Of a stretch of 64,000 nt of DNA, positions 1 through 64,000 are shown one piece after another. The translations under genes and the position numbers were made by a program. Position 1 is the first letter of the stretch. Each line of letters begins with the position of its first letter. Below the pieces are notes generated by a model that had not been told where the DNA came from, did no database searches, and saw only the letters and a program-made list of their open reading frames with translations. This DNA comes from Bacilli bacterium (GTDB lineage Bacteria; Bacillota_I; Bacilli_A; RFN20; CAG-826). The stretch covers positions 1,853 through 65,852 of the forward strand of contig JAKSHZ010000005.1 in assembly GCA_024399115.1 (NCBI GenBank), in the 5' to 3' direction.

Positions 1-590
1 ATCATGTCTACATCTTTATAATTAACATCAAGTTTTCCTAATGCTTGTACTCCATCTACATGGAATGCAATTGTTGGATATTCTTTTAAGAATTTTGCAA
101 TACCAGCAATGTCATTAACACTACCGATTTCGTTATTAACAGCCATAATTGAAACAAGGAATGTATCCTTTTCAATCAAACTCTTAAGTTCATCAATATT
201 AACTTTTCCATCTGAACCAATATGTAAATAAGAAACTCTGTAACCAAAGTCTCTTTCTAGTTCTCTTGCTGTTTCTAAAATAGAAGGATGCTCAACTTCA
301 CTAACAATAATATGTTTTCCTCTTGATCTATGAGCGAGAGCATAACCTTTAATTGCTAAGTTATTTGCTTCTGTTGCACCACTAGTAAAAACTACTTCAT
401 GTTCAGGTAAATTAAGTGAAGAAATGATAAGTTTTCTAGCTTTTTCAATAATTCTAGAAGACTCTTGACCATATTTATGAATACTACTTGGATTTCCTGG
501 ATATAACTCAATAGCTTTGTTGAACGAAGCTAAAATATCTTTATCTACAAAAGTAGTAGCAGCGTTGTCAAAATAAATCTTGGAAGACAT
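1..590 (-). CDS. cysteine desulfurase (class V aminotransferase, NifS/IscS-like), partial; C-terminal part lies beyond window start
   Basis: Minus-strand translation from the ATG at 590 gives MSSKIYFDNAATTFVDKDIL...HVDGVQALGKL, the typical NifS N-terminal half. The start overlaps the ezrA stop as TAATG. Confidence 0.8.
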   Translation of the reverse strand, partial: MSSKIYFDNAATTFVDKDILASFNKAIELYPGNPSSIHKYGQESSRIIEKARKLIISSLNLPEHEVVFTSGATEANNLAIKGYALAHRSRGKHIIVSEVEHPSILETARELERDFGYRVSYLHIGSDGKVNIDELKSLIEKDTFLVSIMAVNNEIGSVNDIAGIAKFLKEYPTIAFHVDGVQALGKLDVNYKDVDM

Positions 591-2302
591 TATTTATTTT
601 CCTCAACGTGGCTATCTTGATAAATTTCAGTAGCGTTTTTATATACTTTTGCGAATTCACCATTAAAGAAATCGCGTTCGACTTGTAGTAATTTTGTATG
701 AACATCAGTTTGATGTAATCTGTCTTGATTGCTGTATACAATAGCAGATTCAGCAAGTTTCATATCGTTAACTTGCTTATCGACATCGTCAAATAAAACT
801 TTAGAAATTGACTTTAATTCTTCAACTTTTTCACTGACTTGTTTAACGTCAATTGGTCTAGTTTTGACTGCTGTATCGATTTCGTTTAATAGGTTATAGC
901 ATCTTTCAAGAGTGCCATTGTAACTAGCTTCTAAAGAAGGGATAGCCATTTCTCTGATTGTGCTTTCAACTTTCTTTAAACGATAGAAATAATTGAAGAC
1001 AAGCTTATAAGCTTCTTCTGATGCTTCTTTGATGCTTTCGATATATGCTTTGAAACTTTCAATACCTTGTCTAGCAATATCGTAATCATTGATTAAGACT
1101 TCTAATTTAGATCTTAAAATTGAGTAAGGTTGCTTTGTGGCGCTATGGATATAGTTATCTAAGTCACGTTTTGCTACACCTAAATCGTTAATGTTTCTCT
1201 TAAGTACTTCTAAATTGTTTTGTTGAGCGATACTAACAATATATATATTGTTTACTTCAGGTAATTTAGAGACGATTTTAAGGTAATCTTTCTCAACTAA
1301 AATAGCATTTTGGTATGCTCTAGCTTGATTATCTTCAAAGAATTTCTTATCTAAGATTTCTTGTTCTAATTGTCTATGTAAGTCATCGACTTCAGCGATA
1401 ATCTTATCTAATTTTGCTTGGGCACCAGCTAATTTGAGTTCTTGAAGTTGAACTACTACTGCCTTTAATTCGTTTTCCCAAGTTTCTTTTCTCTTCTTGT
1501 ATGCTAAGTGGAACAAAGGAATTCCACCTCTATTATCGACATCAATGAAGTCTGTGCCTAAAAGCATAATCTTTTCAGGGATTACTTTTTCAATTTGCGA
1601 ACATAAATTAGGGAGTTCACCAAGAGCACGGCTTAATGCAGAAATGACTGAGTCAATCTTAGGAAGAAGTTCTTGCGCTTCTTGATAATCCGCACAACCT
1701 AATAAATTTTCGTATTTATCAAAACTGCGATCGATTTTATTGAAAACTTTTTTAAAAGTTTCTTCGACCATTTGTAATTCTTTTTCATTGATAGAATATT
1801 TTTGTTTAACTGCTCTATAAGCTTCTTTAACTTTAACAGCGTCAGTTCTTGAATCTTCTTCTGGCTTTAAAGTTTCAGTGAGTTCTTTATCAAAATATAA
1901 AACTCTATTTTCAAATTCAGTTACTGAGTTCTTAGCTTCTTGATATGGGAGTTTGAAATGATTGTAGTCATTTGCTTCCACTATCTTTTTAAGAGCGTCA
2001 ACAGAAGCTTCTGCAGGTTTAGCAAAGTCTTCTAAGATAGTTCTGAATTCAGTAGAAAATCTATCATAAATTTCACCATAAAGGAGGTTACCTCTTGAGA
2101 TAACTTCTAATCTACGAACGTTTTGAGCGTCTTGACCAGATAATAAACTCTTTAAATATGAAAGTTTGTTCTCTAAGTCTCTTAAATGTCTCTTACATTT
2201 TTGTCTTTTAAGTACAAATTTAGACACTAAAACAAATAGACCTGCTAATAAAGCAACCCCAAGTACACTTATAACGATAATGAGAACTACTTTGTCTTTC
2301 AT
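590..2302 (-). CDS. ezrA: septation ring formation regulator EzrA
   Basis: 570-aa ORF with a single N-terminal TM helix (VLIIVISVLGVALLAGLFVLV) followed by a long coiled-coil. Size and architecture match EzrA. ATG at 2302 confirmed. Confidence 0.8.
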   Translation of the reverse strand: MKDKVVLIIVISVLGVALLAGLFVLVSKFVLKRQKCKRHLRDLENKLSYLKSLLSGQDAQNVRRLEVISRGNLLYGEIYDRFSTEFRTILEDFAKPAEASVDALKKIVEANDYNHFKLPYQEAKNSVTEFENRVLYFDKELTETLKPEEDSRTDAVKVKEAYRAVKQKYSINEKELQMVEETFKKVFNKIDRSFDKYENLLGCADYQEAQELLPKIDSVISALSRALGELPNLCSQIEKVIPEKIMLLGTDFIDVDNRGGIPLFHLAYKKRKETWENELKAVVVQLQELKLAGAQAKLDKIIAEVDDLHRQLEQEILDKKFFEDNQARAYQNAILVEKDYLKIVSKLPEVNNIYIVSIAQQNNLEVLKRNINDLGVAKRDLDNYIHSATKQPYSILRSKLEVLINDYDIARQGIESFKAYIESIKEASEEAYKLVFNYFYRLKKVESTIREMAIPSLEASYNGTLERCYNLLNEIDTAVKTRPIDVKQVSEKVEELKSISKVLFDDVDKQVNDMKLAESAIVYSNQDRLHQTDVHTKLLQVERDFFNGEFAKVYKNATEIYQDSHVEENK

Positions 2303-2417
2303 ACTAATAACCTGAAATATTTATATTTCTATTTTAAAGAGATTTACGAATATATCAACCACTTTTCTTATTATAATGAGAAAAGAAAACCTTATATAAC
2401 GCATGTAAAATTTTTAG

Positions 2418-2446
2418 TTGACATAGAGGGCAAAAACCAATATATT
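2418..2446 (+). promoter_or_regulatory. sigma-A-type promoter for rpsD (TTGACA-N17-TATATT)
   Basis: TTGACA at 2418-2423, a 17-nt spacer, then TATATT at 2441-2446. This places a leader of about 150 nt before the rpsD ATG. Confidence 0.45.
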
Positions 2447-2602
2447 TATTACTGCATGTAATGCAGCATGTGGATACACTTCGTCTGACGTTCGATCCTA
2501 TTTATTAAGTAACCAAAGCTATGCGGTGAAACATTCGAACATCCGGAAGCAGGAATTCACACCTATTCATTATTGTGCAAATAAGGAAAAGGAGGATAGA
2601 TA
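2447..2602 (+). promoter_or_regulatory. rpsD 5' leader, putative S4 autoregulatory structured RNA
   Basis: Region is GC-enriched relative to its surroundings and has the perfect hairpin CTGCAT-gta-ATGCAG at its 5' end. A long UTR ends in AAGGAAAAGGAGG before the ATG. S4 autoregulation through the leader is established in Bacillus. Confidence 0.35.
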
Positions 2603-3208
2603 ATGAGATACACAGGATCAGATTGGAAAAGATCTCGTCGTTTAGGTTTTTCTACATTAGGAACTCAAAAAGAGTTAGCTAAACGTCCATATGGCCCAGG
2701 TCAACATGGCGCTAACCGTAAAAAGAAAATGTCTGAATACGGTAAACAATTAACAGAAAAACAAAAACTCAGACAAATGTATGGTGTCAACGAAAGACAA
2801 TTCCGTAGATTATTCATGATTGCTTTATCTAGTAAAGAAGTTACAGGCGTTGCCTTTATGAAATTATTAGAATCTCGTTTAGACAACCTTGTCTACCGTA
2901 TGGGTTTCGCAAGAACTCGTAGAGGTGCTAGACAATTAGTTAACCACGGTCACATCATGGTTAACGGTGCTAAGGTTGACATTCCTAGCTACCTTTGCAA
3001 ACTCGGAGATGAAATCTCAGTTAAAGAAGGTTCACAAGGAATGAAAGTCATCAAAGAATCTCTCGAAAGCCAAGTCAACAAATTTGCTTGGGTCGAAGTC
3101 GATGCAGCTAAATTCTCAGGTAAATATGTTCGTGAAGTTGAACGTAACGAATTACCAGCAGACATCGCTGAATCACAAATCGTTGAATTCTACAACCGTA
3201 AGCTCTAA
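2603..3208 (+). CDS. rpsD: 30S ribosomal protein S4
   Basis: [20 protein letters not shown]...[13 protein letters not shown], 201 aa. Strong SD AAGGAGG upstream. Confidence 0.95.
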
Positions 3209-3223
3209 TACTTACAGCAAATT

Positions 3224-3258
3224 AAAATCGGAACCATTTGGCTCCGATTTTTTTGCGC
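3224..3258. terminator. rho-independent terminator after rpsD (probably bidirectional)
   Basis: AATCGGAACC-attt-GGCTCCGATT hairpin followed by TTTTTTT, with an A-run on the other side. Confidence 0.6.
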
Positions 3259-3276
3259 TCTTTTTTTCCTTATTTA

Positions 3277-4380
3277 TTAATAAATAGGATAAGGAACTTT
3301 TGTAAGTCTTGGGTTAGCGTAATTTGCTCTACCTTCTTTTGCTTGAGGTTTACCATCACGTTCGACTAAGTCTCCAGTGAAACCGCAAGTTGTATTATTA
3401 ACAAAGTATGTGCCTACGCCATACATGCTTACAGGAACTTTTTCTTTTACCCATTCTTCAATCTTTTCTGCAGAGAAACTTGAAGAAACTGTAATTCTCA
3501 CATTATTAAATCCTTCAGCATCAAGTGCATTTCTTAATGCAACTACTAATTCTTTACAAACACCATGAGGATCAAATCCACTAGTATCTTTATCATCAAA
3601 ATAATGATCGACTAATGCTTTTGATGTATCAATACGAACACCATTGAGTTTATCGCCTAAGTGTCTTGCTAAGATCAATGAATCTCTAACAACATTGTTA
3701 TGATAATCGATAAGTGCAGTGACTTTTTCATTTGGGAAAGATTTTAAGTAGATGTCTGAAGCCTTGCAAACATCACCATCACAGATTTGAATTAATGCGT
3801 GTGGCATTGTTCCCATACCTTTTCCACCCCACCATAAGCCTTGTGCATCAGTAGAAACTCTATCGATACCAGCAACATAAGTAGCGTAACCATCACCAAC
3901 TTGAGTGAGATAATCATCTTGTCTATCAGCCATTGAGAATACTGGGTAATCACCAATAACTCTTTTAACCTTCATTACGTTAGTAGCAACGCTTGTTCTT
4001 CTAGCTAAAATACCATCAATTACTGATTCTAAGAAACCAAAGTGTTCATATTTTCCAGTGACTTTTAATACTGGTTCATTTGCTTGAATAATATCACCAT
4101 CGTTTAAAGCTTCAATAACTAAATCTTCTGGGTGAATTGCGAATGTATGAATGAGTGCGATTGCTTCATCAATACCACATAACATTGAATTGTCTCTTCT
4201 TTGGAACCATTGCATTGTAACAACGTGATTTGGTTCATTTTCTGAAACGATTTTTCTGCTTTTTAAGAAATAGTTTGCGCTGAAAAATCCATCAGCAATT
4301 CTCTTGTCGAATTGGAAAGTCTTGTTTGTTAATCTAGAAATTTTTCCTTGTTTTTTTAAATCAATCTCCAACATTTTCAT
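3277..4380 (-). CDS. pncB: nicotinate phosphoribosyltransferase family protein, short (about 367 aa) form
   Basis: NAPRTase-like motifs (GTMPHALIQ phospho-His region, YGVGT). Start re-picked to the ATG at 4380 (MKMLEIDLKK), which has GGAGG 5 nt upstream. The ORF-track start at 4413 would overlap the upstream gene by 53 nt. Confidence 0.6.
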   Translation of the reverse strand: MKMLEIDLKKQGKISRLTNKTFQFDKRIADGFFSANYFLKSRKIVSENEPNHVVTMQWFQRRDNSMLCGIDEAIALIHTFAIHPEDLVIEALNDGDIIQANEPVLKVTGKYEHFGFLESVIDGILARRTSVATNVMKVKRVIGDYPVFSMADRQDDYLTQVGDGYATYVAGIDRVSTDAQGLWWGGKGMGTMPHALIQICDGDVCKASDIYLKSFPNEKVTALIDYHNNVVRDSLILARHLGDKLNGVRIDTSKALVDHYFDDKDTSGFDPHGVCKELVVALRNALDAEGFNNVRITVSSSFSAEKIEEWVKEKVPVSMYGVGTYFVNNTTCGFTGDLVERDGKPQAKEGRANYANPRLTKVPYPIY

Positions 4381-4861
4381 GTGCCTCCATATCAAAGAAG
4401 TCTTTTCCGACATCTTCGTCTTTTAATCCTTCTTCTATAATTAATTCGCTATCAGACTCTGAGATAGATAAGTCTTTAAATGAGCAGATTTTATCTTCTT
4501 TTGCAAAAGTTTTATCAGGTAATAATGTGTCTTTTTTAGCGATAACTATGTATTTATTACCTTTTTTGGCTATTTCAAAGCCTGAATGATACTTAACAGA
4601 AAGCATCATATCATAAGCTCCTAAGTAGCCATTTATTAAAGCAATGAACTCTTCGCTTGGATAGTAGATTAGTCCATTGATTCTAATCTTAATGTATTTT
4701 TTAATTCCATAGATGTTGGCTTTAACAATACCACTTTCTCCATAGAACATCTCGACATCATTTTCCCTTACGTTTCTGACAATTTGATCATCAGAAAAAT
4801 ACACTTCAAGAGTGTCATCTTTCTTTGAATAAGAGTAAACTAGTCCGTATTTTGAAATCAT
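4361..4861 (-). CDS. hypothetical protein (DUF2283-like N-terminus: YSYSKKDDTLEVYFSDD)
   Basis: 166-aa ORF embedded in a translationally coupled string. Its ATG overlaps the trmB stop (ATGA), and its stop is 17 nt inside the pncB start region. Confidence 0.5.
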   Translation of the reverse strand: MISKYGLVYSYSKKDDTLEVYFSDDQIVRNVRENDVEMFYGESGIVKANIYGIKKYIKIRINGLIYYPSEEFIALINGYLGAYDMMLSVKYHSGFEIAKKGNKYIVIAKKDTLLPDKTFAKEDKICSFKDLSISESDSELIIEEGLKDEDVGKDFFDMEAHENVGD

Positions 4862-5463
4862 TTTTTAAGTACCATTCTATTAATGTTTTTGTTAACACTT
4901 CTGAAACTTTCTTCGTACTCTGTGATAGCGTCGAATTCTTCTTTGCCATCATAGTCTTCAGTGCAGCTAACAACACTAAATTTAGATCCTTCAAACATCT
5001 CTTTTGAGTATGCAAATAAGTCATCATTATCAGTCTTAATGATTAAGTTTCCACCAGCTTTAATGACCCTATAATATTCGTTTAAGAATTTTTCAGAAGT
5101 TAACCTTCTTTTTGTGTGTCTCTTCTTTGGCCATGGATCAGAGAAATTTAAGAAAATTGTATCGATGGATTCATCTTTAACGTTGAGTAAAACTCTTTCA
5201 GCATCATCAAAAATGAGTTTTGCATTACCGACTTCATTCTCTACTAATTTCTTTGCGGTGAAACCACAACAAGTAACGTTCTTTTCAATTCCTACAAAAT
5301 CTAATGATGGGAATTTTTGAGACATTAAAAGTAAGAATTGGCCCTTGCCACTACCGATTTCTAAGACAAAGTCTTTCTTAGTAGCGAGGTCTTCTCCCTT
5401 TAACATTACTTCTGTATGTTCGTTAATATATGGCTCTGCCCAAGCTTTAAATTTTGTTCTCAT
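4858..5463 (-). CDS. trmB: tRNA (guanine46-N7)-methyltransferase TrmB
   Basis: 201 aa with LEIGSGKGQF SAM motif and DPWPKKRH motif. Start overlaps the pepV stop as TAATG. Confidence 0.9.
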   Translation of the reverse strand: MRTKFKAWAEPYINEHTEVMLKGEDLATKKDFVLEIGSGKGQFLLLMSQKFPSLDFVGIEKNVTCCGFTAKKLVENEVGNAKLIFDDAERVLLNVKDESIDTIFLNFSDPWPKKRHTKRRLTSEKFLNEYYRVIKAGGNLIIKTDNDDLFAYSKEMFEGSKFSVVSCTEDYDGKEEFDAITEYEESFRSVNKNINRMVLKK

Positions 5464-6827
5464 TATAATTTCTTTCCTAATTCAACGATTGCTCTAGCAT
5501 AGATTGCCATACCCTTTTCGATATGTTCAATTTTGATTTGTTCTCCTGCTGAGTGCATCTTTGAATCCCAACCATCGAATTCCATACCATATGCAACAAC
5601 GTTTTCTGCTTCTTTTGCGTATGTACCACCACCAGTTGATAATGGGACAGCGTCTACATCACCAGTTTCATCAATGTAAGCTTTTAAAAGAGTGCTTACT
5701 AATGTTGAATCTTTTGGGAAATACAATAATGGAGAGCAACCGCCAAATGTTGTTTTGAATGGTTTTGAATTTTCTTCAATAATTGCTTTAATTTCTTCAA
5801 ATGTTGTTGAGTTGATGAATCTAAAGTTAATTGTTGCTTTAAGTTCACCATTTTCATAACTAAATAAACCGAGGTTTAAAGAGTTGTCATACATTTCATC
5901 ATTGTGCATGTTTGCTTTAATACCTTCGCCTCTAGTTCCGCTATATTTTTCTGCAAATAACTTTAAGTTAGGATTATCGTAATAATCACCTAAAGCTTTA
6001 ATAGCCATCATAGCAGCGTTCTTACCGACCCATGGAATACTACCATGAGCAGCAACGCCTGTGAAAGTTAATACGCATTTACCATCAACTTCACTTGCTT
6101 CGACGTCTTTTCCATATAATTCAGAAACGTAGCTAACAAATTTTTCGTCTTTAGCCATTTCAACAACGCACTTTTCAATAACTGAGTTAGAAGCAACGCC
6201 ACCCTTAATTGAGTAGACATTATCCATCTTAAAGCTATCAGTTACAAGGAATCCAAAGATACCCTTTTCTGCGAAAATTAATGGGAAACTACTGTCAGGA
6301 GAGAAGCCTAATGTAGGTTGTTTCTTTTTTAATTCATAGAAATAATGCATCATGCCTTCAGAAGTTGTTTCTTCAGCACCGCCAACTAAGAATCTAACTT
6401 GGTAATCACCGAGTTTTCCATTGTCTTTAAGAGCTTTTAAAGCGTAATAACAAGCAAGAAGAGGGCCTTTATCATCAGCAACACCACGACCAGTTAATAC
6501 GCCATCTTTTTCAACAACTTCAAATGGATCTTGGTCCCAGCCAGTTCCTTCTGGAACGACGTCTGCGTGAGCCATAATTGTGATATTCTTTTCGCCGCTT
6601 CCAATATTTGCTTCGACGATTTTATTGCCGTAGTTAGTGACATCAAAACCATCTTTTTTTGCTAATTCTTCGAAGAATTTAAGAGCTTCAGTAACCCCCT
6701 TACCACATGGATTATCTTTGTCCATTGTGTCTGGATCTCTGACAGAATCAATTGCGACAAATTTTCTTAAATTGTCTAATAATTCATCCATGTAAGGAGC
6801 AGTTAATAATTCATATTCAGTTTTCAT
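5463..6827 (-). CDS. pepV: M20-family dipeptidase (PepV-like, Xaa-His dipeptidase)
   Basis: 454 aa with HADVVPEG and GxADDKG M20 metal-binding motifs. Confidence 0.8.
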   Translation of the reverse strand: MKTEYELLTAPYMDELLDNLRKFVAIDSVRDPDTMDKDNPCGKGVTEALKFFEELAKKDGFDVTNYGNKIVEANIGSGEKNITIMAHADVVPEGTGWDQDPFEVVEKDGVLTGRGVADDKGPLLACYYALKALKDNGKLGDYQVRFLVGGAEETTSEGMMHYFYELKKKQPTLGFSPDSSFPLIFAEKGIFGFLVTDSFKMDNVYSIKGGVASNSVIEKCVVEMAKDEKFVSYVSELYGKDVEASEVDGKCVLTFTGVAAHGSIPWVGKNAAMMAIKALGDYYDNPNLKLFAEKYSGTRGEGIKANMHNDEMYDNSLNLGLFSYENGELKATINFRFINSTTFEEIKAIIEENSKPFKTTFGGCSPLLYFPKDSTLVSTLLKAYIDETGDVDAVPLSTGGGTYAKEAENVVAYGMEFDGWDSKMHSAGEQIKIEHIEKGMAIYARAIVELGKKL

Positions 6828-7585
6828 TATTCTACCTCGTTCATCTTTCCTAATAAGTAAATACCTTCTAATAAGAAGTCCTTATCAAATATATAGTTTT
6901 CAGGAATCATGTCCTTGATTTTACAAGCACATCCACCTGTTATAACGCGTTTACATTTATAGCCAATTTCTTTTTCAAATTGTTGGCAGATACCTTCAAT
7001 TCCATAGATGTGAGAATAAACAACACCAGCGTTCATTGCACCCATTGTTTCATTAGCTAAAATCGTGTCACATTTTTCGATATCCATATCTGGTAAAAGA
7101 GCAGTTCCTCCGCCCAAGCTTCTCATTTGTAAAGTCATGCCTGGGAAGATAATACAGTTACTAAATGCCCCTTTTTCATTAATTAATAGCACTTTACTAG
7201 CAGTTCCGAGGTCACAAATTAATAATGGATAACCATATTTTTCTTTTCCGATTGCCACGTCTCCAATAATGTCAGAACCAACTTCACTTGGCTCTTTAAC
7301 GTCATAAATGATATTGCTTTTACACTCTGAAGAAATGCTAAATAATTTGATGCCATCGAACCCAGTTTTTAAAGCTGTATTAATGAAGTAAGTGATGTTA
7401 GGAACGACACTAGAAAGATAGCAAGCGTCGACTGAGTCGCTTGCGATGAAATTTTTGAACAATTTCACAAAATAGTTAGCGGAATACTTTTCTTTTTCTT
7501 CCACTGATTCTTGTCTAACTATTTTGCCCTCATTGAAAAGAGCAATTGTTATTCTAGTGTTACCGACATCGATAATTAGTTTCAT
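6827..7585 (-). CDS. coaX: type III pantothenate kinase
   Basis: MKLIIDVGNTRITIALF N-terminal motif; 252 aa. Start overlaps the leuS stop as TAATG. Confidence 0.85.
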   Translation of the reverse strand: MKLIIDVGNTRITIALFNEGKIVRQESVEEKEKYSANYFVKLFKNFIASDSVDACYLSSVVPNITYFINTALKTGFDGIKLFSISSECKSNIIYDVKEPSEVGSDIIGDVAIGKEKYGYPLLICDLGTASKVLLINEKGAFSNCIIFPGMTLQMRSLGGGTALLPDMDIEKCDTILANETMGAMNAGVVYSHIYGIEGICQQFEKEIGYKCKRVITGGCACKIKDMIPENYIFDKDFLLEGIYLLGKMNEVE

Positions 7586-9981
7586 TATGCTACCACGATA
7601 TTTACGATTCTATTTTTGACAACGATGATCTTAATAATCTTCTTACCTTCAAGGTTTCTAACTACGCCTTCAAGAGCAAGAGCTTTTTCTTTTACGATTT
7701 CATCATCAGAGTCTTTATCAATTTCAAGTGTGCCTCTAACTTTACCATTAACTGAGACACCCATCTTGACTGTATTTAATACTGTTTTTGCAGGGTCATA
7801 AGTTGGCCATGATTCGAATGCAAGAGTATGGTCATGTCCAAGTTTTTCCCACATTTCTTCACCGACGTGAGGAGTGATGCATGAAAGCATCTTTACGAAA
7901 CCTTCAGCGTATTTTCTTGGTAATTTACCAACCTTATAAACATCGTTAGTGAAAATCATCATCGCACTAATTGCAGTGTTAAATGCAAGGTGTTCGAAGT
8001 CTTCAGAAACTTTCTTAACCATAACGTTGTAGGATAAGTCGAGTTCAGGAACTTCTTCATCTATGATGATGCCCATTTCAACGATCATTCTATATACTCT
8101 ATCGAGCCATCTATGTGCGCCTTCAACACCTTGTTCACTCCAAGGTTTATTTGCTTCAAGTGGACCCATGAACATTTCATAAAGTCTTAATGTATCAGCA
8201 CCATGAGCTGCAACAACATCACTTGGGTTAACAACGAATTCTGGGTATCTCTTACCCATTTTGATGTTATTAGCGCCTAAGATCATGCCTTGGTGAACTA
8301 ATTTCTTGAATGGTTCATCAAAGCTGATGAGACCTTTGTGATATAAATATTTAGTCCAAATTCTTGAATAGATTAAGTGACCAACAGCGTGCTCAGGACC
8401 ACCAATATAGAGATCAACTGGTAACCAGTGATCAGCAAGTCTTCTATCACAGAATTCTTTTTCGTTATTTGGATCTACATATCTTAAGAAATACCATGAT
8501 GAACCTGCACTACCTGGCATAGTAGAAGTTTCTCTTGTACCTTTAATGCCGTTAGCATCGTATTTCTTCCATTCTGTAGCGTTCTCCAAAGGAGCTTTAC
8601 CATTACGTCCTTTGTAATCGTCCATTTCTGGGAGGACTAATGGAAGTTCACTATCATCTAATGTATGGACTTGTCCATCTTCTCCGTGAACTACAGGAAC
8701 AGGTTCGCCCCAATATCTTTGACGAGCGAAAATCCATTCTCTAAATTTATAGTTAATTTTCTTTTCACCAATGCCTTTTTCTTTTAAGAATTCGAGCATT
8801 TTAGCGATAGCGTCTTCTTTGTTCATTCCATTAAGGAATCCACTATTAATATGTACGCCATCACCTTCATAAGCTTCTTTAGAAATATCTCCACCTTCAA
8901 GGACTTGGATAATTTCACAATTGAAAGCTTTGGCAAAGTCATAGTCTCTACTATCATGAGCAGGAACTGCCATGATTGCGCCTGTACCATAATTTGCTAA
9001 GACATAGTCTGAAATAAATACTGGGATTTTCTTATCGTTAACTGGGTTAACAGCGTAACATCCTAAGAAAACACCTGTTTTATCTTTATTTAAAGATGTT
9101 CTTTCAAGTTCACTCTTACTAGCAGCTTCTTTTATATAAGCTTCAACCGCTGGGAGTTGTTCTTTGCTTGCGATTGATTTAACGATTTCGTGTTCTGGTG
9201 ACAATACGCAATAAGTTGCGCCAAATAATGTGTCACATCTAGTTGTGAATATTGTGAAAGTTTTATCTGTGCCATCAACTCTGAAATTAACTAAAGCACC
9301 TGTTGATTTACCAATCCAGTTTCTTTGAATTTCCTTTGTTGATTCTGGCCAATCAATTCTATTTAAACCTTCAAGAAGTTCTTCTGCAAACTTAGGTTGA
9401 TCAATAACCCATTGTTTGAGATTCTTTCTAATAACTGGATAGCCACCTCTTTCAGATTTACCATCAATGACTTCGTCATTTGAAAGAACTGTTCCAAGTT
9501 CTTCACACCAGTTAACTGGCATATCGACATATTTTGCATAGCCATCAATATAAAGTTGTTTGAAGATCCATTGTGTCCAGTGATAGTATTTTGGATCACT
9601 AGTTAAAAAGACTTTACTCCAGTCATAGTCAAAACCAAGTTCTTCGAGTTGGTTTTGGAAGAATGCTACGTTTTTAACTGTGAATTCGTTTGGGTGATGT
9701 CCAGTTGAGATTGCGTATTGTTCTGCTGGAAGACCAAATGAATCGTAACCCATTGGGTGAAGAACGTTAAAACCTTGCATTCTTTTCATTCTGCTGACGA
9801 TATCTGTAGCAGTATATCCTTCTGGGTGACCTACATGAAGGCCAACACCACTAGGATATGGAAACATATCTAATGCATAAAATTTTGGTTTAGAAAAATC
9901 CCAAACATCTGTTTTAAATGTTTGGTTTTCTTTCCAATATTTTTGCCATTTTTTATCTATTACTTTAAAATCATAACTCAT
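7585..9981 (-). CDS. leuS: leucyl-tRNA synthetase
   Basis: 798 aa. HIGH-type motif (PYPSGVGLHVGHPEGY) and a KMGKR-like KMSKS region. Confidence 0.95.
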   Translation of the reverse strand: MSYDFKVIDKKWQKYWKENQTFKTDVWDFSKPKFYALDMFPYPSGVGLHVGHPEGYTATDIVSRMKRMQGFNVLHPMGYDSFGLPAEQYAISTGHHPNEFTVKNVAFFQNQLEELGFDYDWSKVFLTSDPKYYHWTQWIFKQLYIDGYAKYVDMPVNWCEELGTVLSNDEVIDGKSERGGYPVIRKNLKQWVIDQPKFAEELLEGLNRIDWPESTKEIQRNWIGKSTGALVNFRVDGTDKTFTIFTTRCDTLFGATYCVLSPEHEIVKSIASKEQLPAVEAYIKEAASKSELERTSLNKDKTGVFLGCYAVNPVNDKKIPVFISDYVLANYGTGAIMAVPAHDSRDYDFAKAFNCEIIQVLEGGDISKEAYEGDGVHINSGFLNGMNKEDAIAKMLEFLKEKGIGEKKINYKFREWIFARQRYWGEPVPVVHGEDGQVHTLDDSELPLVLPEMDDYKGRNGKAPLENATEWKKYDANGIKGTRETSTMPGSAGSSWYFLRYVDPNNEKEFCDRRLADHWLPVDLYIGGPEHAVGHLIYSRIWTKYLYHKGLISFDEPFKKLVHQGMILGANNIKMGKRYPEFVVNPSDVVAAHGADTLRLYEMFMGPLEANKPWSEQGVEGAHRWLDRVYRMIVEMGIIIDEEVPELDLSYNVMVKKVSEDFEHLAFNTAISAMMIFTNDVYKVGKLPRKYAEGFVKMLSCITPHVGEEMWEKLGHDHTLAFESWPTYDPAKTVLNTVKMGVSVNGKVRGTLEIDKDSDDEIVKEKALALEGVVRNLEGKKIIKIIVVKNRIVNIVVA

Positions 9982-9985
9982 AAAT

Positions 9986-11413
9986 CTACCTCATCGATTT
10001 GTACAAACCTAAATATAATGTCGCTGACTTTTTCCATGTGTTGTCAGTCTTCATAGCGTTTTGACATAATCGTCTGAATAACTTTCTATTAAACCAAGTA
10101 TCATAAGCATAAATGCTTGTGTACTTTAAATCTTCACTTGAATAATTATCAAATCCAAAACCATTACTTGTTAGTTCATTTGAGCTATCAAAGTTAATAA
10201 CTGAATCTTTTAATCCGCCTGTTCTACGAACAATTGGAAGAGTTCCGTATCTTTGTGCAATCATTTGACCTAAACCACATGGTTCGAATAAGCTTGGCAT
10301 TAAGAAGAAATCACTACTTGCATAAACTAAGTGAGCAAGTGCGTCATTATATCCAATATAAATACCGATATTATTTGGGAATCTATTACGGATATCTTGC
10401 CATTTTTGTTCTTGGTCATATTCACCACTGCCAACTAATACGACATTACATCCTCTACGAATTAATTCGTAAACTGTTGGTTCCATGATGTCAAAACCTT
10501 TTTGCCAAGTAATTCTTGAAACGATTGAATATAAAGGACGTTTATAGTCTTTTAATCCCATCATATCGAATAATTTTTTCTTATTTTCTTTCTTTGATGT
10601 GATGATGTTATTGCTTGAATATTCTTTAGCAATGTTCTTATCGCATCCAGGGTTGAATTCGTTATAGTCGATACCATTTAAGAAACCGCAGAAATCGCCT
10701 TCTCTTAATTGGAGATCGCCACTAAGTCCCATACTTCCTTCTGGAGTAAGTAGCTCGCAACGGTGTGTTGGAGAAACAGTTGTAATTTTATCTGCGTAGA
10801 AAATTCCAGCTTTTAATGTTGAGACTTGGTCTTTTAATCTTACTGAACCGTTATAAAAATAATCGTCAGTAAAATTGTATAAATCACCTAAACAGAATTG
10901 TGGTAATAAACCTTGGAATGCAGGGTTATGAATAGTCAAAACTGTTTTAGTTTTTGTAAATAATTCTTTGTTCTCGCCTTCCTTAAGCATGAATGGAATC
11001 ATACCTGTTTGCCAGTCGTGACAATGTACGATGTCTGGGTTCATAGCGAGTTTAATAATCAAAGCTTTTGCAGCATGACAGAAAGCCGCAAATCTTTCAC
11101 CATCATCGAAATCACCATAAAGGTGACCGCGAGAATAGTACTGATCACTGTTAATGAAATAGTATTTAACTCCATCACTACTAGATTCATATACGTCGAG
11201 TTTTTGATGTCTCCAAGACATTCTAATCTCTACATCTGTGCACTTTGAGAATGAGAATTTAGGATTTTTTCTTACAGTGTCATAGAAAGGAAGAATGATA
11301 GAAACATCTTCTCCCATTGAAGCTAATTCCTTACTTAAAGAATAAGTAACATCAGCGAGGCCGCCAGTTTTGCAAAATGGTCTTGCCTCACTAGCAATCA
11401 TTACAATCTTCAT
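9986..11413 (-). CDS. glgA: glycogen synthase (ADP-glucose type)
   Basis: MKIVMIASEARPFCKTGGLADV N-terminus; 475 aa. Confidence 0.9.
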   Translation of the reverse strand: MKIVMIASEARPFCKTGGLADVTYSLSKELASMGEDVSIILPFYDTVRKNPKFSFSKCTDVEIRMSWRHQKLDVYESSSDGVKYYFINSDQYYSRGHLYGDFDDGERFAAFCHAAKALIIKLAMNPDIVHCHDWQTGMIPFMLKEGENKELFTKTKTVLTIHNPAFQGLLPQFCLGDLYNFTDDYFYNGSVRLKDQVSTLKAGIFYADKITTVSPTHRCELLTPEGSMGLSGDLQLREGDFCGFLNGIDYNEFNPGCDKNIAKEYSSNNIITSKKENKKKLFDMMGLKDYKRPLYSIVSRITWQKGFDIMEPTVYELIRRGCNVVLVGSGEYDQEQKWQDIRNRFPNNIGIYIGYNDALAHLVYASSDFFLMPSLFEPCGLGQMIAQRYGTLPIVRRTGGLKDSVINFDSSNELTSNGFGFDNYSSEDLKYTSIYAYDTWFNRKLFRRLCQNAMKTDNTWKKSATLYLGLYKSMR

Positions 11414-12525
11414 TAGATAATCTCTCCAAAGTCGACAAACATCATGTCGTCTTTTTCGCCTTTTACTACTTCTGAGTTAACAATCTTTGCTTGTTTATCA
11501 GTAACTACGTTAGAAACGTGAACGCCTGCACCGATTCTTGTATTAGTAAAGAGGACACAGTTTTCAACAACAGCGCCTTTTTCAACTACAACATCACGTG
11601 AAAGGACTGAGTTTTTAACTGTTCCGTAGATTTTGCTTCCGTTAGCAATGAATGAGTTTTTAACTTCTGCTTCTTCTCCATAGAGTGCTGGAGGAGTGTT
11701 ATGAGAAATTGTGTAAACTGGCCAACCTGGAACGAATAATTTTCTACGTTTTGTGTGGTCTAATAATTCAAATGAGTACTTAACATAGCTCTTGAATGTG
11801 AGAATTGGAACGATATCGCCATCAAATTGAATTGCATTAATCTCTTTAATATTATTTTCACCAATATATCTGATCATTCTTCTGAATCCGAAGATTGAAG
11901 AAACTGTTCTAGATAATGCGACAACTTCGTCAAATGCTTTTCTATTTAAGATGAAAACTTCTAATGAAATGTCTGCTTCTTTCTTACCATCAAAGATGAA
12001 TCCACTCTTAACTAATCCGTTTTCAATAGTTAAAGCATCAGTGTTTTCGTATTCACCTCTGTCTGCATCAACGTGTTTATAAACAAGACTGATTTCTTTT
12101 CCTGACTCAATGTGCTTTTCAAGTAAAGGACGGAAATCCATTGATGCAAGGAAGAATGGAGCAGCAATGATAACGTAATCACTATCGATATCATCGACGA
12201 TTAATTTATTAGATAAGATGTTATTAATATCTGTGTTGAACTTAGGACTTGAGAATTGTTTTTCGTTATATAAAACTTTTTGGAATCCTGTTCTTGTGTT
12301 AGTAATCCAAGCTTTACCACTAGAAACGTGAGTTCTAATTGAGTTTGAATACTTATCAACTAAGATTGCGACTCTATCGATACCTGAGTTAGAGAAGTTA
12401 GAAAGAGTGAAATCCATTAATCCATATCTTCCTAAGAAAGTAACAGAACCGATTGAACGCTTTGCTGTTAATCTGCCTAATCTTGGGCAGTCATGTAAAT
12501 TACAAATACCTAAAACTGAGCTCAT
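11413..12525 (-). CDS. glgD: glucose-1-phosphate adenylyltransferase subunit GlgD (regulatory)
   Basis: Nucleotidyltransferase-like fold lacking the catalytic GGxGxRL loop, positioned between glgC and glgA as in Bacillus. Start re-picked to the ATG at 12525, 1 nt after the glgC TAA. The track start at 12537 is a TTG. Confidence 0.75.
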   Translation of the reverse strand: MSSVLGICNLHDCPRLGRLTAKRSIGSVTFLGRYGLMDFTLSNFSNSGIDRVAILVDKYSNSIRTHVSSGKAWITNTRTGFQKVLYNEKQFSSPKFNTDINNILSNKLIVDDIDSDYVIIAAPFFLASMDFRPLLEKHIESGKEISLVYKHVDADRGEYENTDALTIENGLVKSGFIFDGKKEADISLEVFILNRKAFDEVVALSRTVSSIFGFRRMIRYIGENNIKEINAIQFDGDIVPILTFKSYVKYSFELLDHTKRRKLFVPGWPVYTISHNTPPALYGEEAEVKNSFIANGSKIYGTVKNSVLSRDVVVEKGAVVENCVLFTNTRIGAGVHVSNVVTDKQAKIVNSEVVKGEKDDMMFVDFGEII

Positions 12526-12526
12526 A

Positions 12527-13654
12527 TTACTTACCAACCTTTCCAGTTAAAAGGACGACTTCACTACCGCCAACATTGATTTCTGCACCGTCTTCAATTT
12601 CAGTGTTTGGACCAATGATTGCGTTTTCGACCTTAGCGCCAATGCCAACTCTAGCGTTTTGCATGATGACACATCTATTACAAGTAGCACCAACATCAAC
12701 CATAACTTCGTTAGAGATAACGCAACTATCGACGCTACCTAAAATGATTGCGCCTTGGTTAACGATTGATCTTGAAACACTACCTTTTGTACCAATATAT
12801 GAAGGAACACTATTAGTGTCTTCTGTATAAATTCTTGAACTGCCTCTTTCGAAGATGTCTAAGTTACTTCTATTCAAAGCGACGTCCATATTTGCTTCGT
12901 GTAAGCTAGCTAAAGTTCCAACATCTCTCCAGTATCCTTTGAATCTGTAAGCTTGTAACTTTTTGCCACTATTTAAATAATTAGGAATAATATTTTTACC
13001 GAAATCGTGTTCTGAGTTTGGATCTTTTGCATCAGCAACTAAGTATTCGCGTAATGTTTTCCAACTGAAAATGTAAATACCCATTGATGCGAGATTACTC
13101 TTTGGTTGTTTTGGTTTTTCAGCGAACTCGACAATTTGATCTTTTTCATCAACACTCATGATTCCGAATCTTGATGCTTCTTTCCAATCAACTTCAATAA
13201 CTGAAATTGTTGCGTCTGCACCACTTGAAACATGTAAATCAATCATGTCGTTAAATGTAGTTTTATAAATGTGGTCACCAGAAAGAATTAAAACGTAATC
13301 TGGATTAACACTATCTAAGAAATCAATATTTTGTGTAATAGCATCAGCAGTACCTTTGTACCATTGAGCACCTTCTTCAGTTTGTCTTGGAGCTAATGAA
13401 GCTGTGTAACTTCTTGCGCCATTTAAACCCCATTTTTCACCATTGCCAATATATCTATCTAAGTCGATTGATTCATATTGGGTTAAAACACCAACAGTAT
13501 TAATTCCACTGTTAGCACAGTTACTTAAAGGGAAATCGATAATACGATATTTAGCCGCAAAACTAACTGCAGGTTTAGCGGTTTTCTTAGTTAAAGATTC
13601 AAGTCTAGTGCCTTTTCCACCAGCTAGAATCATGCCTACAACATTTCTACTCAT
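12527..13654 (-). CDS. glgC: glucose-1-phosphate adenylyltransferase GlgC
   Basis: [22 protein letters not shown]...[19 protein letters not shown]; 375 aa. Confidence 0.9.
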
Positions 13655-13663
13655 AAAACACCT

Positions 13664-13684
13664 CGCGTGTATATAATATACGCG
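13664..13684. promoter_or_regulatory. near-perfect palindrome CGCGTGTATATAATATACGCG at the glgC promoter / 5' end
   Basis: 9-10 bp arms (one G-T) centred on a TATAAT-like element 10-30 nt upstream of the glgC ATG. Candidate operator or 5' stem-loop. Confidence 0.3.
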
Positions 13685-13772
13685 TTAGGATAAGAAAAAA
13701 AGAAAAAGTAATATATTACTTATCTTTTTCCTACAAAGTTTTAAAAAGTATAAAAATATTGCATTTATTTAT

Positions 13773-13800
13773 TGAAATAAGTACGGCGGTATGTTAAGAT
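13773..13800 (+). promoter_or_regulatory. promoter for rpmB (TTGAAA-N16-TAAGAT)
   Basis: Read directly from sequence. AGGAGG SD follows at 13815-13820. Confidence 0.45.
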
Positions 13801-13828
13801 TTACAACGCTAAATAGGAGGAGAGACAA

Positions 13829-14023
13829 ATGGCAAGAGTATGTCCAGTAACAGGAAAAGGCCCATTAACAGGTAATAATAGATCCCATTCGTTAAGAGCT
13901 ACTCGTCGTAGATGGAACTGCAACCTCCAAGTTCGCACAATCATCGTAGACGGAAAACCAATGCGTGTTAAAATGTCTACACGTGCTTATAGAACTTTAA
14001 ATAAGCAATATAAAGAAAGATAA
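13829..14023 (+). CDS. rpmB: 50S ribosomal protein L28
   Basis: MARVCPVTGKGPLTGNNRSHSLRATRRRW; 64 aa. Confidence 0.95.
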   Translation: MARVCPVTGKGPLTGNNRSHSLRATRRRWNCNLQVRTIIVDGKPMRVKMSTRAYRTLNKQYKER

Positions 14024-14058
14024 GAATTATTGTTTGAGTAATCAAACGGTATGCGAAA

Positions 14059-14087
14059 CAGGAACCAAATGGTTCCTTTTTTGTTGC
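14059..14087 (+). terminator. rho-independent terminator after rpmB
   Basis: GGAACC-aaat-GGTTCC hairpin followed by TTTTTTGTTG. Confidence 0.6.
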
Positions 14088-14099
14088 TTTTTAAAAATA

Positions 14100-14120
14100 A
14101 AAAACCTCTTAGAGAGGCAA
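14100..14120 (-). terminator. rho-independent terminator for the minus-strand rpe operon
   Basis: CCTCT-tag-AGAGG hairpin with a T-run on the minus strand (AAAAA on plus). Confidence 0.45.
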
Positions 14121-14147
14121 CTATTCGGAGAATCTAGGAAAACAATT

Positions 14148-14771
14148 CTAAATCATTTTCTCAATTAATAAAATAAACGCATTTAATATAAATAAGAATA
14201 AATATAGCCATTCATAGAAAGCTAGTCTGATGAAGTCTGGCTTTTTTGTTTTACCACTTTCAATGTCAACTTGGTTTAAAAATGAGAACTTAAATAAAGG
14301 ACTGATTAACAATAATTCGATCAAAGCTTTGACAAAAAGCACTACTGCAAAAATGATATAAAGGATGTTGACCCCATCAATTTTGTACGCAAATATTGAG
14401 TGGAAACCTAAGATGATAGATTGAGTCGTAACTAAAGCTGCGTAGAGTGAGAAAAATAAGAAATGCGCTTTAAGATTTACTAGGTTAACTAGGTTCAAAA
14501 CAATGAAAAAAGCACAAATCAAAAACGAACTAATTGACGCTAATAAAATGTAGTTATTATCGAATGTAGAAGAGTAAACTGTGAAAAAGAAGATTACACT
14601 ACATATCGAAAAAATAAATGTTAAAACAAGTGAAGCTTTAATTGCATTTGATGTTTTATTTGTCTCAAAAGGAAAAGTTCTAGCAAAGCTAAATCCTTCG
14701 TTAGTTTTGAACTTAAAAAGAATGTAAAACGCAAAAGTTAAAATTGCGATTGTAAACCACATTACATGCAT
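14148..14771 (-). CDS. hypothetical polytopic membrane protein
   Basis: 207 aa, about 6 predicted TM helices. Last gene of the rpe operon. Contains a short NLVNLVNL tandem. Confidence 0.5.
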   Translation of the reverse strand: MHVMWFTIAILTFAFYILFKFKTNEGFSFARTFPFETNKTSNAIKASLVLTFIFSICSVIFFFTVYSSTFDNNYILLASISSFLICAFFIVLNLVNLVNLKAHFLFFSLYAALVTTQSIILGFHSIFAYKIDGVNILYIIFAVVLFVKALIELLLISPLFKFSFLNQVDIESGKTKKPDFIRLAFYEWLYLFLFILNAFILLIEKMI

Positions 14772-14775
14772 AAGA

Positions 14776-15435
14776 TTATTCGCTTAATTTTTTGAATCTT
14801 TCAACTGGGTTTTCGCTATTGAAAATGTATGAACCAACAACTAATACATTTGCACCTTTTTTGATGCATTTAACACTAGTTACATCGTTAATTCCACCAT
14901 CAACTTCAATAAGAAGATTGTCTAATTTATTTTCAGTTTTATATTTATTTAGTAGGTTAATCTTACTAACGGTTTTTTCAATGAATTTTTGGCCACCTTT
15001 GCCTGGTTCGACAGACATTACTAAAATAAGATCGAGTCTATTTAAGAATGGCAAAACGACCTTAATATCTGTGTCAGGTTTTACAGATAATCCTGCCTTT
15101 GCACCATAGCTATGAATCATGTCGATAATGCTTGAAACTTCAATGAAATCTTTGCATGCTTCGTAATGGAAAGTTAAATAATTAGCTCCAGCATCACAAT
15201 ATGATTTGACCATTTCTCTTGGGTTAGAAATCATAATATGGACGTCTTTAGTGACTCTAGTTTGTTTTAAAAGCGACTTAATTTCTTCAAGTGAAAATGT
15301 CTTAGCTGGAACAAACTTTCCATCCATAACGTCGAAATGAATCCATCTAGCACCATTGTTTTCAATTTCTTTAATTGCTTGAGGGATTTTAGCTTTTTCT
15401 ACTGTAAGAATACTTGGCGAAATTACTGCTTTCAT
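14776..15435 (-). CDS. rpe: ribulose-phosphate 3-epimerase
   Basis: ISPSILT...IHFDVMDGKFVP motifs; 219 aa. Confidence 0.9.
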   Translation of the reverse strand: MKAVISPSILTVEKAKIPQAIKEIENNGARWIHFDVMDGKFVPAKTFSLEEIKSLLKQTRVTKDVHIMISNPREMVKSYCDAGANYLTFHYEACKDFIEVSSIIDMIHSYGAKAGLSVKPDTDIKVVLPFLNRLDLILVMSVEPGKGGQKFIEKTVSKINLLNKYKTENKLDNLLIEVDGGINDVTSVKCIKKGANVLVVGSYIFNSENPVERFKKLSE

Positions 15436-16295
15436 TTTGAGTACCTCTGATTTTTTGGTAATAAACTATTTGATAAAATCAAATAGGTGTCATATGCTCT
15501 TTTAGGAATTAATCCAGATTCGACTTTTTCTTTGATAACGCACTTCTTCTCAGAAACATGTAAACAGTTTGAGAAGAAACACTTGTTATATTCATCAAAT
15601 CCAGGGAAGAATTGAGCAAGATCTTCCTTATATAATTCAAGTTCGAGAGAAGAGAATCCTGGAGTGTCAGCGATAAAGCCACCTTCAAATGGTAATAAGA
15701 CAACTTCTTTTGTTTCGTGTTTTCCTCTTCCAAGAGCTTTTGAATATTCTCCGATATTTCTTTTGTAATCTCCATTAATTGCGTTCAATAATGAAGACTT
15801 TCCAACGCCAGATTGTCCCATGAGACAACTGACTTTATTTTCAAAAATACATCTAACTTTATCTAATCCTTCACCTGTCTTATTGCAGACAAAGAAAGTT
15901 TTGATTCCAAGAGTCTCAAATGTATTTTCAATTTCGTCTAATTCACTTTGATTGCTACATAAATCAATCTTAGTAACAATAAGTGAAGCGCTAATTCTAT
16001 TCATCCTTGCATAGGTTAAGTACTTAAATACTAATTCGTATGAGAATTCAGGCTTTGTATAGCTTAAGATAATGACAATTTGATCGATGTTAGAAATTGG
16101 AGGTCTTTTTAAAAATGACTTACGTTCTTCTACGTTTTCAATGACCGACTCACTTACATTGAAATCGACATAGTCACCTACATATAAGCGTCCGAATTTA
16201 TTCTTTAAAGCGCCTCTCGCTTTACCTTCAAAATAACCTTCCGATGTAAGGATTTTGAAGACTCCACAACTTGAAGAAACAATCTGCCCTCTCAT
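15432..16295 (-). CDS. rsgA: ribosome small-subunit-dependent GTPase A (RsgA/CpgA)
   Basis: GQSGVGKSSLLNAI P-loop, C-terminal Zn-finger cysteines, and synteny with prkC. Confidence 0.85.
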   Translation of the reverse strand: MRGQIVSSSCGVFKILTSEGYFEGKARGALKNKFGRLYVGDYVDFNVSESVIENVEERKSFLKRPPISNIDQIVIILSYTKPEFSYELVFKYLTYARMNRISASLIVTKIDLCSNQSELDEIENTFETLGIKTFFVCNKTGEGLDKVRCIFENKVSCLMGQSGVGKSSLLNAINGDYKRNIGEYSKALGRGKHETKEVVLLPFEGGFIADTPGFSSLELELYKEDLAQFFPGFDEYNKCFFSNCLHVSEKKCVIKEKVESGLIPKRAYDTYLILSNSLLPKNQRYSK

Positions 16296-17176
16296 TATTT
16301 AGCTCCAAAAAGTCTAGCAAAGAATCCTGGTTTCTTAACCACAATTTCTTCGCCATTCTTTACCCTACATAAATCAGCATAGAACTCTTTAGCTGATGCG
16401 TATCTTTCTTTAGGATCTTTTTTGACACACTTATCAATAACCGCTTCAATACTCTTTGAAATACCTGGAATATATCTGCTAATTGATGGGAATGGTTCTT
16501 TAACATGAGCTAAAGCTGTGTCAACTTGAGAATCCTTATCATAAGGAACTTGTCCTGTTAACATTTCGTATAAAACTACTCCGCAAGAATAGATATCGCT
16601 TGCTTCAGTTGCTGGTTTTCCTAATGCGATTTCTGGAGCAATGTAATGTACACTTCCAACTACACTATTTGGTTTAGCGTTAGTTTGGATAGTCTCTACA
16701 TCTGCAATACCGAAATCTGCTAATTTAAGTAATCCATCTTTTAATATGAAGATATTTAATGGTTTAACATCTCTATGGACAATGCCTTTACCATGAGCTG
16801 CCATTAATGCTTGAGAAAGTTGAATTGTGTAATCAATTGCTTCTCCTTGAGAAAGCATTCCTCTATCGTCTAATAAATCCTTAAGAGTCTTTCCGTTAAC
16901 AAATTCACTGACGATATATGGTCTATTTTCAAAGAAATAGTAGCCGTGAACTTTGACGATGTATTGGCTTGTCAAGCAAGACATAATTGTGACTTCTTTT
17001 TTGAAGTTTTGTAAAACAATTGAATCTTCAGTTAAGTCATCTCTAAGTAATTTAATTGCAACGTCTCTCTTTTTAACGATATCGGTAGCAAGAAAAACAT
17101 CGGCAGTTCCACCATGTCCGATCTCTTTCACTAACTTATATCTAGAGTTTAATAACGTTCCAATTTCTATTGGCAT
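16295..17176 (-). CDS. prkC: Ser/Thr protein kinase, kinase domain only (PrkC-like, no TM or PASTA domains)
   Basis: Hanks-kinase motifs (GHGGTADVFLA...AIK, HRDVKPLN, DFG, APE). Only 293 aa. Confidence 0.85.
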   Translation of the reverse strand: MPIEIGTLLNSRYKLVKEIGHGGTADVFLATDIVKKRDVAIKLLRDDLTEDSIVLQNFKKEVTIMSCLTSQYIVKVHGYYFFENRPYIVSEFVNGKTLKDLLDDRGMLSQGEAIDYTIQLSQALMAAHGKGIVHRDVKPLNIFILKDGLLKLADFGIADVETIQTNAKPNSVVGSVHYIAPEIALGKPATEASDIYSCGVVLYEMLTGQVPYDKDSQVDTALAHVKEPFPSISRYIPGISKSIEAVIDKCVKKDPKERYASAKEFYADLCRVKNGEEIVVKKPGFFARLFGAK

Positions 17177-17178
17177 TA

Positions 17179-17922
17179 CTATTTACTTTCCCAAAGAACA
17201 GCAGCGATATTATCGCTACCACCATTTGCATTTGCTTGATTAATCAATTGATTAATCTTACTTGATGTACTGTCAGTACCTTTTAAAATACTTTCAAGTT
17301 CTGCAGTTGAGACATTGTTATAAAGTCCATCGCTACAAACAAGAATTGTTTCACCGCGATATTCGTATTCTTCAATATCGCTTGCTGGAATTTTATGAAT
17401 TCCAAGAGCGTTAGTTAAGATATGTCTATTTTTTGCAGTTTTGACTTCATCTTTACTAATCTTGCCCATTCTATATTCACGCATAGCTAAGCTATGGTCA
17501 GTAGTTAATTGTGTTAATGTGCCTGCTGCTAATTTATATACACGAGTGTCACCCATTTGGCCTGTTACCATAAATCCTTCTGTGATGATTGCGATTGAGA
17601 CACAAGTGCCCATGTCTTTATACATTTCATGAGTGTGAGATTCATTATATACAACTCTATTTGCTACTCTGAAACATCTTTTAATGAAACTTTTTGCATT
17701 CCATGGTTTTTTGAATTTTTTAACTTTTACAAATAATTCATCAATAGTTTCGATAGTTAAAGAAGCGGCTAAATCACCTTTATTATCGCCACCCATTCCA
17801 TCACAAACGGCTAATAAGACATCTCCACCAGCATTAACTACTGCAAGAGAACGATCTTCATTAGTTCTTCTAACTTTACCGATATCTACTTTTTCTGCGA
17901 AGTTACCTCTTAATCCACTCAT
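17179..17922 (-). CDS. prpC: PP2C-family Ser/Thr phosphatase (PrpC/Stp)
   Basis: PP2C motifs (EDRS, DGMGG, GGSDNIA). Start re-picked to the ATG at 17922, which has GGAGG 7 nt upstream and overlaps the rlmN stop (ATGA). Confidence 0.85.
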   Translation of the reverse strand: MSGLRGNFAEKVDIGKVRRTNEDRSLAVVNAGGDVLLAVCDGMGGDNKGDLAASLTIETIDELFVKVKKFKKPWNAKSFIKRCFRVANRVVYNESHTHEMYKDMGTCVSIAIITEGFMVTGQMGDTRVYKLAAGTLTQLTTDHSLAMREYRMGKISKDEVKTAKNRHILTNALGIHKIPASDIEEYEYRGETILVCSDGLYNNVSTAELESILKGTDSTSSKINQLINQANANGGSDNIAAVLWESK

Positions 17923-18962
17923 AATTGTTCCTCCACTTTTGCTTTTAATTGACCACATGCAGCGTCAATATCGCTGCCGAATTCTTTACGAATTGTAGCG
18001 TTTACGCCACCTTTGATTAACCAATCTAAGAAAGCGTGAATTCTATTTCCACTTGGTCTCTTATAAGAATTCTTATTTGTTTCGTTATAAGGAATAAGGT
18101 TTACATAACCCATAGTTCCTTTAATTAACTTAATTAATTGTTCGGCGTTTTCTTTGTTATCGTTGACATCTTGAATCAATAAATATTCATAAGTGACTCT
18201 ACGATTTGCAACGCTTTCATATTCTTTAATAGCTTCCATTAAAACTTCTAATGGGTATGCTTTATTGATTTTCATCAATTGATTTCTAAGTTCGTTTGTT
18301 GGTGCGTGTAATGAGATTGCGAGGTTAGTTTGTAATCCTTCTCTTGCGTATCTCTTAATACCTTCGATTAATCCACAAGTTGAAACTGTGATGTGACGAG
18401 CTCCGATTGCCAATCCTTTTTGATTGTTTACAATGCGGATGAAATCCATGACGTTATCGTAGTTATCGAATGGTTCACCAGTTCCCATGACAACGATATG
18501 AGTTACGTGTTGACCATTACCTTCTTCTTCAAGAATCTTATTTATAATAAGGATTTGTCCAACCATCTCTTCTGGTTCGAGGTTTCTTTGTTTGCCTAAA
18601 ATACCAGAACTACAGAATGAGCACGCCATATTACAACCGACTTGAGAAGATACACATACTGCGCATCCATAGTTATAACGCATTAAAACGCATTCGACTT
18701 TCTTACCATCCTTAAGTTCTAGAAGTAACTTAATAGTGCCATCACTACTTACTTGTTTTGTGTAGATTTTTGGTAACTCTAAACAATACTTTTCTTTAAG
18801 AACTTCTCTGAATTTTAAAGAAATATCGCTCATTTCATCAAAAGATGTTGCTTTTTTCTCGTAAATCCAAGTGTAAAGTTGAGTAGCACGAAAAGGCTTT
18901 TGGCCTTCTTCGACCATAAGTTGTTTAAGTTTTTCGATTTCTAATCCGTAAAGATTAATCAC
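17919..18962 (-). CDS. rlmN: 23S rRNA (adenine2503-C2)-methyltransferase RlmN (radical SAM)
   Basis: CNMACSFCSSG radical-SAM cluster motif; 347 aa. Confidence 0.9.
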   Translation of the reverse strand: MINLYGLEIEKLKQLMVEEGQKPFRATQLYTWIYEKKATSFDEMSDISLKFREVLKEKYCLELPKIYTKQVSSDGTIKLLLELKDGKKVECVLMRYNYGCAVCVSSQVGCNMACSFCSSGILGKQRNLEPEEMVGQILIINKILEEEGNGQHVTHIVVMGTGEPFDNYDNVMDFIRIVNNQKGLAIGARHITVSTCGLIEGIKRYAREGLQTNLAISLHAPTNELRNQLMKINKAYPLEVLMEAIKEYESVANRRVTYEYLLIQDVNDNKENAEQLIKLIKGTMGYVNLIPYNETNKNSYKRPSGNRIHAFLDWLIKGGVNATIRKEFGSDIDAACGQLKAKVEEQL

Positions 18963-20193
18963 GTTTAACTCCCTTAACTAAGATTGCGTAATAGAAACAT
19001 GCGTCTCCATCACCGAAACCAAACTTTTGTTTTTCTTCTGCTAACGAGAAGTCTGGGTGTTCGTTTAAGAATGATTCAACCATAAGGTGACCTTCTTTTT
19101 GGCTAACTGTGTTGATGCAATAGACTAAGCTACCACCATCTTCAACAAAGTTGGCACCTTCATATAAAGCTGTCTTTTCTTCTTTGAGATATTCATCTAA
19201 TTTAGTTTGATCGATTTTTAAGAAATAATCAGGAGTGCTTCTGAGTAATGCAAATCTTGAGTTATTTGGCATTACATAAAGAGTGTGAACTTTCTTAGAA
19301 ACACATGTGATCATTGAAGTTGCACTTGCCTCATAAATTGAGACATTTTCCAAACCGTATTTTGCAACATTTTTCTTTGTGTCATATAAGACTTGGAATG
19401 TTGGTGAGAGTAAATCGAGTTTGATGTATTTACTTGTTTTACTCACTATGTCTAATAGGATATTGTTTTGATAGCCTTGATAAATTGCAATTCCTCTTAC
19501 TGCGTCGACATCGATATTTTTGTTCATATCGTTCATTGCGATTGAGTATCCGAAAAGCTTTTTAGTCTCAACAATTGGGTTTCCTCTGAGACTTCCACTA
19601 CCTACAAATTCATAGAAGTTTTCATCTTTCTTTTCGAAATCAGGGCCAGAAATATCTTCGTTATTTAATGTTTTAACAAATGTTCTTAGTGGAGAGTTAT
19701 TGTTCTTAAGAAGTTTATAAACTACGTTAAGTCCATAATGCTTGTTCCACATTTTGATAAGCCATAAAGGAGTATTATATCTATAAGATAAATACTCTAA
19801 TGAGTTTACATTGATGCCTTCTGGAAGTAATTGTGCACTTTCAGTGGTCTTGTTGAAAATAGTTTTATAGATGTCAAAATCTTCATCTGATAAAACTGTT
19901 AGAACGTATTTTTCAATTGTTTTGTTATCTAATTTTTTAATAAATAATGAGTTTGATAAGCTGACAAAAACGAATGCTGTGAGAGCTTCAGATGGGTTTT
20001 CACAGTATTTTTTAAGTCCGTTTTGGAATAAATAATAATGTCTAAGTGAACAGCCGACGATTGCAGTGATAAGGCTTCTATCTTTGGATTCAACATTTTT
20101 ATATTTCCACTCATTTTTAAGAGCGAGCGAAAAAGGTGTTCCAGCGAACACTACTTGTCTAAAAATGTTTGAAGCTAATTTAATTGTTTCCAC
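18955..20193 (-). CDS. RsmB/Sun-family (NusB-like N-terminus plus MTase-like fold) protein with degenerate catalytic motifs
   Basis: Sits at the rsmB position of the fmt-rsmB-rlmN-prpC-prkC block. C-terminal GGSLVYCINTVSQKEGHLMVESFLNEHPDF aligns to the RsmB GGxLVYSTCS...FL..HPDF region. No GGK SAM motif or DAPCSG motif is visible. GTG start with AAGGA SD. Confidence 0.6.
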   Translation of the reverse strand: METIKLASNIFRQVVFAGTPFSLALKNEWKYKNVESKDRSLITAIVGCSLRHYYLFQNGLKKYCENPSEALTAFVFVSLSNSLFIKKLDNKTIEKYVLTVLSDEDFDIYKTIFNKTTESAQLLPEGINVNSLEYLSYRYNTPLWLIKMWNKHYGLNVVYKLLKNNNSPLRTFVKTLNNEDISGPDFEKKDENFYEFVGSGSLRGNPIVETKKLFGYSIAMNDMNKNIDVDAVRGIAIYQGYQNNILLDIVSKTSKYIKLDLLSPTFQVLYDTKKNVAKYGLENVSIYEASATSMITCVSKKVHTLYVMPNNSRFALLRSTPDYFLKIDQTKLDEYLKEEKTALYEGANFVEDGGSLVYCINTVSQKEGHLMVESFLNEHPDFSLAEEKQKFGFGDGDACFYYAILVKGVKRD

Positions 20194-20684
20194 TAGTTGT
20201 CCTTTTTATCTACGATGCCTTCGAAAATATCTCCAGTGTAGATTTCTTCTTCATCTTCATGGTGATGATGACCATCGCAATCTTCATCGTCGCAATCATC
20301 ATCTTCGCCTTCGTACTCGTCATAATTTACAGTGTTTTCTTCTGTAATGTATCTTGGATAATCTTCGTTAACTTCTGTGTAACGGTTATCTTGAGAATAG
20401 TAATAGAATTCGAGAGACTTATGAATTGCTACATTTCCGATTGAAGCTAAAATGAAACGAGCAACATCATCTTGTAAAACACTAACCTTTAATGGAGCAT
20501 GAACATGAATGACGATATTCCAAGAAGTTTGTTCAACACCCTTATGGAAGACCATGTTTTCAGGTGCAACAAAATTGATTTCGTCTTCATCAACCTCATA
20601 AAGTTTAGCAAGAGATGGAGTCATTTCTGCTGATAAGCGACCAACTACAAATTGATCTAAGCCGTAAATTGTAACTGTAATCAT
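20193..20684 (-). CDS. hypothetical protein with a highly acidic Cys/His-rich C-terminal tail
   Basis: 163 aa. C-terminus reads YDEYEGEDDDCDDEDCDGHHHHEDEEE. GAGGAA SD 6 nt upstream of the ATG at 20684. Confidence 0.5.
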   Translation of the reverse strand: MITVTIYGLDQFVVGRLSAEMTPSLAKLYEVDEDEINFVAPENMVFHKGVEQTSWNIVIHVHAPLKVSVLQDDVARFILASIGNVAIHKSLEFYYYSQDNRYTEVNEDYPRYITEENTVNYDEYEGEDDDCDDEDCDGHHHHEDEEEIYTGDIFEGIVDKKDN

Positions 20685-20754
20685 ATTTATTCCTCGAAAA
20701 AATTATAATATATAAAGATACATTTTTATATAAAAATTGTATAAATATGCATTA

Positions 20755-20786
20755 GTAAAAGAAAAAGACCTTTCGGCCTTACTCTT
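20755..20786 (-). terminator. possible terminator overlapping the gmk 3' end
   Basis: AAGGCC-gaaa-GGTCTT hairpin (one G-U) followed by TTTTC TTTT on the minus strand. Confidence 0.35.
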
Positions 20787-21354
20787 CCATCTTCTTTTTG
20801 AGGATGTCTATAATCTTATTTCCAGCAGTTGCAACCCTATCGTTTACAATCACGTGATCATACATGCTTGCAACTTTCATTTCGTTTTCACCTTTAGCTA
20901 AACGCATCTTAATTACATCATCGGATTCAGATTTTCTTGCTCTAATTCTTTCTTCAAGTTTCTTAATTGAAGGTGGCATTAAGTAGAAAGTGACAACTCT
21001 ATCATCACCTTTGGTCTTCTCAATAACTTGAGTAGCACCATTAGTTTCGATTTCTAATAATACGTTTTTACCTTGGTTTCTTAATTCTTCAACTTTATCT
21101 TTTGGAGTTCCATAGAAGTTTCCAACAAACTCAGCGTATTCTAAGAATTTGTCTTCTTCGATTCTCTTTTGGAATTCTTCTCTACTTACAAAGTAATATT
21201 CAACTCCATCAGATTCGTTATCTCTAGGTGTTCTTGTTGTCATTGAAATAGAGAACTCGAAATCAATAACATTCTTTGCAGAAATGTATTTTCTAACAGT
21301 TCCTTTTCCAACACCTGAAGGTCCAGAGAGAATAATTAACAAACCCTTTTTCAT
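20779..21354 (-). CDS. gmk: guanylate kinase
   Basis: MKKGLLIILSGPSGVGKGTV P-loop; 191 aa. Confidence 0.9.
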   Translation of the reverse strand: MKKGLLIILSGPSGVGKGTVRKYISAKNVIDFEFSISMTTRTPRDNESDGVEYYFVSREEFQKRIEEDKFLEYAEFVGNFYGTPKDKVEELRNQGKNVLLEIETNGATQVIEKTKGDDRVVTFYLMPPSIKKLEERIRARKSESDDVIKMRLAKGENEMKVASMYDHVIVNDRVATAGNKIIDILKKKMEE

Positions 21355-21370
21355 AATGTAATTAGTTTAA

Positions 21371-21388
21371 CCCTATTTTGAAATAGGT
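21371..21388. promoter_or_regulatory. perfect inverted repeat CCTATTT-tg-AAATAGG between divergent gmk and rqcH
   Basis: 7-bp arms with a 2-nt spacer, inside the shared divergent promoter region. Confidence 0.25.
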
Positions 21389-21410
21389 CAAGTTTTGTTA
21401 TCATATTTTC

Positions 21411-22784
21411 ATGGAAAAAATTAACGCAATCGATTTTCAAGTAATAAATGAAGATTTAAAACAACTCATTGGAGCAAAAATAAATCAAACAACCGTCATC
21501 AATTCAAGATGTTTTTTGTTCTCTTTTTCTATGATTAGAAATGAGCAATTGTTTATTTCATTAGAACACCAAAGATCATATTTATGTATGATTCCGAAGG
21601 TCGATTCAATCTCTACAATTGTCTCAAAAACTAACGATATTTTAAGAAAATTCATTAGAGATTCTTATATCGTAAACGTTGAACAAATTAATAAAGACCG
21701 CATATTTAAATTTACCCTACAAAAATCTAACGAATTATTCGAAAAAGAGCGTTACGTTTTAATTATCGAATGCATTCCACAAAGACCAAATTTAATTATT
21801 ACAGACGAAAATAATGTTATTTTATATGCTTCTCATTACACTGGCTTAACAGCGCAAAGAAGCATAATTCAAAATTTTGAATATGTTTCTCCTGCTCCTA
21901 TCGAACCAATTTTAGCTGAGCCAAAAGACATTAAAACTATTAAATTAATGGGCGCCGAAGATTTCGAGAATGCAACTCACAAAAGAGCTCAAGAAAAGTA
22001 TGAACCGCTATTTAAACACATTAAGATACGAGTTAAGTCCCTTGAAAAGAAACTAAATGTCTTAACAAATTCAATTGAAGAAGCTAATCAAAAGAGAGTC
22101 TATGTTGATCACGGAAACATGGTTTTGACATTAGGGGATGACATTGAACAAATCAAAGAATATGTAAAAGAAAATAACATCAAGTTTGATGATTCCCTCT
22201 CTCCAGGAGAAAACGCAAATAATTATTTTAAGATTTATAAGAAGTCAAAACGTACCATTGAAATGAACAATATCGAAATCGAAAAATGTAAAAATGAGAT
22301 TTCATATTTAACCTATATTTTAAGTACATGCTCGTATATGGATGAATCTGAAATGTATGCTTTAGCTAATGAAATTTTGCCTCATAAGTACGTTCAAGAT
22401 AAAAAGCACATAAAGAGCGTCATGATTGGCTCCATTCAATATAAAGGAACTCAAATCTGTTTCGGTAAGAATTCCACTACTAATGATAAGTTAACATTCT
22501 CAGTCGCTAATAAAACTGATACATTCTTACACATCAAAGATTACCATGGTTCTCACATTATTATTAGAAGTCCTCAAGTGAATAACGACACACTCTTATT
22601 TGCTGCTGAATTAGCATTAATTTTAGCAAATAAAGAAACTGGAGAAATATACTACACTAGTGTTAAAGATGTTAAAAAAGGCGGGAAACCCGGCCTTGTT
22701 AACATGCTCTCATATAAGACAATCTTTGTTCAAAATATCAGAGACGAATCTAAATTATTAATTAAGAATTATAAGAATATCTAA
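21411..22784 (+). CDS. rqcH: RqcH/FbpA (NFACT) family ribosome quality-control protein, short form
   Basis: NFACT-N-like N-terminus and the NFACT-R hallmark HIKDYHGSHIIIRSP near the C-terminus. 457 aa. No SD before the ATG. Confidence 0.7.
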   Translation: MEKINAIDFQVINEDLKQLIGAKINQTTVINSRCFLFSFSMIRNEQLFISLEHQRSYLCMIPKVDSISTIVSKTNDILRKFIRDSYIVNVEQINKDRIFKFTLQKSNELFEKERYVLIIECIPQRPNLIITDENNVILYASHYTGLTAQRSIIQNFEYVSPAPIEPILAEPKDIKTIKLMGAEDFENATHKRAQEKYEPLFKHIKIRVKSLEKKLNVLTNSIEEANQKRVYVDHGNMVLTLGDDIEQIKEYVKENNIKFDDSLSPGENANNYFKIYKKSKRTIEMNNIEIEKCKNEISYLTYILSTCSYMDESEMYALANEILPHKYVQDKKHIKSVMIGSIQYKGTQICFGKNSTTNDKLTFSVANKTDTFLHIKDYHGSHIIIRSPQVNNDTLLFAAELALILANKETGEIYYTSVKDVKKGGKPGLVNMLSYKTIFVQNIRDESKLLIKNYKNI

Positions 22785-23306
22785 TTATTCTTTCACTTCA
22801 TTAAATAAGAAGTCTTCACCTTTAATTTCTTCCTGAGTCGAAAGATTTGGGAATTTTTGTTGTCTTAAAACTTCGTATGCAACGATAGCTACGCAGTTAG
22901 AAAGATTAAGACTTCTAGCTTCTGGAACCATAGGGATTCTAAGGAGCTTTTCTTCGTTGTCCCTCAATATATCATGAGGTATTCCAGTTGATTCACGTCC
23001 AAACATTAAGAAAATATCGTTAAGTTGATCAGTGAAATCAAACTCTGAATATGTCTTTTTTGAGTATCTAGTTACGTAATAAATATTCTTATTTCCGTAC
23101 TTTGCTTTAAAGTCTTCGTATGTAGGGAAATAGTCATATTTAAGATCGTCAATATAGTCCATGCCTACTCTTCTTAAATCTTTTGAATCAATAGAAAAAG
23201 TAAGAGGTCCGATAATGTGAAGAGTTGCATGAATTGCAACACAAGTTCTCATTATGTTTCCAGTATTTTGTGGTTTCTCTGGTCTATATAAAACGATATG
23301 AATCAT
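22785..23306 (-). CDS. trmL: SpoU/TrmL-family tRNA 2'-O-methyltransferase
   Basis: 173 aa; MIHIVLYRPEKPQNTGNIMRTC SPOUT N-terminus. Confidence 0.75.
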   Translation of the reverse strand: MIHIVLYRPEKPQNTGNIMRTCVAIHATLHIIGPLTFSIDSKDLRRVGMDYIDDLKYDYFPTYEDFKAKYGNKNIYYVTRYSKKTYSEFDFTDQLNDIFLMFGRESTGIPHDILRDNEEKLLRIPMVPEARSLNLSNCVAIVAYEVLRQQKFPNLSTQEEIKGEDFLFNEVKE

Positions 23307-23307
23307 A

Positions 23308-23702
23308 TTATGAATTGTAGACGTCGATTCTAGTTAATGCTCTTTTAAGAGCACGTGTAGCTCTTGCTACATCGATATTGTCTTTATTTGCTAAGCGTTG
23401 TTCTGCTCTAGTTTTAGCTTCGTTAGCTCTATTAATATCGATGTCATTTTTACCTTCAATTGAGTTAAGGAGTAATGTTGTTTTTCCCTTCTCAACTCTA
23501 ATTATCCCCCCACCTATAGCGAAAACAGTCTCTTTTCCACCATCTTTCATAGTCATTTTTGAAATGGCTAAAGATGATACTAATGGAGAGTGATTAGGCA
23601 AAATTTCCATGTAAAAATCATCACTGTGAACTTTGATTGCGTCAACTTCGCCAGCGTAATATTTACCAAATGGAGTGAGGATTTCTAAATTTAACTTTTT
23701 CA

Positions 23703-23703
<1 letters not shown>
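23308..23703 (-). CDS. atpC: F1 ATP synthase epsilon subunit
   Basis: 131 aa, last gene of the atp operon. Confidence 0.9.
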
Positions 23704-25948
<2,245 letters not shown>

Positions 25949-25950
25949 AA

Positions 25951-27453
25951 CTATAAGCTCTTAAAGTAATCCTTTACTGCGTCTAAAAGTTTATTAGAAG
26001 TTTCGTCATCTAATACTTTTGTATTTAAGATAGTTTCAAAGATTTCTGGGTTAACGTTATTAACAAATTTATAACCTTCGTCTAATACTTCTCTAATCTT
26101 TGAAGTAGCGACGTCATCTAAGAACTTGTTCTTAGCGACGAATAAATCAAATACTTGCTTATCTAATTGATAAGGTGAGTATTGAGCTTGTTTTAAAACT
26201 GACATTAAAGCTTCACCATGTTTTAAGATTGAAACCGTTGAAGCATCAAGGTCACTACCGAATTGTGAGAAAGATTTCATTTCCATGAAGTTAGCTAAGT
26301 CAATCTTTAAAGATGCAGCAACTTTCTTCATAGCTTTAGTTTGAGCAGCACCACCAACACGGCTAACTGATAAACCTGAATCGATAGCAGGTCTTTGGCC
26401 AGCGTTGAATGCGTCAGTAGTTAAGAAGATTTGTCCATCAGTGATTGAGATGACATTAGTAGGGATATATGCTGAGATATCGCCTGCTTGAGTCTCAACG
26501 ATTGGAAGTGCAGTAATTGAACCTCCACCATATTCAGGAGCTAACTTACATGCTCTTTCAAGGAGTCTGCTATGTAAATAGAAGACATCACCAGGGAACG
26601 CTTCACGTCCTGGGCTTCTCTTTAAGAGAAGTGAAAGAGTACGATATGCGACAGCGTGCTTACTCAAATCATCATATACGATAAGGACGTCTTTGCCCTT
26701 AGACATGAATTCTTCAGCAATAGCTACACCAGCATAAGGTGCGATATATAACATAGGTGCTTCTTCAGAAGCTGTTGCAGCGAGGACAACTGTATAATCT
26801 AATGCGCCAAAAGTATTCAATTTGTCGACGATTTGAGCGACTGTTGAATTCTTTTGTCCGATTGCAACATAAATACAGATAACATCTTTACCTTTTTGGT
26901 TGATGATTGTATCAATTGCGATTGCAGTTTTTCCTGTTTGTCTATCACCAATAATTAATTCTCTTTGTCCACGACCGATTGGAGTAATTGCGTCGATCAT
27001 TGTAATACCAGTTGCTAATGAAGTATCGACTGATTTTCTTGTCATAACGCCAGGCGCAATAACTTCGATTGGACGGAATGCTTCAGTTTTGATATCTCCC
27101 TTTCCATCGATTGGTTGACCTAATGCGTTGATAACTCTACCAAGCATACCTTCACCAGCTGGAACTTTCATGACTTCACCAGTTGATTTAACGACGTCGC
27201 CTTCCTTAATTAAAGAAGCGTCACCAAGTAAAACAGCACCGACAGAATCATTGTCAAGGTTCATTGCCATACCAAAAATTCCATTTGGGAACTCTAATAA
27301 TTCTCCTAACATTGCCTTATCAAGACCATAAACAGTAGCAATACCATCTCCAACTGAGACAACACTACCAACGTTAGAAGAATCAACTTTGTGACGGTAG
27401 TTTTTAATCTGCTCTTTAATGAGAGCACTGATTTCATTTGCGTTTATCTTCAT
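25951..27453 (-). CDS. atpA: F1 ATP synthase alpha subunit
   Basis: GDRQTGKT Walker A; 500 aa. Confidence 0.97.
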
Positions 27454-27467
27454 AAACTTTCCTCCTT

Positions 27468-27992
27468 TTAAGAAAGACTTTGTTTCATTTCTGAAAGTTT
27501 GTTCTTAACACTTCCATCATAGATGTGGTTATTAATAACAACTTTTACTCCACCAATAAGTGATGGATCAATTTTAAATATAAGTGATATTTTTCTATTT
27601 TCTTTTTTGCCAATTGCGTTTTCTATGTCAGCGATTGTTTTCTTATCAAGATCAAACGCACTATAAAGAATACCTTCTGTAATACCTTTGTAAGAATTAC
27701 ACATTGAATTAAATGAGACTAGAACATCCTTAAGAATGTTAACTCTATGATTTTCTACTATTATCTTTAATAAAGATATAATATCAATCTCAATTCCAAC
27801 GAATGTCTTATCGATAATCTCATGGATTTCTTTTACGCTTAAGAACTTGCTAGAAAGCACATCGAAAAATTCCTCATTCTCTTCTAAAGAACTAAGGACA
27901 AATCGACATTGTTCCTGATAAAGATCTAATTGGTTATTCTCAAGAGCAAGTTCGTATAATGCAGAAGCGTATTTACTTGCAATCTCGTTCAT
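27468..27992 (-). CDS. atpH: F1 ATP synthase delta subunit
   Basis: 174 aa; operon position between atpF and atpA. Confidence 0.8.
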
Positions 27993-27994
27993 AA

Positions 27995-28534
27995 TTATTT
28001 ATCCAAATTATCAATAAAATTGCGAGCAAGCTTTTCATTATCAGTCTTGCTAACTTCTCTTCCCAAGATTTCTTCAGACGCACATAAAGCAACATCCACC
28101 ATTTCATCATGAATGTCTTTAAGTGATTGTTGTTTTGCGTCTTCGATTTCTTTTTCGGCAGCTTTCTTCATTCTAGAAATCTCTAAACGAGTTTCTTCTT
28201 TGATGTCATCAGCTTCTTTTTGAGCACGAACATTAGCAGCTTCTACGATTTCGCTTGCGGTCTTCTTAGAATCTGTAATGATTTGTTCACTCTTGATAGC
28301 GTTTTCTTTTGCAATTTTGCTATTTTCTTCAGCGTCTTTAACTTCTTTTTCGATATATTCAGCGCGTTTATCTAAGATACCCTTAACTGGTTTATAAGCG
28401 AAAACGAAAATAATGATAACTAAGACTATTAAAGAAACTAATTGAACAAGAAAAGCAAACCAGTTTGGAATCAATTTTTCTCCAATACCAGAAATTTCAT
28501 CTGCTAAATTAAAAAATACATAAAAGTTTGGCAT
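27995..28534 (-). CDS. atpF: Fo ATP synthase subunit b
   Basis: 179 aa; N-terminal TM then a charged coiled-coil. Confidence 0.85.
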   Translation of the reverse strand: MPNFYVFFNLADEISGIGEKLIPNWFAFLVQLVSLIVLVIIIFVFAYKPVKGILDKRAEYIEKEVKDAEENSKIAKENAIKSEQIITDSKKTASEIVEAANVRAQKEADDIKEETRLEISRMKKAAEKEIEDAKQQSLKDIHDEMVDVALCASEEILGREVSKTDNEKLARNFIDNLDK

Positions 28535-28546
28535 TAAATTCTCCTA

Positions 28547-28762
28547 TTAACCAAGGAATAAACAAAGAATAGAAATAAGCAATGAATAGATAGCAGTAGT
28601 TTCAACTAATGCACAGCCTAAGATCATTGATGAACGGATTGTACCAACAGCATCTGGGTTTCTTGAAATACCTTCGATAGCTTTTGCACAGACCATACCT
28701 TCACCAAGGGCACTTGGCATAACACCTAAGATTGCGATAGCAGCAGCGATAGCGTTTCCCAT
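28547..28762 (-). CDS. atpE: Fo ATP synthase subunit c
   Basis: Start re-picked to the ATG at 28762 (MGNAIAAAIAILG...), with AAGGAG upstream. Hairpin-like hydrophobic protein with the conserved carboxylate (VETTAIY). Confidence 0.85.
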   Translation of the reverse strand: MGNAIAAAIAILGVMPSALGEGMVCAKAIEGISRNPDAVGTIRSSMILGCALVETTAIYSLLISILCLFLG

Positions 28763-28763
28763 A

Positions 28764-29537
28764 TTATATAACGTCTCCTTTCTCTGAAATTTTAACATCA
28801 ATCTCTTCAGGCAATTCTTGTCCGATAAAGATTGTTGATAACGAAATAAATACTACTGTCTGGATAAAACCAGAGAATAGATCAAAATATGCGTGGAATG
28901 GCGCAGTAATGATTGGATTTAAGATTATAGAGCCAACATTCCAGCCTCCAACGCTTCCCATAAATGGAATAATGATTCCTGCTAAAGAATCAATTCCCCA
29001 CGAAATAATAGTCATTAAAACGAAGCCTGCGATTGCATTACCAAACATACGTAAAGTAAGGGAAAGCAAAGGAGCCCACATAGAAATTAAGTTAATTGGT
29101 AAGAATATTGGAATTGGATCAACATATCTTTTGAAATATTTGAGTCCGGTATATTTAGCACTTGTTTCGTGAATCAAAACGAATGTAATTAAACCAAGAG
29201 ATAATGGAACTGCCATGTATGTCATTGGTGAAGGAAGTCCACATAAGCTAAATATAAAAGATATAAAGACATATGTAGCGATTCCCATTACGAAACCACC
29301 CATCCATTTAATTCTTGTACCGATAAGTCCTTCTACGAACTTGTCAAAGAATTGAACGCCTATGATTGCGATTAAAAGTAAGCCTTTTGGTTTTTTAAGA
29401 GGGTCTTGATGCTTTGCTTGGATGCCAATAATGATTGCTAAAATAGCAATAATTAACATAACAATTAAAGAAGACCAGACTTCACCTGGAATTGTTGGAG
29501 TTAAAAATAATTGTCCTAAATCAATTGCGCTTACCAT
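28764..29537 (-). CDS. atpB: Fo ATP synthase subunit a
   Basis: Polytopic membrane protein. Start re-picked to the ATG at 29537, which has GGAGA SD. The track start at 29564 is a TTG. Confidence 0.85.
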   Translation of the reverse strand: MVSAIDLGQLFLTPTIPGEVWSSLIVMLIIAILAIIIGIQAKHQDPLKKPKGLLLIAIIGVQFFDKFVEGLIGTRIKWMGGFVMGIATYVFISFIFSLCGLPSPMTYMAVPLSLGLITFVLIHETSAKYTGLKYFKRYVDPIPIFLPINLISMWAPLLSLTLRMFGNAIAGFVLMTIISWGIDSLAGIIIPFMGSVGGWNVGSIILNPIITAPFHAYFDLFSGFIQTVVFISLSTIFIGQELPEEIDVKISEKGDVI

Positions 29538-29931
29538 TTTTCTCTCCAAAATAGAATAATCCAAATACGATAGAAGTGAAGAAATATGCGCCTAAAAATC
29601 CATATGGATTAAATAAAACAATTTCAGTTTTGAGTTGAACGAATACTTCAATAGCGATGAAAACAAGCAAAAGAGCTAATCTAACGAACATAACTGCGGT
29701 AGTAAATTTAGCTTTTGCGTTATTATCGATGTTCATCGTTTCGATTTTTCCTAAAGCAAAATAAGAGAAAGCACTAAAAGCGCTGCCTAAGAAAATGCCT
29801 AAAGGAATAAATAATGAAAGAAGATCGAAAATTCCTAAAATAACTAAAACGAGCGAAACTAAAATACCTGCACCGAAAGATACAAGGAATGTTTTTGTGT
29901 ATAAAGTTGAATTTTCGAATAACTTTTTCAT
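29521..29931 (-). CDS. atpI: small membrane protein, ATP synthase protein I-like
   Basis: 136-aa, 4-TM protein immediately upstream of and overlapping atpB. Confidence 0.5.
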   Translation of the reverse strand: MKKLFENSTLYTKTFLVSFGAGILVSLVLVILGIFDLLSLFIPLGIFLGSAFSAFSYFALGKIETMNIDNNAKAKFTTAVMFVRLALLLVFIAIEVFVQLKTEIVLFNPYGFLGAYFFTSIVFGLFYFGEKNGKRN

Positions 29932-29994
29932 AGAAAAATCTTGTTAGTCCTGATGTATTATAGACTATTTTAATATATTAAAAAAGAAGATTTA

Positions 29995-30516
29995 TTATTT
30001 TATGATAATGTGCAAATGACGGAGTACATCAAATGACTTTTCTTGCATAGCTAAATCATATGAAGATGTAGCGTCTTTACAGACAATAATTTCAGTTTTT
30101 ATGCTAGCTGCACTCTTTGCGATAATAGCGTTACTGAAAACGCAAATATCACTTTCTAAACCGCACAAATAAATCTCGTCATAATTCTTTGATCTGATGT
30201 AATTTCCGAGTTCTAATGAACCAAATGCAGGTTTATCAAATGTAGGATAATCTTTTAAGTATGGTTTTACCTTCTTGCTAAGGTCATAACCTTCTGTTCC
30301 CTTTATGCAGTGAATGACTGGTAAATTCTTACCTTCGACAGTGCTCATATAGTCTTCTCCATGAGTGTCAAAAGTAAAAACAATATCGTCTCCACTAGCT
30401 TCGAATTCTTTAATTAAATTAACGATGTTATCTTCAATAGCGTCGGCACCTTCGAATCCTAAAGAGCCACTAATGAAGTCGTTTTGGTAATCTACAACAA
30501 CTAATAATCTTTTCAT
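29995..30516 (-). CDS. pncA: isochorismatase-family hydrolase, nicotinamidase (PncA)-like
   Basis: 173 aa. VVVDYQNDF at the N-terminus, a central K, and CGLESDICV, giving an apparent Asp-Lys-Cys triad. Confidence 0.65.
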   Translation of the reverse strand: MKRLLVVVDYQNDFISGSLGFEGADAIEDNIVNLIKEFEASGDDIVFTFDTHGEDYMSTVEGKNLPVIHCIKGTEGYDLSKKVKPYLKDYPTFDKPAFGSLELGNYIRSKNYDEIYLCGLESDICVFSNAIIAKSAASIKTEIIVCKDATSSYDLAMQEKSFDVLRHLHIIIK

Positions 30517-30617
30517 AGAAATGATTATAGCATCTATCTCATTAAAGTAAAAACATTTGCGTATGTACGCGCAATATAATAAAATGAAATCGTAACTTGT
30601 ACATAGGAGGTAAGATT

Positions 30618-32258
30618 ATGTCATTCAATGTTATTTTTAATAACGAAACAAAAACATATAATTCCCCTGTTTTAGTTAAAGATATTATCGGTGATAACAG
30701 GGATTATGTTTGCGCTTACGTAAACAAAAGAGTAAGGGAACTCACTTATAAGGTTGACAAGGACTCAGAGATCGTTCCAATTACTCTCGCAGAAAGAGAT
30801 GCTAAACCAATTTATGAAGCTTCTCTTAGATTTTTAGTTGCTATGGCTTTCCATAACATCTATCCATATTTAAACATCCGCTTCTCATATAACGTTTCGA
30901 GAAGTATTTTCGTTCAGTTCTTAAATGAAGGAATCGCTTCTAACGGTGCAATGGTAAAACAGCTTCAAAAAGAGATGGAAAGACTTGTAGAACTCGATTT
31001 ACCACTCGAAAGAAGCATTGTTTCTAAAGAAGATGCATATAAATTGTTCATGGAAGAAGGCTATGAAGATAAAGCAGAGATCTTAAAATATAGACCTGAA
31101 AAGACTGCTCATATTTATAGATGCGACAACTATAAAAACTATATGTATTCAAGAATGGTTCCATCAACTGGATACATCAACAAATTCAAAATTTTATTCT
31201 ACTATCCAGGATTAATCATTCAATATCCACGTCCAGAAATGAAAGGTGCAATTCCTGAATTCGAAGACGCACCAACTTTTGGAAAAACTTTAAAGAGAGC
31301 TCATCAATGGGCAACCGCTACAGGATGCAACACTATCGTTGGAATCAACCATAGAATTGAACGTGATGGAGATATCGATTTAATCACTCTTTGCGAACAA
31401 AATCATAATCGCCAATTATGTGAATTAGGTCAAATGATTGAAGACGATAGAGAATCAATCAGATTAATTTGCGTTGCAGGTCCTTCATCAAGCGGAAAAA
31501 CAACATTCGCTAATAGATTAAGAATTGAGCTTCTTTCTAGAGGCATTGAACCAATTCGTATCTCATTAGATGATTATTATAAGGATAGAGGTAGTTATCC
31601 TAAGGATGAAAACGGTCAACCAGATTATGAAAGTATTGATGCATTAGATGTTGACTTATTTAACCAAAACATGGCAGACCTAATTTCAGGAGAAGAAGTC
31701 AGACTTCCAAAGTTCGATTTTAAACTTGGAAAACGTGTTGAAGGTAGGTTATTAAAAGTTCCTCTAGATCAACCAATTATTATTGAAGGTATTCACGCTC
31801 TCAACGATAAGATGACTAAAGACATTCCTTCACACCAAAAATTCAAAATTTTCATTGCTCCACAAGCTCAAGTTAATATCGATAATCACAACCCACTTCC
31901 ATTAACTGACTTAAGACTTTTAAGAAGAATTGTTCGTGATAATCAATTCAGAAAAACATCTGCTATTGAGACATTGGCAATGTGGCCAAATGTCCGTAAA
32001 GGCGAATTCAAATGGATCTATGGAACTCAAGAAGGCGCTAACTTTGTATTCAACAGTTTCTCAAGTTATGAATTGAGTGTTATGAAGAAATACGCACTTC
32101 CACTTCTTGAAGAAATCAATCAAGAAAGCGAACACTTCCCTGTCGCTGAACGTTTGATTCGTATGTTAAAGTTCTTCAAAGACATTCCAGATACTTGGGT
32201 ACCATGTAACTCAATTATCAGAGAATTCATTGGCGGATCTTGCTACCAGGACGATTAA
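30618..32258 (+). CDS. uridine/cytidine kinase-family P-loop kinase with an N-terminal ThrRS/AlaRS-like (TGS/SAD) extension
   Basis: LICVAGPSSSGKTTFANRL P-loop and ISLDDYYKDR motifs. Start re-picked to the ATG at 30618 with GGAGG 7 nt upstream. The track start is a TTG. Confidence 0.7.
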   Translation: MSFNVIFNNETKTYNSPVLVKDIIGDNRDYVCAYVNKRVRELTYKVDKDSEIVPITLAERDAKPIYEASLRFLVAMAFHNIYPYLNIRFSYNVSRSIFVQFLNEGIASNGAMVKQLQKEMERLVELDLPLERSIVSKEDAYKLFMEEGYEDKAEILKYRPEKTAHIYRCDNYKNYMYSRMVPSTGYINKFKILFYYPGLIIQYPRPEMKGAIPEFEDAPTFGKTLKRAHQWATATGCNTIVGINHRIERDGDIDLITLCEQNHNRQLCELGQMIEDDRESIRLICVAGPSSSGKTTFANRLRIELLSRGIEPIRISLDDYYKDRGSYPKDENGQPDYESIDALDVDLFNQNMADLISGEEVRLPKFDFKLGKRVEGRLLKVPLDQPIIIEGIHALNDKMTKDIPSHQKFKIFIAPQAQVNIDNHNPLPLTDLRLLRRIVRDNQFRKTSAIETLAMWPNVRKGEFKWIYGTQEGANFVFNSFSSYELSVMKKYALPLLEEINQESEHFPVAERLIRMLKFFKDIPDTWVPCNSIIREFIGGSCYQDD

Positions 32259-32320
32259 TATTAATCACATTTCTTTAAAAGAAAATGAAACCATACTATT
32301 ATTAATAAGGTTTAGAAAGT

Positions 32321-33172
32321 ATGGTTTTTTTATTACTAGCAATTTTATCATCAACAACCATCGCAATTCTCATGCGTTTATCAGGAAACTTTGTTTCTAA
32401 TAAAACCATGATGTTTTTATCTAACTATGTTATTTGCACTATTTGTTCTATCTTCTTTATTGGAGATATCTCAGCATATAGTGGCACTTCTGCTATTGCT
32501 TTCCCAATTTGGTTTGGTATTTTAACTGGATTCTTTTATTTAGCGTGTTTCTTATTTTTAGAATTTAATATAAGAAAGAACGGCGTTGTTTTATCTAACA
32601 CCTTCTCAAAATTAGGAATTGTCGTTCCAGTTATTATCTCTATTGTCTTTTTTAAAGAGGTTCCAGGACCAACCACTATTATCGGTATCGTTTTAGCTAT
32701 TGTTGCTATTATCGTGATGAACTTATCTAAACCTAATAAAGAGGGGAATAAAGGTTTCAATTTTGGTTCACTATTCTTAATCGGATTATTGCTACTTGGT
32801 GGTTTATCTGATGGAACTAGCACTATTTTTGAAAATTTAGGCGAGCTCAACCTTCAAGGACTGTACTTATTCTTCATTTTTAGTTCTGCTTTAGTTTTCT
32901 GCACAATTTTATTGTTTGTTCAAAGAAAGAAAATTTCTAAATACGATATCTTATTTGGCGCTGCGATCGGTATTCCAAATTATTTCTCGTCTTTCTTCTT
33001 AATTAATTCACTGAATAGCATTGATGCTGTAATAGTTTATCCAACATACAGTGTTTCAATTATTGTTTTAGTTGCTTTAGCTGGTGTCTTAATATTTAAA
33101 GAAAAGCTCAAATTAAAAGACTATATCGGAATAGTCATAATTATGGCATCTGTTGCGTTATTAAATATTTAA
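32321..33172 (+). CDS. EamA/DMT-superfamily membrane transporter
   Basis: 283 aa, about 10 TM helices, two EamA-like halves. Confidence 0.6.
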   Translation: MVFLLLAILSSTTIAILMRLSGNFVSNKTMMFLSNYVICTICSIFFIGDISAYSGTSAIAFPIWFGILTGFFYLACFLFLEFNIRKNGVVLSNTFSKLGIVVPVIISIVFFKEVPGPTTIIGIVLAIVAIIVMNLSKPNKEGNKGFNFGSLFLIGLLLLGGLSDGTSTIFENLGELNLQGLYLFFIFSSALVFCTILLFVQRKKISKYDILFGAAIGIPNYFSSFFLINSLNSIDAVIVYPTYSVSIIVLVALAGVLIFKEKLKLKDYIGIVIIMASVALLNI

Positions 33173-33173
33173 A

Positions 33174-33200
33174 AAACTCGATTGAATCGAGTTTTATTTT
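33174..33200. terminator. bidirectional rho-independent terminator
   Basis: AAAAAACTCGATTgaATCGAGTTTTATTTT. Confidence 0.6.
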
Positions 33201-34324
33201 ACTGGACTTAATTGAGAGAACTTAATGCTTTCTCTTTGATGAATTGCTACTAATTGAGCGTAATATAAGTTTCTCATGCTGATATATTGAGCCATTTGAT
33301 CTTCACTTACTCTCTTAGAGAATAAAGAAGTGAAGACTTTTTCTAATCTAAAGAAACTTTCATATAAGCATAAGAATGTTAAGTAATAGAAGAATTGTTT
33401 TCTAGAATAAATTAACAATGGGGTGCTATGAATAACTTCGCTTGATAATTCATATCTTTGGTTATAAGCTTCAAGGCCAGCCAATTTTTGAAGACCATCT
33501 CTGAAGTTTAATTTGAAGTTCTCGTCTTCCTTAGTTCCTGGGATTCCATACATCCAACCATATTCGATATATTTCTTAATATCTTTTGACTTCAAGTTAT
33601 AACCTTTCATCTCTTCTTTCATTTTATAGAAGATTTGATCTTGCTTTTCTTTATCTTCAATTGAATTATTGAAAGCTAAACCATATTGCATGTGTTTTAG
33701 ATAGTTATTCATTAATTCATCACCATATTTATCTAAAAGAATTAATGTACATTCACATTCGTGAAGAGTACGCCAAGAAGCAAAGGCTTCTGTTTCATAA
33801 CCTTCAACTAATAAATTAAGGATGCAACGAGAGATACTAAGTGATTTATTAAGCAAATCTACGATTAAAGTAGAACGTGGGTCATTCTTTCTATAGGAAT
33901 TAATGATGTTTAACATGAAATTGATGTAAATATCTAAGCTACTTGCAGGTGGTAAGAATTTATTAGTCATCTTTCCTTGGTCATGATTAAACATTGATAA
34001 AGAAATGTATTTATCAGCAACTACACCAGCGATTTGATTCATTACTTCTTCGTTTTTAATTCTGCTGTAGTTATTTGGATCATTATCGATTGAATATAAA
34101 ATTTCTCCAGCTGTATAAAGAATAATTTGTCTTTGATCGATGTCTTTACTAAGAATGTTTTCATGAGATGAATTAAGCATCTCAATGCCTTCGTTAGCTA
34201 AAAGATAAATCTCATAACAAAATTCATTATCAAAAAATTCAGGTAATCCTAAATATGATAAACCTGCCATAAAAGTATCTTTGGATAATGGTTTGCTTAA
34301 ATTATTCAACTTCTCGTACCTCAC
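33194..34324 (-). CDS. hypothetical protein, last gene of the addB-addA operon
   Basis: 376-aa uninterrupted ORF in AT-rich DNA, overlapping the addA stop by 23 nt. No recognisable motif. Start uncertain: GTG at 34324 or ATG at 34270, and neither has an SD. Confidence 0.55.
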   Translation of the reverse strand: MRYEKLNNLSKPLSKDTFMAGLSYLGLPEFFDNEFCYEIYLLANEGIEMLNSSHENILSKDIDQRQIILYTAGEILYSIDNDPNNYSRIKNEEVMNQIAGVVADKYISLSMFNHDQGKMTNKFLPPASSLDIYINFMLNIINSYRKNDPRSTLIVDLLNKSLSISRCILNLLVEGYETEAFASWRTLHECECTLILLDKYGDELMNNYLKHMQYGLAFNNSIEDKEKQDQIFYKMKEEMKGYNLKSKDIKKYIEYGWMYGIPGTKEDENFKLNFRDGLQKLAGLEAYNQRYELSSEVIHSTPLLIYSRKQFFYYLTFLCLYESFFRLEKVFTSLFSKRVSEDQMAQYISMRNLYYAQLVAIHQRESIKFSQLSPVK

Positions 34325-37310
34325 CAGTTATAGCGCTAACTAAATATTTTTTAATAGGTAATGTAATTATTTTTTTAACATAATCAGCGTAAATATTCAA
34401 CTGTTCATCATAATGAACATCTGAAATATTCTTCAATTTGAAGTCGATAATATCTACTTCATCATCTTTTAAAATAAGACAGTCGATTATACCCGTAACA
34501 TTATTTATCTCATCGTAGAACTTATATTCATGTAAAATCTTAGCGTCTAAAACATCTTTAAAGACATATGATGAAACAACATTATTAACGAATCTCTTCA
34601 TTAATGGGTCATTTATGTAGGATAAGTTATTTGTTTCAAAATCATATAGTTCTAATGCATAGTGAAGCTTAGTACCAAAGTCAAGTGCACCATCATCAGC
34701 GTCGATTGTTTTTTGCTTACTTGCCTTCTTTTTTACAATCTCTTTTGCCTCAATATTTATAGACTTAATTTCGATGTCTTGTTTTTCTTTTTTATCACTA
34801 GAAGAAATTAACTTTTCATCAGTAATTTCATAGTCCGCAATATATTTTCTATACTTAATAGAACTTATGAAAGAAATGAAACTATTTGCCTTAGTAATAT
34901 CAAAACATGTCTTCTCTAATTTCTTAGTATTAGCAAGCATGACAATCTTTTCTCTAGGACGAGTTAATGCGACATAGAAAAGTCTAAGTTTTTCTTCAAA
35001 ATCCTCGCTAACATCTCTATCTTTAATTAAATGCAAAATCAAAGAATCATATGATGTTCTTCCTACAACCGGGAAAGTAACACCGTATGTTTGATCCGCA
35101 ATAAATGATGATGTTTGAAGGGTTCTATTGAATTTTACATCTAAAAATGGGAAATATACGATTGGGTATTCCAATCCTTTGGACTTGTGAATGTTAATTA
35201 AAGTAACTGCATTTTCAGCATTTGAATTGTCTGAGAAGGATAATTCTACATCTGAAGTTAAGTGGTCAAAGAAATCGTACATATCTTTAATGCCATACCC
35301 TAACGAATCCATATTTGAAGCAAATCCAAGGAAGACATCGCACTTATGAGATCCAGACGAGCAATCACCTAAAGAAGGTATCTTTGAATAGATATCAAAT
35401 TCTTCATAAAGTGCGTAAAGAATTTCGTTTAAAGAAGAATCAAAATGAACAGAAACAACATTCTTAATTTTCTTAGAAATTTCTAATTCAGAAAGGGTAG
35501 ATAATTTGATATTTCTATAGATGTTTCTATCACTATCTCTTACTAAGAAAGAGCGTGCAATTGAACAGTATGCATGTTTAAATTCATTATCGTATTCTCC
35601 ATATTTGCATTTATAGAATAACTTAATTAAATTCTTTGTAACGTAGGTTATTTCAGTACTGCTTAATGATTCGTCTTGAATTGCGTTAATTGGAATATTC
35701 TTTGATGAGAAATATTTCTTAATATCATCAAACTTAGTCTTACGATCAATGATAATTGCAAAGTCTTTAAATGTACAAGGTCTGAATTCTTTCTTATCAA
35801 CGACTTTATATCCACTATTAATCTTTCTAATAATGTCACTTGTGATAATGGCCATTTCTTTATCAAAAGCTTTTTCGCCTTCTTCTAAAGTATATGTTGC
35901 TAAATCTACATTATAATTAGCACCTTCTTGGATATTAGAAAGATAGCCTTTATTACCAAACTTAAAGCTATGTCCATTGTTATAGTTAATAATGTTATTT
36001 TCTCTAGTCATGAGTTGACCAAAAATATCGTTGATCGCAACAACGATTTCTTCTCTAGAACGGAAAGATTGATTTAAATCAATTTCCTCTCCGCCTTCAC
36101 CAGCTTTGTAATTGTTAAACTTATCATTAAAAATGTTACAGTTTGCATTTCTAAATCTATAAATTGATTGCTTAACATCGCCGACCATGTATAAGTTATT
36201 CCTACTTAATTTAGTAATTACTTCTTCTTGAACATCAGATGTATCTTGATATTCATCTACTAAAATATAGTCAAATAATTCGCTTACTTCTTTGCATACA
36301 CTGGCATTTCTAACTAATTTAATTGCAAATTTTGCAATATCAGAGAATGAGAAAGAATTATGTTCCTTTTGGAATTTTACTAATTCTTCATCTACTTCTT
36401 TTGCGATGCTAACTAATAAAAGAACATATTTCTTATAGATATCGAAGTTCGATTTGATATATTCTGATGAACCATAATCAGATTCACAAAGGCTATTGAT
36501 GCTCTTCTTAATGTAATCTCTTAATTCTGAACCTGCAGACCTTTTATATTTAGGTTTACCTTGAATGAATAAATTACGTAACTCATCATAATTCTTTGCA
36601 GCAAGGTATGTATCGATATATCCTTCATATTCCTCTGCTACTTCAGTTTGCTCTAAGTCATTACATAAATCCTTTAATTTAAGGAGTGTGTAGATGTTAT
36701 TTTTATATTCATACTCGATTAGATTATCGATAAAACTATCATGTAAATAATTAGCACTGAATGACTTATAGAATTCCTCTTTATCTAATTGTAAATTTGC
36801 TAAGTTAATAATTTGTTTAGTTAATTCCCTTAAAGTTTCATCATTTTTGAAACTGAATCTTATTATCATTTCTTCGAAAACTGGATCTTTAACACTATAG
36901 TAGTTGGTAAAAACTTTATCTATAATGCTGTCTTCTTCGATTTGTAAAATGCAATGTTCAATTACGTTAATCGATGGAGATAGGTTTAAAACAGTCGAAT
37001 ATTTCTTAACTAAAAATAAACAGAAAGCATCAAAAGTCTCAATATGTGAGTTTTCGATATCTGGAGCCAGGTGAGCCAACTCAGAATCTTCTAAAATTTT
37101 ATCTCTAACACGCGATTTCATCTCCATTGCAGCAGCGTTAGTGAAGGTTAAAACTAAGAAGCGAGTGATGTCTGCTCCTTTTTTAACTAATCTATAGATC
37201 CTTTCACTTAAAACAGCAGTTTTGCCACTACCTGCACCAGCGGAAACGAGGATGTTATGACCCACATTATCAATAGCTAGCTTTTGCTCATCTGACCAAT
37301 CAATTGCCAT
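34302..37310 (-). CDS. addA: ATP-dependent helicase/nuclease subunit A (AddA/RexA)
   Basis: UvrD-like motifs (SAGAGSGKT; VDEYQDT) plus a C-terminal PD-(D/E)xK nuclease motif (IDCLILKDDEVDIIDFK). Start re-picked to the ATG at 37310 (MAIDW), which has GGAGG 9 nt upstream and lies 5 nt after the addB TGA. Confidence 0.85.
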   Translation of the reverse strand: MAIDWSDEQKLAIDNVGHNILVSAGAGSGKTAVLSERIYRLVKKGADITRFLVLTFTNAAAMEMKSRVRDKILEDSELAHLAPDIENSHIETFDAFCLFLVKKYSTVLNLSPSINVIEHCILQIEEDSIIDKVFTNYYSVKDPVFEEMIIRFSFKNDETLRELTKQIINLANLQLDKEEFYKSFSANYLHDSFIDNLIEYEYKNNIYTLLKLKDLCNDLEQTEVAEEYEGYIDTYLAAKNYDELRNLFIQGKPKYKRSAGSELRDYIKKSINSLCESDYGSSEYIKSNFDIYKKYVLLLVSIAKEVDEELVKFQKEHNSFSFSDIAKFAIKLVRNASVCKEVSELFDYILVDEYQDTSDVQEEVITKLSRNNLYMVGDVKQSIYRFRNANCNIFNDKFNNYKAGEGGEEIDLNQSFRSREEIVVAINDIFGQLMTRENNIINYNNGHSFKFGNKGYLSNIQEGANYNVDLATYTLEEGEKAFDKEMAIITSDIIRKINSGYKVVDKKEFRPCTFKDFAIIIDRKTKFDDIKKYFSSKNIPINAIQDESLSSTEITYVTKNLIKLFYKCKYGEYDNEFKHAYCSIARSFLVRDSDRNIYRNIKLSTLSELEISKKIKNVVSVHFDSSLNEILYALYEEFDIYSKIPSLGDCSSGSHKCDVFLGFASNMDSLGYGIKDMYDFFDHLTSDVELSFSDNSNAENAVTLINIHKSKGLEYPIVYFPFLDVKFNRTLQTSSFIADQTYGVTFPVVGRTSYDSLILHLIKDRDVSEDFEEKLRLFYVALTRPREKIVMLANTKKLEKTCFDITKANSFISFISSIKYRKYIADYEITDEKLISSSDKKEKQDIEIKSINIEAKEIVKKKASKQKTIDADDGALDFGTKLHYALELYDFETNNLSYINDPLMKRFVNNVVSSYVFKDVLDAKILHEYKFYDEINNVTGIIDCLILKDDEVDIIDFKLKNISDVHYDEQLNIYADYVKKIITLPIKKYLVSAITGEVREVE

Positions 37311-39603
37311 TAGACTCATCCTCCTCTTCTTTCTTACCGCGTTTTTGATAGTCGCGTACAAAACAAATATCTCTATGCTCGCAATATTTGCATGGATCAT
37401 TAGCATCTACAAACAAAGGAGCGATTTCAAATTCGTTATTTCTAATTTTTCTATCAACTTCTAAATATTTATCTAAGACAATGTCCTGCATTTGTTTCAT
37501 TTCTTCATCGCCAACAATGTAGCTATTGTTCTTAAATTTGCCACCTTTTTGGCTTAAACCGCTTATGAATAGGGACTTACCATTAATAATTGAAGAATCG
37601 ATTTTTGACACATATTGCAAATCTGCAACTGTAACACCATTGAGTTTTAGATAACTATCGATGAGTTCATCTTCACCTTTTTCTAGTGTAAAACTTCTAT
37701 TTATTACGTTATTAATATATAAGCCTGTTATGTGATAATCTTTAAATTCTTTAGATGTAGAGAAAAGATATGCATAAGTAGGAAGTTGCATTGAAAGTCC
37801 ATATTCTAATTGGCTCTTTTTAAAACCTTCTTTGCCAGTTTTATAATCTACTAAGATGGCATCTGATCCATCTAAAATCATCGCCTTATCAATCTTTCCT
37901 TCTAATAAAGTATTTGGTTTTATATATGTATGTAAATTCAATTCTGTTTTGATTTCAGGCTTTTCTGCAAATTTTGTGTAGTGTAAAATTGCAGCATTAC
38001 TTGCGTGTCTAATATCTTCTTTTAATTTATCTACAAAAAGTTCCTCATCAGGTTCCCACTTTTGTTCGCTTCTAGCTTTCTCAAACGCTTCTTCAAAGTT
38101 AAAATCGGGATCGTATTGATGTTCGAAAACATAATGGGCAACAGTTCCAAATTTAGTATTGAAATTGTCCTCAAAAGTAGAGATTTTAAGAACGCTATTT
38201 AGATAATATGCAAAAGGACATTCGTAGTACGTCTTAATACTTGTATAGGAAAACTTAAGAAAATCAGTCTCAGAGATTGCTTCTGCATTAGTATAGCTAT
38301 TATCGTAATCTCTATAACTAAAATCTAATTGTGAGTCTAAAGACTCCATGCATTTTGAGTATTGTAAGAAATATAATTCATTGTCTTTATCTAATCCTAA
38401 TCGATAGCTTCCATATTTCTTTGAATAAATGGTATCAGGTAAATCCTTAACTTCGACTTCGATAATGCCTAATGATTTCACAAAAGGAGAAGGGAAATAT
38501 CTTTCGTTTATAGATGCAGATGATCTAGAAAGATAAAATTTGTTGTTTGAAAGAAGGAATGCTTTAGAAATAGAATCTTCAATTCTACATTCTTCTAAGG
38601 AAGTTAATACTCCAAGCTCTCTCTTTTCTGCATCAGAAACATACTCTACATCTTTGAATGATTTTGGGAAAATGTTTTGCGCAAAGCAAGGAATAAAAAT
38701 ATGCTTATTCTCAACAAAGATAGGGCCTGATACAACGTTTACTGCGTTTTCATAGCGAGTTCTAGCAATCTTTCTTGTTTTTAAATAAGAACTTACATAG
38801 TCGTACTTTTTCTCAAAAGGAAGTTCGATTGAGCAAACATCTACTAACAATTCAAGAATGTCTTCCCCAATAAAAACATTAGGATCCTTAAGAAACTCAA
38901 AGGCAAGTTCAAAAGATTCTGTAATCTTAGCAATACTTAAGAATTCAGCTACTGATTCTTGGGAATAAATCGTAACGTCATTTGGAAGATTTACTTTATA
39001 ACCGAACGAATCATAAAAGCGTTTTATGTAGAAGAGTGCGTTCTCATTCTTGGTATATATGTACACATCTTCAGGCGAAACGCCGCTATCAAGTAATTTT
39101 GCAATCTCATTAAGCATGTAAAAAACTTCATCTTCAATTAGAGAAAATTTCTTAATTACTAATTCATTATTTCCTTTTGAAAATGAGATAAATCTATGTG
39201 GTATCTCAAATTTATTAAGTAAGGTTATAAGTTCTTTATCAGTTTTGTCATAACCATAGATTTCTATTTCTTTATTTTTAATAAATTGATCAAAGAATTC
39301 ATCTTTGTCGATTAATTTTTCCTTTTCTAGTTCCGCTTTAAGATTATAAAGATTAATGTTCTTTTCTCTTTGACATCCAACACTAGTTCTTGGAATATAT
39401 GGAAGAATTTTTAATAAGTTGTCATATTTAAAATCTTTTTTAGAATAAAGATAATATGTTCCGACATCCGTTACTCGTCCGTAAAATTTTTCTAAAAGTT
39501 CTTCTTTAGTTAATAATTTTGGGTTAGCAAAAATATCATCTTTTCTACAATAAGAAAGGATGTTTTTATGCATTTGAGATGGAGCTAAAATTATCTTTTC
39601 CAT
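37300..39603 (-). CDS. addB: ATP-dependent helicase/nuclease subunit B (AddB/RexB), compact
   Basis: C-terminal nuclease region with VDYKTGK and the Cys cluster CKYCEHRDICF. Located upstream of and coupled to addA. Start set to the ATG at 39603; the track start is a TTG. Confidence 0.75.
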   Translation of the reverse strand: MEKIILAPSQMHKNILSYCRKDDIFANPKLLTKEELLEKFYGRVTDVGTYYLYSKKDFKYDNLLKILPYIPRTSVGCQREKNINLYNLKAELEKEKLIDKDEFFDQFIKNKEIEIYGYDKTDKELITLLNKFEIPHRFISFSKGNNELVIKKFSLIEDEVFYMLNEIAKLLDSGVSPEDVYIYTKNENALFYIKRFYDSFGYKVNLPNDVTIYSQESVAEFLSIAKITESFELAFEFLKDPNVFIGEDILELLVDVCSIELPFEKKYDYVSSYLKTRKIARTRYENAVNVVSGPIFVENKHIFIPCFAQNIFPKSFKDVEYVSDAEKRELGVLTSLEECRIEDSISKAFLLSNNKFYLSRSSASINERYFPSPFVKSLGIIEVEVKDLPDTIYSKKYGSYRLGLDKDNELYFLQYSKCMESLDSQLDFSYRDYDNSYTNAEAISETDFLKFSYTSIKTYYECPFAYYLNSVLKISTFEDNFNTKFGTVAHYVFEHQYDPDFNFEEAFEKARSEQKWEPDEELFVDKLKEDIRHASNAAILHYTKFAEKPEIKTELNLHTYIKPNTLLEGKIDKAMILDGSDAILVDYKTGKEGFKKSQLEYGLSMQLPTYAYLFSTSKEFKDYHITGLYINNVINRSFTLEKGEDELIDSYLKLNGVTVADLQYVSKIDSSIINGKSLFISGLSQKGGKFKNNSYIVGDEEMKQMQDIVLDKYLEVDRKIRNNEFEIAPLFVDANDPCKYCEHRDICFVRDYQKRGKKEEEDESNGN

Positions 39604-39663
39604 ACAATAATTATAGCTCAATATTCGTATTTTTTCAAATATGGTTACTAACCATATTTGTAA

Positions 39664-41133
39664 TTATTCTGATTTAAAAAGTCTTGTAGCTTCTACAGCG
39701 AGTTTCCAATTTTTATATTTTCTAGTGACTTCAGACTTATCTAATGATGGACTGTATGAAGCTTGATATGAATGAATTTTCTTAATTTCATCCATACTCT
39801 TATAGAATCCAGTATGTAAACCTGCCATATAAGCGACGCCTAATGCGGTAGTTTCAAGACATGCAGGTAATTTAATGTTTGTTTCTAAGATATCAGATTG
39901 GAATTGCATTAAATATTTATTAGCAGTAGCTCCACCATCAACACCTAAATCATTAATTACGATGCCTGTTTCTTGTTTCATAACTTCAAAGACATCTTTT
40001 GATTGATAAGCGATGCTTTCTAAACAAGCTCTAACGATTTGAGCGGAGTTTGTTCCACGAGTTAATCCAAAGATAGCACCTCTAGCATCATCATCCCAGT
40101 ATGGAGTTCCTAATCCTGTGAAAGCAGGAACAATGTATATTCCGCCAGTATTCTTCACTGAGTTAGCCATATCTTCACTCTCTGAAGATTTATTAATCAA
40201 TTTCATCTCATCACGAACCCATTGAATAACAGCTCCACCAACGAAAACAGAGCCTTCTAAAGCGTATGTAACTTTATCTTCAATTTGCCATGCAACGGTA
40301 GTTAATAAGCCATTATTTGAGAAAGTTGGTTTATCCCCAGTGTTCATTAACATAAAGCAACCTGTTCCATAAGTATTTTTACAGTCGCCTTTTTCGAAGC
40401 ATGTTTGACCAAATAACGCAGCTTGTTGATCGCCTAAAACACCAGTAATTGGAGCCCCATAAATAGTATCTCCATAGTTGAATGAGGATGGGTTAACTGT
40501 TGGTAACATTGACATTGGAATGTTAAAGATTTTGCATAATTCTTCATCCCAAGACATTGTGCTAATATTGTATAAAAGAGTTCTAGATGCATTACTTACA
40601 TCTGTAGCGTGAATCTTTCCTTTGGAAAGTTTATACATAACCCAAGTGTCCATAGTTCCGAAAATGAGTTCACCATTCTCAGCCATTTCTTGAGCACCTG
40701 GAACTGTATCTAAAATAAATCTAATTTTACTAGCGCTAAAATAAGGATTAATAATTAATCCTGTCTTTGAATGAATGAGTTGTTTTTTATCACTAACCGA
40801 TTCACAAATTGCTGTGGTTTGGCGAGATTGCCAAACAATAGCGTTATAAATAGGTTTTCCTGTTTTCTTATTCCAGACAACTGTAGTTTCTCTTTGATTA
40901 GTGATTCCAATTGAATCAATATCGTCTCCAGTTAAGTCATTTTTAACAAGAACTTCATTAATACAATCAGCGACAGAAAGCCAAACATCGATAGCGTCAA
41001 CTTCAACCCAACCAGAATGTGGATATTTGCATTGAATTTCTTTTTGAGCAGTGGCAACTGGTTTTCCGCGCTCGTCAAAAAGCATCGTTCTTGACGAAGT
41101 GGTTCCTTGATCAATCGCTAAAACATATTTCAT
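39664..41133 (-). CDS. glpK: glycerol kinase
   Basis: MKYVLAIDQGTTSSRTMLF; 489 aa. Confidence 0.95.
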   Translation of the reverse strand: MKYVLAIDQGTTSSRTMLFDERGKPVATAQKEIQCKYPHSGWVEVDAIDVWLSVADCINEVLVKNDLTGDDIDSIGITNQRETTVVWNKKTGKPIYNAIVWQSRQTTAICESVSDKKQLIHSKTGLIINPYFSASKIRFILDTVPGAQEMAENGELIFGTMDTWVMYKLSKGKIHATDVSNASRTLLYNISTMSWDEELCKIFNIPMSMLPTVNPSSFNYGDTIYGAPITGVLGDQQAALFGQTCFEKGDCKNTYGTGCFMLMNTGDKPTFSNNGLLTTVAWQIEDKVTYALEGSVFVGGAVIQWVRDEMKLINKSSESEDMANSVKNTGGIYIVPAFTGLGTPYWDDDARGAIFGLTRGTNSAQIVRACLESIAYQSKDVFEVMKQETGIVINDLGVDGGATANKYLMQFQSDILETNIKLPACLETTALGVAYMAGLHTGFYKSMDEIKKIHSYQASYSPSLDKSEVTRKYKNWKLAVEATRLFKSE

Positions 41134-41144
41134 TAGAATACCTA

Positions 41145-42416
41145 TTATCTAGTTTTAAATAATCTTTCGATATCTTTAATTTCTTTTGCGATGCAGCTAG
41201 ATAAGTTAACTGCTTTACCATCTTTAAACAAGATGTCGTCTTCAATTCTTACACCAACACCATAGTTAGCGAAGTATAAGCCTGGTTCACATGTGATAAC
41301 ATTACCGTCTTCAAGTGGTCTTTCTCTAACTGATGTGTCATGAGTATCTAAACCTAAATGGTGAGAAACGTTATGGTAGTAATATTTTCTAATATCATCA
41401 TCTTTATCCATAAGTTTTAAACGGATACATTCAGATTTTAAGACTTCAACAGCGTGTGCTTGTAAGTCTGCGATTGTCATGCCTGTACGAGCGTATTCGA
41501 TGACTGACTTATTGCAGTTTAATACTGCTTCATAGATTGATTTTCCTACGCCACTGAAAACACCATTAACTGGGTAAGTTCTTGAAATATCAGCGCTGTA
41601 GCCATTGTCTTTATAACCTAAATCAAATAAGACCATGTCTTTATTTTTGATTCTGCAAGTTTGGCTTGGGTAATGTAAACATGTAGCGTTTTTGCCAGCT
41701 GCAACAATAGTTGAGAAAGCTAATTTTCTTCTACCATGCATTACACCAAAGTGATGGAAAATTTCTGCTAATTCGTATTCATAGATTCCATCATTTAAGT
41801 TTCTAATTGTTTCGTTAATACCTAAGTTAGTTGCTTCGATTGCTTTAACAATACATTCAACTTCATAGTCAGATTTAATCATTCTTAAATCTCTAACTAA
41901 TGGGTATAAATCTATGACTTCTGCTGATGGAAATTTAGCTCTGAAATCTTCAGCGTAGTTTCTTAAAGAATATTCATCACCAATCTTAACTTCTGGAGAT
42001 AAATCTAGGTAACAAGATTCGATTTTGCCATATTCATTTTCTTTTTCATCAAATGCTAAAGAAACCATGCTGTCGAGTTGACTATAGATGTAGACATTAT
42101 TAATGTCACTGATTTCTTTTGCTTCTTCAGGAGTTAATCTCTTACCTGTCCATTTTTCTTTGAGTTCACTATATTCATCAACGAATAAGTATGTCTTAAC
42201 ACCGTTAAAACCTTTAACGATTAATAAAGCTGAGTGCTCTTGTTGAATTCCTGTTAAATAGAAGAAATGATTATTTACTTGGAAATTATAATATTCATCT
42301 TCTGAAGAAATTTTACTGACACCAGAGAAAACAACAGCGATACTGTTTTCTTTCATTTTCTCTGCTAATTTTTGACGTCTAATTGATAATTCACTCATAT
42401 TATTTTCCTCCGACAA
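41145..42416 (-). CDS. pepP: M24B Xaa-Pro aminopeptidase
   Basis: HHLGLDTHD, EPGLYF and GVRIEDD M24 metal-ligand motifs. Confidence 0.85.
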   Translation of the reverse strand: MSEENNMSELSIRRQKLAEKMKENSIAVVFSGVSKISSEDEYYNFQVNNHFFYLTGIQQEHSALLIVKGFNGVKTYLFVDEYSELKEKWTGKRLTPEEAKEISDINNVYIYSQLDSMVSLAFDEKENEYGKIESCYLDLSPEVKIGDEYSLRNYAEDFRAKFPSAEVIDLYPLVRDLRMIKSDYEVECIVKAIEATNLGINETIRNLNDGIYEYELAEIFHHFGVMHGRRKLAFSTIVAAGKNATCLHYPSQTCRIKNKDMVLFDLGYKDNGYSADISRTYPVNGVFSGVGKSIYEAVLNCNKSVIEYARTGMTIADLQAHAVEVLKSECIRLKLMDKDDDIRKYYYHNVSHHLGLDTHDTSVRERPLEDGNVITCEPGLYFANYGVGVRIEDDILFKDGKAVNLSSCIAKEIKDIERLFKTR

Positions 42417-43218
42417 TTTTATCTACAATCGAAACAAATTCTTTTACGTCAATCTGTTCGACTTTACCACTATCTACTAAAGAAGCATTTGCACTAACTA
42501 AAGGCAATCTTCCTAAGATTTCAAATCCGATCTCTTTAGAGAATTCTTCTAAATGTGATTCACCAAAGATTGGAATTTGTTTGCCACAATCTGGACATTC
42601 TAAGTAAGACATATTCTCAACAACACCAGTTACGTGAATATTCATCATATTTGCCATCTTAATAGCCTTTGTAACGATAAGTGAGACTAAGTCTTGAGGA
42701 GAAGTTACGATGACTAAGTCATCAACCGGAATGAGTTGGAAGACTGTTAACGCAACATCACCTGTTCCTGGAGGCATATCGATTACTAAGTAATCTAATT
42801 CTTCCCATAAAACTTCTTCATAGAATTGTTTGACTAAATTACCTAAAAGAGTGCCTCTCCAAACAATTGGATCGCCTTCGTTTTCAAGTAAACAGTTTGA
42901 AGACATAATCTTAATTCCAGTTTTAGAAACCTTTGGAAGAATAAGTCCGTTATCTGCATAAGCATTACCCTTAAGTCCGAAAGCTTTAGGAATACTTGGT
43001 CCAGTAATATCTCCATCTAAGATACCAACTGAATAGCCTCTTCTATTGAGGTTAACAGCGATCATTGAAGTGACGTAAGATTTACCAACACCACCTTTAC
43101 CAGATAAGACCGCGATAACTTTTTTAATCTTTGAACGATCGTTTAATTTTGCTTTTTGGATTTCATTGCAGCCACCTTTTGAGCCGCAATGTTCGCAATC
43201 ATGATTACATCCTGCCAT
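42400..43218 (-). CDS. mrp: Mrp/ApbC-family Fe-S cluster carrier ATPase
   Basis: N-terminal CxxC (GCNHDCEHCGSKGGC) followed by VLSGKGGVGKS. Confidence 0.9.
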   Translation of the reverse strand: MAGCNHDCEHCGSKGGCNEIQKAKLNDRSKIKKVIAVLSGKGGVGKSYVTSMIAVNLNRRGYSVGILDGDITGPSIPKAFGLKGNAYADNGLILPKVSKTGIKIMSSNCLLENEGDPIVWRGTLLGNLVKQFYEEVLWEELDYLVIDMPPGTGDVALTVFQLIPVDDLVIVTSPQDLVSLIVTKAIKMANMMNIHVTGVVENMSYLECPDCGKQIPIFGESHLEEFSKEIGFEILGRLPLVSANASLVDSGKVEQIDVKEFVSIVDKIVGGK

Positions 43219-43219
43219 T

Positions 43220-43603
43220 TTAAGCCTCCAATTCTACTAGTTCTGCTGAGTTTAATACTTCTACTCCAGCGTTTACATAGGTTCTGAGCAATCTTCCTGC
43301 TCCTAACTTAATTCCGCCAAAGTATCTGACAACAAAGAGAACTAAATTATTTAATTCTTTTTTATGTAGTAATTCTAACAACGGTCTACCTGCAGTACCT
43401 TTAGGTTCGCCATCGTCACAAGATTTACTCTTTTGTCCGATTCTGTATGCATAGACAATATGTCTAGCTTTCTTATGTTCCTTCTGAAGACCCTTTAAAA
43501 TTTCTTTAAATTGTTCCTCGGAAGTAAGCGGATAAACTAAGCCGATAAACTTGCTTTTTTCCACTTCAATTTTTGTTTGATAACTGTTATTAACTGTCTT
43601 CAT
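43220..43603 (-). CDS. YigZ/IMPACT-family protein (UPF0029 N-domain)
   Basis: Start re-picked to the ATG at 43603 with GGAGA SD. Confidence 0.7.
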   Translation of the reverse strand: MKTVNNSYQTKIEVEKSKFIGLVYPLTSEEQFKEILKGLQKEHKKARHIVYAYRIGQKSKSCDDGEPKGTAGRPLLELLHKKELNNLVLFVVRYFGGIKLGAGRLLRTYVNAGVEVLNSAELVELEA

Positions 43604-43613
43604 AAAGTCTCCA

Positions 43614-43727
43614 TTAAGCACGAATTTGAAGGTAGTTAGTTAAGTCAGCAATAACGACGGAAGAGAGATAAGGACGATTTCTATTATCGAAAGAATTCAA
43701 ACTTAATACTGAACTTTCTGAAAGCAT
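43614..43727 (-). CDS. small ORF (37 aa, MLSESSVLSLNSFDNRNRPYLSSVVIADLTNYLQIRA) heading the yigZ-mrp-pepP string
   Basis: Below the ORF-track size cutoff. A perfect SD AGGAGGAG lies 6 nt upstream of the ATG, and the stop is 10 nt before the yigZ start. Confidence 0.3.
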   Translation of the reverse strand: MLSESSVLSLNSFDNRNRPYLSSVVIADLTNYLQIRA

Positions 43728-43817
43728 TTGTTCTCCTCCTCGCCGTGACAATAACAAAGTTATTATTACAATTCTTGCTCTTATAGTGTATATTCTTTTA
43801 TATAGGAAATAAAGAAA

Positions 43818-44618
43818 ATGTTACAAATAGAAGATGAATATACTAATAAAGTAGATGATTTCAATGAAATCAATGAAACAATTAATACTATTAGTTCGTT
43901 CAATTTTGAGACATACAAGAAGCCAAAAACAAATAATCCTGATGGCTTGAGTTGGAAAAAAAGATTAGCACTATTTTTACTTGGCTTTTCTTACGCAGGT
44001 CTATTTATTGTAAGTTTAATAGTTGGAATTAGCATTGCTATATTTGTCGAAGATAAAGCTCTTTACAGTATCTTAGTTGAGTCAATCACATACATTATTC
44101 TTTTTGCAATTATGTTCGCTATTTGTTTTACAGAAAGAAAATATTTTGCGAACGAATTAAAAGATCCATCTAAGTACACTAAGGGACTTGTTATTGGTGT
44201 TTGTTTAATTGCAGTCGAGTTTGTCTTAAGTGTGGCAATCGAGATCTTCTACAAGCCAGATGTTAATGCAAATCAAGCTATCGTTGAATCGTTGACAAAG
44301 AATTACCCTACATTAATGTTTATAATTACTTGTTTAATCGGACCTGTTTGCGAAGAATTAACATATAGAGTAGGCCTTTACGGAATGCTTAGAAAAAAGA
44401 ATGAAATAATGGGATTTATTGTTGCGGGTCTAGTATTTGCTGCCGTACATATTTCTTTCACAGACACAACATTATTAGCTGAATTATGTGCCTTCCCAAT
44501 TTATCTTTCTATATCTTATTTATTAACATTAGCGTATAAGAAATATGGACTTGCAGCTAGCCTTACTGCACATATCTTTATTAACTTGATTTCGTTCATA
44601 AGTATCATGTCATTATGA
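43818..44618 (+). CDS. CPBP-family (CAAX / Abi) intramembrane metalloprotease
   Basis: EELTYRVGLYG, FAAVH and HIFINL motifs in a polytopic membrane protein. Confidence 0.75.
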   Translation: MLQIEDEYTNKVDDFNEINETINTISSFNFETYKKPKTNNPDGLSWKKRLALFLLGFSYAGLFIVSLIVGISIAIFVEDKALYSILVESITYIILFAIMFAICFTERKYFANELKDPSKYTKGLVIGVCLIAVEFVLSVAIEIFYKPDVNANQAIVESLTKNYPTLMFIITCLIGPVCEELTYRVGLYGMLRKKNEIMGFIVAGLVFAAVHISFTDTTLLAELCAFPIYLSISYLLTLAYKKYGLAASLTAHIFINLISFISIMSL

Positions 44619-45454
44619 GAAAACTACTAAAATTAGACTCTTTTTGGATTAGAATAATCGCTCTTATTACGATGACAATCGATCACATTGGAGTGTTTTT
44701 AGATTATTCAAAATTTTATCCTTTAAGAATTATTGGAAGAATCGCGCTTCCACTATTTGTTTTCTTAAGTGTGGAAGGTGCTTTAAAAACTTCTAATAAG
44801 AAAAAGTATCTTTTGAGGCTTCTCTCTTTATTTGTTTCTATTGGAGTAATCTTGACAGCGTTCTCATTTATGGGTTCGTTCTTTGAAGAAATCGCTTATA
44901 CTTCAGGAAACATATTTTTTGACCTACTTTTAGTCATATTAACTGTCTTCATATTAGAATCTGATAACAAGAAAATTAAGCCTTTAGTCGCACTTCCAAT
45001 TCTATATTCAATATTCTCATTTGCAGTTATTAAATTAGAAAGCTGCGGTTGTGATGGATTATATACGTGGTTTCCACCTGCACTCAGAATGCAATATGGA
45101 ATCTTTACAATGCTTTTAACTTTAGGATTCTATGCTTCAAATAAGCTAGTTCCTATATTAATAAATAGGTATAGTCCAATTAACGCAGATGACGATGATT
45201 ATAAAAGATTACTTGCAAATTTTTTGTGCGTAATCACAGTTGTAATTTCTGGAATTATTTTAATGTTAACTAACTATGCATTTGGGGATGCATATACAAA
45301 TATGCTTGAAGGTATTCAAACTTATGCGATTATTTCAGCTGTCTTCATCATGCTTTATAATGGCAAAAAAGGATACAATTCTAAATGGTTCAGAGTTGCG
45401 TATTATTTGTATTACCCACTTCACATAGGTATAATTTCATTATTCTTCTTATAG
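44615..45454 (+). CDS. TraX-like family membrane protein
   Basis: RIIALITMTIDHIGVFL N-terminal signature; 279 aa, polytopic. Start overlaps the CPBP stop. Confidence 0.5.
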   Translation: MRKLLKLDSFWIRIIALITMTIDHIGVFLDYSKFYPLRIIGRIALPLFVFLSVEGALKTSNKKKYLLRLLSLFVSIGVILTAFSFMGSFFEEIAYTSGNIFFDLLLVILTVFILESDNKKIKPLVALPILYSIFSFAVIKLESCGCDGLYTWFPPALRMQYGIFTMLLTLGFYASNKLVPILINRYSPINADDDDYKRLLANFLCVITVVISGIILMLTNYAFGDAYTNMLEGIQTYAIISAVFIMLYNGKKGYNSKWFRVAYYLYYPLHIGIISLFFL

Positions 45455-45464
45455 GAGGTATTTC

Positions 45465-45773
45465 ATGATTATTCACGTTAAATCTTATGATGAATTTAAG
45501 AGTTACATTTCTTCATCAACTTGCTTCGTTGACTTCTACACTTCTTGGTGCGGACCTTGCAAAATGTTAACACCTGTTATCGAAGAGTTAGACGAAAACG
45601 GATCATTTGGAGATATTAAAATCCTTAAAATTGATGCTGAAGAATGTCCAGAAATCTCTAGAGAGTACAAGATCCAAGCTGTTCCAACATTGATGTTATT
45701 CAAAGGTGGAGAAGTTATTAAAACTGCTATGGGTTATATGAATGACAGCGAATTATTAGAATTCATTAAATAA
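45465..45773 (+). CDS. trxA: thioredoxin
   Basis: WCGPC active site; 102 aa. Confidence 0.9.
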   Translation: MIIHVKSYDEFKSYISSSTCFVDFYTSWCGPCKMLTPVIEELDENGSFGDIKILKIDAEECPEISREYKIQAVPTLMLFKGGEVIKTAMGYMNDSELLEFIK

Positions 45774-45787
45774 TCACTTACAACACA

Positions 45788-45818
45788 AAGAAAGGCTTTT
45801 TAAAGCCTTTTTCTTTTA
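45788..45818 (+). terminator. rho-independent terminator after trxA
   Basis: AAAGGCTT-ttta-AAGCCTTT followed by TTCTTTT. Confidence 0.6.
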
Positions 45819-45869
45819 ATAATTTAGTAAATATATTAATATAAGGTTAATTACTTGGAGGTAAATATT

Positions 45870-47126
45870 ATGCCAAAATACAAAAGTTTTGATTTACTTA
45901 AAAAATTATATTTTGTTCGTACAAGCGCAACAGAAGAAGAATTAAAAGCCGCTAACATCATCAGAGATGAAGTTGAATCATTAGGTGTTAAAGCTTGGTT
46001 AGAAGAATTTGATGTTAACCATCCATATATTAAAAACGCTTGTGTTAAATTCCACAATCCAGATTTCGCTCCCGAATGTGTTGGAGTTGGTATGTCAGGA
46101 AGCACACCAGAAGAAGGATTGACAGGTGAATTAGTTTATATTGAAAACGAAGAAACTGCTAATGTAACAGACGTAAAAGATAAAATAGTCCTCGTACATA
46201 GCAAGATTATTCCACAAAAGTTATACAAAATGCTCGTTGAAAAAGAAGCTAAAGGTATTATCGAATGCTGTGGCGATGTCTATAGACCAACTAGTGATGT
46301 GGACCTTGATCCATACGCATATAGAGAAAGAAACTATAAGTTTGGTAAGATTCCAGCTGTTTGCATTAGATTCAAAGACGCTGAAAAGATTTTAAACGCT
46401 GCTCCTAAGTCAGCTACTATCGTCAACATTGAAGAAGAAGCTGTTGCTAAATCTCATAACGTTGTCGCTGAAATCAAAGGTACAGAGTTACCTGATGAAG
46501 TTATTGCGTTTACAGCTCACTACGACTCAGTCCCATTTTCAAAAGGTATCTATGATAACGCAACAGGTAGCACTACTATCATGCAAATGTTAGCTTACTA
46601 TGTTAAGAACCCACCAAAGAGAACATTAAGATTCATTTGGTGTGGCAGTGAAGAAATCGGATTAGAAGGTTCAAAAGCCTATGTAGCAGCACATAAAGAA
46701 GAAGTTGAAAAGAATTATAAGCTCAATATCAACGTAGATATGACAGGTGTTACAATTGGTTTCGATCTTGCTTGTGTCACTGGTCCTCAATCATTAGTTG
46801 ATAATATTTCTTACTACGGAAAAGAGATTGGATTTGCTATTAAAACTAGACAAGGTGTTTATTCGAGTGACTCTTCTCCATTTGCTGATGTAGGTATTCC
46901 AGCAATCTCATTTGCTAGACTTGCTCCTACTGGCGGTGCCCAAATTCACTCACATAGAGATGTCATTGAACGCTTAAATGCAACTCCATACTATAAAACA
47001 TGTGACTTCATTGCTTCAATCTCATCTAAATGGATTAATTCAGTATGTTTCCCTGTTCCAAAGGAAATGCCTGATAATATGAAAACAGAATTAGATTACT
47101 ATTTCTTTAGAAAAGAAAGACCTTAA
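45870..47126 (+). CDS. M28-family peptidase with PA domain (aminopeptidase-like)
   Basis: AHYDSV, DNATG and GSEE M28 Zn-ligand motifs. Start re-picked to the ATG at 45870 with GGAGG upstream. The track start is a TTG. Confidence 0.7.
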   Translation: MPKYKSFDLLKKLYFVRTSATEEELKAANIIRDEVESLGVKAWLEEFDVNHPYIKNACVKFHNPDFAPECVGVGMSGSTPEEGLTGELVYIENEETANVTDVKDKIVLVHSKIIPQKLYKMLVEKEAKGIIECCGDVYRPTSDVDLDPYAYRERNYKFGKIPAVCIRFKDAEKILNAAPKSATIVNIEEEAVAKSHNVVAEIKGTELPDEVIAFTAHYDSVPFSKGIYDNATGSTTIMQMLAYYVKNPPKRTLRFIWCGSEEIGLEGSKAYVAAHKEEVEKNYKLNINVDMTGVTIGFDLACVTGPQSLVDNISYYGKEIGFAIKTRQGVYSSDSSPFADVGIPAISFARLAPTGGAQIHSHRDVIERLNATPYYKTCDFIASISSKWINSVCFPVPKEMPDNMKTELDYYFFRKERP

Positions 47127-47156
47127 TTTTCAATTTTAAGATTTTGTAAAAAGCAA

Positions 47157-47184
47157 TTGAATACGGCGTTATTTGTGTTATAAT
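47157..47184 (+). promoter_or_regulatory. promoter for tRNA-Gly (TTGAAT-N16-TGtTATAAT extended -10)
   Basis: Read directly from sequence, about 15 nt upstream of the tRNA 5' end. Confidence 0.5.
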
Positions 47185-47199
47185 CAATAACGCTTAAAT

Positions 47200-47273
47200 G
47201 CAGGTGTAGTTCAGTGGTAGAACACCAGCCTTCCAAGCTGGTTATGCGGGTCCGATTCCCGTCACCTGCTCCA
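47200..47273 (+). tRNA. tRNA-Gly (anticodon UCC)
   Basis: Cloverleaf is GCAGGTG / GTTC-AGTGGTA-GAAC / CCAGC-CTTCCAA-GCTGG / T-arm / CACCTGC-T-CCA, with CCA encoded. Confidence 0.9.
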
Positions 47274-47284
47274 ATTGAGCAGAT

Positions 47285-47308
47285 GCCGAGGAAATCGGCT
47301 TTTTCTTT
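47285..47308 (+). terminator. weak terminator after tRNA-Gly
   Basis: GCCGA-ggaaa-TCGGC followed by TTTTTCTTT. Confidence 0.4.
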
Positions 47309-47330
47309 AGAAAAGGAGACCCGCGTTGTG

Positions 47331-47951
47331 ATGAAACAATATAAATTATATATTTTTGATTTAGACTTAACTGCAGTCGACTCAGTAGAATCGTCAAAGA
47401 TCTGTTATAAAGCTGCATTTGAAGCGTTAGGATTATCATTTGATGAATCTCAGACTAATAGATATTTAAATATCAACCTTCAACAACTTTATTACGAAAT
47501 TGAAGCTCAAGCACCAAATTCTGGTATGAAATTCTTTAATGCTTTTGTACAAAAGAGTGCTACTGCATTTGCTGAATTCGGTAAGTTCTATCCTGAAGTT
47601 GATGAAGTTTTCTCTACTATTACTGCTAACGGTGGCAAAGTTGGTATTTTCACAAATAGAAGCAAAATGGAAATTCAATCAATCTTAGATGCAAACCCAA
47701 ACATTAATAAAAACGTAGCTATCTTCGTTGGTTCTGATATGGTTAAGAATATGAAACCAGCACCAGATGGAATTGATATGTGTGCAGAACAATTAGGAGT
47801 TGCAAAAGAAGACATTCTTTATGTAGGTGATTCTCCATGCGACTATGAAGCTGCAACTGCTGCAAAAGTTGATTTCTACTATGTAGATAGATTTAACAAT
47901 AAAGCTATTCCAGTAGAAGGACACCCTACATTAGAAGACATGGTTAAATAA
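47331..47951 (+). CDS. HAD-superfamily hydrolase (phosphatase, Gph/PpaX-like)
   Basis: IFDLDLTAVDS motif I, and GDSPCDYEAA near the C-terminus. Start set to the ATG at 47331 with AAGGAG upstream. The ORF-track N-terminal extension runs through the tRNA gene and is rejected. Confidence 0.7.
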   Translation: MKQYKLYIFDLDLTAVDSVESSKICYKAAFEALGLSFDESQTNRYLNINLQQLYYEIEAQAPNSGMKFFNAFVQKSATAFAEFGKFYPEVDEVFSTITANGGKVGIFTNRSKMEIQSILDANPNINKNVAIFVGSDMVKNMKPAPDGIDMCAEQLGVAKEDILYVGDSPCDYEAATAAKVDFYYVDRFNNKAIPVEGHPTLEDMVK

Positions 47952-47952
47952 T

Positions 47953-48552
47953 ATGGCATACGAAATTGTATTAGCTACAAATAACAAACATAAATTAACA
48001 GAAGTTAGAGAAATCCTTTCTCCTTATGGCATTACTGTTTACGGTCTAAACGATTTAAATCTTCATCCAGAAGATGTTGAAGAGAATGGTAAAGATTATT
48101 ACGAAAACGCATTAATCAAAGCTCAGAGTGTCCAAGAGTTAACTAATCTTCCTGTTATAGCTGATGATTCAGGTATTGAAGTTATTGCTTTAGGAAATAT
48201 TCCCGGATTACGTAGTGCAAGATACGCTGATGAATGTGGCGGCTATGATAACGCTATGGCAACTATCATCAAGAATTTAGAAGGCAAAGATAGATCTGCA
48301 AGATTCATGTGTGATATTGTCGCTGTAAATATTGATGAAAAACCTCTCTTATTTGAAGGAATTGCAGAAGGAGAAATCATTGACCATCAAGACGGAACAC
48401 GTGGATTTGGATATGATCCTATCTTTAAATCTAAAGCTACTGGCGTTACATTTGCTGCTATGAGTGTTGAAGATAAAAACATTTATTCTCATAGGGCATT
48501 GGCATTAGCAAAACTAGTCTCTTACTTAAAAGAAACTGGTAGAATTGATTAG
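47953..48552 (+). CDS. rdgB: non-canonical purine NTP pyrophosphatase (RdgB/HAM1)
   Basis: VLATNNKHKLTEV and FGYDPIF motifs. Confidence 0.9.
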   Translation: MAYEIVLATNNKHKLTEVREILSPYGITVYGLNDLNLHPEDVEENGKDYYENALIKAQSVQELTNLPVIADDSGIEVIALGNIPGLRSARYADECGGYDNAMATIIKNLEGKDRSARFMCDIVAVNIDEKPLLFEGIAEGEIIDHQDGTRGFGYDPIFKSKATGVTFAAMSVEDKNIYSHRALALAKLVSYLKETGRID

Positions 48553-48567
48553 TAATTATTTAGAAGA

Positions 48568-48600
48568 AAAAAGCAGACACTTTGTGTCTGCTTTAATTTT
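48568..48600. terminator. bidirectional rho-independent terminator
   Basis: AGCAGACAC-ttt-GTGTCTGCT flanked by A- and T-runs. Confidence 0.6.
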
Positions 48601-48614
48601 GCCAAAAGCAAAAT

Positions 48615-49862
48615 TTATTCCTCGACTTCTTTATTAATTCTCTCAGTAACTTCTTTCGCTTTTCTATAGATATCGATTAGTCTCTCATTAAGGATGATTC
48701 CACCTTCTTTATAAAGAACCTTTCCATCGATCATAGTCATCTTAACGCACTTTTTATTACCATCTTCTACGATTGCTTTGTAGATATCTTTATCGCCTAC
48801 AATTTCCTTATCTAACATAATAATATCAGCGAGTTTTCCTTCGACTAAAGTGTCACAATCAGGAATCATCATAGCTCTAGCACCATTAGCTGTAGCCATT
48901 TTAAGGATTTCTTTGCATGGTATATTTGGTTGGTTTTTATGAATTAATCTCATTTCCGCAAACATGTCTAAATCGTAGTTGCTTGCAGGTCCATCAGTGC
49001 CAATTGCGAGATTAAAACCTAAGCCTATATATTTTTCTACAGGACAAATTCCACTCTCCAAATATTGGTTGCTTCCTGGATTAGTTACCATATATACCGA
49101 TTTATTCTTGTAAATTTCAATATCTTCGTCTGAGAAATATATGCAATGATAACCAGAACCGCCATATTTATAGAATCCTAAGCTATCAAAGTATTGAACA
49201 GGTGACATACCATGTCTTTCAAAGCACTCATTGACTTCATTTTTAGTTTCACTAATATGAACAAAGAAAGGTGCTTTAAGTTCTTCTAACACCTCACCAA
49301 TAACTTTTTCATCTTCAGGACAGCTTGTATATTCTGCGTGTAAACCAATTTGATATTTAACAAGTGAATCCTCATCTGAATTATAAAAATGATAAAGTCT
49401 GATTAAGTCTTCTTTACTAGTGTAGTTATTGAATGTGGCATGCAAAACAACTCTAAATCCAATGTCTTTTGCTGCTCTTCCGATTTCAACAGGATAGAAA
49501 TATTGATCAAGAGAAGCAGTGATGCCTGCTTGAATGTATTCAACAAATCCGACTTTTGAACAATAATAAACATCACTTGGGATTAATTTAGCTTCTCTAG
49601 GGAAACAATAATTAAATAACCAGTCTTGTAATTTTAATCCCTTTCCACCACCTCTTAAGAAAGTCATCGCGGTATGTGCATGGGCATTTTTAAATCCAGG
49701 CAAAATAATATTGCCTTTACAATCAATAAATTTATCAAAATCTTCACATTCGATTTCTTCTGCAATTTGTTTAATTCTATTGTTTTCAATTAAGATGTCT
49801 CCTGTCATTATTGGAGAGTCATCCATTTTGATAATTTGAGCATTTTTGAGTAATGTTTTCAT
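48615..49862 (-). CDS. amidohydrolase-superfamily deaminase (MtaD / chlorohydrolase-like)
   Basis: LPGFKNAHAHTAMTFLRG metal-binding His motif; 415 aa. Confidence 0.6.
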   Translation of the reverse strand: MKTLLKNAQIIKMDDSPIMTGDILIENNRIKQIAEEIECEDFDKFIDCKGNIILPGFKNAHAHTAMTFLRGGGKGLKLQDWLFNYCFPREAKLIPSDVYYCSKVGFVEYIQAGITASLDQYFYPVEIGRAAKDIGFRVVLHATFNNYTSKEDLIRLYHFYNSDEDSLVKYQIGLHAEYTSCPEDEKVIGEVLEELKAPFFVHISETKNEVNECFERHGMSPVQYFDSLGFYKYGGSGYHCIYFSDEDIEIYKNKSVYMVTNPGSNQYLESGICPVEKYIGLGFNLAIGTDGPASNYDLDMFAEMRLIHKNQPNIPCKEILKMATANGARAMMIPDCDTLVEGKLADIIMLDKEIVGDKDIYKAIVEDGNKKCVKMTMIDGKVLYKEGGIILNERLIDIYRKAKEVTERINKEVEE

Positions 49863-49954
49863 GGATATTATTTTAGAAGCAATTATGCTTATTTACAAAT
49901 TAAATATATATTGTTATATTTATTAAAGTTAAGGCTACGAAGGAAACAAGTAGA

Positions 49955-50170
49955 TTAATTGATTCTATCTAGAGAGCGTCCGGTTGGTGAAAGGACAACA
50001 GATAAATTAATTGAATACATTCTGGAGCTGCTACCTGAAACTAAGTAGGGATAGACGGGTTTGCCCGATATAGCTAGTTGTCAATAGACACATTAAGGAA
50101 TTTCTTGTGAGAGAAGTTCAAATTGAGGTGGTACCACGTTAATTCGTCCTCTATTAGAGGATTTTTTTAT
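49955..50170 (+). promoter_or_regulatory. T-box riboswitch leader (Tyr specifier UAC) controlling tyrS
   Basis: Stem I base AGAGAG...GTGAAAGG. UAC present at 50016-18 and 50032-34. Conserved T-box AATTGAGGTGGTACCACG at 50121-50138. Terminator TCCTCT-att-AGAGGA plus T7 at 50147-50168, immediately upstream of the tyrS SD. Confidence 0.8.
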
Positions 50171-50185
50171 ATCTTGGAGGTAATT

Positions 50186-51400
50186 ATGCAAATTTTCGAA
50201 GAATTACAAAGAAGAGGTTTAATCGCACAAGTTACAGATGAACCTGAAATTAAAGAATTGATCAACAACGGAGGAGCAAAATTCTATATCGGTTTTGATC
50301 CAACTGCTGATTCTTTACACGTTGGTCATTTTATGACCATCGTACTCATGAAAAGATTACAATTAGCAGGAAATAAACCAATCGTTCTTTTAGGTGGCGG
50401 AACTGGCTTAATCGGTGACCCATCAGGAAGAACTGATATGAGAAACGTTCTTTCTATCGAACAAGTTAACCACAACTGTGAATGTTTCAAAAAACAAATT
50501 GGTAAATTCATTGAATTTGGTGAAGACAAAGCAATTTGTGTTAACAACGGTGACTGGTTAAGAGACTTAAAGTACATTGAAGTACTTAGAGACGTAGGCG
50601 CTTGTTTCTCAGTTAACAAAATGTTATCTGCTGAATGTTACAAGCAAAGAATGGAAAGAGGTCTTTCATTCTTAGAATTCAACTACATGATTATGCAAAG
50701 CTATGACTTCTATAGATTACACGAAGACTATGGCTGTAACATGGAATTCGGTGGCGACGATCAATGGAGTAACATGCTCGGTGGTACTGAATTAATCAGA
50801 AAGAAAACTGGTAAAGACGCATACTGCTTAACTATCCCGCTATTAACAACTGCTGACGGCAAGAAAATGGGCAAGAGCGCTAAAGGTGCAGTCTGGCTCG
50901 ATAAAGATAAATATTCAGTCTATGATTTCTACCAATTCTGGAGAAATGTTGCTGATGCAGACGTTATTAAATTCATGAAAGTATTAACCTTCATTCCTAT
51001 CGAAGAAATCGAAGAAATGGAAAAATGGGACGGAAGTAGAATTAATGAATTAAAAGAAATGTTAGCTATGGAAATCACAACTATGGTCCACAGTAAAGAA
51101 GAAGCAGAAAAAGCACGCGATGCAGCTAAAGCTTTATTCTCAGGTGCTGGAGATGATTCAAATATGCCAACAAGCGAAATCACTATTGAAGGTGATGATG
51201 CTGGAATCCTTGATGTTCTTCTTGCAGCAAAATTAATCCCTTCAAAAGGCGAAGGAAGAAGATTAATTGAACAAGGTGGTATCTCAATGGATGACGAAAA
51301 AGTCACAAATCCAAATATGAGAATTTCTCGTGATCAATTAACAACAGGAATCAAAATTAGAAAAGGCAAAAAAGTTTTCCAAAGGATTATTGTTAAGTAA
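50186..51400 (+). CDS. tyrS: tyrosyl-tRNA synthetase
   Basis: HVGH (LHVGHFMT) and KMGKS motifs. Start at the ATG at 50186 with GGAGG upstream. The track's earlier start lies in the T-box leader. Confidence 0.95.
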   Translation: MQIFEELQRRGLIAQVTDEPEIKELINNGGAKFYIGFDPTADSLHVGHFMTIVLMKRLQLAGNKPIVLLGGGTGLIGDPSGRTDMRNVLSIEQVNHNCECFKKQIGKFIEFGEDKAICVNNGDWLRDLKYIEVLRDVGACFSVNKMLSAECYKQRMERGLSFLEFNYMIMQSYDFYRLHEDYGCNMEFGGDDQWSNMLGGTELIRKKTGKDAYCLTIPLLTTADGKKMGKSAKGAVWLDKDKYSVYDFYQFWRNVADADVIKFMKVLTFIPIEEIEEMEKWDGSRINELKEMLAMEITTMVHSKEEAEKARDAAKALFSGAGDDSNMPTSEITIEGDDAGILDVLLAAKLIPSKGEGRRLIEQGGISMDDEKVTNPNMRISRDQLTTGIKIRKGKKVFQRIIVK

Positions 51401-51425
51401 TTGTAGGATATTACTCTATCTATAA

Positions 51426-51455
51426 AAAAGTCGACTTAAATGTCGACTTTTTCTT
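51426..51455. terminator. bidirectional rho-independent terminator
   Basis: AGTCGAC-ttaaat-GTCGACT flanked by A6 and T5. Confidence 0.6.
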
Positions 51456-52212
51456 CGTATTTTAAGTTGTATCTTTCTATCAATTCGAATGCTCTCTCAA
51501 AGCATACTGTATCTAGCATTTCAGGTTTATGTGCGTCTGCACCTATTACAACTCTAACTCCATAAGTAGATGCGATTTTCCAGAATTCTTCATTAGGATA
51601 TCTCCATCTTGTAACGTCACCACTTCTTGTTTGACATAAGTTAATCTCTAAAGGGATATCATATTGAATTGCAGCTTTACATATTTGATGTGCCATCGAT
51701 TCGAACTCAGGGGTCCAATGATCTTCTAATAAGCAATATACATCTGGATGAGCTACATACTTGAATATACCTGATGCCATACCCTTAATTAATAGCTCAA
51801 TATACTTGGTTTCACTTTTAATAACATCTTCTGCGTACCATGTACAACTTGCGAACTCTCCGTTCTCAGTGAAATAAAAGTGTTGACCTAAAATAAGATA
51901 ATCTACTTTTTTAGTTGCTAACAATTCTTTATAAAACGAAGCGAATTCTTCGAAATATTCGCATTCTAAACCACAATGTATTGTGATTTGATCTTTATAT
52001 TTTTCTTGAAGAGATCTAATAGAAGCTAAATATCCTTCAAGTTCAGAATAGTCACCACGAATACCTTTTTGAGTCATTCCAGGAAGCATAACGTGATCAG
52101 AAAATCCTAAGACTTTATATCCATCATCAATAGCTCTTAAAACATACTCTTCATCTTCTCCAGAGGCATGGCCACATCTTTTTGTATGTGTATGGTAGTT
52201 ATACTTTAACAT
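51436..52212 (-). CDS. PHP-domain phosphoesterase (histidinol-phosphatase family)
   Basis: YHTHTKRCGHA N-terminal PHP motif; 258 aa. Confidence 0.65.
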   Translation of the reverse strand: MLKYNYHTHTKRCGHASGEDEEYVLRAIDDGYKVLGFSDHVMLPGMTQKGIRGDYSELEGYLASIRSLQEKYKDQITIHCGLECEYFEEFASFYKELLATKKVDYLILGQHFYFTENGEFASCTWYAEDVIKSETKYIELLIKGMASGIFKYVAHPDVYCLLEDHWTPEFESMAHQICKAAIQYDIPLEINLCQTRSGDVTRWRYPNEEFWKIASTYGVRVVIGADAHKPEMLDTVCFERAFELIERYNLKYEEKVDI

Positions 52213-53291
52213 ATAGATTTAGCCACCTTCTCAGCACTAGCGAAAGCCCACATTAAGTTAAAGCCTCCACATTTAGCATCAACATCCACCATTTCACCAA
52301 TAAAGTAGACTCCATTTTCGTGTTTGCTCTCTAGAGAATCACTTAAATCGTCTAATGATACTCCACCAGAAGAAACTTGTGAATTTTCAAATCCATATAA
52401 GCTCTTAAAAGTAAATTTAACACTATGGATATCTAGATTATTCTTAATTAAATACGATGAAAGTTTTTCATTTAAATACGAATTGTAATCATCTTTTGAA
52501 ATGCGCTCTTTTATCTCTGGAACGAAATCAACATTAAATGTAGTTGTTTCGTTGTGTAGGTTATACTTATTGATAACGAACGCCATATTGAAAATAACGA
52601 TACCACTAATTGAATCACTTCTAAATTGAACCTCTCCAAGTTCAGAAGTAACTTCTTTTCCGTTATCGAATAAAGTTACTTTAGCTTTAGCTCTTACCCC
52701 ATCTAGTTTATTGACATTTTCCCTAACTTTGATTGGGCAAAGTGAAGGAGATAATTTTTCAATTTTATAGTTATGGCTTTCCAAAATAGAGAAAATACTA
52801 CCATCACTTCCTAATTGTGGTGAGCTTTTACCACCACACGCAAAAATTAATTTATCGAGCTTATAATTTTTGCCAGAGACGCTTATTTCTTTTTTATTTG
52901 TATATGAAATAATCTTTGCATTTAAGACAACTTGAATGTCTAATTCGATTACCCTACAAATTAATTTCTCAGCAACTGTAGCAGCACTTAATGAATAAGG
53001 ATAATACAAACTGTCAATTTTTCTTGATTTAATCCCAATTGAATCAAAATACTTATCTAATTTCTCATGGTTAAATTCGTTAACGGTAGAAATAGCGAAT
53101 TTGTTATTATATGCATCAACAATTGGATCTGAATTCGCAAAATTGCATCTTCCATTACCAGTTGCATAAATCTTTTTTAGAAGTTTATCAGAACGTTCGA
53201 AAATAACTACATCATAATTTGGATGTAATTCTTTAATTCTAATTGCAGCAAATACGCCACTAGCTCCACCACCAATAATTCCGATTTTCAT
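52206..53291 (-). CDS. HI0933/BaiN-family FAD-dependent flavoprotein
   Basis: IIGGGASGVFAAIR dinucleotide-binding motif followed by GNGRCN; 361 aa. Confidence 0.7.
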   Translation of the reverse strand: MKIGIIGGGASGVFAAIRIKELHPNYDVVIFERSDKLLKKIYATGNGRCNFANSDPIVDAYNNKFAISTVNEFNHEKLDKYFDSIGIKSRKIDSLYYPYSLSAATVAEKLICRVIELDIQVVLNAKIISYTNKKEISVSGKNYKLDKLIFACGGKSSPQLGSDGSIFSILESHNYKIEKLSPSLCPIKVRENVNKLDGVRAKAKVTLFDNGKEVTSELGEVQFRSDSISGIVIFNMAFVINKYNLHNETTTFNVDFVPEIKERISKDDYNSYLNEKLSSYLIKNNLDIHSVKFTFKSLYGFENSQVSSGGVSLDDLSDSLESKHENGVYFIGEMVDVDAKCGGFNLMWAFASAEKVAKSIC

Positions 53292-53321
53292 ATTCTTATT
53301 ATCTCACATGTGCTTTGCACA

Positions 53322-54227
53322 TTACATAGATTTATCCAATTCCGTAAAATCATTTAAATTAATACTGCCTAAAACGTTTTCTATTACTTTGTTTGTATTA
53401 ATTCCCATCTTTGCCGTCTGATCCTTTAATTCTTTCAATAACTCACTATGCATTGATAGATATTTACTTATAAACGATGAAATAGCAGTAAATTCGTCGA
53501 ATGATACAAATGATGCCTTAGTGGCATTATCGACAATGTTTTCTAGAATCATAGCTACTCTTTTACTTTTCAAAGAAATTCTTTTGACACCTAGCACTAA
53601 TCTCTTAGGATTTTTGTAGCAAAATATACTCTTAGTTTCGTTTGATAAATCTAACAAAGCAATAACTTCTAGCCCTTTAAACTGAGACTTTGTGTAATCG
53701 ATTAACTCCATTGATGGATTGGAAATAACAACAACCTTATCTTTATTGTTTTCGAATATTTTTTGAAGAATTTTTCGTGTGAAAATTTCGTTATTATTTG
53801 AAAGAAAAATAAGATCAGAAATGTTAAAAATATTTTCATTAGAAGTCGCAGATAAAACTATACCATTTTCTTCAATAAATGTAGATATATCCCCTTGTAT
53901 AGCGTGATATTGGCCACTTTTTAAGGATTTTACTACATCATTATTTTCATCAAAAAATGTTACTTTATTTTTCTTTGCTAGAAGGGTTCCAAATGCTACG
54001 CTTTTTGAGTTAATTTCTACAACGCAAATGTTTTCATTTTTTAGATCTTTTCGAATAATATTTGTTGGCAATTTGGTTAATTTTGACTGAATTAATTCAT
54101 GGCGATAAGTCTTATTACTTTCTTCTGATAATTCATATCTTTTATAAGTTCTTAAAGGCATATTCAAAAGCTTTGAGACCTCTATTTGCGAATAACCTTT
54201 CTTTAATCTGATACTTTTTAAACTCAT
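53322..54227 (-). CDS. XRE-family HTH protein fused to an uncharacterised alpha/beta C-terminal domain
   Basis: N-terminal LKKGYSQIEVSKLLNMPLRTYKRYE HTH. The C-terminal 220 aa match no motif I recognise. Confidence 0.6.
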   Translation of the reverse strand: MSLKSIRLKKGYSQIEVSKLLNMPLRTYKRYELSEESNKTYRHELIQSKLTKLPTNIIRKDLKNENICVVEINSKSVAFGTLLAKKNKVTFFDENNDVVKSLKSGQYHAIQGDISTFIEENGIVLSATSNENIFNISDLIFLSNNNEIFTRKILQKIFENNKDKVVVISNPSMELIDYTKSQFKGLEVIALLDLSNETKSIFCYKNPKRLVLGVKRISLKSKRVAMILENIVDNATKASFVSFDEFTAISSFISKYLSMHSELLKELKDQTAKMGINTNKVIENVLGSINLNDFTELDKSM

Positions 54228-54371
54228 ATATTCATTCTATTCTTATTAATTACTAATATAAAGACAAAAGTGTCATTTTGGCACTATTAAGACTATTTAT
54301 TTCATTGTATATACTTGCATTTCAGTTATGATGTTCTCGTGGAAAGGACGTTAGGATATTACTTGAGACAG

Positions 54372-54623
54372 ATGCGCTTATTACGTGGTTATCCCCAAAC
54401 CCTAGTTTCCAAGACATTAAATATTCACAGTTCAACGCTTTCCAAGTATGAAAACGATTATCTCCTACCTAACGTCCACGTCCTTATTAATCTTTCTATT
54501 CTTTACAAAACAAGTGTAGATAAACTTATTGGACATAGCTACAAAAATAGCCCTAAAAAATTAGGGCATAAATTCTATAACGATATTGAATGTTCTTTAG
54601 AACAATTAGATAAACAAAGGTAA
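54372..54623 (+). CDS. small XRE-family HTH regulator
   Basis: LVSKTLNIHSSTLSKYEN HTH. The first in-frame ATG is at 54372; the track start is a TTG. No clear SD. Confidence 0.55.
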   Translation: MRLLRGYPQTLVSKTLNIHSSTLSKYENDYLLPNVHVLINLSILYKTSVDKLIGHSYKNSPKKLGHKFYNDIECSLEQLDKQR

Positions 54624-55913
54624 TATAGCGATTGCTGCAACAGCTGTTGGGATTCCAATTACTAAGCCATATTTAACGAAATCTAAAAATGTGTATTTTA
54701 CGTTATGGTTTGATAAGATTCCCATCCACATAATTCCTGCAAGAGCTCCTAATGGAGTTATGAATGCTCCTAAGTTGCTTCCAATAATTGAAGAATACAC
54801 TGGAAGCATAGTTAAATTAACGCCCATATTTGAAATAATTTCAGAGAATAAAACAGACATCGGGATATTGTTAACTAAGTTACAAGCGACTAATGAAGTA
54901 AATCCATAAACAAAATTAGTTCCTTTTGTACCGAATAATTCACATAATGAAGCAGAAATTCCGTAATAAGTTAAACAAAGTGAAATTGTAAACATTCCTA
55001 AAAGGAATGGTATTAACTCATATGGCAATCTCTTGAATGTATCTAAAAGCCCATTTGGCTTTTCTTTTTTTATTAAGCAATATGCCAAGCAAGAAATAAC
55101 TAAAATCACGAAACACGATAACGAAACTAAGTACATTTCGAGAAAATCAATATAGCTAGAAAGTACCAATAAGACCGTACATATACCGAGAATAACGACA
55201 CCGACTATTGTTAAAGGCACTGACTTCAACATTGCAACTTCCTCTGAATATTCAAAGTTTGTTTTTAGATCTTTTCTGAAAATTAAATATAACACTGACA
55301 TCTCGACAATACCTGCAACAAGTGTTGGAATAGCCATAACCTTGAAATAATCAATGAACTTAATTCCAAAATAAGAACCGAGATAAATATTTGTAGGATT
55401 TCCAATGATGAACATCATGCTCCAAGTATTAGCTAAAATAAATTCACTCACTAAATAAGGAATTGGATTACATTTTGTTCTCTTGCAAAAGAAAATAATG
55501 AATGGAGTAAAAGTTAAAATGACTATGTCATTTGAAGTAAACATAGTTAGTACAGCGATAAGTGCACATAAAGCAAAATATACTTTGATTTGTGATGATT
55601 TACTTTTACTAACTACTTTATAAGCTAAGTAAGAAAACAATCCCATCTCATCTAAGAAAATTGATAGGCCAGTCATGCTTAAGAATAAGATTAAAATCTT
55701 AACAGGATTCATTCCACTATTAGAAAATAATCCGTCTGTGAATTCGTTAAATGGAATAAATTTAAAGAGAACAAAAATAATTCCTATTAATAAAGGAAAG
55801 GCCCAATATAACTTAAGATTATAATTCCTAATCTTAATTCCGAAGTTAGTTACGGAACTTACTATCAATCCAATTAATGCGACGATGGAAAGAATAATTA
55901 CAGCAATTTTCAT
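54606..55913 (-). CDS. ArsB/NhaD-superfamily permease (12-TM anion/cation transporter)
   Basis: 435 aa, polytopic. Overlaps the malQ stop by 4 nt. Confidence 0.55.
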   Translation of the reverse strand: MKIAVIILSIVALIGLIVSSVTNFGIKIRNYNLKLYWAFPLLIGIIFVLFKFIPFNEFTDGLFSNSGMNPVKILILFLSMTGLSIFLDEMGLFSYLAYKVVSKSKSSQIKVYFALCALIAVLTMFTSNDIVILTFTPFIIFFCKRTKCNPIPYLVSEFILANTWSMMFIIGNPTNIYLGSYFGIKFIDYFKVMAIPTLVAGIVEMSVLYLIFRKDLKTNFEYSEEVAMLKSVPLTIVGVVILGICTVLLVLSSYIDFLEMYLVSLSCFVILVISCLAYCLIKKEKPNGLLDTFKRLPYELIPFLLGMFTISLCLTYYGISASLCELFGTKGTNFVYGFTSLVACNLVNNIPMSVLFSEIISNMGVNLTMLPVYSSIIGSNLGAFITPLGALAGIMWMGILSNHNVKYTFLDFVKYGLVIGIPTAVAAIAILPLFI

Positions 55914-57319
55914 AATCCGTATTTAATCTTTTTAATGTATGAACTATCAACTAATTTCCATTCCCAGTTAGGAGAGCCAACTGTTCCAGGAAGATTCATA
56001 CGAGCAGATGTATCTAATCTCATTAAATCTTGTAATGGGAAAATAGTCATATATGAATCCATTTCCCAAGTAAAATCAAAGATTAATTCAAATAAATCAC
56101 CTTCTCCAAATCTACGTTTCAAGAAAGAAATAGCGTTTTCATCTAAATTATTAATCCAACCTTGAAGGGTGTCATTATCATGAGTTCCAGGATAAACAAT
56201 TTGAGTGTCTTTAGACTTACACCACTCATCAAAAATAGTAAATTGGGTAATGTACATACCTGGGAATTCATAATAATCTCTTAAATCATGAACACTTTGG
56301 AATAATTCTCCTAAGTCTTCAGCAATAACATTAATATCAGGATATGCAGCAAACAATGAATCAAAGAACTTTGTTCTTGGTCCGATTTTCCATTCCCCTC
56401 TTCTTGCGTTTTCATCTGTTGCAGGGATGACACAATATGTATCCCATGCTCTGAAGTGATCAAGTCTTAAATAATCACAAGTTGAAGCAAGATAACCAAT
56501 TCTATGAACTAAGAATTTAAAGTTATCTTTTTGCATTTTTTCAAAATCAAAAATAGGTGTGCCCCATAATTGTCCATCATCACTAAAAGCATCTGGTGGA
56601 CATCCACTGACTAATGTTGGTTCATAGTGTTCGTTCATTACGAATTGATCTTTATTTAACCAGCAATCAGTTGAATCGATACCGACATAGAAAGGACAAT
56701 CAGCAATTAATTTTAAGTCTATCTTTTTAAGATAATCTCTAAGTGCTTCATATTGTAATTTTGCGATAAATTGGCAGAAAATGTAGAATTCGCATTCATT
56801 TTCTGCTCCTTTTGGAATCTCATTTATTGCGTGATTGTCATAATAGAATTTCATCTCTGGATTCCAAGAATTCCAAATAGCAAAATTATTTACCCCTCTA
56901 AAATATGTAAAGACTGCATAAGGATAAACCCATTGATTTTCCTTAAGGAACTTCTTATATCCTCTAAATGGGTGTTTTTTAAAATTAATAAAAGCTCTCA
57001 TTAAGTATGTCTTTTTAAATTCCCATACTTTTTGATAATCAACTTTATCTCCGCTTGGGTATTTTTTAACACTATTTAACAAGCCTTTTTTGACTAACCA
57101 ATTAAGGTCGATATATCTAGGTTCGATTGCTTCGCTACATACTGAGATGTACGGAGAGTTTCCTGGACCGACTGGGTTAATTGGTAAAATTTGCCAGTAC
57201 TTATAGCCTTTTGCTTTAATTGTGTCTGCAAAAGTATAAGCAGCTTGTCCAAAGTCACCAATTCCATGGTCTCCCGGTAAAGAAGATATCGCTAGTAAGA
57301 CACCATATTTATCGTTCAT
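55910..57319 (-). CDS. malQ: 4-alpha-glucanotransferase (amylomaltase)
   Basis: GVLLAISSLPGDHGIGDFG N-terminus; GH77 length (469 aa). Confidence 0.9.
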   Translation of the reverse strand: MNDKYGVLLAISSLPGDHGIGDFGQAAYTFADTIKAKGYKYWQILPINPVGPGNSPYISVCSEAIEPRYIDLNWLVKKGLLNSVKKYPSGDKVDYQKVWEFKKTYLMRAFINFKKHPFRGYKKFLKENQWVYPYAVFTYFRGVNNFAIWNSWNPEMKFYYDNHAINEIPKGAENECEFYIFCQFIAKLQYEALRDYLKKIDLKLIADCPFYVGIDSTDCWLNKDQFVMNEHYEPTLVSGCPPDAFSDDGQLWGTPIFDFEKMQKDNFKFLVHRIGYLASTCDYLRLDHFRAWDTYCVIPATDENARRGEWKIGPRTKFFDSLFAAYPDINVIAEDLGELFQSVHDLRDYYEFPGMYITQFTIFDEWCKSKDTQIVYPGTHDNDTLQGWINNLDENAISFLKRRFGEGDLFELIFDFTWEMDSYMTIFPLQDLMRLDTSARMNLPGTVGSPNWEWKLVDSSYIKKIKYGL

Positions 57320-57320
57320 A

Positions 57321-57878
57321 TTACTTGAGATATCCTTCCTTAACTAAGAGTTCTAGAACTCTAGCTTCTCTTTCAATCATAGTTGGATCTTTTGGTCCAT
57401 GTTCTGGTTTTCTATTAGCCTCTAAAGCAACTTTGTAATCAACATATTCGAGAGTGAAGTGCTCTTCAGCCTCGTATGCATCGAGGTTTTGTTCGAAAAC
57501 TCCATCAACTACATCGCAGAAATAATAATAATTATCTTGGATGAAAAGGTCGCAATCAAAACGAACTCCCTTTTGAATTCTACGAACTAAACCATATTCT
57601 TTTATAGATTCAGGAATAACAATTAATCCTGCTTCTTCTTTTGTTTCTCTGATAAGTGCATCAATATTAGATTCGCCCTTATCAATTCCCCCGCCTGGAA
57701 ATTTATAATAATCATACTTTAAAGAGTGGACCATATAAATCTTATTATCTTTGATAATAATAGAACGCGATGAAGGCCTTACTAGCTTAATTCCATTAGG
57801 ATTATAATTCTTTAAATCTATTACAAATAGTTCTCTCATTAGCAAGTTCCTTCCCCGTTTTTCCAAAACGCAATTCAT
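57321..57878 (-). CDS. NUDIX hydrolase
   Basis: Nudix box GGGIDKGESNIDALIRETKEEAGL. Stop is 1 nt before the malQ ATG. Confidence 0.8.
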   Translation of the reverse strand: MNCVLEKRGRNLLMRELFVIDLKNYNPNGIKLVRPSSRSIIIKDNKIYMVHSLKYDYYKFPGGGIDKGESNIDALIRETKEEAGLIVIPESIKEYGLVRRIQKGVRFDCDLFIQDNYYYFCDVVDGVFEQNLDAYEAEEHFTLEYVDYKVALEANRKPEHGPKDPTMIEREARVLELLVKEGYLK

Positions 57879-57977
57879 ATTCTAATCCTTTTTTATCTCT
57901 AATAATATAAAAATTATTAGTTTTTTGTTTTCTTTATTAGTAGTAATATGTAATTAACAAAACCGGAGGATAGCAAT

Positions 57978-58979
57978 ATGTCAAAAAAGACCACTACTGA
58001 TCAAAATAAGAAAATGACTATTGATGAATATATCGATAAATACTCACTTCCAAAAAGACAAAAAGAATATAAAGCTCTTCTTGCTTTATTTGTTTCTGCT
58101 ATCGGAGTGATTATTGGAGTAATGCTTTTCTTCTTTGTAGAAAAGTTATTCCAAATGAATGAATATGTCGGCTATGCTGGCATTGTATTAAGTGTTGTTT
58201 TATTTGTTCTTCTATACATTGTCCCAATTGTAAAAATCTCAAAAACTAACTTCTTCATGACTGACGTTAATAAAGAAAACGCAAGAGCAGCAAAAAGATA
58301 TAACAGAAGAATGCGTGAAGATATCGCTGATAAAATGATCGACATGAAACAAGCTACAAAAGATAATGGCTGGTTCTCTGATGAAAAAATTACTGAAATC
58401 GCGATTGCTAGAGCAAAAGACGACGATAAAGCTTTAAGCACTGCTCTTACTAATATCTATAACACTGATATTAAGGATGCAGCTCATAAATTAATTACAG
58501 ACTCAGCTGTTCAAGTTGGTATCTCTACATCCATCTCTCAATCTGAAAAAATCGATACATTAATCGTCACAGTTGCAGAGTTAAATTTAGTAAAGAAAAT
58601 CGTATATCTTTATGGATATAGACCAAACGACGCTCAAATGTTAAAGATTTATAAGACCGTTTTCTCTAATGCAATCTTTGCATATGGAGTTCAAGCATCA
58701 GCAGGCGCTGTTGCAGGCGGTATAGCAAAATTAATCGGAAGTGCTGCTGAAGCAATTCCATTAATTTCAACTGTTATCGGAAGCGTATCTTCTGGCATCA
58801 TTAATTCAACATTAACAGTTATGATTGGTTTCCAAACAATCAGATACTTAAAACGTGAATATAAACTTCAAGAAATCCTCGATGGCATCGAGATTGAAGA
58901 GTCCGAAGAAGCCGAAGCAAAAATGATTAGCAACGTCAAAAATAGCGTTGTTAAAACAACTAAGAATAAAGCTGCTTAA
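57978..58979 (+). CDS. membrane protein, DUF697/YcjF-like (tentative)
   Basis: 2 N-terminal TM helices, a central soluble region, and a C-terminal Gly/Ala-rich amphipathic segment (GVQASAGAVAGGIAKLIGSAAEAIP). GGAGG SD upstream. Confidence 0.5.
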   Translation: MSKKTTTDQNKKMTIDEYIDKYSLPKRQKEYKALLALFVSAIGVIIGVMLFFFVEKLFQMNEYVGYAGIVLSVVLFVLLYIVPIVKISKTNFFMTDVNKENARAAKRYNRRMREDIADKMIDMKQATKDNGWFSDEKITEIAIARAKDDDKALSTALTNIYNTDIKDAAHKLITDSAVQVGISTSISQSEKIDTLIVTVAELNLVKKIVYLYGYRPNDAQMLKIYKTVFSNAIFAYGVQASAGAVAGGIAKLIGSAAEAIPLISTVIGSVSSGIINSTLTVMIGFQTIRYLKREYKLQEILDGIEIEESEEAEAKMISNVKNSVVKTTKNKAA

Positions 58980-59689
58980 TTTTTAATTAACTTATTAAGA
59001 AATATCAAAAGATCCGAGTTATCAGTTGATATTTCTTTTTTTATGTCACTGTAGTTTGCTTTTACGAGACAATTTCTAAAATGTTCTGAACCTTCAATAA
59101 AAACACTAGTATCAAGATTGAATCCTAAACTTTCAAGATACTTAATTAAAAAGATTGCTGTTGTTCTTGTGTTTCCTTCTTCAAAAGGATGTATTTGCCA
59201 CAAATCTGTAACAAAGTTAGCGATATGCTCAATTTTCTTATCAAATGTTTTTCCTTTGTATGTAAAGCTTTTCTCTTTTTTAAGATCGTAATGAATGGTC
59301 TCTTCAAGTTCTCTAAAATCACAATACGAGACTGATGCACCATTCAATATTGATTCCTTTTTAGAAATATTAAACGTTCTGAATTTACCACCGCTTTGAT
59401 AGATGTCCTTAAATAAAAATGCATGAATATTTTTAAAGAAACTCAAAGAAAATTCAAATGTTGTTTCATCAAGTAATTTTGCAATTCTTATAGCAACAAG
59501 ATCTGCTTCAAAAACCCTGCTTTCAGCTTGATTATTTTTTACAGCATCTTCGAAACTGTTTAAGTCAATATCCCCATTTACATACCGAGATAATTGTTCA
59601 TTAAAAACTGAAGAATTCGTTAAGTTGTCGACTTTCTGAAGCCCTATTCCAACAAATAAATTTTGAATCTTTTTTTCCTTAATTTGCAT
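58976..59689 (-). CDS. Fic/DOC-family protein with non-canonical motif HPFEEGNTRTT
   Basis: 237 aa. The Fic core HPFx(D/E)GNGRxxR appears here as HPFEEGNTR-TT. Its stop codon overlaps the stop of the convergent gene. No SD before the ATG. Confidence 0.7.
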   Translation of the reverse strand: MQIKEKKIQNLFVGIGLQKVDNLTNSSVFNEQLSRYVNGDIDLNSFEDAVKNNQAESRVFEADLVAIRIAKLLDETTFEFSLSFFKNIHAFLFKDIYQSGGKFRTFNISKKESILNGASVSYCDFRELEETIHYDLKKEKSFTYKGKTFDKKIEHIANFVTDLWQIHPFEEGNTRTTAIFLIKYLESLGFNLDTSVFIEGSEHFRNCLVKANYSDIKKEISTDNSDLLIFLNKLIKN

Positions 59690-59738
59690 ACTATAATTTT
59701 ATCATTTTTAGATGCATAAACCAATCGAACATAAAGGA

Positions 59739-59772
59739 AAAAACAAAAAAAGGATGCTATGCATCCTAATTA
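59739..59772 (-). terminator. terminator after tRNA-Ala
   Basis: AGGATGC-tatg-GCATCCT hairpin followed by a T-run on the minus strand. Confidence 0.5.
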
Positions 59773-59776
59773 ATAC

Positions 59777-59852
59777 TGGTGGACCTGAAGAGGCTCGAAC
59801 TCTCCACCTCTTCCATGCCATGGAAGCGCTCTCCCAGATGAGCTACAGGCCC
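59777..59852 (-). tRNA. tRNA-Ala (anticodon GGC)
   Basis: Reverse complement folds as GGGCCTG / GCTC-ATCTGGGA-GAGC / CTTCC-ATGGCAT-GGAAG / GAGAG-TTCGAGC-CTCTT / CAGGTCC-A-CCA. The G3:U70 alanine identity pair is present. Confidence 0.85.
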
Positions 59853-59878
59853 AAGAGACTTGTTAAAAAGTCTACTCG

Positions 59879-60445
59879 TTAAAAATTGTTGTTGTTATTG
59901 TTTGCTTTTATTTCAGCACCGTATTTAAAGATAACTGAGATAAGTAATAATGCTATTGGATCAAATAAAGATATACTCCAATCGAAATCAGCAGTTGCAT
60001 CTCCATTTCCGAAAGCAACGATAGCAAAAGCTATAGCAGCAATAATTCCAGAAACAATTGAAACGATGATTGATCTAATTGCTGTTTTCATTAATAAGTC
60101 TGCACCATCAAAAGTAAAAGGTTGACCATCATTAATTTCTTTATCTAAATAAATAGCGTGTAGCTTGCAATTGATTGCCCCGCCTACACAAAGAATAGAT
60201 CCAAATAAACAATTTGCAGCAAGAACCACTTTATTCATTCCTGTTTCTTCTAAGATAATGACTTCGATTGTTTTGCTATCAACTGTAATATCGAAGAAAG
60301 TTGAAACACCAGCGTTTGCTAATAATGCAAAAACACCGCTAGCTAAACTTAATACGCCTCCAACGATACAGCATACAAAACCAATCTTCACAATAACGCG
60401 AAGAACTTTCATTACTGTTTGAATAATTTTTAAACTTCTAGACAT
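59879..60445 (-). CDS. hypothetical membrane protein (4-5 TM, Asn6 C-terminal tail)
   Basis: 188 aa, downstream of the Fe-ADH in the same orientation. Confidence 0.45.
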   Translation of the reverse strand: MSRSLKIIQTVMKVLRVIVKIGFVCCIVGGVLSLASGVFALLANAGVSTFFDITVDSKTIEVIILEETGMNKVVLAANCLFGSILCVGGAINCKLHAIYLDKEINDGQPFTFDGADLLMKTAIRSIIVSIVSGIIAAIAFAIVAFGNGDATADFDWSISLFDPIALLLISVIFKYGAEIKANNNNNNF

Positions 60446-60462
60446 TTTTCTACCTCTAAAGA

Positions 60463-61665
60463 TTAATTTCCTTTAAGCTCAAATAACATATCACATACGT
60501 CTTTCTTTTTCCATACTTGTGGGCAAGGATAGACTGGATTTGCTTCTTTAATAACCCATCTAGAAATCATATTGAAGTCTTCCTCATTAATTTGAGGGAA
60601 ACTACTTCCAATTCCCATTTGTTTATTTACTTCTTCAATCCAAGTGATGAAGTTATTTGCTTTTTCTGAATCGGTGTTACCAGACATACCACAAATTGTA
60701 GCCAATTTAGCAAGTCTTTGTTCAGCGCTCTTTCCATACTTTCTCATAACGTGAGGTAAGATAACCGCCATAGCTTCACCATGGCTAATATGATATTGTC
60801 CACCTAATGAGTGTCCAATAGCATGAACATAACCTACACCAGCACGTGAAATAGCGCGACCAGCATACATAGCAGCGAGTTGCATATTCTTTCTTACTTC
60901 TAAATCACTACCATCTGAGTAAGCCTTATAAATGTTTTCATAAATTAACTTAACAGCTTGTTCACAAAGTCTATTTTCTTTCTTTGTGTTGTACTTTTTA
61001 TTTGTGTAACCTTCTACTGCATGAGTAAGAGCATCCATACCAGTTGTTGCTGTCATAAATGGAGGCAAATCTCTTGTTAATGTAGGATCAAGAATTGCTC
61101 TATTAGGCATTAAGAATGGGTCTGCCATTGGCATCTTACGACCATTCTTTTCATCGGTAATAACCGCTGCAATTGTAGCTTCACTTCCTGTACCTGATGT
61201 AGTTGGAACAGCATAGAACATAGGAATTCTTTTTCTTATAGAAAGTATGCTAAGGAACTTACGAACATCTTTCTTAGGTTTAGCAACTTTTGCACCAATG
61301 ATTTTTGCAGCGTCCATTGGAGATCCGCCACCTAAAGCAACGATGCAATCGCATTTCTCAATTTTATAAACCTCATAACCATTTAAAACGTTATCACAAG
61401 TTGGATTTGGGAAAACATCTGAGAATACAGCAGAAGATAATCCTAAAGATTCGAGTTTCTCAACTAAAGGCTTATGAGCACCTTTATTAAAGTGATATTT
61501 ACCAGTTACGATGAGTGGCTTTTTATAGCCATCTTTTTTAATAATTTCTGGCAATTCTAAAAAGCATCCTTCGCCTTCAGTGATGATTGGATCTTTATAA
61601 AAGACCATGTAGTAAAAGATTTTAACAAAGAATTGACTTACCCTACAAAGGAATTTACTTTCCAT
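60463..61665 (-). CDS. iron-containing (group III) alcohol dehydrogenase
   Basis: GGGSPMDAAK motif and His-rich metal site (HAIGHSLGGQYHISHG). GGAG SD before the ATG at 61665. The alternative start is 61608. Confidence 0.85.
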   Translation of the reverse strand: MESKFLCRVSQFFVKIFYYMVFYKDPIITEGEGCFLELPEIIKKDGYKKPLIVTGKYHFNKGAHKPLVEKLESLGLSSAVFSDVFPNPTCDNVLNGYEVYKIEKCDCIVALGGGSPMDAAKIIGAKVAKPKKDVRKFLSILSIRKRIPMFYAVPTTSGTGSEATIAAVITDEKNGRKMPMADPFLMPNRAILDPTLTRDLPPFMTATTGMDALTHAVEGYTNKKYNTKKENRLCEQAVKLIYENIYKAYSDGSDLEVRKNMQLAAMYAGRAISRAGVGYVHAIGHSLGGQYHISHGEAMAVILPHVMRKYGKSAEQRLAKLATICGMSGNTDSEKANNFITWIEEVNKQMGIGSSFPQINEEDFNMISRWVIKEANPVYPCPQVWKKKDVCDMLFELKGN

Positions 61666-61666
61666 A

Positions 61667-62833
61667 TTAATACTCCAATCTTAAGTCACTTAAAGTGCCT
61701 AAATATTTCTTTAATTCTTCATAGCAAACATCAAATCTGCTATGATTCATTCCTTCCGCACCAATTGTCCAATAAAGCATATGAATGAATGTTAAACACA
61801 TCATCTTATCTAAGTTAGCTTTATATTGCTCGTCACTTAAATTAGAGAAATATAAACGAGTTGTATCGTAATAAATCTTTGCACAAGTTTCAGCACTTAG
61901 TTTTAAGAAATTCATTGTGTTGCCTTTTTCTGTTTTCTCAAATGCGATATATGTAGCACCAATAGCAGCCATCTCAAAAATAGGATCGCCATAAGATAAT
62001 GTATCCATATCGATTAAAGCCGGTTCGTCTTTTTCGACCATAATGTTTTTAATATGGCAATCACCATGTACTAATGTATTTCTATCTGGAATACTTGCTA
62101 ATAATTCATTGATTTTCGCAAAATCCTCTTTACTAACATATGGTTCGAAACGTTTAACAAATTCAAACTCTAATTCTTTCGCACTAGGGATCTTAAAATC
62201 ACCTTTTTCGGTTGTTCCAAGCTTCTTTAACAAATTAGCGTACATTATAATGTATTCGTCTAATTTGTCTGGATTTTTAAGGATGCAATCTCTTAAGGAA
62301 AGACAGTCTAGCATTTCAAAGACAACACCATATCTTTCTCCTACCTTAACAACATCAAATGAAATAGATGTAGGAACTCCTAAAATAAACGCTTGTTTAC
62401 AAAGGTTAAGTTCTCTTTGAATATCGTTTAAATCAGTTGTGTTTGTAATAACTTTAATGATTGTATCTTTGTTAAGTCTATAGACTTTTGAGCAGAATCC
62501 ATCACCAATTAATTCTGCGCCTTCAATTGAAACTTCTCTCATCTCTTTTTCAATTTTGATGATTGAAGAAAAACCTGTCATTTCAAATACATCGTATACT
62601 TCAACAGATACATTAATGACTTTAAACTCGCTATATGTCTTAGCTAATCTTAAAACCACTCTGAGACCAGCGCTTGAAATATACTTAGTAGCTTCGAAGT
62701 CTAAAGCTAATGAATCAAATTGATTTGCAGCGATAATTTTATCGACTTCATTAGAAAACTCTTCTGCGTTTGAGCTATCCACTCTTTCTCCGCAGATGAT
62801 TGTTAAACACTCTTCATTAAGCTTAAAGTCCAT
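61667..62833 (-). CDS. STAS-domain plus APH/choline-kinase-like protein kinase fusion
   Basis: N-terminal roughly 100 aa resemble an anti-sigma antagonist STAS (SSAGLRVVLRL). The rest is a kinase fold: Gly-rich loop GDGFCSKVY, catalytic HGDCHIKN, and DMDTLSYGDP. Its TAA lies 1 nt before the Fe-ADH ATG. Confidence 0.65.
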   Translation of the reverse strand: MDFKLNEECLTIICGERVDSSNAEEFSNEVDKIIAANQFDSLALDFEATKYISSAGLRVVLRLAKTYSEFKVINVSVEVYDVFEMTGFSSIIKIEKEMREVSIEGAELIGDGFCSKVYRLNKDTIIKVITNTTDLNDIQRELNLCKQAFILGVPTSISFDVVKVGERYGVVFEMLDCLSLRDCILKNPDKLDEYIIMYANLLKKLGTTEKGDFKIPSAKELEFEFVKRFEPYVSKEDFAKINELLASIPDRNTLVHGDCHIKNIMVEKDEPALIDMDTLSYGDPIFEMAAIGATYIAFEKTEKGNTMNFLKLSAETCAKIYYDTTRLYFSNLSDEQYKANLDKMMCLTFIHMLYWTIGAEGMNHSRFDVCYEELKKYLGTLSDLRLEY

Positions 62834-62844
62834 AATTTTCTCCT

Positions 62845-63522
62845 TTATTTTTCCAATTCATGATGATGTATTTCGTTATTGTCTGTAGGTACTAAAAATC
62901 TACCACTAATCCAATAACATAAGACTGAAATTCCAATCGCATATAACTTGCCGATGTAAGAACCTAATAGCATTCCAATAAATGAGGCTGAGTTTCCATT
63001 AATGATCAAAACTCCACCATAATAAATAGTCGAATTTATAACCCCACCAATCAATATAGCTAAGAATATACGAAGATATACGCTCATATTCTTAGAATGT
63101 TCCAAGAAATAGAACATAATCCAAATGCCCAATAATGACCCTAATGCGCTACTCAAATAGTTAGCAAAATTCAGCATCAAGTCTGCTGAATATCCAAAGG
63201 AAATAATCTTAGCTAAGAATTCAAAAACGGCTGATAAAACGATCGCAACAATAGAAGCAATTGCCATGTTTTTAGCTTCTTTTAATGAGTAATGTAAATA
63301 CTTAACAATAATTGTATAAATAAAGAGCGTATAGAGGATTGAATCGAATGCAAAAATAAATGGTCCACAACTAACTGGAGTATTTAATGCATGAAAGAAA
63401 TTAGAGCTACATGCAGCACCAATTGAAAAAGCAATAAGAACGAAACTATCGAACCATTTTCTTAAGATGATGAGTGTTAAAAATACACCTAAACCTGCTA
63501 AAGCTAAAAAGAATACATTCAT
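62845..63522 (-). CDS. hypothetical polytopic membrane protein (possibly VUT/YhhQ-like)
   Basis: 225 aa, 6-7 TM helices. Family assignment uncertain. Confidence 0.45.
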   Translation of the reverse strand: MNVFFLALAGLGVFLTLIILRKWFDSFVLIAFSIGAACSSNFFHALNTPVSCGPFIFAFDSILYTLFIYTIIVKYLHYSLKEAKNMAIASIVAIVLSAVFEFLAKIISFGYSADLMLNFANYLSSALGSLLGIWIMFYFLEHSKNMSVYLRIFLAILIGGVINSTIYYGGVLIINGNSASFIGMLLGSYIGKLYAIGISVLCYWISGRFLVPTDNNEIHHHELEK

Positions 63523-63584
63523 AATTTTATTATGCTACATTTTGCGGGTGAAAAAAATAATTATTAAATTAATTTTTTCAGTTA

Positions 63585-63612
63585 GAATTTTAAGCGAAAG
63601 AAAAGAGCCTAT
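63585..63612 (-). terminator. terminator after the upstream minus-strand gene
   Basis: GCCTA-gaaa-TAGGC followed by TCTTTTCTTT on the minus strand. Confidence 0.4.
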
Positions 63613-63640
63613 TTCTAGGCCCTTATTAATCTTTAAAAGA

Positions 63641-64000
63641 TTAATCGATTTCCCCTTTTCTATATGCTCTCTTAAATTTTCTCTTAGCGATAGAATAAAT
63701 TCCTGAGTATAAGAAGTTAACGATGAGTAATGCTGCAGGAATTGTAGCAGAGAACATCATACTAATTGAAAGTCCTTGTGGGATCATCTTAACAATTTCA
63801 CCAACAAATGGAACACTTTGAACTGGTGTTAAATCGACTTTTGAAATTAAGATAAAGATGAGTGAAATTAAACCTAAAAGTAATTGGACAAATCCTAAAA
63901 GGATACCGAATAATTCTTTTCTGATATATGGTTTCTTTGCAAACAAAGAGAAGATACATTGTAAGACTTTGATTGCCCAAACAAACATAAATGCAACAAC
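63641..64000 (-). CDS. hypothetical small membrane protein, probably 5'-partial (ORF stays open to the window end)
   Basis: 2-3 TM helices. The reading frame continues upstream of the track's ATG at 63988 without a stop. Confidence 0.4.
   Translation of the reverse strand, partial: VVAFMFVWAIKVLQCIFSLFAKKPYIRKELFGILLGFVQLLLGLISLIFILISKVDLTPVQSVPFVGEIVKMIPQGLSISMMFSATIPAALLIVNFLYSGIYSIAKRKFKRAYRKGEID

Follow-up and report, generated by a model that had tools for sequence, protein, structure and literature searches.

The Locus and Its Genes

The window, by which the whole analysed stretch of 64,000 nucleotides is meant, carries on its minus strand an addB-like gene, an addA-like gene and, in third place, a gene whose product matches the DUF5677 family. 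A promoter-like site stands before addB in the gap that follows glpK, and a terminator-like hairpin lies behind the third gene. The features of the locus are as follows, with the grounds for each given in brackets.

39610..39660, minus strand: palindrome (39636-39660) and promoter-like site upstream of addB (consensus scan, sequence, relatives)
37300..39603, minus strand: short addB-like gene, 767 aa, with a PD-(D/E)XK domain and a C-terminal Cys cluster, from ATG 39603 to TGA 37302-37300 (PDDEXK_1, TIGR02773, relatives)
34302..37310, minus strand: addA-like gene (UvrD-type helicase and C-terminal PD-(D/E)XK), from ATG 37310 to TAA 34304-34302 (Pfam, TIGR02785, relatives)
34319..34325, minus strand: SD-like GGTGAGG within the last addA codons (sequence, conservation in addA-linked relatives)
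33194..34309, minus strand: DUF5677-family coding sequence, 371 aa, from TTG 34309-34307 to TAA 33196-33194 (open reading frame, Pfam PF18928, relatives, dN/dS)
33173..33195, no strand assigned: bidirectional terminator-like hairpin with A-run and T-run flanks (terminator scan, folding)

The two large genes encode short forms of AddA and AddB. The addA-like frame is listed with 1034 aa (34302..37406); the SD GAGGAGG at 37326-37320 and the relatives make ATG 37310 the likely start, which shortens the product to 1002 aa. This protein matches the Pfam UvrD-helicase family (E=8e-53) and TIGR02785 (addA_Gpos, E=3e-112, under the curated cutoff of the model), and the match of its C-terminal part to PD-(D/E)XK nucleases is weak. 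The addB-like frame is listed with 773 aa (37300..39621). Its product matches PDDEXK_1 (E=6e-24) and, with its C-terminal part only, TIGR02773 (addB_Gpos, E=3e-18), and an N-terminal helicase-like domain was detected by neither Pfam nor NCBIfam. The scores of both proteins lie far under the equivalog cutoffs of NCBIfam. This short AddA/AddB pair is found clade-wide and in the outgroup metagenome loci L097-L109. Elsewhere in the window, and unrelated to this locus, there are a T-box leader at 49928-50154 on the plus strand (115.8 bits), a tRNA-Gly(tcc) at 47200-47273 on the plus strand and a tRNA-Ala(ggc) at 59777-59852 on the minus strand.

The Start Codon of the Third Gene

The listing of open reading frames for the window contains a minus-strand frame of 376 aa (33194..34324), in agreement with the preliminary description of this DNA. 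Its start had been given there as either GTG 34324 or ATG 34270. Comparison with 80 species-level relatives points to neither of these codons and favours TTG 34309, with a product of 371 aa. Several relatives have a stop codon in frame between the equivalent of the GTG and the next start, which is at the position of the TTG. The conserved N-terminal peptide LSKPxxKExF is encoded 5' of ATG 34270, the codon at which the GenBank call begins (358 aa, 13 residues short). In most of the 42 relatives in which the gene follows addA, a TTG or ATG start precedes the last nucleotide of the addA stop codon by 7 nt, so that the start and the stop overlap by 8 nt in the form NTGAnTAA, and a GGGGAGG/GGGAGG box is located 8-10 nt 5' of the start, inside the end of addA. 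It is the in-frame stops, the conserved peptide upstream of the ATG and this conserved layout of SD and overlap that place the start at TTG 34309.

Two further claims depend on the choice of the start. An overlap of 23 nt with the addA stop had been reported, and it would be correct if GTG 34324 were used; with TTG 34309, the overlap amounts to 8 nt. The gene had also been said to lack an SD, and yet GGTGAGG (34325-34319) stands 9 nt upstream of the TTG. The Glu codon at the position of the SD is GAG in all junctions listed, in a genome of 31% GC. Unusual frames were seen at three loci. The DUF5677 frame of L071 (9794-10864) does not open before the position equivalent to residue 89, at a distance of 182 nt from addA; a truncated N-terminus, a frameshift or a fault of the assembly could account for this. 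At L081 and L082 (10001-11224), the frame extends about 160 nt past the usual C-terminus.

Family Membership and Conservation

The preliminary description had found no calcineurin-like motifs in the protein and no other motif that could be recognised. The Pfam scan bears out the first part, as a calcineurin-like or SbcD match is absent from it, and corrects the second. Residues 154-305 match PF18928 (DUF5677) over profile positions 4-155 of 166, with 50.5 bits (gathering score 27.1; E=3e-13). Nothing besides DUF5677 was found in Pfam at E<=1, and a scan of NCBIfam gave no meaningful match. DUF5677 is likewise the sole Pfam match in 20 of 20 diverse full-length homologues. A GenBank entry (P0001), 100% identical over 358 aa, bears the name "DUF5677 domain-containing protein [Bacilli bacterium]". 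In a profile-profile comparison by hhalign with 17 aligned generic DUF5677 proteins, the probability was 98.6% (E=1.3e-15, 176 columns), and the motifs WRTLHE, YxxH, YGW and SxxxH were aligned with each other. Judged by these sequence matches, the protein is a member of the catalogued DUF5677 family. A search of the literature on DUF5677 and PF18928 found no paper that gives a function.

The motifs G(F/Y)xxxAxxxWRTLHE, YxxH, YGW and Y..(A/S)SxxxH are conserved family-wide. In the subfamily of the window's protein, further residues are invariant, namely HECEC, KSKDIKKYIEYGW and FKLNFRDGL. The product has 1260 homologues at E<=1e-3, and 143 columns are invariant among 16 sequences at 60-85% identity. 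Twelve close pairs have dN/dS values of 0.02-0.06, which indicates strong purifying selection. The mean pairwise identity is 0.55-0.58 for the DUF5677 protein, 0.59 for the M24 peptidase encoded in the same block, 0.43 for AddA and 0.35 for AddB. The frame is a genuine, strongly conserved gene.

Predicted Structure and Possible Biochemistry

The product is predicted to be a cytosolic all-alpha protein of 371 aa. Its AF2 model contains 17 helices and 0 strands (mean pLDDT 78, pTM 0.61). A Foldseek search with this model against the PDB and BFVD returned nothing at E<1e-3, and no relative turned up in the PDB in sequence searches, whether the query was the single protein or a profile of 20 members.

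The family-wide conserved R, H and E of WRTLHE, the Y..H pair, YGW and S...H are predicted to fall on successive helices of the bundle, as a candidate catalytic or ligand-binding pocket. With low confidence, this set of Arg, His, Glu, Tyr and Ser residues suggests a putative active or binding site that is possibly metal-dependent. The genes found beside members of the family (a DNA repair nuclease, an RNA methyltransferase, and phage DNA-modification, HNH and restriction genes) hint weakly at a substrate related to nucleic acids.

Two known types of site were considered and rejected. The segment RWRTLH of generic members could be read as the Rx4-6H motif of HEPN proteins; the window's subfamily has S, T or L instead of the first Arg, so that the conserved spacing is R-x-x-H within WRTLHE, and HEPN Pfam families matched neither the product nor 20 homologues. 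The segment SSEVIH could be read as an ExxH di-metal site; many homologues, however, have Lys in place of its Glu, and conserved ExxH pairs are absent.

The Probable addB-addA-DUF5677 Transcription Unit

addB and addA overlap by 11 nt, addA and the DUF5677 gene by 8 nt, and both times an SD lies within the upstream gene. These overlaps with embedded SDs, together with the promoter-like site and the terminator, make addB-addA-DUF5677 a plausible operon with the DUF5677 gene as its last member. The gene had been described as the third cistron of an addB-addA operon, and the common strand, the two overlaps, the flanking signals and the arrangement in 42 relatives agree with this description. Transcription would begin at the promoter (39638-39610), pass through addB, addA and the DUF5677 gene and end at the terminator (33173-33195). 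Translation of the DUF5677 gene would be coupled to that of addA via the 8-nt overlap and the SD embedded in the final addA codons.

The palindrome at 39636-39660, between glpK and addB, has an 11-bp stem. Its 3' arm forms the -35 element TTGAAA (39638-39633), and the -10 element TATAAT (39615-39610) stands 6 nt before addB ATG 39603; the consensus scan counted 11 of 12 matches for this site. The hairpin is conserved as CAAATAGGnnnn..nnnnCCTATTTG, with the -35 element of a TTGAnn-17-TATAAT promoter contained in its 3' arm. About 20 of the 33 addBA-bearing relatives have the succession of hairpin, T-run, TATAAT and a start 6-9 nt further on, and the inner stem shows compensatory changes among the addBA-bearing relatives. 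The loci with the hairpin include L006, L007, L040, L047, L050, L052, L053, L060 and L061, and also L064-L066, L068, L071, L074, L077 and L080. The site at 39638-39610 is likely to be the promoter of the unit. Since addB starts only 6-9 nt past the -10 element, its mRNA is possibly leaderless in the window and in the relatives. The hairpin is followed by a T-run in most relatives, where it resembles a terminator, and by an A-run in the window.

At the other end of the unit, the hairpin at 33173-33195 separates the converging DUF5677 and EamA-type transporter genes, and the final two bases of the DUF5677 stop codon are part of it. A stretch of 66 nt around it folds with -10.8 kcal/mol (z = -4.0). 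The hairpin with its A-run and T-run thus matches the bidirectional terminator that had been noted behind the frame.

Synteny in Relatives and Loss of addBA

The scan, with one genome per species, gave 80 loci, all of them from uncultured rumen or gut MAGs labelled as Bacilli, Bacillales or Erysipelotrichaceae. The window's proteins were mapped onto these 80 species loci and onto ten metagenome loci. A conserved block was found that consists of the genes for an M24 peptidase, glpK, addB and addA where present, the DUF5677 gene and a converging gene for a PRK-family kinase. Directly 5' of the DUF5677 gene there is addA in 42 of 80 determinable loci and glpK without addBA in the other 38; six further loci were assigned to neither state. 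The addB-addA-DUF5677 arrangement persists down to 36-40% AddA identity. The placement beside addA, whose conservation the preliminary description had proposed to check, is therefore kept in about half of the relatives. That description had also named a combination which would speak against its reading, namely a function unrelated to DNA metabolism and absence of the linkage everywhere; this combination was not encountered. An early impression that the linkage is absent in relatives was overturned by the sampling of closer and of much more distant ones.

The loci without addBA are compact. The DUF5677 gene begins at most 36 nt past the glpK stop or overlaps it by a few nucleotides (e.g., ATGA), and the inter-operon hairpin and the promoter are missing as well. 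The pairwise identities of all genes of the block co-vary (r = 0.64-0.88), which argues that addBA and the rest of the block were inherited vertically. Neighbour-joining trees were built from three marker sets (the DUF5677 protein, three flanking proteins, and all four); Fitch parsimony needs 9-10 state changes on them, and a model that permits losses only needs 10-12, with the reservation that the trees carry no support values and that midpoint rooting leaves the state at the root ambiguous. Re-insertion of co-diverging addBA genes with an identical 8-nt junction is implausible, and the distribution thus implies about ten independent clean deletions of addBA at this locus. Most simply, the addB-addA-DUF5677 layout would be ancestral in this clade of rumen and gut Bacilli, which counts 80 or more species-level members.

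The slot around addBA is variable. At L014 (5402-9902), one of the six loci assigned to neither state, an HTH regulator and uncharacterised proteins of 312 and 948 aa replace addBA. At L076 (75-3497), another of the six, a 1140-aa LRR protein of the BspA type is encoded 5' of the DUF5677 gene. The gap between glpK and addB holds an antisense gene at L011 (3356-4276), in whose translation a Fic-type HPFxDGNGR motif was read by eye, and a lipoprotein-like gene at L028 (3432-4562).

Homologues and addBA Operons Outside the Clade

A metagenome scan with AddA yielded only outgroup operons, whose AddA identity is 32-37% and does not exceed 37% over the full length. Among the loci of this set with enough flanking sequence, which number at least 11, none has a DUF5677 gene downstream of its short addBA. 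In one of these operons, addBA is followed by a gene for an HI0933-like flavoprotein, and in another by hybrid histidine kinases.

Distant full-length DUF5677 homologues share 20-30% identity with the window's protein. One of them lies at the end of a prophage, in an accessory region with the order Nmad3, DUF5677, HNH and type I RM. Others belong to a housekeeping operon with rpsO, a nitroreductase, an HI0933-like gene, DUF5677 and a U5-methyltransferase. No constant partner of generic DUF5677 genes was found among the plasmid and gene-island singletons examined. The HI0933-like gene is a recurrent neighbour; it abuts addA in the outgroup operon L105 (9073-10251) and lies immediately 5' of the distant DUF5677 homologues P0178 and P0273 (L093 6862-9155; L095 6269-8583). 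This recurrence may be due to chance, or it may go back to an older arrangement addA, HI0933, DUF5677.

The Role of the DUF5677 Protein

The gene is probably of a housekeeping type. We favour the reading that its product is inherited vertically and acts independently, and that it shares a transcript with addBA rather than being a subunit of AddAB. This reading rests on the adjacent addBA genes having been lost about ten times, with the DUF5677 gene kept each time under unchanged selection. The residues R185, H188, E189, E191, Y208, H211, G256, S295 and H299 (GTG numbering) are invariant with or without addBA. The N-terminal region and the core diverge in the same relation to each other in the addA-linked and in the addBA-less group, and dN/dS lies at 0.02-0.06 in both, so that no relaxed or altered constraint after the loss of addBA was detectable by any of these three measures. 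The common transcript with addBA would have historical and genome-compaction reasons, and after each removal of addBA, the gene would have become joined to the glpK operon, with purifying selection acting on it as before. The independence from AddAB is established as to adjacency and co-transcription, and at this locus only.

It had been proposed that the protein is a new accessory factor of AddAB. As an obligate role, this finds no support, since 38 relatives keep the gene under equal constraint and have no adjacent addBA. The series of about ten addBA deletions, which amounts to a natural experiment, argues in the same direction. Since many relatives keep the gene unchanged after the local loss of addBA, it is probably not a dedicated partner of the nuclease.

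A true accessory component of the short-form AddAB of this clade, made in a fixed ratio with AddA by translational coupling, is an unlikely alternative. Such a protein could modulate the nuclease or helicase activity or replace functions of the missing N-terminal domain of AddB, and copies of addAB at another place, or a second role, would account for its retention after the local loss of addBA. The gene order with its 8-nt overlap and its selected SD is found in 42 species and at low AddA identity, and such tight coupling is expected of the subunits of a complex; however, the coupling to glpK is equally tight where addBA is gone. With 767 aa, AddB is unusually short, and its match to the addB models is confined to the C-terminal nuclease part, but the outgroup operons that encode the same short AddB have no DUF5677 gene. 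The divergences of the DUF5677 protein and of AddA and AddB correlate strongly (r = 0.85-0.88). Equally high correlations are seen for the M24 peptidase and glpK, so that the correlation reflects shared descent and not co-evolution. In addition, addAB never adjoins the distant homologues, and the constraint and the key residues remain the same in the 38 of 80 species without adjacent addBA.

The protein might also be an ancestral third partner of a so far unrecognised short-form AddAB of this Bacilli order, whose AddB is without the N-terminal helicase-like domain, and might combine a regulatory or DNA-end-recognition function with a second, AddAB-independent and indispensable activity. We regard this as improbable; if true, it would offer the first functional foothold for the entire DUF5677 family.

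Just as doubtful is the idea of a defence, abortive-infection or mobile-element-derived gene that became fixed beside AddAB, a nuclease that degrades phage DNA. Several traits of the wider family would fit it. Generic DUF5677 genes occur as singletons scattered over phyla and in islands of hypothetical genes, and one generic member is plasmid-borne, with transposase and reverse-transcriptase genes as neighbours. The distant homologue at the prophage end has Nmad3 on one side and HNH/type I RM genes on the other, and there is a match to phrog_27456 (E=2.6e-10), a PHROG family of unknown function. According to a preprint, the DUF5677 domain is enriched next to serine recombinases (10.1101/2025.10.07.681051). 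However, the single DUF5677 ORF that was tested there in E. faecalis is not named among the five protective ORFs (10.1101/2025.10.07.681051), and the prophage-borne homologue has no match by tblastn in 50,697 phage records. The HMMs of defence proteins in PADLOC-DB v2 gave 0 families at E<=1. The window's subfamily is neither patchy nor island-borne, as the place of the gene between M24 peptidase and glpK on one side and PRK on the other is fixed in 80 of 80 loci and the gene co-diverges with its flanks. A fixed, vertically inherited place and a conservation equal to that of a housekeeping peptidase are unlike defence genes, and the earlier suggestion of an inserted defence-type gene finds no support here.

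That the frame is a chance opening or a decaying remnant without a functional protein can practically be dismissed, for although its start is non-ATG and annotators differ on it (358 aa in GenBank), the reading is already refuted by conservation, that is, by the number of homologues, the invariant columns, the low dN/dS and the conserved position of the start and the SD.

Comparison with Known Systems

The most useful concrete outputs of the analysis are the corrected start codon, the anatomy of the operon and the natural deletion series, and their practical value is modest. With regard to its own family, whose other members are scattered and island-borne, the window's protein is a rare case, being vertically inherited and strongly constrained. 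It shares a homologous core of about 170 residues with generic DUF5677 proteins such as Slin_6990 of Spirosoma linguale (ADB42933.1), and both are all-alpha proteins with a single domain. The generic proteins are 400-430 aa long, whereas the subfamily has about 370 aa and an N-terminal helical region of its own. The generic genes occur singly, scattered over many phyla and carried on plasmids or within gene islands, in contrast to the single-copy, vertically inherited genes with fixed synteny that are described here.

Two known systems resemble the locus in their layout. In Bacillus subtilis, the genes are arranged as addB-addA-sbcD-sbcC, so that there, too, addA is followed within its transcription unit by another gene of the same strand. 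SbcD and SbcC of Bacillus are a calcineurin-like phosphoesterase and an SMC-like ATPase, respectively, whereas the window's protein matches neither of them and is an all-helical DUF5677 protein. RecD is the third subunit of RecBCD, and the likeness consists in a third cistron that is co-transcribed with those of two large helicase-nuclease subunits. Unlike RecD, the DUF5677 protein is devoid of P-loop and helicase motifs, and its gene is kept where the adjacent genes for the large subunits have been deleted.

Follow-up and report, generated by a model that had tools for sequence, protein, structure and literature searches.

Two genes encoding helix-turn-helix (HTH) proteins lie back to back, 135 nt apart (54228-54362), within the 64,000-nt stretch of Bacilli DNA that is analysed here in full and is referred to below as the window. 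What is such a pair, and is it a regulatory switch? The larger gene, P0001, is a minus-strand ORF (53322-54227) for a 301-aa HTH fusion protein, while the smaller is a plus-strand HTH ORF that ends at 54623. Behind the larger gene follow, on the same strand, a gene for an HI0933-like flavoprotein of the aminoacetone-oxidase family (52206-53291, minus strand) and one for a PHP/HisJ-family phosphatase (51436-52212, minus strand), both as assigned via Pfam and NCBIfam. A preliminary description of this locus saw in the divergent pair a classic bistable-switch layout. The answer favoured here, and which can be described as probable, is instead that the 301-aa protein is a still autoregulating pseudoenzyme, i.e., a derivative of an undescribed family of enzyme-repressor fusions, rather than part of a conserved bistable switch. 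On its observed side this explanation draws upon homology, orthology, truncation, motif loss, a difference in rates, an open reading frame, and conservation of the operator and of the -10 hexamer.

The first matter is the nature of the large protein's C-terminal domain, which was initially described as alpha/beta-like, as not the TPR of Rgg/RRNPP regulators, and otherwise as unrecognised. The former two statements hold, that is, an AF2 model (pLDDT 86), the fold of which is partly inherited from intact enzymes in its input alignment, displays a Rossmann-type alpha/beta domain, unlike the TPR-like peptide-binding domain that follows the HTH in Rgg/RRNPP regulators. The domain can nevertheless be recognised. 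Foldseek, as run with that model, returns UDP-glucose 6-dehydrogenases (UGDHs) as best matches (E 1e-13, TM 0.62-0.66), the NCBIfam UGDH profile PRK15057 matches residues 79-285 (E 8.9e-8), and the UGDH 3phl is matched among PDB sequences (E 5.6e-4). Based on these profile, PDB and fold matches, residues 61-294 (53346-54047, minus strand) can be described as a UGDH-derived Rossmann domain plus the first helices of the central, i.e., dimerisation, domain. Both sequence and fold place those Rossmann and central domains within the UDP-glucose/GDP-mannose dehydrogenase family (PF03721/PF00984/PF03720).

Little of what makes such a protein an enzyme has been retained. The NAD-binding GxGxxG loop is gone, with residues 71-76 reading EINSKS where at least 90% of relatives read G-x-G-x-V-G, and 25 of the 34 conserved columns of the enzyme part have been lost. 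Alignment with the intact fusions that are described below indicates loss as well of the PT, KST and PEFLRE motifs and of the K and N of EAEAVKLFSN (K250 to S and N254 to S), along with an 11-aa in-frame deletion. The protein furthermore stops before GGxCxPKD, the catalytic-Cys motif, and, as it ends at residue 301 where relatives continue to 420-461, the UDP-sugar-binding C-terminal domain is absent. The catalytic roles of the Cys motif and of the central-helix Lys and Asn we take to be those assigned from published UGDH structures (1DLI). Lacking the glycine loop, the catalytic Cys, the Lys and Asn, and the UDP-binding domain, the protein should therefore be a dead enzyme, and the seemingly unknown C-terminal domain is, as far as can be read from its residues, a truncated, catalytically dead UGDH remnant. 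Homology and fold are still detectable, as they would be were this a shortened but active nucleotide-sugar dehydrogenase bearing an N-terminal regulatory HTH. Against the same list of missing parts, though, and with Pfam providing no UDPG_MGDP_dh match in the protein and NCBIfam a score of just 31.6 bits, far under the curated cut-off of 757, that possibility is scarcely credible.

Where the remnant came from is suggested by its relatives. Exhaustive searching yielded approximately 15 full-length HTH-UGDH fusions which align from residue 1 and are in register with the 301-aa protein. (The genome scan employed a 4-sequence alignment, the 17-sequence N-terminal alignment being too diverse.) The intact fusions P0002-P0012 (loci L001-L013 and L020), which come from uncultured Bacilli of gut and rumen, are 420-461 aa in length and possess all of the catalytic motifs. 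In the literature no relevant description was found of HTH-UGDH fusions or of nucleotide-sugar trigger enzymes. Three of these loci, the MAG contigs L001, L004 and L005, carry an intact, 430-aa HTH-UGDH gene at the very position of the 301-aa gene, with a gene order of ArsB-like, HTH-UGDH, FNT (formate/nitrite transporter), HI0933, PHP and tyrS. Proteins flanking it are 66-93% identical between the window and these contigs, versus 33-35% for the 301-aa gene product, and flanking DNA is 78% identical, whereas the body of the 301-aa gene is not detectable by blastn. By position the 301-aa gene is the orthologue of those three 430-aa HTH-UGDH genes. Missing from the window, versus the relatives, is approximately 1.1 kb, comprising the 3' end of the UGDH and the FNT gene, the latter lying in L001, L004 and L005, oppositely oriented, between HTH-UGDH and HI0933. 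The junction of that deletion, as delimited by the limits of homology, is a non-homologous tail of seven residues, TELDKSM, plus the stop codon (53322-53345, minus strand). Homology to P0002 (tblastn) ends at 53346, while nucleotide homology to the L001 region upstream of HI0933 resumes at 53308 or, as judged by eye, at about 53330.

A consequence concerns the flavoprotein and phosphatase genes, which the preliminary description noted as lying 30 nt behind the 301-aa gene and as perhaps regulated by it. The order and the spacing are as described, with the spacer being exactly 30 nt (53292-53321), but regulation by the 301-aa protein, if it occurs here, is no ancestral design; adjacency of the HI0933 and PHP genes to the 301-aa gene is a product of the lineage-specific deletion, FNT intervening in the relatives. 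As to how widespread the resulting gene is, in its truncated form it is a singleton, seen in only one MAG or sample. The protein is a one-member database cluster, labelled 'helix-turn-helix transcriptional regulator' from a Bacilli MAG, no other truncated copy resembling it was present in JGI metagenome contigs, and the Logan contig L003, which is 100% identical to the window, adds no independent information. Structured RNA was also considered for the L001 and L002 flanks, and was rejected given no meaningful Rfam match there.

In contrast to the enzyme part, the head of the protein has changed little. Residues 1-60 (54048-54227, minus strand) consist of an XRE-type HTH and a linker helix, with an HTH_3 match at residues 3-33 (E 9.8e-5, 22.8 bits versus a cut-off of 23) and a recognition helix of PLRTYKRYE, and 14 of the 15 columns conserved among HTH-UGDH fusions are kept, that helix included. 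A defence or phage origin of the protein was rejected, as neither PADLOC nor PHROGs supplied a match. In terms of rates, dN between window and relative exceeds dN between relatives by a factor of 1.7 in the HTH, which is within the 1.4-2.5 of flanking genes, and by a factor of 4.2 in the enzyme part, where dN is 0.68-0.72 for the window versus relatives and 0.11-0.20 among relatives. As dS is saturated, branch-specific dN/dS for the 301-aa gene can only be rough. Identity to 12 outgroup fusions presents the same picture, for the HTH being 0.37 for the 301-aa protein and 0.38 for the intact P0002, and for the enzyme part 0.20 and 0.38, respectively. Divergence of the 301-aa gene is, by these measures, domain-specific, with the HTH keeping to the rate of its family but the enzyme part evolving roughly four times faster, and residues 1-60 are seemingly under normal purifying selection.

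These same rates bear on whether the gene still does anything. It might instead be a recently inactivated relic, i.e., a truncated gene which was rendered useless by the deletion and is now decaying, the open frame and the HTH simply reflecting how recently that occurred. The loss of the catalytic machinery and of most conserved columns would be expected of such a gene, as would an enzyme-part dN of 0.7, a singleton form without conserved relatives, and a last 15 residues that AF2 predicts to be disordered; a gene long under relaxed constraint but dead only very recently would indeed look identical. The decay is domain-specific, though, without acceleration of the HTH, and the operator and -10 are intact. 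In addition, all indels in the alignment of the gene are in frame, the coding frame contains 0 stops versus 6-29 in the other five frames, and in simulations of neutral drift 240 codons stay open in at most 1.5e-4 of runs (p<=1.5e-4), such that the enzyme part could not have diverged this far by neutral drift and still lack stops and frameshifts. A dying gene is for these reasons considered to be unlikely, if by no means negligible, with a DNA-binding pseudoenzyme that has been kept the favoured reading still.

Upstream of the 301-aa gene is a 17-bp palindrome, AGTGTCATTTTGGCACT (54269-54285, both strands), which is treated here as a candidate operator. As read on the gene strand, this is AGTGCCAAAATGACACT, one mismatch from what may be described as a family palindrome, AGTGCCA-N3-TGGCACT, with 41 nt between it and the ATG downstream. 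The preliminary description had noted a portion of it as a semi-palindrome, GTGTCAttttGGCAC, which indeed is present, but at 54270-54284 rather than at about 54281-54295, and which is short of the full 17 bp. Each of 13 HTH-UGDH loci (13 of 13, covering 130 kb) has a single AGTGCCA-N3-TGGCACT, which precedes the ATG by 19 or 34-41 nt, that is, this upstream palindrome is conserved at every orthologous and paralogous locus. It is found also upstream of HTH-MNT (nucleotidyltransferase) genes, whose products possess the same HTH but a different C-terminal domain.

The promoter of the 301-aa gene is predicted at 54234-54262 (minus strand), with a -35 of TTTATA (54262-54257), a 17-nt spacer, and a -10 of TAGAAT (54239-54234), the latter separated from the ATG by 6 nt. 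In 14 of 14 HTH-UGDH genes a -10-like hexamer occupies exactly positions -12 to -7, as counted from the ATG's A, versus 2.2% of all ATGs. This proximity of -10 to start codon indicates a leaderless mRNA, for the 301-aa gene as well as for the intact HTH-UGDH genes. An alternative promoter-like site (54255-54284, minus strand) would employ the operator half-site GTGCCA as -35, followed by an 18-nt spacer and TATATT, and in L006, L011, L013 and L020 the operator does occupy a -35-type position relative to the -10. In the window and close relatives the candidate operator is instead centred some 50 bp before the inferred start, which is not a classic occluding position, so that repression would be no more than the likeliest sign of regulation. 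An 11-nt direct repeat, TATTCTTATTA, is seen upstream of both start codons, and is treated as chance.

A second palindrome, ATGTGC-ttt-GCACAT, is found on the other side of the 301-aa gene, as was noted from the start, though its position is 53308-53322 (both strands) rather than 53307-53321. It is an exact match between the 301-aa gene stop and the HI0933 start, with one base in common with that stop codon. No further copies of ATGTGC/GCACAT are found elsewhere in the window, and there is one match at up to 2 mismatches versus 1.70 expected; if up to 3 mismatches are allowed, the candidate operator likewise matches the window once, versus 0.91 expected. Neither palindrome, in other words, is more frequent in the window than expected by chance. 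It is only conservation across loci which tells the two apart, and here the stop-side palindrome fails, being absent from L001, L004 and L005, with one of its arms sitting in an 11-13-nt insertion that those loci are missing. It was rejected as a conserved operator given that absence and the want of a second window copy, and rejected as a terminator as well, with none called in the 30-nt spacer and an RNA hairpin of -8.5 kcal/mol having a z of just -1.5. Both palindromes do contain GTGC...GCAC, but as the half-site spacing differs, 3 versus 7 nt, the stop-side version cannot be assumed to be a second operator. It is specific to this lineage and no more frequent than chance predicts.

What, then, of the small gene across the operator? 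This orphan XRE-family ORF (54363-54623, plus strand) has a full HTH_3 match, spanning profile positions 1-55 (E 1.5e-9, 38.1 bits versus a cut-off of 23), and generic repressor matches in PHROGs and PADLOC. That it encodes an HTH protein stands, but not the preliminary length of 83 aa. Starts are available at TTG 54315 (102 aa, the mechanical ORF, of which residues 17-71 constitute the HTH_3 match), at TTG 54363 (86 aa), and at ATG 54372 (83 aa), the last of which cuts off the start of helix 1. TTG 54363 is the best of these because it coincides exactly with the first position of the Pfam domain and because an AGGA is present 6 nt upstream (54353-54356). At its 3' end the ORF runs into the stop codon of the ArsB-like gene, which it overlaps, and the ORF is not called in the Logan contig. 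Homologues were sought by word-index protein search, in JGI metagenome contigs, and in IMG/VR, with none found, and a divergent small HTH gene is absent from L001, L004, L005 and ten other HTH-UGDH loci. Something resembling a remnant of it was seen by eye in intergenic regions of relatives, but was unsupported by tblastn, and in local alignments 20 of 300 or more shuffles scored no worse than the real sequence.

It is against this background that a switch of the cI/Cro type has to be weighed, one in which the 301-aa and small XRE proteins mutually repress from the intergenic region that they share and together control the flavoprotein/PHP operon. Suggestive of such a switch are the divergence of two HTH ORFs so close together, an operator located between promoter-like sites on both strands, and the small ORF's complete HTH_3 domain and SD-like AGGA. 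The plus-strand site (TTAAGA, 17 nt, TATACT; 54287-54315), which adjoins the operator, is weak, however, and the promoter scan overall is at shuffle level, i.e., 9 sites versus 8.8 expected. The palindrome is single, and it tracks the large protein's HTH subfamily across unrelated partner domains, while the small gene is uncalled, lacks homologues, and is found in no relative. There is resemblance to phages lambda and 434 in the two divergent HTH genes with one leaderless transcript (as predicted here), but the cI-Cro operator is tripartite and, with no phage genes found near the pair, just as originally noted, prophage context is lacking, the partner is unconserved, and the large protein is enzyme-derived. 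Mutual repression of this sort consequently is quite improbable, and a classic bistable layout, as a conserved module, is not borne out, there being one operator and a partner absent from 13 related loci. The C-terminal domain is a known one, that of UGDH, but the gene pair is not conserved as a core; the small XRE gene is, on this comparative evidence, an unrelated orphan rather than the partner in a conserved switch.

Returning to the autoregulating pseudoenzyme, a sequence of events can be proposed. The ancestral gene would have encoded an XRE-type HTH joined to a complete UGDH, been transcribed as a leaderless mRNA, and possessed a promoter with one 17-bp palindrome. The approximately 1.1-kb deletion then would have cost it both the catalytic-Cys segment and the UDP-binding C-terminal domain, and taken the FNT gene as well, with the leftover Rossmann/central part losing its NAD-binding and catalytic residues but HTH and operator being kept. 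Beyond this we infer that the protein dimerises and binds DNA at the operator, in which direction it regulates, and that the downstream genes are co-transcribed with its own. That is, the 301-aa protein presumably is still made, may dimerise via its retained central-domain helices, and would bind the palindrome at 54269-54285, thereby regulating its own promoter, with repression the most likely sign. It should no longer make UDP-glucuronate and probably is blind to UDP-sugar or NAD ligands. As no terminator is called after its gene, it may also control the HI0933-like and PHP genes 30 nt downstream, which may be co-transcribed with it, though the HI0933-like gene may have a promoter of its own, there being a -10-like GATAAT at -12 to -7 of its ATG.

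Comparison with known systems helps to place this protein. Toward UGDHs (Ugd/HasB; PDB 3PLR, 3PHL, 1DLI) the likeness is one of homology, over the Rossmann domain and the first part of the central one, while the 301-aa protein differs in its N-terminal HTH, in its replaced glycine loop and active site, and in ending before the Cys. With intact HTH-UGDH fusions it shares the PLRTYKRYE HTH, the operator, and the leaderless -10 spacing, but not, being dead and 301 aa, their length or catalytic motifs. HTH-MNT genes of HEPN-MNT-like modules (L014-L026) have the HTH subfamily and AGTGCCA-N3-TGGCACT in common with the 301-aa gene, but differ in C-terminal domain, have SD-led mRNAs, usually have two operator copies, and have a HEPN-like ORF next to them. 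BirA, NadR and PutA are bifunctional enzyme-repressors, or 'trigger enzymes'. Like these, the HTH-UGDH family combines a DNA-binding domain with a metabolic enzyme and has an operator at its own promoter, and by that analogy a trigger-enzyme logic is likely for its intact members. Unlike these, the fold, HTH class and pathway are different, the window copy is without its enzyme half, and what is known here is architecture and operator conservation.

A still broader reading is possible, and is offered tentatively. The locus may represent an enzyme-to-regulator transition as caught midway, i.e., a UGDH fusion which was retained, once catalysis had gone, purely as a DNA-binding pseudoenzyme, with the deletion placing a flavoprotein/phosphatase operon behind its autoregulated leaderless promoter, and with an orphan XRE gene across the operator. 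The HTH plus AGTGCCA-N3-TGGCACT would then be a portable cassette that confers self-regulation upon unrelated proteins, both MNT antitoxins and the nucleotide-sugar enzymes UGDH and CapD.

What had been an unknown sensor domain is, with these results, reclassified as a dead enzyme, and a small family for which no description was found is exposed, consisting of nucleotide-sugar enzymes each of which brings an HTH, an operator and a leaderless promoter of its own. So precise is the pairing of operator and HTH that short oligonucleotides would do for testing it directly. If the intact fusions bind DNA as a function of UDP-sugars or NAD(H), then they would represent a new trigger-enzyme class in gut Bacilli, one linking the supply of cell-surface polysaccharide precursors to transcription, and the window copy, if so, would show an enzyme-repressor in the course of becoming a plain regulator.

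The C-terminal domain of the 301-aa protein (ORF at window 53322-54227, minus strand), which the preliminary description had left unrecognised, is by homology derived from UDP-glucose 6-dehydrogenase (UGDH). Residues 79-285 align to that enzyme (NCBIfam, E 8.9e-8), and a PDB sequence search with the protein finds Klebsiella UGDH (E 5.6e-4). Among 5.8 billion proteins, a word-index search gave just three matches. One is the protein itself, whose cluster has no other member and derives from a 'Bacilli bacterium' MAG; the others, of 430 and 449 aa, each join an HTH to a complete UGDH. When 1.84 billion cluster representatives were searched exhaustively with HMMER, 31 matches were obtained, about 15 of them full-length HTH-UGDH fusions (419-453 aa) aligning from residue 1. 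Fold prediction agrees, the AlphaFold model (pLDDT 86) having UGDH as its best structural matches (E 1e-13, TM 0.62-0.66), as built on an alignment containing intact UGDHs, which steer the fold. Intact fusions retain GxGxVG, PT, KST, PEFLRE, EAEAVKLFSNxYLAxR and GGYCLPKD upon alignment. In the 301-aa protein, the glycine loop is replaced by EINSKS, 11 residues are deleted in frame, 25 of 34 columns with conservation of 90% or more are lost, and the end comes 7 residues past the last homologous position, immediately ahead of the catalytic cysteine. Given these matches, lost motifs, truncation and model, the protein is of UGDH origin and, on its sequence, cannot act as a dehydrogenase. Two further short HTH-UGDH-like proteins are found among the HMMER matches, P0014 (301 aa), which leaves the family sequence past about residue 230, as if frameshifted, and P0015 (332 aa), which stops beyond the catalytic-Cys region; these may be fragments or independent truncations.

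The order ArsB-like, HTH-UGDH, HI0933-like, PHP, tyrS is common to the window and to three related contigs with intact 430-aa fusions, i.e., L001 (which encodes P0002) and the species-representative MAG contigs L004 and L005. Flanking proteins are 66-93% identical to those of the window vs 33-35% for the fusion protein. DNA identity is 78% in the flanks and 73% over the promoter and HTH 5' end, with no match for the body of the gene detectable by blastn. The relatives carry a formate/nitrite-transporter gene, on the opposite strand, between the fusion gene and HI0933. The window lacks both this gene and the last ~130 UGDH codons, with homology to the relatives' HI0933 upstream region picking up again beside the new stop codon. 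About 1.1 kb has thus been deleted specifically in the window's lineage. The tyrS gene (50186-51400) is preceded by a T-box leader (49928-50154, 115.8 bits), an ordinary arrangement.

Divergence of the 301-aa gene is strongly domain-specific. Identity to 12 outgroup fusions is 0.37 for the HTH part (residues 1-60) vs 0.20 for the enzyme part (residues 61-294), as compared with 0.38 for both in P0002. Similarly, dN between window and relatives is 0.40-0.45 (HTH) and 0.68-0.72 (enzyme), and among relatives 0.22-0.30 and 0.11-0.20, giving ratios of 1.7 and about 4; flanking genes show ratios of 1.4-2.5, a range within which the HTH part falls. Conserved HTH columns are mostly retained (14 of 15). 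The frame is open, with all indels in-frame and 6-29 stops in each of the other five frames, and when neutral drift from an intact orthologue was simulated, even at 0.2 substitutions/site the share of runs with 240 codons still open was 1.5e-4 or less. Based on this domain-specific divergence and open frame, we conclude that the polypeptide has likely been under selection as a putative DNA-binding protein whose non-catalytic body is relaxed. The gene instead may have died very recently, as dS is saturated and the truncated form was not found in any close relative (protein databases, JGI metagenome contigs).

The candidate operator is AGTGCCA-N3-TGGCACT. Across 13 examined HTH-UGDH loci (130 kb), it is found exactly once (two or fewer mismatches) before each fusion gene, in every case at a distance of 19 or 34-41 nt from the ATG. 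The window copy, AGTGCCAAAATGACACT, is 41 nt upstream and has the same sequence as in L005; it is a 17 bp element at 54269-54285. The exact core, GTGCCA-N3-TGGCAC, is present in 11 of 59 fetched loci, without further occurrence in the 59; apart from fusion loci, the 11 include 155-aa HTH-nucleotidyltransferase (MNT) genes of Clostridia MAGs. As the HTH-MNT genes share the fusions' HTH (IPLRTYKRYE) but have a different C-terminal domain, the palindrome belongs with the large protein's HTH subfamily rather than with the small XRE, and HTH plus operator looks like a portable cassette. Overlap of the operator with the -35 and spacer, as would suit repression, is seen in four loci. Its centre is near -50 in the clade of the window, so that the sign of regulation at the window promoter is an inferred one. 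The HTH-MNT genes, in L014-L019, L021, L024 and L026 (e.g., L016:5899-5943 and 5998-6465), have one or two copies of the palindrome (52-87 nt upstream) along with a Shine-Dalgarno site, and are followed by a HEPN-like ORF. Locus L012 encodes another HTH-enzyme fusion (1542-2735), which joins an HTH to a CapD/Polysacc_synt_2 dehydratase. It sits in an FnlA/B/C-like set with UDP-GlcNAc 2-epimerase, 3 kb upstream of the HTH-UGDH of L012, and is preceded by a variant palindrome, TATGCAAtaaTTGCACT (about 1467-1483).

Two palindromes had been described as flanking the gene. Both exist, though at 53308-53322 (ATGTGC-ttt-GCACAT, an exact match) and 54270-54284 (the upstream semi-palindrome) rather than where they had been placed, and neither has copies within the window above chance expectation. 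As to conservation, the upstream one is kept in 13 of 13 fusion loci while the stop-side one is missing from L001, L004 and L005. The latter arises from an 11-13-nt insertion which those relatives lack, and forms a weak hairpin with no U-tract; on present evidence it is not regarded as functional.

Both divergent ORFs do encode XRE-type HTHs, as had been proposed, the large one matching HTH_3 only over residues 3-33 (22.8 bits, just missing the cut-off of 23) and the small one matching the entire profile (38.1 bits, E 1.5e-9). The small ORF (plus strand, end 54623) starts best at TTG 54363 (86 aa), at which codon the Pfam domain opens, with AGGA 6 nt upstream. It has a real HTH domain and Shine-Dalgarno site, with GC of 0.36 (coding-like) vs 0.23 in intergenic DNA. 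Against it, gene calling on the Logan contig left it out, and its tail passes through the ArsB-like gene's intrinsic-terminator hairpin (54550-54567, minus strand) and stop codon, overlapping the latter by 18 nt. Relatives were found neither by word-index protein search nor in JGI metagenome contigs or IMG/VR, nor in syntenic loci (tblastn; local alignment vs shuffles). The small XRE may be a regulator particular to this lineage, but no finding connects it with a switch of two repressors, and with the palindrome following the large protein's HTH subfamily, the bistable reading of this pair is unsupported.

A -10-like hexamer stands exactly at -12 to -7 from the A of the ATG in 14 of 14 fusion genes, 13 being TAnnnT (vs 2.2% of all ATGs). 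The predicted transcription start therefore falls on the start codon, and leaderless mRNAs are expected. A promoter scan of the window gives TTTATA-17-TAGAAT, ending 6 nt ahead of the 301-aa ATG, and an alternative site with operator half GTGCCA serving as -35. Hexamers at the same position precede the HI0933-like genes, i.e., GATAAT (window 53298-53303), TAATAT (L001:2368-2373) and TAATAA (L004:8003-8008; L005:8649-8654). Of the window's 46 long ORFs, 5 have TAnnnT so placed, and the lineage may contain a fair number of leaderless genes. Just upstream of the HI0933 and 301-aa start codons (53291-53301 and 54238-54248) stands a direct repeat of 11 nt without mismatch, TATTCTTATTA (minus strand TAATAAGAATA), probably by chance in AT-rich DNA. 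As noted previously, and as borne out by ORF, Pfam and NCBIfam matches, exactly 30 nt separate the 301-aa ORF from the HI0933-like flavoprotein gene, with the PHP/HisJ-type phosphatase gene beyond. Since no terminator is called between them, the 301-aa protein could possibly control HI0933 and PHP, the counterpoint being the -10-like hexamer directly before the HI0933 ATG.

No description of HTH-UGDH fusions was found in the searchable literature. BirA, NadR and PutA are textbook enzyme-repressor fusions, and the 301-aa protein would most resemble the DNA-binding half of such a fusion. It is a homologue, but no functional member, of the UGDH family. The window gene is a decayed and probably repurposed member of the HTH-UGDH family.

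Follow-up and report, generated by a model that had tools for sequence, protein, structure and literature searches.

Partner switching has long been viewed as a form of sigma factor control, but recent work describes STAS phospho-switches that act directly on enzymes and repressors. All4160 of Anabaena, a STAS-glycosyltransferase that works with the PP2C phosphatase HenR and the kinase Alr3423, is switched by serine phosphorylation (PMC13555669), as is CapS, a STAS-wHTH repressor whose GHKL kinase is CapK (PMC13373217). SypE of Vibrio fischeri is a bifunctional protein, RsbW-like kinase and PP2C in one, that acts on the STAS protein SypA (PMC10120452). Here we compare with these systems a locus in a 64-kb stretch of DNA (the window) that encodes a STAS domain fused to a kinase of the APH/choline-kinase (ChoK) fold, a protein that we call STAS-APH.

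The locus occupies positions 59751-63624 of the window, and all of the features described here lie on the minus strand. A terminator-like hairpin (63603-63624), found by consensus scan and visible in the sequence, closes the upstream gene, whose 423-aa product lacks a Pfam match, is truncated at the window edge and is present at full length in another locus, L096. A promoter-like site (TTCACC-17-TAAAAT, 63524-63552; a consensus match only, and such sites are rarer in this region than in shuffles of it) stands directly 5' of the first operon gene. The ATG of that gene has no Shine-Dalgarno sequence ahead of it, so that the operon transcript, given the promoter-like site, may be leaderless. The gene itself (62845-63522), which heads the operon and is absent from an earlier note on this DNA, encodes a membrane protein of 225 aa with 6-7 helices (mem225). 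The STAS-APH gene follows (61667-62833; 388 aa, from ORF and Pfam evidence), with an AGGAG Shine-Dalgarno sequence 7 nt ahead of its ATG, and then a gene for a group III Fe-alcohol dehydrogenase of 400 aa (Fe-ADH, 60463-61665; Pfam Fe-ADH and ADH_Fe_C). The junction between these two reads ...GAGTAT TAA T ATG GAA, with GGAG upstream; the stop codon thus lies 1 nt before the dehydrogenase start, as the earlier note had read it, and to judge from this TAA-T-ATG arrangement the dehydrogenase gene is translationally coupled to the kinase gene. The last protein gene (mem188, 59879-60445), an ORF of 188 aa with about four hydrophobic segments, is the membrane protein that the same note placed after the dehydrogenase. 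A tRNA-Ala(GGC) gene in the same orientation (59777-59852; ARAGORN, Rfam tRNA 52.9 bits) comes between mem188 and a terminator-like hairpin with a T-run (59751-59767; consensus scan), where the transcription unit probably ends. Further neighbours of the operon encode Fic, DUF697, NUDIX and GH77 proteins and a CitMHS transporter. Pfam found no phospho-lyase, ammonia-lyase or microcompartment shell gene among the genes neighbouring the kinase, riboswitch searches ahead of the operon and of mem225 homologues came back empty, and PADLOC matched no anti-phage defence system among the four operon genes or the partner proteins of relatives.

The domain assignments of the earlier note, an N-terminal STAS domain and a kinase of APH/choline-kinase type, both held up in profile searches. 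The STAS domain (residues 1-99; 62537-62833) matches PF01740 over residues 6-99 (E 6e-11; 42.5 bits, with the Pfam cut-off at 22.6), the profile of the STAS-APH family in turn matches SpoIIAA chains at E 2e-11, and its fold, a four-strand beta-sheet with helices, superposes on SpoIIAA/RsbV. Its motif YISSAGLR (residues 51-58) contains Ser54 (codon 62672-62674), which aligns with the phospho-serine of SpoIIAA (DSSGL motif) at the N-terminus of helix 2. The kinase domain (residues 100-388; 61670-62536) matches PF01636 over residues 107-292 (E 1.4e-13; 51.7 bits, cut-off 23.2). It has a bilobal fold with a Gly-loop at 109-119, containing the GDGFCSKVY quoted earlier (residues 110-118), the catalytic loop HGDCHIKN at 256-263 (62045-62068) and IDMD at 274-277, and with its full catalytic set of Lys127, Glu141, His256, Asp258, Asn263 and Asp275 the kinase domain of the 388-aa protein would be catalytically intact. 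An AF2 model of the whole protein (pLDDT 90.3, pTM 0.75; linker blocks 86-88) has the two domains joined by a short, conserved linker.

In structure the kinase comes nearest to small-molecule kinases at 12-20% identity, among them those for choline, MTR and aminopropanol. Its best NCBIfam match, TIGR02172 (E 5e-29, model positions 7-192 of 226), scores 101.8 bits against a cut-off of 228.2, and JGI applies the TIGR02172 name to a relative at 49% identity (P0030). The kinase stays far below every NCBIfam equivalog cut-off (SrkA 22.8/194, MTRK 18.9/275 and ThiK 15.1/299 bits) and falls into none of the aminoglycoside, choline, MTR, homoserine, thiamine or SrkA kinase subfamilies, and a literature search found no paper on TIGR02172, on the STAS+APH architecture or on any family member.

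That the fusion is an artefact of two genes, as the earlier note had considered, is ruled out by its recurrence. An identical protein is encoded by an NCBI MAG and, independently, by a Logan assembly, and all of the 120 best homologues are proteins of 383-393 aa with STAS and APH domains. At E<1e-30 the matches extend to 586 clusters at 50% identity; of those listed, nearly all span both domains. Because the protein is identical in independent assemblies and its architecture is common to hundreds of clusters, we regard the fusion as genuine. Bacilli and Clostridia of the rumen and gut carry the family in abundance, and some of their genomes have more than one copy.

We measured conservation over 137 representatives taken from clusters at 50% identity. 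Ser54 is kept in 137/137, level with Lys127, Asp258, Asn263 and Asp275, and the six catalytic residues as a set, Glu141 and His256 included, are 96-100% conserved. Conservation across the family is focused on the STAS motif, the kinase N-lobe, which carries a family-specific motif AFxLGxPTAISxDxV at 148-162, and the catalytic loops. Past position 282, no residue reaches 90% conservation among these representatives, leaving the C-terminal substrate lobe without a conserved residue, and this speaks against a single small-molecule pocket common to the family. It seems more likely that the kinase substrate is a protein, or varies between lineages, than that it is one conserved small molecule.

The gene neighbourhoods of relatives point to a partner for the STAS domain. 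We surveyed 94 distinct family genes, 88 of them outside the clade to which the window protein belongs and 82 with an informative downstream neighbour. A SpoIIE-type PP2C phosphatase gene is immediately downstream in 46/82 of the informative cases, immediately upstream in 6 family genes, and within three genes in 54/94. The distinct downstream phosphatases (n=42), mostly encoded 1-3 nt from the STAS-APH gene, all match SpoIIE, and 40 of them also match HATPase_c_2, the RsbW-type GHKL kinase, with the N-box Glu/Asn and the G2 GGLG conserved. The partner is a membrane protein with an N-terminal multi-pass domain and, usually, with PP2C and GHKL domains in one polypeptide; in three relatives (P0143, P0179 and P0228) HATPase_c_2 is fused directly to STAS-APH itself. 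Recurrent neighbours apart from the phosphatase are two ABC exporters and a STAS protein of 97 aa; clustering of 408 neighbour proteins added only one further group, a single-pass protein of 130 aa encoded ahead of the exporters. A sigma factor was present in none of the surveyed neighbourhoods. In several genomes (L025, L030, L037 and L076) two STAS-APH copies stand beside one phosphatase, which provides a family precedent for shared or trans regulation.

The window protein belongs to a clade of relatives at 71-78% identity that has no adjacent phosphatase. Its operon runs mem225, STAS-APH, Fe-ADH, mem188. By inspection this four-gene operon, with Fe-ADH adjacent, is retained in 5/6 distinct clade loci (the automated count for Fe-ADH is 4/94 of the family genes surveyed), while one locus, L010, keeps mem225 and STAS-APH without the dehydrogenase and mem188. 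Co-occurrence of kinase and dehydrogenase in other genomes, which had been proposed as a check in the earlier note, fails beyond this clade: in our survey all 88 distinct family genes from other clades lack a nearby Fe-ADH or mem225. The clade operon is kept despite divergence of the dehydrogenase down to 60% identity and of mem188 to 30%, and this persistence hints at a functional link with the dehydrogenase. Within the clade the STAS domain is 68% identical, the kinase C-lobe 73.5% and the N-lobe 94.5%; since the STAS domain is about as conserved as the C-lobe, it is not decaying. Between the clade and the PP2C-linked group, identity of the C-terminal lobe falls to 30%. A search of metagenome contigs found no more clade loci, all matches being at most 48% identical.

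The dehydrogenase identified in the earlier note is confirmed in both halves, which match PF00465 and PF25137 at E 1e-47 and 1e-49, and it carries the motifs GGGS (112-115), DALTH (211-215), HAIGH (281-285) and HISHG (292-296). Its closest PDB relatives (E 2e-62) are methanol, 1,3-propanediol and lactaldehyde dehydrogenases, and it is below every NCBIfam equivalog cut-off, the best being lactaldehyde reductase at 261/523 bits. For mem225, the predicted fold is that of a six-helix ECF S component, a substrate-capture subunit, and none of the 42 members of its family has a Pfam or NCBIfam match. Homologues of mem225 at 35-65% identity occur in unrelated contexts that do not adjoin STAS-APH, which rules it out as a conserved partner of the STAS-APH family; nor is it the detached membrane domain of the phosphatase (no BLASTP match, hhalign probability 0.4%). 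One distant mem225 lineage lies directly 3' of a thiamine pyrophosphokinase gene. A 212-aa neighbour in L098 is not thiamine pyrophosphokinase, and the thiamine link of mem225 is therefore supported by one lineage. mem188 has no match in Pfam, NCBIfam or PADLOC, and a counterpart at 30% identity follows the dehydrogenase in L111.

We consider it about an even bet (a probability of roughly 0.5) that STAS-APH is a STAS-gated kinase, the output of a partner-switching-like module, which in the window lineage is switched in trans and has the dehydrogenase as a neighbour rather than a pathway partner. The N-terminal STAS domain, through a phosphorylatable Ser54, would gate the attached APH-fold kinase. 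In the family at large the membrane PP2C, usually fused to its RsbW-type GHKL kinase, would set the phosphorylation state of Ser54, and this state would turn the kinase domain on or off towards its substrate. In the window lineage Fe-ADH occupies the place of the phosphatase/kinase gene, at the same 1-nt spacing; the switch is probably operated from elsewhere in the genome, and the dehydrogenase would be no more than an operon neighbour. Because a phosphatase/kinase regulator usually adjoins the family gene and is here replaced by the dehydrogenase, the protein is better explained by signalling than by a pathway of alcohol breakdown. The new STAS-regulated kinase that the earlier note offered as an option is supported by the invariant Ser54, the retained catalytic residues and the coupling or fusion to PP2C/GHKL in relatives. 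A PP2C, GHKL or second STAS gene was detected nowhere in the 64 kb of the window, either by tblastn, for which two partner phosphatases and a STAS-only protein served as queries, or by profiles built from the phosphatase and STAS-APH alignments and run against all ORFs in six frames; nor is any such gene present in the 8 kb upstream in L096, and the trans regulator is thus an assumption. Also against this explanation are the small-molecule kinases among the nearest structural relatives of the kinase domain, and the persistence of the clade operon, in which the hint of a functional link would have to be incidental.

The conservation pattern could also be produced by a self-contained switch, in which Ser54 receives its phosphate from the APH-fold domain of the same protein, acting in cis or on another subunit. 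The separate STAS protein of 97 aa might be a further target; an ePK-like kinase would replace GHKL, with PP2C resetting the switch where present. Such an arrangement would suit a family that conserves its STAS motif, N-lobe and catalytic loops and nothing in the usual substrate lobe, as well as the 94.5% N-lobe identity within the window clade and the retention there of Ser54 without an adjacent GHKL gene. HATPase_c_2 is not recognisable in two of the 42 adjacent phosphatases, and a G2 box is missing from the C-terminus of the one in L004; such operons have no kinase other than the APH domain. However, the remaining 40 have an intact-looking GHKL domain, and there are the three direct fusions; with the canonical STAS kinase already present, the APH domain is not needed to phosphorylate STAS. 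The short, confidently modelled linker may in addition keep STAS on the N-lobe, distant from the active site, and we consider this reading possible but unlikely.

A metabolic role in the window clade would extend the kinase-dependent alcohol or amino-alcohol catabolic module suggested in the earlier note. Here the kinase would phosphorylate a small hydroxylated compound imported by the ECF-S-like protein and interconverted by Fe-ADH, for salvage or catabolism of an alcohol, an amino-alcohol or a vitamin-like molecule, with STAS a regulatory add-on only. The persistent operon and the tight translational coupling of its genes speak for such a module, as do the S-component fold of mem225, the one distant mem225 lineage after thiamine pyrophosphokinase and the small-molecule kinases among the structural neighbours; the low C-lobe identity to the PP2C-linked group also leaves room for a clade-specific substrate. 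Against it, the dehydrogenase is clade-restricted, L010 does without it and mem188, mem225 homologues elsewhere do not adjoin STAS-APH, and the operon has neither an adjacent phospho-lyase or microcompartment gene nor a riboswitch. Neither kinase nor dehydrogenase reaches an NCBIfam equivalog, no C-lobe residue is kept family-wide, and the invariant phospho-serine and family-wide PP2C/GHKL linkage speak of signalling, so that we rate a metabolic module as distinctly unlikely. Two bolder proposals, taken together, seem to us improbable: either the STAS-kinase has been uncoupled from PP2C/GHKL and rewired into a transport-redox operon, its APH domain trapping an imported hydroxylated micronutrient or alcohol under STAS-serine phospho-control, or the whole family uses an ePK-like kinase instead of GHKL on STAS. 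Finally, phosphotransferases of the APH(2''), APH(3'), capreomycin/viomycin and macrolide types make up many of the best matches by structure, as would be expected of an aminoglycoside, macrolide or tuberactinomycin resistance kinase with an incidental N-terminal domain. The protein is, however, no more than 11-20% identical to these enzymes, NCBIfam gives no resistance-family match and no mobile-element context was seen, while the STAS fusion, the PP2C-GHKL partner, the spread through Bacilli and Clostridia of the rumen and gut and the occasional multiple copies are unlike resistance genes; we give this explanation almost no credence.

If STAS-APH is indeed a STAS-gated kinase, the family, with at least 586 clusters at 50% identity, adds a kinase as a new output class of STAS phospho-switches, and such an output would connect membrane PP2C/GHKL signalling to a second phosphorylation step. 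The window clade is then a natural experiment, a switch-kinase minus its adjacent regulator in an operon with an uptake-type membrane protein and a dehydrogenase, and the substrate of its kinase would tell whether the family signals or metabolises. The rewired operon, if true, would be the first STAS phospho-switch over a small-molecule salvage or catabolic kinase.

The SpoIIAA/RsbV-SpoIIAB/RsbW-SpoIIE/RsbU modules of Bacillus share with STAS-APH the STAS fold and the acceptor serine at the start of helix 2, and relatives of STAS-APH adjoin a SpoIIE-family PP2C and an RsbW-type GHKL domain. In STAS-APH, however, the STAS domain is covalently fused to a kinase rather than being a free antagonist, the surveyed neighbourhoods contain no sigma factor, and the phosphatase and GHKL kinase of relatives form one membrane protein, with neither partner in the window. 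SypE is a cytoplasmic protein with a receiver domain at its centre, whereas the STAS-APH partners have an N-terminal multi-pass membrane domain and their STAS target, unlike SypA, bears a kinase domain. What SypE does share with 40/42 of these partners is a GHKL kinase and a PP2C in a single polypeptide. With the APH/choline-ethanolamine/MTR kinase superfamily (PF01636, including TIGR02172, a Fibrobacter paralogous family) the kinase has in common the bilobal ePK-like fold, the Gly-loop, the Lys-Glu pair, Brenner's HGDxHxxN and IDxD, but it is only 12-20% identical to solved kinases, matches no substrate-specific equivalog and differs in its N-terminal STAS domain and its family-specific N-lobe motif. 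The microcompartment aminopropanol kinase system is not known to include a STAS domain. Its kinase (PDB 6ef6) is only the rank 16 match, no better than other APH-fold matches, and no phospho-lyase or shell gene of that pathway adjoins the STAS-APH kinase. Parallels are also offered by All4160 and CapS, in which GHKL phosphorylation and PP2C dephosphorylation control the output directly and not via a sigma factor (PMC13555669, PMC13373217); in STAS-APH, the window copy stands without an adjacent regulator, and the output is an APH/ChoK-fold kinase, a class that none of the papers found describes.

The 388-aa product of the gene at 61667-62833 (minus strand) joins a STAS domain (Pfam STAS, residues 6-99, E 6e-11) to a kinase of the APH type (Pfam APH, residues 107-292, E 1.4e-13), both matches lying above their curated cut-offs, and it carries the motifs GDGFCSKVY and HGDCHIKN at residues 110-118 and 256-263. 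The fusion is genuine and not an artefact: two independent assemblies, an NCBI MAG ("Bacilli bacterium", on an 89-kb contig) and a Logan assembly, encode an identical protein, and the architecture is common among relatives, with both domains present in all 120 best homologues (383-393 aa). An exhaustive search of 50%-identity representatives gave 3789 matches at E<=1e-3, of which 586 reach E<=1e-30, and nearly all of the best 150 representatives span both domains. The 509 relatives recovered in a genome-collection scan come mainly from Bacilli of the rumen and gut ("Erysipelotrichaceae"-like MAGs) and in part from Clostridia such as Vescimonas, Christensenella and Ruminococcus. The window gene, which we call STAS-APH, is part of a large uncharacterised family. 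The range of modules joined to STAS-APH cores was unexpectedly wide: fusions in some relatives (P0148, P0237, P0203, P0238, P0247) carry HD-CE, HD_4, Na+/H+ exchanger, PHP or nucleotidyltransferase/poly(A)-polymerase-head domains.

Across the family, we called genes in all fetched loci and classified the neighbours of 94 distinct STAS-APH genes. Of these, 82 have an informative gene on their downstream side, and in 46 of the 82 it is a SpoIIE-type gene, directly adjacent and on the same strand; a SpoIIE-type gene is immediately upstream in 6 and lies within three genes in 54/94. Distinct downstream phosphatases number 42; they measure 585-637 aa, and most begin 1-3 nt past the STAS-APH stop; all 42 match SpoIIE in Pfam and 40 also match HATPase_c_2, the RsbW-type GHKL kinase domain. 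Aligned with one another, they have a multi-pass membrane region at the N-terminus and conserve the PP2C motifs as well as two GHKL boxes, the N-box (Glu, Asn) and G2 (GGLG). In three longer relatives (P0143, P0179, P0228), HATPase_c_2 is fused directly to STAS-APH. This PP2C-GHKL linkage, together with the fusions in relatives, marks a partner-switching-like module whose STAS protein has an effector domain built in. No sigma factor or further conserved neighbour emerged from the surveyed neighbourhoods, and in some genomes (L025, L030, L037, L076) two STAS-APH copies stand beside a single phosphatase.

About a fifth of loci also encode a 97-aa protein consisting of STAS alone, which shares the YISSAGLR motif of STAS-APH (immediately upstream in 16, within three genes in 21); in a subset of them it is preceded by a 130-aa single-pass protein and two ABC exporters, one of which has a C39 peptidase domain. 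The full arrangement recurs as a six-gene module, in the order single-pass protein, C39-peptidase exporter, second exporter, 97-aa STAS, STAS-APH and membrane PP2C-GHKL protein (locus L001, 886-8982; likewise in L012, L014, L027, L033, L038, L039, L042, L045 and L086); through it, the STAS-APH switch may be linked to peptide export or sensing.

The anatomy of the protein was examined in an AlphaFold2 model (67-sequence alignment; pLDDT 90.3, pTM 0.75; linker blocks 86-88) and in an alignment of 137 representatives from clusters at 50% identity. The STAS domain and SpoIIAA align end to end, pairing Ser54 (YISSAGLR) with the serine that is phosphorylated in SpoIIAA's DSSGL motif. Ser54 is present in 137/137 representatives, Gly56 in 100% and Arg58 in 99%; in the kinase, Lys127, Glu173, Asn263 and Asp275 are each 100% conserved and Asp258 99%. 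Judged from this alignment, the putative switch serine is constrained as tightly as the active site, and the conservation of the catalytic residues makes the kinase look catalytically competent. One N-lobe motif, AFxLGxPTAISxDxV (residues 148-162; minus strand, window about 62348-62392), is specific to the family and exceeds 90% conservation across these divergent representatives. Within the window clade the N-lobe reaches 94.5% identity. Such conservation of the motif and the N-lobe is unusual for an APH-fold kinase and suggests a surface for protein docking. In the same clade the STAS domain (68% identity) is conserved to the same degree as the kinase C-lobe (73.5%). Nowhere past residue 282, in the helical lobe that provides the acceptor pocket of APH and choline kinases, is 90% conservation reached among the 137 representatives, and the alignment gives no sign of a single conserved small-molecule pocket across the family.

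In the window, STAS-APH belongs to a unit of four closely spaced minus-strand ORFs. It is preceded by an AGGAG Shine-Dalgarno sequence and, 11 nt to its 5' side, by a gene overlooked in the earlier note, mem225 (62845-63522, minus strand, 225 aa). Its stop codon falls 1 nt before the ATG of an iron-type alcohol dehydrogenase, Fe-ADH (60463-61665, minus strand, 400 aa), with GGAG upstream, and a hydrophobic membrane protein of 188 aa, mem188 (59879-60445, minus strand), follows. Fe-ADH has both iron-ADH family halves and keeps the GGGS and Asp/His metal motifs; it is an unassigned enzyme of group III, its best NCBIfam match being lactaldehyde reductase at 261 bits against a cut-off of 523, and its best PDB relatives are dehydrogenases of methanol, 1,3-propanediol and lactaldehyde. 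The earlier note's observation of a STAS/APH fusion followed by an Fe-ADH and a membrane protein is therefore confirmed. Terminator-like hairpins bracket the unit upstream (63624-63603, minus strand) and at its 3' end (59767-59751, minus strand); just 5' of the latter, and 26 nt past the mem188 stop, lies a tRNA-Ala(GGC) (59777-59852, minus strand) that may share a transcript with the four protein-coding genes. The mem225 ATG lacks a Shine-Dalgarno sequence and has a -10-like CATAAT/TAAAAT a few nucleotides upstream (63523-63552, minus strand), and this first gene may thus be translated from a leaderless mRNA. No riboswitch was found ahead of the operon or ahead of mem225 homologues, and neither the operon's four genes nor the partner proteins matched a defence system in PADLOC.

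Several features of the surroundings were recorded. Just downstream of the operon, a 237-aa Fic-domain protein (58976-59689, minus strand) matches the candidate defence family PDC-S72 of PADLOC over almost its full length (E 1.4e-73), and also PDC-S04; its gene and a convergent DUF697 membrane-protein gene (57978-58979, plus strand) share 4 nt at their 3' ends. Genes for a GH77 4-alpha-glucanotransferase (55910-57319, minus strand) and a CitMHS/ArsB-type transporter (54606-55913, minus strand) overlap by 4 nt, and a NUDIX hydrolase gene (57321-57878) abuts the former with a 1-nt gap; these three look like ordinary housekeeping genes. At the window edge, a 115-aa ORF (63641-63988, minus strand) makes up the C-terminal end of a 423-aa protein without a Pfam match (L096, the locus with the window's own operon, 5965-7236), whose counterpart in a related genome is tandemly duplicated (453 and 441 aa; L007 3689-5050 and 5201-6526), with two Peptidase_U32 genes further upstream.

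The window genome is an unusual context for the family, in that the ADH sits where the PP2C-GHKL gene usually stands. The closest relatives of the window protein (P0002-P0008, 71-78% identical) form with it a separate branch of an NJ tree, with PP2C-linked members on both sides of the midpoint root, and the clade's C-terminal helices are only 30% identical to those of the PP2C-linked group. The phosphatase gene is absent from all clade loci, and no PP2C, GHKL or other STAS gene occurs in the window or in the 8 kb upstream seen in L096. mem225 stands upstream of STAS-APH in every clade locus where that position is visible, and Fe-ADH lies 1-3 nt downstream in 5/6 distinct loci (window/L096, L007/L097, L008, L009, L111). 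Beyond the ADH, L111 has a mem188 homologue (30% identity) and then a formate/nitrite-transporter-like gene; in L010 such a gene directly follows STAS-APH, and ADH and mem188 are absent.

mem225 itself matches nothing in Pfam or NCBIfam, and its homologues number only 51, the more distant of them not beside STAS-APH. Kinship with the membrane domain of the partner phosphatases was ruled out, the two being unrelated in comparison. One lineage lies 9 nt after a thiamine pyrophosphokinase gene (L092 6357-7681; L093 2294-3618), an arrangement confined to that lineage; the others differ, one standing amid glycoside hydrolase, hydrolase and NUDIX genes. The thiamine pyrophosphokinase neighbour is a hint at possible uptake of thiamine, or of a compound related to it, by this orphan family of S-component-like proteins.

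The earlier note had offered two interpretations, an alcohol or amino-alcohol catabolic module and a new STAS-regulated kinase, and our results support this proposal in part. The metabolic module fails the family-wide test of co-occurrence with an ADH; within the window clade, however, transporter-like protein, kinase and ADH genes form a persistent operon, and for this clade a metabolic role is possible. The STAS-regulated kinase is supported, and on the interpretation with the best support a STAS-gated kinase serves as output of a partner-switching-like module. There, in most lineages, whether Ser54 is phosphorylated would be determined by the membrane PP2C-GHKL protein and would in turn switch the fused kinase. 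The near-universal GHKL partner favours this canonical kinase as the one acting on Ser54. Phosphorylation of the STAS domain by its own APH domain is nevertheless a live alternative, since conservation is concentrated on the STAS domain, N-lobe and catalytic loop, two partner phosphatases lack HATPase_c_2, and the orphan window clade retains Ser54.

We found no paper on a STAS-effector fusion with a kinase as its output. The proposed arrangement of STAS-APH does match STAS-effector fusions described recently, in All4160 with HenR (PMC13555669) and CapS with CapK (PMC13373217).
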